A DNA stretch of 18,562 nt. Origin: Ginkgo biloba. Taxonomy: Eukaryota; Plantae; Ginkgophyta. The stretch spans positions 208,882,893 to 208,901,454 of the forward strand of contig JANKJI020000002.1 in assembly GCA_024626585.2 (NCBI GenBank). The letters run 5' to 3'. Within the stretch, counting starts at the first letter, position 1. Each line of letters begins with the position of its first letter. Below the pieces are notes generated by a model. That model worked only from the letters and a program-made list of their open reading frames with translations, was not told where the DNA came from and searched no databases. Shown here piece after piece: positions 1 to 18,562 of this stretch. A program made the translations under genes and the position numbers.

Positions 1-39
1 GGCATTAAAACCTCTTATATTCCACAAAATAGTTTTTAC
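1..39 (-). pseudogene. Start of L1-type LINE ORF2 (APE endonuclease N-terminus), running off the window
   Basis: Manual translation of 39..1 gives VKTILWNIRGFNA, matching the plant L1 ORF2 opening motif (MKI.SWNIRGLN). It directly follows the ORF1 remnant. Confidence 0.8.
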
Positions 40-42
40 TTC

Positions 43-1351
43 TTAATTTTCAAGATTTCCCCTTCCCTCCAAAATTTAGCACTGCTTGGGTTCCATTGGC
101 AATCTCCTTGGCTACTTATTTTTGTAGATTTACTATTGACGGTGGTTTCCCCCTTCCCCCTTGAGCTCCTACATCCACTAATGAATTTGTATGGCTTTTG
201 GTAAGGATTTTATTTTCCTAGGCATGAGGGATCCTACTAAGAGACTCCCTATCCTTCAGGAATTTTACTAGCTCCTCTAGGGCTTCCAGAAGATAAGCAA
301 ACTAATTATCCACCTAAACAAGAGGAGCCTCACTAGGGAGGAACAAGGGGGGTTGAGACTCTTCCATTCTCAAAACCTCTTTTTGTACTTCCTCCTTAGA
401 TAACCCTTCTACCAACCCTAGTTCTTCATCCAAAACCATCAAATCTTCTTCTAGGGGTTGGCTTGACTCCTCTAGATGAGGTTGGGGGGGAGTTTTATTT
501 TTCCATATTTTATTGGGAGGACCAAATTGAGGACCTTTACAAAGGAAACTTTGATTCCCTAAGGAATTGTAGATGTTGCATTTTACATTTGCATTTTCAA
601 ACTCAAAGACTTGATTCCAATCCCCAAAATTAGAAACTAATTTAATGGATTTTGGGAGTTCCTTTCTAAGGTCCACATAAATCATTCTAGATTTACTCAA
701 CATTGCTAGGTTGATGGCTATGAGATGAGCCACCTCCCTTGTGATGCCTACCAAAATTTCTTCATGTCAAAAATGAATCAGGAGCCCCAAAAGTCTCACC
801 CAAATTTGAGCAAGATCCATATTTTAAGTTAGGGGGTCAAAGTTAGGTGACCACTTCTTTAAGAAAATGCCCTTACAACCAAAGAACTAGGGACCACCAA
901 GTAACATTTTCTCCACATCCGCTTCAGACCTTAGCTTTATCTAGAAGAAACTTTTTAGTGGTGCCATAATTTCCATACCTACTTGAGGAATCCATTTCTC
1001 CTGAGCCCACTTTAGAATAACATCCACATCTAGCCTGACCCCCAAAAACTTTCCCACCAAAGAAAGTCTACTTTTATCCATAATAAGATCTACAAGCATA
1101 TCCGAAACTTGTAACTCTTCATTGAGAGGAAGTAAGTTAAAGCAACTGTTATCTAACTTATGCTTCCCTTTCAATGTACTAACCCAAGAAAGGGTTCTAG
1201 GGTCAAAATGTCTCAGCCCCCCTGAGCTACCATCCTCGCCTAATACACATCTAGCCCTACCACCAATAGGGACATATGAGAATCCATCCAAAACCAAACC
1301 CTACCCTGCACTTATCCCACCTTCCCTGTCATCACCACATCTAGACGACAT
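43..1351 (-). pseudogene. Decayed L1-type LINE ORF1 (DUF4283 domain plus degenerate zinc knuckle)
   Basis: ORFs 941..1297 and 314..754 share one frame. Reading through stops gives SLVGKFLG..KWAQEKW..GP*FFG..LKKWSPNFDP..IWVRLLGL..F*HEEIL..VDLRKELP..KC..GN...C, typical of plant L1 ORF1. Candidate in-frame ATG at 1351. Several stops are TGG>TAG/TGA. Confidence 0.85.
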
Positions 1352-2848
1352 CACTCTCCTCCTCATCATCTTTCATTTCTTTAAAGTTGTTTATTTTTAT
1401 AAATTTAATATTTTATGTAATAATCTTGGGTGATGATAGATATAATTCCCACACAGTCTTTGGGGGGCAATGTTGTTAGGTGTGTGTATGTGCCAACTTT
1501 CTAGCTTTTGTCTCTACAAGATGTTAATTAATAAGTTGGATGCACCTAGTGTGCACCTTGGAATTGTTTCTACGACACTAAAAGCCCTCTCTCTCTCTTT
1601 CTCCTACCAACTTAGAAGGCATGTGACCAGATCCCGGAGGCAAAAGCCACATCTTAGGTTGCCACCACTGCAGAGAACACAACTTAATGGTGACCAACTG
1701 TTGAAGAATCTTGGCCACCCTATATACTAAAAGTGCTTCAAGCTTGGCTTGCAACCAGCCTCAACCTAGTAGGTTCCTATGGGAGCCACAATCCTTTTCC
1801 TTGCTCCTTGCCTCAAATTCACATCCTATAAATCAGAGAAACCCTGCAACTAGGGTTTAGGGCAAAGATGTGCCAGTCGAGGAGAGCATGGGAGTCATTG
1901 TTTGAAAGAGAACTTTCCTCCGGAATCCTCAGTTTGATAATTACTTCAATTTTGCTGTGGATTCCACTATATATAATTTTCCAATTTGTTAGTTCTTGTT
2001 AGGCACATAACAGTAGTATTCATTTGGGGAAGTGCATCTATCGTATTTGTTCAAATGTATATCCACATCCACTTTGCAATGGATGAAACTTTTATATATA
2101 GGTCTTCTTGCGACTTGTAAATATCCATCTTAACATTCTTCAATTCCTACTACAGGCTCAATTGCATTCTTAAAAGCACTGCAACTTGTTCCTGAATGGA
2201 ATTTTCTTGATTTTCAGAATGAAAATTATAATTTTGGAGATATCTTCAAATCATGGATAAAGGGAACAAAATGCTCCCACATCATTTGTCAGCTATGCAA
2301 CAATGCCACAATTTTGTCAAGTACAATAAAAATTGTTAAATTAGAGATGTGGAATGGAGGAGAAATTGGTGCCTAAATTCCAAATAAGCTTAGAAGAAAA
2401 GAATGGTCACCACACATTTCAACATGTTCAACAATAGTGTGAGGTTAAGCATGTGAAACCTTTTGCAACCATGGATACAACTCAAATGTAATTGATGAGC
2501 TGGAATGTGACCCCTGAATGATGAAATATTTCATTCTGAAAGGTGTATTCCAGATCTAAATATGACCTCAAATGTGGTTGATAAGCTTAAATATGGCCTG
2601 CGAACACAGAAGTGGAGTTGNNNNNNNNNNNNNNNNNNNNNNNNNNNNNNNNNNNNNNNNNNNNNNNNNNNNNNNNNNNNNNNNNNNNNNNNNNNNNNNN
2701 NNNNNNNNNNNNNNNNNNNNNNNNNNNNNNNNNNNNNNNNNNNNNNNNNNNNNNNNNNNNNNNNNNNNNNNNNNNNNNNNNNNNNNNNNNNNNNNNNNNN
2801 NNNNNNNNNNNNNNNNNNNNNNNNNNNNNNNNNNNNNNNNNNNNNNNN

Positions 2849-3059
2849 ATTGATTCACTTCGTTTCGTAACTGTTCCACCACCGGATTATTTTGCTGCTT
2901 CTCCATTATTTTCAGTGATGTCAACTCTTGTTGTAACCTTTCCACCTCGGGATCCACCGCGGTTGTAGAATAGTTTACTATAGGTACGAAATCGTCACTA
3001 TCGTTTTCCAACTGCATAGCCAGTTCCCTTACTTGCTCGTGTGTCTTCCAAGGGTGCAT
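2849..3059 (-). mobile_element. Probable Ty3/Gypsy gag fragment
   Basis: Open frame HPWKTHEQVRELAMQLE...VERLQQELTSLK resembles the P.T..Q...LA..LE segment after the gag capsid, followed by a coiled coil. The resemblance is weak and the left end is in a gap. Confidence 0.4.
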
Positions 3060-3163
3060 TTTACTGCATTTCTAATTAGGGACATTTCAGCTTGTGCTAG
3101 TTTTTCTTGAGATTCGGAAGTCAAACTTGATATTAACTGTGGTATCTGTTTTTTTATGAACAG

Positions 3164-3259
3164 CTTTGGTGCTGGGCTTCTTGGCTCCTTAGCATACATT
3201 CGAATGTTGGGTAACAGTGTGGATTCTTATGCGAAGAAGGGTGTTCAGGGGGCTGTCAG
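3164..3259 (+). CDS. CGL160: Internal exon of CGL160 (chloroplast ATP synthase assembly factor, Atp1/UncI-like membrane domain)
   Basis: T-rich tract and CAG acceptor at 3161-3163; AG|GTGAAG donor at 3260; 96 nt, phase 2-2, no stops. Translation (S)FGAGLLGSLAYIRMLGNSVDSYAKKGVQGAV(R/S) matches the plant CGL160 segment I recall (SFGAGLLGSLAYMRMLGNSVD). Too short for the ORF track. Confidence 0.85.
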
Positions 3260-4195
3260 GTGAAGGTTTATTATAACCTGGATAAGTCTCTGAAAACAAA
3301 TTCATTATGCATGCTTCACAGCTCCATATTAAAGGAAAAAATCTCTGTTTTGACTAGATTGAGTGAAAAGCTAGTTAAAGTGGATTCCCTCATAATATCT
3401 CATGGTTCGGTGCTCCTCAAGCATAGATCATAAACAACTCTCCTGTTTGTCTTTATTGAGAATTTAAGTTTAGGTTGAGTATGCTATTTGCATCATGTGT
3501 TCAAATTAGCACATATTGTTTCTAAGATTTATTTTGTTTTTGTTCTTTTTAGTTAGCAATACTGTATTACACCAATTCATTGATTTACCCTTTTCAGGTA
3601 AATAGTTACACATGATATAATATGATATTGATATCCTATAGTGCACTACTATGAATTCTTGCTTGACCACGACAGGGATAATGCTATATTATAAAAGAGA
3701 TGATGTTTCGTGCTTATATGTGTTGATGAATTTGGGCTATAGTAAAAGATGCAGTCCCAAGACAAATGAGAATAGAGGGAATGATAAGCAGACTGAAGAA
3801 ACATACAAGATCAGAGCACAAATACAAAAAGAGAGAAGGCAGAAGGAAAGAAAGGAACTAAAGGAAAGCATTTATAGGAACTGGAATATCAAGCAAATCA
3901 ATTCAAATGAAGTTGAGGGGCACCAATACCCTGGGTGCACAAAAACAAAAGAAAATTGAAGATCATAATGAGGGATAATGTGAAAGCCATGGATATGCAA
4001 TGGGTCATTTACACATATCATCATGAAACTAGAAATGTGGAGAAGGCAATACAATAAGGGGTAAAGATGGCAAAATGTTGAATGGCTTTGCTTAAAGAGT
4101 TNNNNNNNNNNAGCCATATTGAAAGCTTGATTAAGTAGACTCACAAATATGAAGTTGACTTAAAAATCACCAAAGAGAAGATGGTCACCCAAGCT

Positions 4196-4681
4196 TGTAA
4201 CTCCACCCTTCGAAACCCACACGAGTAAGGGTGCCAACTCTAGGTCTGTTTTAACCCCTCTTTGGCACTAGTATAATCCTAGTAGCTAGGGTATCCATCT
4301 CTATTGATGTATATTTATTTATTTTAATTTCTGGTATCAAAAACCCTAAGGGATACATCAACAAACCCTAGACCAGAAATCCTACCAGTATGATCAACAA
4401 ACCCTCGGGATGCAACAACGAACCCATAGAACTGGTAACAATGAGTCATTAGGAGCAACAACTGCACTCTCACTAGGTATATCTTAACTCATTGCCAGTT
4501 AGCCCAAATATATGCATGCTTAGGGCCAAATGATTCATCAAACAAAGGTGCCACTAGTTAGGGACTCCATTCCCCCAACAGATCTCCGGTTAAACCCAAA
4601 CTGCCCTAGACAAGTCTCTAGGGTTTTTGTAGTCAAGTAGGGCATATTTTTGCATCATTACAACCAAAATAATAGTTTTTC
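4196..4681. mobile_element. Possible LTR fragment
   Basis: Begins TGTAAC (LTR-like terminus), is non-coding, and has a degenerate ~57-bp duplication with AAACCCT motifs at about 4336-4435. No partner LTR is visible. Confidence 0.3.
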
Positions 4682-5474
4682 NNNNNNNNNNNNNNNNNNN
4701 NNNNNNNNNNNNNNNNNNNNNNNNNNNNNNNNNNNNNNNNNNNNNNNNNNNNNNNNNNNNNNNNNNNNNNNNNNNNNNNNNNNNNNNNNNNNNNNNNNNN
4801 NNNNNNNNNNNNNNNNNNNNNNNNNNNNNNNNNNNNNNNNNNNNNNNNNNNNNNNNNNNNNNNNNNNNNNNNNNNNNNNNNNNNNNNNNNNNNNNNNNNN
4901 NNNNNNNNNNNNNNNNNNNNNNNNNNNNNNNNNNNNNNNNNNNNNNNNNNNNNNNNNNNNNNNNNNNNNNNNNNNNNNNNNNNNNNNNNNNNNNNNNNNN
5001 NNNNNNNNNNNNNNNNNNNNNNNNNNNNNNNNNNNNNNNNNNNNNNNNNNNNNNNNNNNNNNNNNNNNNNNNNNNNNNNNNNNNNNNNNNNNNNNNNNNN
5101 NNNNNNNNNNNNNNNNNNNNNNNNNNNNNNNNNNNNNNNNNNNNNNNNNNNNNNNNNNNNNNNNNNNNNNNNNNNNNNNNNNNNNNNNNNNNNNNNNNNN
5201 NNNNNNNNNNNNNNNNNNNNNNNNNNNNNNNNNNNNNNNNNNNNNNNNNNNNNNNNNNNNNNNNNNNNNNNNNNNNNNNNNNNNNNNNNNNNNNNNNNNN
5301 NNNNNNNNNNNNNNNNNNNNNNNNNNNNNNNNNNNNNNNNNNNNNNNNNNNNNNNNNNNNNNNNNNNNNNNNNNNNNNNNNNNNNNNNNNNNNNNNNNNN
5401 NNNNNNNNNNNNNNNNNNNNNNNNNNNNNNNNNNNNNNNNNNNNNNNNNNNNNNNNNNNNNNNNNNNNNNNNNN

Positions 5475-5880
5475 TTCAATTGGAGGTGCCCTATGCTAGA
5501 TTATCTCTAGGGACCTTCTCTTTCCCTTTTTCTCTCTCGTCACCACTTTCCCCAATAAACTCACCATCAATTGCAATACACAAGTACAAGCTTCAAAAGA
5601 GAACTTATTTTTTTTCACAGATTCCAAGATAAATTCACTTGGCTCTTTTGGGTTGTAACAAAACTAGGGGGGTGCAAAAAGGAGGAAAAGAAACTTGTTT
5701 TGCAACACTAATAAAGGGAAGATCAAAATGGGCCCACCTAGTTTTGAGACAATGCTTTTCAAAACAAAGGGAAGACAAAAACAACTCTTTTATGCAGTTT
5801 GATTTCATCAAATACTAAGCCTTGCAATTGATGGAGAGAAGGATCCCAAGAAGTGAGATGATACTTATGACAATTGGAAG
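5475..5880. repeat. Diverged long inverted repeat (foldback)
   Basis: Nested complementary blocks: 5560-5576 with 5822-5838 (16/17) and 5653-5672 with 5733-5752 (17/20), plus weaker collinear blocks between and outside them. Confidence 0.6.
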
Positions 5881-5913
5881 AGAAGCAATATCATAGGAAT
5901 GAGGAGTAAAATG

Positions 5914-6234
5914 CTGAGTTAGCAAGATCCTCCTTGGGGGTCTCATATCCCATATCCGCTCTCGCTCTCGTTCCCCCTCCCATTTCTTGGTAACTTAGAT
6001 TAAATATTTATAACTATTATTATTTATTATATATCTATTTACTAATAGTATATGCATACTAATAGTATATAAATATTATACTATATAGTATATTATAATA
6101 TATATACTATGACAAGTTTCATAAGTTTTATTATAAATATATTTTTCAAAACCCTAAAATTTTCCGCTCCCCTGTAACTTGGAATTTTGAAAAGTGTCGT
6201 TTCCCGCTCTCGCTCCTGTTTCCTGGTAACTTAG
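5914..6234. mobile_element. Non-autonomous TIR element (MITE, hAT-like termini)
   Basis: Left end CTGAGTTAGCAAG against right end CCTGGTAACTTAG (10/13 complementary). Subterminal CCGCTCTCGCTC motifs at 5956 and 6204; very AT-rich core at 5999-6150. No TSD seen. Confidence 0.6.
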
Positions 6235-6793
6235 GCTATTGGTGTTCTCTCAAGATTTCTGAACTCACCCAAAGAATCTCAGTGGATAGCTACAAAAAGA
6301 GTGCTATGATACATAAAAGGGACATGGAACTTTGGTATACTTCTTGGAAAGAATTCTGATTTTCAGATTGATAGGATTCACTGATTTAGATTGGGTAGGA
6401 TCAATTGATGACTGGAAGTCCACATTCAGTTATGTATTTAGCCTTAGATTACGAGCTATTTCTTGGACCAACAAGAAACAATCCACAGTTGCTCTATCTT
6501 TCATTGAGGTAAAATACAAGTCAATTGTTGAAGATGCATGCAAGGCAGTTTGGATTAGGCGCATCCCTGCTGATATAAAAAATCAAGAAAATCAACCAAC
6601 ACCACTTTGGTGTGATAACCAAAGTACAATAAAGATGACCAAGAATCTAGCGTTTCATGCTTGGACAAAGCATATTGAAATACATCAACACTACATCAAT
6701 GAACAGGTGCAAAATAAGGAGATCGAGTTGATCTACTACAACACAGAAGATCAAGTAGCGGATATATTTACAAAGACCCTAAATCAAGATAAG
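6235..6793 (+). pseudogene. Ty1/Copia RT C-terminus plus RNase H fragment
   Basis: AIGVLSRFLNSPKESQWIATKRVL*YIKGT, then a frameshift into GFTDLDWVGSIDDWKST..ISW..KKQSTVALS..CDNQS..FH..TKHIEI..DQVADIFTK, all canonical Copia motifs. Ends in a gap. Confidence 0.95.
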
Positions 6794-6893
6794 NNNNNNN
6801 NNNNNNNNNNNNNNNNNNNNNNNNNNNNNNNNNNNNNNNNNNNNNNNNNNNNNNNNNNNNNNNNNNNNNNNNNNNNNNNNNNNNNNNNNNNNN

Positions 6894-7044
6894 ATATACT
6901 ATAAACAAGCAATTATATGGCTTAACAACAATATTCATAGGAGGCTTTGGATCATTGATACTTCGAATGCATATGTTCTCTGCCTACTACATTGTTCCCA
7001 CTTTTAACTTGAATCATGGAATTTCTCAAAGATAGTGTAGATCA
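6894..7044 (-). mobile_element. Start of putative 3' LTR of the Tat-type element
   Basis: On the minus strand TG (7044-7043, TGATCTACAC...) immediately follows the polypurine tract. The left limit is lost in a gap and no matching 5' LTR was found. Confidence 0.5.
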
Positions 7045-7055
7045 CCCCCCTTCCT
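7045..7055 (-). promoter_or_regulatory. Polypurine tract (PPT)
   Basis: Minus strand AGGAAGGGGGG directly followed by TG, downstream of and in the same orientation as the PR-RNase H region. Confidence 0.65.
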
Positions 7056-7117
7056 ATAGGCTTAATGGAAATTAATCTGTGATTTTGTGAGTAGGGAAAC
7101 TTTAGTCAAGTTTGAAT

Positions 7118-8118
7118 GTTGACCTTACATGTGGCATCATCTCAAGGAATCAGGGCCATGTGGTGTCTTAAGCACTTGAATTTGGCCCCTTTTTGTCGTT
7201 ATACCCAACAACCTCAAGGAGGACCAAGATTGAGACACGTGGCATCATCTTAGAGCACCTAGGTTGGAAGGACTCAATGATTAGGTATTTTCATTTATTC
7301 TTCCTATAGGTCATGCTGAGGCAAGAGATAGAGACACCTGGCATGATCCTAGATATCTGAGCCTCATAGTGTTTTATAACCCTATTGCTTTTCCATTATC
7401 TTAGGGGGAGTCTATGATCATTTGAGATTCGCACACGTGATATGATCTTGGATCACCTGAATGCATGGCCTTTTGATATCTATCTCTTCAACCTTTATTG
7501 CCTATAAGACTATGGGCTCTCAAGATTGGGATGATTGGAAGCATCTTCTAGATTTGAGCCTAGGTTGTACTTTAAAGTTCCTTCCAAAGTTTTCAAATGT
7601 TGGGAGATGAGGAGTCGCGAGATCCTGCCACGTGGGATGATCTCATGACTCCTAGACCTACTATATTTTGAATTTGCTCTTTCCTTTAGTTTCTCATGAC
7701 ATGAATGCATGATTGAGATTGAGACATATGTCATCATCTCGAGGAGTCTAAATTCATAACTTTTTAGGGATTCCCTTTTTATTTCTTTCCCTATAAACCT
7801 GAGAGCACCTGAGATCAAGACACATGGAATTATCTCAAAGATCCTAACGCTACACTGTTTACCTACCTTGGCTTTTACCTTCTTCTTTTTGTGACTCTTT
7901 GGGTGCCCAATATTGATACATGTGGCACCATCTTAGGGCCTCTAGATCTCGATGCCTTATGGGGTTTATTCAAACCCTTTGAACTACCACGAAGGGAGAA
8001 ACTGTTGGATCCTGCCATGTGGTGTGATCCTTTAACCTGCTGAAGAATTCACCAAAACTCATGAAACACATCTTTTATATATATGAGCAAATTGAAATGT
8101 ACCACATGGTGATTACTA
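7118..8118. repeat. Regularly interspaced palindromic repeat array (10-11 units, period about 97-98 bp)
   Basis: 26-nt cores start at 7118, 7226, 7325, 7424, 7522, 7619, 7715, 7811, 7909, 8006 and weakly 8093. Examples: aagattgagacacgtggcatcatctt, gagatcctgccacgtgggatgatctc, gagattgagacatatgtcatcatctc. Confidence 0.9.
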
Positions 8119-8469
8119 GTGAAACACAAGTTTTCTTTTTGGAATACTAAGGTATTTTAATCAACTTCACCAGGTTTGCTCTGAAAGCCCTGTTCTTCAA
8201 GAGAACATGAAAATAAGCATTGCTATAGGATCTTGAAGCATTGCATGAGAGTGAATTAATCAACAAAGGAGATTTTTATGTATTCAAAGGATAAGGTGAA
8301 TAGTTTCAAAATTTTTAGACATGAAGCTCTGGTGACAGAATGCCATGACAATACATATAGGATCCTTGCAAAGGTGCCTTAGATTTCTTTCAAAAAAGCG
8401 GGGGGGGGGGGGGCACTTTGCAAGCAAAGTAGGGGGTGTTGGAAAATAATAGTTGTCCCTGACTTCACC

Positions 8470-8850
8470 AAGGAGGCTACCATGGCTAGGACATATGAAA
8501 TTTGATTGTCCTCTCTGGGAATATAGTCTATTAAGAAATCTTAGAAATTATCTAGGAGGTGCCTAAATCTACTCCAATAATTTTTCTATCTTGAATTCTT
8601 CATTGAACATTAGTCTTTAACTTGGTTAATCACTAACCCTGAATCTCCCTTCACCTGGACGAACTCTATTTTCATTTTGATAGCCTTCAATAATCCAAGT
8701 ATTAGAGCTTCATACTTGGAAATGTTATTTTTGCATTTAAAATTTAGTCTATATGTGAACATATAGACTATTATGTTGGGAGCATGGAGAGTTATCCCAA
8801 GCACCAACCCCAAATTTTGAATTTGCGCCATCAAAGTATATAGTCTAGAC
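8470..8850 (-). pseudogene. Archaeal-type RNase H (aRH) of a Tat-lineage Ty3/Gypsy element
   Basis: *TIYFDGANSKFGVGA, then a frameshift into GITLHAP..FTYRLNFKCKNNISKYEALILGL..VKGDSGLVINQV..IPREDNQ..LA..AS. FDG, YEAL and GDS motifs are present; the last catalytic D is replaced. Confidence 0.9.
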
Positions 8851-9415
8851 TTGATCTTTCATCTTGATCAACTTCGTACCTCTCTTCTTCACTGGTTGGC
8901 AACCCATTGTAATATTCTGCAAACACTGTGTAGGTACCCATGTCTCCAGGAACATATTGAGTATTTGCCTCTTTGCCTTCCCTATCATCAACAAAGTCTT
9001 TATATTTTCTTTCTCTTGAAAGAGTGATGACGTCCTTGTTATTAAGAAAGGTGATAATGGATATCATTGTATTAATGGATGTCCCTACCTCAGCTATCCA
9101 TTCACAACCCAGAAGCATCCCATATACCAAAGACATATCGAACACTACGATTGAAATTAACACCGCTATTTTGGAAAATGCAACCATATTCACCACTAAA
9201 TGTTTGATTTCACCAACAACATCTATAATTTTTTAGTCCATCGCCCTTACGATTTGATTAGTTTTAATGCACTGGAGCCCCAAGGTCTTCATGATAGCAT
9301 AAGGCATGATATTATGCGCCACTCCCGTGTCAACAATGCAATTTTGGAGTATGAAATTATCCATCTTTAGGGATATATAAAAGGGGGGACTCTGGACCCT
9401 TAACCCAAGAACCAC
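8851..9415 (-). pseudogene. Retrotransposon aspartic protease plus acidic linker (Tat-type)
   Basis: PPFYISL..ILQNCIVDTGVAHNIMP..LGL..AMD*K.I.VVGEIK..YGMLLGCEW. ORFs 9233..9415 and 8831..9196 are in one frame, separated by a single stop. Confidence 0.9.
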
Positions 9416-9963
9416 GACTTTAGTAATTTCTTATTCCACCATGGCATTGAGATTAATTTTCATTCGTTCGTGGGGATTCTATCATCTGCTCTTTTTGGTG
9501 TGGTAGTTTCATTACTTGATAAAGGCTCATTCCCATGGGATATCTCCACAAATCTTTCAAGATATCATATTTTGAAAAAGATGAAGCTTTGTCAAGGGGG
9601 AGTTAGTACTTGGAGTGAAAGGTGGCTTTAGAGTCAAAGTAATCCTATGAGAACCATTAGAATTTTGAAGAAATAAGTAGTCATTACAAGTTGTTGGGTC
9701 TAAGACAACAATTATTCTTTTTGTCTTAAGGCCCTCCTTGTAGTCCAAGGGTTGAAGTTCCTAGCGGGTTTTGGGGAAGCACCCCAGCAGGGTCCAAGTG
9801 GCAAAGCCTCTTCGAGATGCATTGTGGTGCCATCCTTACTGTCTGGGAAACCCTATGATCTCTTTGTGAATCAAAAGTAAGAAATCCCATTCACTTCCTT
9901 TAGGAAAACAAGTAAGTATGGGAGTCCATAGGCTAAAAATGAAAATATAGGTTGTCCTCAAAA

Positions 9964-10990
9964 TGTAAACTTAATCAATGTCGACTCAATCAAAAGCTCA
10001 TATTTGTATGATTTGTTCGGAGTTATTCAACATGCTCAGACATCAAGCTTGAGTAATTAAAGAGCACCATATAATGAGATTCCAAACTCCAACAATTGAA
10101 TGATGGAAGCTTACAATATGATATGGATAAAATTGAGTGAAACTTTGGCAAATGTTGAAGTTTTGTTAGGCAAAAAATCAAAGTGCAAAAGGGCCTAATA
10201 CTAGCAAAGAGAGCCAACAGTGTAATCGAGTGAAAGTGCAAATTCTAGAATAAGTTGGCAATTCATTGCATGGGATCTACTGAGATTTATTGATGGAGAT
10301 CAACGATGGGATTTTGTCAGAGCTTGGCACTAAGTATAAAAGTGCAAAAGGGCCTACTAGTGTAATTGAGAGAATATGCAAAATACAAAAAGGTCTAATA
10401 GGAATGCAAAATGACCTGACATAGTACAAGAGTGCCTCGAGACCTACAATGGTCCAACCCAACTTCCACATGAGCAAATTACCACATGGAAGATGTGAAC
10501 TCAACTAGCTACAAGTCAAGAAGTTAGAATTGAACAATTATATAACAGTATCTTGCTTAGGTCATGTAGGCAACCAACTAGAACAGTAGTTGTAGTGAAG
10601 CATTATAAAAGCTCACTTGAAATTAGAAGCTGAGGTTCCATAGTTGGTTTCTTATAATCAAAGGAGGCGGAGAGTTCACTTCCTTCTATTAGAGGAGTTC
10701 GAATGACTAGAAATTGGACACAAAGGGTTCTCGCATTTTTTATCTTCTCTTTCTAAGAATCTTGCAGATATTGTAAGTTGATTTTTGTGTGGAGGCAACA
10801 ATTTTGTGCACTCTGATTAGCAACCCTCTTGTGGGATATAAAGCTCTATAATTCTCTGGATACAAATTCAACATTAAAGCTTGATGGAAAAGCTCTGTAG
10901 AGCATTCTCTTTTTTGTTAACAAAATCAATCTTTTCCTTATGACTATAGGCGATGAATGTGAATTATTGTAATTTTTATCTGTAGTACAC
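9964..10990. mobile_element. LTR-like non-coding segment with internal subrepeats
   Basis: Exact 18-mer AAAGTGCAAAAGGGCCTA at 10180 and 10339 with degenerate copies near 10381 and 10402; TATAAAA at about 10604. Boundaries are uncertain. Confidence 0.35.
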
Positions 10991-12113
10991 ATAATAAGCT
11001 TCAGATAAAAATGGAGGAGAAATAACTCAAAGCCTTATGAGGTTTTCAAAATAGCCATATGTATAGAATTTATTGAACATAATTAGACAAATCTCACAAG
11101 GAATAGGATCGATTAAGGAAGGGACCAATTATTTTTTCTATAAAACTAATAGGCAAGAACTAAAGCTCTAGTGCTCAGTAGGCAATGGAGGTGCACAAAT
11201 TTGATACACTAGGATATGGATTGGTGTAGCAATCTTTGAGAATTATGAAAGCTTGAGGATTGTGTATAGGAGTGTTAGCTTATGAATTGTTACATCGCAA
11301 TGGATTGCTAGCATTCAACATATCACTTAATGCAAGTCAAATTACCTAAAGGAATGAGGATTATCTATATCTCATTAAGAAATTTGAAAAATTTAAAAGG
11401 TAGTATGGAAAAAAGCCTCCCACTCCTATCTAGTGAACAATAGTGGAGTCTAATGTTGTGGTGAAGATAGAGTTTGCATACAAGGACTTGAGGATTGTTC
11501 TATTATGAAGATCAAGTTCATAACGATATTCATTTGATATTAAGGTGGTGGTCAAAGAAAAATGTTGATTGGCCAAGTTGTATTGGCACAATAAGTAGCA
11601 AGGAGGAATGGTATCGGTATATGAAGTAGTGGAGGTGGATTGAGAAACTTTCTAAGTGCACAAGATTCAAACCTAGTTATTAGGGAAAAGACACATCTTC
11701 TCAAGTGATAGCAAACAAAGATTGAGCCATTAAAAAACGAAGGGTATTGGCCTTCATATATCATGTAGAGTTTGCTACAAAGGTAATCGTGGAGAGCATA
11801 GTATATGATGAGGAGACACCTAACCTAAATAACATAGTAGTGATACTTGTGGAAGCAAAAAAAAAAAATCGTTCATGTATGAAACTTCTAGAAATGAACA
11901 AGAAAATGATAATATTATCAAGAGAACAATGTTGTACATTGGACACCTCCACATGAGGTTACTAGAGCGATTATTGGTATAGAGACCTAAGGTGTCAGTA
12001 CGAAGAATGTGCACNNNNNNNNNNNNNNNNNNNNNNNNNNNNNNNNNNNNNNNNNNNNNNNNNNNNNNNNNNNNNNNNNNNNNNNNNNNNNNNNNNNNNN
12101 NNNNNNNNNNNNN

Positions 12114-14579
12114 NCTTTATACCATAGTAAGCCCCCTTTCCACTTATACATGCCCACAATACTTGTTGTCCCCTACTGTACTTTAGAAATCAGATTGACT
12201 ATATCATTGTTTTTAGTGTACTCAACTTGGATTTCAACTGTCCATTGGGGTTCTATGGTCGTCATAACCTCTAAGCCAACATCATCATACCTCCTTGAAA
12301 GCGCACCCACTACAATATTCTTATTTCCTTTTTTATAGTTGATTTCAAAGTGAAAAGATTGTAACCTCAAAACCCATCTCTGCTAGATCGTGCTCAAGGG
12401 TTTTTGGGATAAGGAGTACTTGAGACTATTATGATTAGTCCTTACCTTAAAGGAACTACCCAACAAATTGCATTGCCACTTCTCCACCGCATGAATTATT
12501 ACCAATATCTCTTTATCATTTGCAGATAGTGAAAGTTCTTATTTCTTGAACTTCCCACTCTCAAAAGCTATGGGCCTCCTTTCCTACATGAGAACTGCTC
12601 CGATTCCCACACTCGAAGCATCACACTCAGCCAAGATTGATAAGGTAGTCATAATCCCCTTGAGCTGATCAAAACATTTTTTAGCTTCCTTGTTCCAAGA
12701 AAAGGCCCCTTTCTTGGTCAAACTGCTCAAGGCGGCTACCTTGGATGAATAATATTTTACAAATCTTCAATAATACTTTGTCAACCTTAAAATCTCCCAC
12801 AACTTTAAGATGTTAGTTGGCCTAGGCCAACTCAAGATTGCCTCAATCTTTCCTCAAATCCACTATAACTCCCTTTGGGGAAATAATGTGACCAAGATAT
12901 TCTAATTCTANNNNNNNNNNNNTTGGATTTTTTAGCATACAATTGATTATCTCTTAACACTTGTTGAACCATCCTTAGATGATCCATGTGTAGCTGCAAG
13001 GTAGAACTATAAACCAAGATATCATGAAAAAAAAACATTTAAATTTTTTGAAGAAAAGGTCCAAATACCTTGTTCATCACAACCTGAAAAGTTGTTGGGG
13101 AGTTGGTGAGCCCAAAGGACATCACCAAGAACTCATAGTGGCCTAAACAAATTCTAAAGCAATCTTTGGAGTGTCCTCTTTTCTAACCCGTATCTGATGA
13201 TACCCCAATCTCAGGGCAATCTTTGGAAAAATGGCCACTCTATGTAGTTCATCCATAACATAGTCAATCCAAGAACTTGGAAATCCATTCTTTATAGTGG
13301 CCTTGTTGAGGCCCCCGTAATCAATGCTCATCCTCTATGTTCCATCTTTCTTTCTTGATAGAACTACCAATGCGGCAAATGGACTCCTGCTGGGAACTGT
13401 ATGTCCTAAATACCCCATTCCTTCACTATCCTCTCAATTTCAAACTTGTAAAAATGAGCTAGTTGATATGGAGGAATCATAATTGGAGTTGTTCCTAGCT
13501 CTAATTCGATGATATTCTCCATTCCACAATGAATAGGAAGACCCTTGGGCAAATCAACAAACACATTATTGAAGGATTCCACTACCTCGTTCAAATTGCT
13601 GAAAGGTGACATTACCTCTTCTTCTGCTAGAGGATGTATTAAATAAATTTGAGCTAAAATCCCTGGTTCTCCTGTGCTCGAATTCTTTTTTCATTTGCCA
13701 AGTTGTAATTAATTACGGTGTAAGACTATTAACTCCTTGAATTTTCACTTCTCTGTCAACCTCTTTAATTCCAATGGACAACTCTTTCAAATGAAGTTTG
13801 ATTTCCCGTAAAGTTTGCAACCATTATGCGTCTAGTATCTGATCCTATGCACTGACAGCCACAACATAGAAATTAGAAACATGTGGTCACCTATTCTTAA
13901 TTGTACTCACCTGCAAATTCCCTCGCATTCCATAGTTGCCTCATCTGCAACCCATACCTTAAAACCAACCAATCTATCTAGAGGAAGTCGTAGTTGCTTA
14001 GCCACTGAAGACTTAATAAAATTATGCGTGCTGCCCATATCTATGAGATCCATCAACTTCATTTTCTTCACATGGGCAATAACCTACATTGTTTTTGGCT
14101 GAAGTACACCTACCATGGCCAAAATGTATATGAGTGGGGTGTCAACTTCCATGCTGAATTTAGTATTATCTTTATTATTTAGCTCCTCATTATTCTTGAT
14201 TTCTTCGTTGACCACCTCCTCCTCATAGATGCACATTTGTGGCCCGGTTGCTACCGTTCCTTGTACTGAAAACATAGCCCTTCTGCCTAAGTTCATCAAC
14301 TTGGCTAGGCTCCAATGATNNNNNNNNNNNNNNNNNNNNNNNNNNNNNNNNNNNNNNCCGACTACTACTAACTTTGTTGTGACTGGAAAACTGTTGTACC
14401 TGTTGTTCTCTGTGGCTTAAAACTTGCTATGATCCTTTCCTTGGACCACTATAGCATGCTCTCTTCATAACTCAACACTTTGTTTATGGCTTCTTCTCAA
14501 CTTCTAGGTCCATGTCCTTTATGTCCCTTCAGGGGCCCTTTCAACTAGTCAATAAACATCAAAATAGGTTGCGGTCTAC
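12114..14579 (-). mobile_element. Decayed Ty3/Gypsy chromovirus-type gag-pol (gag end, PR, RT, RNase H, start of integrase region)
   Basis: Gag: LMFID*LKGPL.. and DELRQKGLCF..PGHKC. PR: LIDMGSTHNFI. RT: [54 protein letters not shown]: ECDAS..GIGAVL..PIAFES..YKKGNKNIVVGALSR. Many stops and frameshifts. Confidence 0.95.
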
Positions 14580-14679
14580 NNNNNNNNNNNNNNNNNNNNN
14601 NNNNNNNNNNNNNNNNNNNNNNNNNNNNNNNNNNNNNNNNNNNNNNNNNNNNNNNNNNNNNNNNNNNNNNNNNNNNNNN

Positions 14680-15090
14680 CAATAAGGATGTGTTGATTAC
14701 ATGCAAATCTCACATGTTTGAATTCCAGTTTGTTGGTCGTAAAAATTGCTTTATTAGAGAGAAGGATTTGCAAAATGTTCCCATTATTTTAGCAATTCAA
14801 GTCAAATGAATTGCAAGTAAGAAAGGTACCTTTTGCATTACAGTTGTGGCCATTGGTTAAGAAGAGCATTCAAGGAAGGAAGTTGCATCTTCAAACCCTA
14901 TGCTTAAGTCTTTATTGTTAGAATTTGCTGATGTTTTTCCTCATGACCTTCCCAAGGAGTTGCCCACTCAAAGGGATGTGGATCATGTCATAGGTTTGGA
15001 ACCTGAAAACAAGCCAATCTACCGAGTCCCTTATCGCTTGAGACATGGGGAGAAGGAGGTAAAGAAATAGATTGTTGAGTTATTGGTTGT
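14680..15090 (+). pseudogene. Ty3/Gypsy PR-RT linker fragment from a second element
   Basis: LLLEFADVFPHDLPKELPTQRDVDHVIGLEPENKPIYRVPYRL, the conserved segment upstream of chromovirus RT. In-frame stops keep it out of the ORF track. Confidence 0.9.
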
Positions 15091-15099
15091 GCAAATGTT

Positions 15100-16060
15100 A
15101 GGATCACCCTCCGTGCTTCTACCCAAACTTGTTGAATTAATGCCTCTGTCATATCTAGGATGGTTGCAATTGGTGTGGCTAATTTAACCAGAATTTCGAA
15201 TTGCGAGACTTGCTTGACCAAGTGGATGGGAGAACATCTTTGACTATTGGCATTTTGCATCTCGTCATCGATTGTGTTGATCTAGGCATCAACCACCCTC
15301 CATGTTTGTGCCTCCCAAGGTTGGTCATAGACTTCTCTAGATGTGGTTGCCTCCATTTATGCCTCCTTTTGCAAGTCATGTATTGTTTTCTTAGCAATTT
15401 GAAGTCGCTTCTTTTCCATCTTCGGCTTGGGATAGTGCTAACTGGCCTTGCTCTAGGTTTGTATAGCATACAAGTNNNNNNNNNNNNNNNGTCTTCTTCC
15501 TTGACCATCTCCATCTATATGAGATGAGCACTTTTGTCTTTTTGCTTCTGTTAAGTTTTGTCATCTTGGTCTCTCAAACCATACCAATTGCACAGTTTTG
15601 CATCACTTTGATTATGGTGTGGGCATCTTTGACAAAATGCCCCCATTTCTAGCATTTCTAACATTGGATGATTAGTTGTTTAGATAGGTCATAACTCACC
15701 CGTATTCCCTCAAAATCTTGATTTGTTCTCATGTTTTGATTGGATTGCAAATTTTTGTATCCATTACATTAACATCCATTACCTTTTGTGGGCTTCGGGG
15801 ATAGGCCTCATCATTTATCAAGTAGACTCGAGCATCCTATGTCTTGCATCTATTCTTGGCATTATACTTAAATTCATTGCTACTATGATTTTTCAATTTG
15901 TAAATATCACAATACTTACTAGGTTCTAGACATTCACCCTCCAAGTGGCATTCCAATATACACTTCGTGCATCGGATCGCTTTCCTTTCTTACTTCTTAT
16001 TCAAGGTCAATTCCTTCATCATCTGCATCATGTCTTGATGTAGGGCTATTGAGATTTATT
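15100..16060 (-). pseudogene. Ty3/Gypsy gag C-terminal half with multiple zinc knuckles
   Basis: IRCTKCILECHLEGEC, YCDIYKLKNHSSNEF, IQC*KC*KWGHFVKD and LCNWYGLRDQDDKT remnants, followed by YAIQT..YPKPKMEKKRL and LVKQV.QFEILVKL. Confidence 0.7.
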
Positions 16061-16092
16061 AATCAAGGTTCAATTCTTAGTACTGTTATTTT

Positions 16093-16153
16093 ATTTTTAG
16101 CAGGTGGCTATTTTAGCAGGTGGCCATTTTTGGAAGATGACTATTTTAGCCAT
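16093..16153. repeat. 16-17-bp minisatellite (ATTTTAGCAGGTGGCY)
   Basis: About 3.5 copies visible, running into an N gap. Confidence 0.7.
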
Positions 16154-16596
16154 NNNNNNNNNNNNNNNNNNNNNNNNNNNNNNNNNNNNNNNNNNNNNNN
16201 NNNNNNNNNNNNNNNNNNNNNNNNNNNNNNNNNNNNNNNNNNNNNNNNNNNNNCCTTATCCATGCTTTGAAAGAGGTACCAAGAGCCACACCACATAATC
16301 CAAAATTTGCATATTCTTGAACTACTTCACATTTTGTAGTTGCTTCCACTCCCTTCTAGATCGTTTATGCTTGGGTTCTTGATCTTCAAACTACTCAGAT
16401 GGCACCCTTTTTTCTTTATGAAAATTATCCATCTCTTCCTCTTCTTGTTCTAGTGTAGGTTCCNNNNNNNNNNNNNNNNNNNNNNNNNNNNNNNNNNNNN
16501 NNNNNNNNNNNNNNNNNTCTTAAGCTTTCTAACTTCAACCTCAATGGCTTCCAACTTCTTCAAGATCTCAGATTCAATCCTGAAATCCTCCCTTGG

Positions 16597-16608
16597 GCTC
16601 TGATACCA
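16597..16608 (-). promoter_or_regulatory. Primer binding site (tRNA-iMet), duplicated copy
   Basis: Minus strand TGGTATCAGAGC, a perfect plant iMet PBS. Confidence 0.85.
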
Positions 16609-16738
16609 TTAACCACTTCCTTCTTCTGTCATAAGTAAGGACTGGATTCTCTCGATTTCTCGTAAGCTTTCTAACTTTTACCTCAATGGCTTCCAACTTC
16701 TTCAAGATCTCAGATTCAATCCTGGAATCCTCCCTTGG

Positions 16739-16750
16739 GCTTTGATACCA
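16739..16750 (-). promoter_or_regulatory. Primer binding site (tRNA-iMet), LTR-adjacent copy
   Basis: Minus strand TGGTATCAAAGC (one mismatch), preceded by ..CTATTATA A, which may be a CA>TA-mutated LTR end. Confidence 0.8.
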
Positions 16751-16751
16751 T

Positions 16752-17443
16752 TATAATAGTCTTCTCTATTGAGCCTACATGCCAACACATTTGAGTACAA
16801 CAACATAGATAATCATTATAATACCAGTGCATAATAAATATTTATTTATATTAATTAATGACTAATGCACATACATGACATACCTAAAAGGTAGACTATT
16901 AGGGGCAAAGGTAGACTAGGCAATTGGCTTAACATCCACTGTTGGCTACCAAGGACCACCTTAAAGGACCTATTTAGTTGGTAGCTAAATCTCCAGTGGT
17001 AACACAGTACATGCCATTAGCGCCTAGCGACTATTACTAATACGCTAGATGACACTCCTTAACCCAACCAAATAAGGGTGCCATGCGTAGGTCTCTTTGC
17101 AACCTCTCTTTAGCACTATGGCGGTCTTCCAAATGAGACGTCCACCCTAACTAATAGAATACATACATGATAATATTATTGGTTATAACATAAGAGTGAG
17201 CATAAACAAAAAATGGACTTAAAACAACCCACAAGTCAGTCTAGATGTATGACCCATTATCAGTGCTAGCACACCTCATCGCACTGGAGCATCATCGAAG
17301 GTTCTCAAGGTTCTAACCCTACCCTCATTGTTAGTTTGCCCAAATATATCATAAATTCTCACTAGGGCTATGGCTTGTATGGTCCCAAGTTGGAGAAAGA
17401 TGCATGAATGCCTTAGTGTATCCACTACTATACCCAATAGATC
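16752..17443 (-). mobile_element. Probable 5' LTR of a minus-strand LTR retrotransposon
   Basis: Non-coding sequence directly upstream of the PBS. The far boundary is unknown and is set here at the next gap. Confidence 0.55.
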
Positions 17444-18562
17444 NNNNNNNNNNNNNNNNNNNNNNNNNNNNNNNNNNNNNNNNNNNNNNNNNNNNNNNNN
17501 NAACATGAAACAAGAGGGAGTGATAAATATACTAAACCCTAATTGTCAAAGTAATCCATTTTCAACCATAAATATGACAAAATTGCTCTATGACCAAGAA
17601 CGCCCTACTATAAGGAACTTATTTCTGCAATCTTAGGGTTTACAACCTCCATACATGCATACATAACTGGAAATTTAGAGTTCATATTAATTCTATTTAC
17701 ATTAGTTTATGANNNNNNNNNNNNNNNNNNNNNNNNNNNNNNNNNNNNNNNNNNNNNNNNNNNNNNNNNNNNNNNNTTCAAAATGGATTGAAGATGACAA
17801 ACCTTTGTGTAGGTTAAAACATCTTAGTTAAGCCCTTCACCCTGCGACTTATTTTAGAAGGTCAAACACAATGCTACATAAGTGCAAAAAGCCAAAAACC
17901 CTTCGTTGGGTATGAGGAAGCCCTCCAACATTACAGTTCTCCTTAGTAGGACTGGGTGTGTTTACCCTCAACAACTCTTGTTCTTCGAGATTTAGTTGTG
18001 TAAGAAGGTTTGGAACATCGCCTCTCAAGACTCACCTTTCCATATCTCAGTATCTTAGGCATTCTAACCTTCTCAAATGACGTCCTCTTCTCTAATTGTA
18101 TACTCTACTTGTCATCCACTTTTTGCCTCCCACTGTCCAGCAATACATGCTGATTATCGAATAGGAAGTGAAACTACTTTATACCGTCGTTGTTAGGGCT
18201 TCACGGACGACTTGCTTCCAAGATCACTGCCAAGATATCTAGGTAGAGCATCACTACGTTATCCAAGCTAGCGGAGATAATACAATGTTGATGCAAGAAA
18301 TTTTAATTTTTTTGGATGACTTCTATGTCCTCCCTCCAAATTTGGATTAACTACAAGAAGTTAGGTAATGCATCAAGTAATTACAACGATTGTTGATCAT
18401 CATGTTGAGTACAAATTTCAGGTTACGAACCTAGACTAACATTAACATTGTAGAAATATTACTCTTAAGTATGGCAGAGAAAACCCACAAAGAAGTAAGG
18501 CATCAAAGATAGGTTATAACAAGAGATTCTCATTAATCAAGAAAAACATTATACAAGGGGAT

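Follow-up and report, generated by a model that had tools for sequence, protein, structure and literature searches.

A phased tandem array with a preserved G-box-centred core upstream of the putative 3' LTR of a probable Tat-clade retroelement copy in Ginkgo biloba

Introduction

In a window of 18,562 nucleotides from Ginkgo biloba (the whole stretch of DNA that was analysed; assembly GCA_024626585.2, contig JANKJI020000002.1), short and partly palindromic blocks recur at a nearly constant distance and are separated by stretches that bear little likeness to one another. The question raised by this locus is what kind of element carries such an array and what has kept the blocks. Tat-lineage elements typically carry tandem arrays between pol and the 3' LTR (PMC6317226; PMC7004042; PMC11963269), and tandem repeats in the 3' UTR of Ogre, Retand and Tat were described by Macas et al. 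(2009), as cited in PMC7004042. Between families these arrays are hypervariable (PMC7004042; PMC11963269), and satellite DNA of plants is documented to have arisen from them. An origin by aberrant strand transfer in the course of replication has been proposed (PMC7004042); a survey from 2025 still gives both their origin and their function as unknown (PMC11963269). As set out below, the feature at this locus is very probably the pol-to-3'-LTR tandem array of a Tat-clade Ty3/gypsy element, present here as an old copy.

Results

Host retroelement and surrounding window

The window, a stretch of draft scaffold interrupted by 13 runs of N, is a mosaic of decayed plant copia and gypsy fragments. 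The element that carries the array reads on the minus strand, and the original prediction is corrected on this point. Along that strand the order is retropepsin-like protease, archaeal-type RNase H (aRH), a linker of ∼240 bp, the array, a polypurine tract (PPT) and TG (Table 1). The Pfam match of the aRH to RVT_3 (8613–8858, minus strand) has an E value of 4.7e-05 and a score of 23.7 bits against a cut-off of 21.6. The array starts ∼240 bp past the last pol homology (∼8433) and ends ∼60 bp before AGGAAGGGGGG and TG. An extension of the pol homology to ∼8287, read by eye, was rejected because BLASTP gave it no support; the confirmed homology stops at ∼8433. Past the array, the element strand continues as CCTATAGGAAGGGGGG and then TG, which we read as the PPT and a putative LTR start. 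The LTR is called putative because an N gap lies at 6794–6893 and because neither an LTR pair nor a second copy was found within the window.

No RT, no integrase and no RNase H other than aRH was found in the element copy at this locus. The copy is truncated 5' of ∼9600–9680, where the contig depth drops, and it appears to be internally deleted as well, or non-autonomous. The aRH domain is specific to the Tat clade; it lies between PROT and RT in TatI and TatII (club-mosses, gymnosperms) and between RH and INT in Ogre and Retand (Neumann et al., 2019; PMC6317226). Since the aRH adjoins the protease here and RT and integrase are absent, the element is Tat-like but no typical Ogre. The proposed assignment to the 3' region of a Tat/Ogre retroelement accordingly holds for the clade, through the aRH/RVT_3 domain beside the retropepsin, and fails for a typical Ogre.

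Two further retroelement fragments were recognized in the window: the tail of a copia-type RNase H on the plus strand (6317–6793) and a gypsy PR–RT–RNase H fragment on the minus strand (12176–14416). In two RNA runs, of which 2% and 6% were read, reads fell only on the copia fragment, and none were seen on the array, the protease or the aRH. An origin of the array as part of the copia fragment was considered and rejected because the two differ in depth profile. It is also contradicted by the copia fragment being the sole part with RNA reads and by the polypurine tracts of the array and the PPT lying on the minus strand.

Table 1. Features of the array and of the element that carries it. Positions are those of the window; cores are numbered u1 to u10 by increasing position.
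Feature	Positions	Strand	Remarks
Putative PPT AGGAAGGGGGG, then TG (putative 3' LTR start)	7045–7055	−	Embedded in CCTATAGGAAG
Tandem array	7116–8190	−	10 clear units and a weak 11th; period 96–99 bp, first unit 108 bp
Core u1	7116–7154	−	Centre CATGTG; second partial core GCCATGTGGTGT at 7155–7166
Core u2	7224–7262	−	Best preserved; element strand AAGATGATGCCACGTGTCTCAATCTT
Core u3	7323–7361	−	Centre CACCTG
Core u4	7422–7460	−	Centre CACGTG
Core u5	7520–7558	−	Most decayed; other letters at 7533 and 7535 in most paralogues
Core u6	7617–7655	−	Symmetric type; 22-nt arms 82% complementary, unit-specific outer stem AGGAGTC/GACTCCT
Core u7	7713–7751	−	Centre CATATG
Core u8	7809–7847	−	Centre CACATG
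Core u9	7907–7945	−	Centre CATGTG
Core u10	8004–8042	−	Symmetric type like u6; centre CATGTG
Linker, from the end of recognizable pol homology to the array	8191–8432	−	C14 run at ∼8400–8413; summed depth resembles that of the array
Archaeal-type RNase H (aRH, Pfam RVT_3), frameshifted	8382–8858	−	Protein homology to relatives ends at ∼8433, next to the C14 run
Retropepsin-like protease, DTGA motif	8834–9430	−	One in-frame stop at 9233–9235; weak Asp_protease_2 and gag-asp_proteas matches

Layout of the array

Ten clear cores were located, with centre-to-centre steps of 108, 99, 99, 98, 97, 96, 96, 98 and 97 bp, and a weak 11th unit lies near 8091; the number and the spacings originally given were reproduced exactly. 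The monomers are arranged head to tail, ten units with a period of 96–99 bp, where three or more tandem copies suffice for a tandem array, and the spread in unit length is only ±1.2 bp. A repeat search returned a 39-nt block in eight in-register copies (7224–7907; steps of 99, 99, 98, 97, 96, 96 and 98 bp), with weaker copies at 7116/7120 and 8004/8008. When a 20-nt core pattern was searched for with up to three mismatches, four matches were obtained in the window against 0.00 expected from 200 shuffles. Tandem Repeats Finder, run at a minimum score of 30, did not report the array, because its monomers are too diverged and are alike only in part. Classification as satellite DNA was rejected: the array extends over ∼1.1 kb, divergence between monomers has nearly reached saturation outside the core, and no higher-order repeat was found among its units. 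A coding repeat was likewise rejected because a period of 96–99 bp is no steady multiple of three. The 140-aa stop-free stretch that crosses the array on the minus strand gave no Pfam match.

Sequence, symmetry and decay of the cores

Each monomer (∼97 bp) is composed of a conserved block of ∼45 nt and a degenerate stretch of ∼55 nt. The cores share 60% identity across 39 nt, a figure that rises to 68% when only the inner 26 nt are compared. The conserved block consists of the 5-bp inverted arms GAGAT/ATCTC, 16 nt apart, placed around CACGTG. Across the ten cores, consistent symmetry is restricted to these arms (paired in seven to nine of ten units) and to the central hexamer (central C-G); the 5 + 5 nt between arms and centre are kept in sequence, yet are non-complementary in eight of the ten units. 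The palindrome described in the original prediction is thus confirmed for the arms and the central hexamer only, the intervening nucleotides being unpaired in most units. Units u6 and u10 represent a second, more symmetric type of core.

The central CACGTG is intact in u2, u4 and u6. Among the other centres, CATGTG is found in three units and CACATG and CATATG in one each, so that five of the seven variants are products of CpG transitions, while u3 (CACCTG) and u5 must have changed in other ways. CpG is depleted across the array as a whole (11 seen, 41 expected). Both observations make plausible the earlier suggestion that many core differences are CpG transitions. On the element strand u2 reads GCCACGTGTC and, with its ACGTG(G/T)C-type flanks, has the sequence of a G-box/ABRE; the flanks of CACGTG give both ABRE forms, ACGTGGC and ACGTGTC.

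Spacers and in-phase polypurine tracts

Compared in register, the spacers are 32–34% identical, against 27.6% in shuffles (z of 4–6); with gaps allowed, identity is 54% against 51.5 ± 5.1%. The spacers are indeed barely alignable, as had been claimed, but they are not free, since an in-phase polypurine tract and the weak in-register similarity are kept. On the element strand of the array, nine polypurine runs of at least 8 nt were counted (3.7 ± 1.7 in shuffles); they occur in most spacers, and their distance from the cores is roughly constant. The spacer of u2 holds CCTATAGGAAGAA, a near-copy of the terminal CCTATAGGAAGGGGGG, and CCTATAGGAAG, the context of the terminal PPT, recurs in the same spacer at 7298–7305.

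Paralogues in the same plant

Contigs from two independent DNA runs of the same plant were placed on positions 6200–10200 at a likeness of at least 85%. This gave 1553 and 2703 contigs, respectively, most of them 85–95% alike. The array is covered by contigs at 85–99% likeness, and the differences are dominated by transitions. Summed word depth in the array bins is 740–2840, compared with ∼75 for the contigs of this locus, which corresponds to ∼10–40 paralogues. The array is therefore a family trait that many dispersed element copies have in common. The original prediction had allowed that the array might be private to this locus or its spacers as alike as its cores; the DNA contigs decide this in its favour, with ∼10–40 copy equivalents and with cores far better kept than spacers. 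Summed depth reaches ∼6900 in the protease and aRH bins, which implies that the coding part is common to more subfamilies than the array. Such wider sharing of the coding part is the expectation for a hypervariable 3' region.

Paralogous contigs run without gaps through spacer, core and spacer at ∼85% identity. Examples are three contigs that cover 7262–7499 (36 differences in 238 positions), 7866–8019 (22 in 154) and 7918–8161 (36 in 244). Because the paralogues share the spacers colinearly and without gaps, the spacers are inherited and position-specific. The divergence between spacers must also predate the spread of the family, and unit lengths are conserved between copies. Some contig joints skip or repeat ∼1–2 units, often at core edges (7221 joined to 7416 skips 194; 7949 joined to 8053 skips 103), so that there has been some gain and loss of units among copies of the array.

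Relatives in other sequence sources

An exhaustive protein search of representatives returned 15 short fragment relatives only, the search for proteins homologous to the 133-aa protease piece gave no match, and the u2 core gave no match in metagenome contigs. The order from protease to aRH is colinear in at least five relatives among the contigs L001–L008, at 65–70% nucleotide identity. The G-box array is absent from L001–L008: L001 has no array within 4 kb downstream, and L007 has neither an array nor any CAYRTG within 1.4 kb. As relatives at this level of identity are without the array, any function of the array would be specific to a lineage. In L005 and L007 the reading frame runs on past the point that matches ∼8433, and in L002 a gag-like stretch was read by eye upstream. 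An RT motif read by eye in L007 found no support in Pfam, so that protease, aRH and RT are taken only tentatively as the full ancestral order.

Discussion

Alternative explanations

One alternative is that the cores make up a ladder of hairpins in RNA or minus-strand cDNA. Its role would be to recruit Gag or an export factor, to support packaging or dimerisation of the RNA, or to make reverse transcriptase pause, and it would have counterparts in the transport and packaging elements of retroviral 3' regions. Such a hairpin would be imperfect and built from an outer stem that covaries, a helix of GAGAU with AUCUC, an internal loop of conserved sequence and, at its apex, the self-complementary CACGUG. 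We regard this as unlikely, although several observations point towards it. In units u6 and u2 the predicted fold is more stable than in shuffles (z of −3.58 and −2.39), and the outer 7-bp helix beats shuffles overall at 1 to 5 of 500. Within this helix the unit-specific complementarity is 58.6% paired, against 46.9 ± 4.0% in shuffles (1/500) and 34–44% when slid, and further pair types number 14 against 9.4 (2/500). Retention of the array in a copy without RT and integrase would, moreover, be expected of a replication signal that acts in cis. Template switching in inverted repeats can, however, yield unit-specific complementarity without selection, and the remaining tests do not favour a fold. 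The other eight of the ten units fold no better than shuffles, the RNAalifold consensus is only a 5-bp helix closing a 16-nt loop (−0.03 kcal/mol), and the covariation score of the whole palindrome is equalled by a slide of one column (0.178 versus 0.189). There is no bias towards G·U over A·C on the sense strand (16 versus 28). Rfam, searched at E values up to 1, gave only a chance match to mir-240 (21.6 bits, gathering score 67.5), and no RNA reads were seen on the array in the 2% and 6% of the runs that were read. The same fold, Rfam and read results leave the processed multi-hairpin RNA of the original prediction weak. What is kept in the cores is mainly a sequence and not a fold.

A functionless, decayed minisatellite is about as improbable as the hairpins. 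Its cores would only appear conserved, through a mutational or recombinational bias, the source of which would be strand transfer or conversion between cores during reverse transcription or the symmetrisation of palindromes by template switching. The published view of such arrays as hypervariable and of unknown origin and function (PMC7004042; PMC11963269) agrees with it, as do the relatives without an array and the lack of expression seen in 2% and 6% of the RNA runs. The contig joints at core edges, at which ∼1–2 units are skipped or repeated, show that cores act as recombination points. Transfers from core to core, however, duplicate or delete whole units and would homogenize the spacers, which are near saturation; unit length is held to ±1.2 bp with paralogues aligning gaplessly, and the hexamer preserved at the centre matches a canonical plant cis-element exactly. 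A more improbable reading turns to the polypurine tracts, which would form a ladder of auxiliary PPTs, ∼10 extra sites for initiation of plus-strand DNA with the palindrome as an adjacent signal. The excess of polypurine runs and their roughly constant distance from the cores fit this, as does one run whose surroundings nearly repeat those of the terminal PPT (CCTATAGGAAG). The tracts are nonetheless short and variable, their purine richness may be the residue of a reiterated PPT segment, and it is the core and not the tract that is best kept, which auxiliary PPTs fail to explain. Lastly, the array is almost certainly not a CRISPR-like adaptive store of acquired sequences. Its layout of regular, partly palindromic repeats and dissimilar spacers of fixed length is the one feature that fits, whereas the carrier is a plant transposon in a eukaryotic scaffold without cas genes, the repeats are only 60–68% alike instead of near-identical, and the spacers keep common in-phase features and are shared position by position among paralogues, which shows inheritance with the element instead of acquisition. 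For this reason nothing is gained from the CRISPR analogy, and every defining feature of such arrays that could be tested fails.

Proposed origin and function of the array

For the Tat-type array, the sequence of this copy and the contig tables make purifying selection on core and spacing within the element lineage moderately likely. Constraint is favoured over bias because recombination between cores would homogenize the spacers, and because the period is held to ±1.2 bp although the spacers are near saturation. With less confidence, and short of an even chance, the core may be read as a reiterated protein-binding site that is recognized on duplex DNA as a G-box/ABRE, so that the protein-binding ladder of the original prediction stays viable. 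This reading is favoured by the preservation of sequence over fold and by the centre, whose CACGTG matches the G-box of plants exactly and is flanked on either strand by ABRE-type sequence. It is also favoured by the 5-bp inverted arms, whose separation of two helical turns would suit a symmetric binder that acts as a multimer. CACGTG is the G-box, which is bound by bZIP GBFs and overlaps the bHLH site CANNTG, and ACGTGTC is the ABRE (PMC3738159). G-box-type motifs have been amplified by plant transposons (PMC5950925).

The array was probably born by reiteration of a PPT-proximal segment during replication of the element. The in-phase PPT-like tracts suggest such an origin, which fits the published proposal of aberrant strand transfer. 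A monomer would then comprise a core and a PPT-like tract, with the functional PPT as the last of the series. The monomers would have diverged within the element lineage while core and spacing held, and after insertion CpG deamination would have eroded the cores. In function, the core would be a cis-acting site present ∼10 times. Host bZIP or bHLH dimers would bind the resulting G-box/ABRE ladder in a methylation-sensitive manner, and the ladder, directly upstream of the putative 3' LTR, would act as an enhancer for the element. As the site contains CpG, it would be silenced once the host methylated it and then lost to deamination, in agreement with the observed decay. The complete statement, array identity and mechanism taken together, is put forward tentatively.

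Two observations bear on the binding reading itself. Cis-elements of plant retrotransposons usually lie in the U3 promoter, and the position of the array outside U3 speaks against a G-box function. The footprint of a bZIP or bHLH dimer leaves the conserved GAGAT/ATCTC arms, 8–12 bp from the centre, without explanation, and it also fails to explain the unit-specific complementarity of the outer flanks (58.6% against 46.9%).

The array stands out, and its differential decay is visible, because it is old enough for its neutral parts to have decayed. With the 45-nt block and the period kept, this decay marks the nucleotides that may matter, and they coincide with a canonical host cis-element. The in-phase PPT-like tracts provide sequence-level support for an origin of the array by PPT-proximal reiteration. 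A more far-reaching possibility, which we consider rather doubtful, is that the ∼10 phased units, each with a methylation-sensitive G-box/ABRE palindrome and a PPT-like tract, are a ladder of cis-modules belonging to a Tat-like family, in which selection maintains the spacing as well as the core. Were this true, the ladder might confer transcription responsive to ABA, stress or light, or an advantage in replication or packaging, on the element and its RT-less derivatives, and it would be the first function assigned to the 3' tandem arrays of Tat elements.

Comparison with known systems

Like a prokaryotic CRISPR, the array alternates a partly palindromic repeat regularly with dissimilar spacers of fixed length. 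It differs in belonging to a eukaryotic transposon with diverged repeats and inherited spacers, in having neither cas genes nor a leader, and in its period of 97 bp, compared with ∼60–70 bp. The constitutive transport element of MPMV and the direct repeats of RSV are cis-acting RNA elements of retroviral 3' regions. The array resembles them in its place just upstream of the putative PPT and 3' LTR, in being repeated and in combining a partly symmetric hairpin with conserved unpaired stretches; in contrast to them, it shows no stable consensus fold, no sequence relation and no transcription in the RNA reads examined.

Repeated cis-elements occur in the U3 of Tnt1, and ONSEN carries heat-shock elements. 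As in transcription-factor motifs amplified by transposons, a host cis-element (CACGTG with ABRE-type flanks) is present here in many copies on a mobile carrier. MITEs carry G-box-related ABF, ABI5 and PIF motifs (PMC5950925). Whereas such carriers have one site per element or a short repeat in U3, the ∼10 predicted sites of the Ginkgo element form a single phased array inside the element, upstream of the putative 3' LTR and outside the promoter.

The closest likeness is to the arrays of the Tat lineage, and the array is a member of this known kind and not a new class of system. It shares with them the site between the last pol domain and the putative PPT and 3' LTR, an aRH-bearing host, family-specific monomers (tens to ∼200 bp) and a unit number that varies among copies. 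Unlike Ogre and Retand, the host element has the protease directly followed by the aRH, which is the TatI/TatII order (PMC6317226), and has no RT and no integrase. Less usual in the Ginkgo array are the preserved core, the tight period and the in-phase polypurine tract in most spacers: where Tat-lineage arrays are usually similar along the whole monomer, similarity here is concentrated in a conserved block of ∼45 nt, outside which the sequence approaches saturation; the period varies by no more than ±1.2 bp, and the core is a partial palindrome centred on a G-box.

Composition of the array units

Most spacers between the G-box-centred cores carry an in-phase polypurine tract on the element strand, with nine runs observed against 3.7 expected. 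One of these tracts is embedded in a near-copy of the context of the terminal polypurine tract (PPT), CCTATAGGAAG. On this sequence evidence, the near-copy and the in-phase spacing together, the repeated unit of the array therefore seems to include the PPT.

The 12-mer GCCATGTGGTGT occurs identically at 7155–7166, as an extra partial core within the first unit, which is long at 108 bp, and at 8014–8025, as the core of the tenth unit, u10. The two cores of the symmetric type, u6 and u10, are four units apart. On the element strand, a stretch of 140 codons without a stop spans four units. This stretch gave no Pfam match and the period of the array is not a steady multiple of three, so low complexity and chance are probably its cause.

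Features of the window
Feature	Position	Strand	Remarks
Copia-type RNase H tail	6317–6793 (within 6200–6869)	+	
Polypurine tracts, in phase	7045–7055, 7186–7194, 7298–7305, 7578–7585, 7677–7687, 7771–7792, 7878–7890	−	
Stop-free stretch	7513–7932	−	
Retropepsin-like domain, then directly archaeal-type RNase H	8382–9430	−	Colinear in L001–L008
Decayed Ty3/gypsy protease–RT–RNase H fragment	12176–14416	−	RT_RNaseH and RVP_2 matches
Direct repeat, 94 nt	16518–16611, 16660–16753		

Neighbouring sequences

Within 6200–10200, RNA reads were found only on the copia-type RNase H tail, in both RNA runs. These reads probably derive from paralogues, because every one has less than 95% likeness to the tail, over which contig depth is very high (up to ~15,600). 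The Ty3/gypsy fragment, downstream of which no integrase was recognisable, is distinct from the array-bearing element. The two copies of the 94-nt direct repeat are 95% identical and 142 bp apart; the first begins exactly where the N run 16464–16517 ends. Either an artefact of assembly or a duplication at this site may account for the repeat.

Domain order of the array-bearing element

RT, RH and integrase are absent from the window copy of this element, and its confirmed homology to the relatives ends at ~8433, beside a C14 run. The colinearity of protease and archaeal-type RNase H was found in the window and in all relatives fetched by protein search (L001–L008), at 65–70% nucleotide identity. 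A retropepsin-like domain directly before the archaeal-type RNase H is the order of TatI/TatII elements of club-mosses and gymnosperms, not that of Ogre/Retand (PMC6317226).
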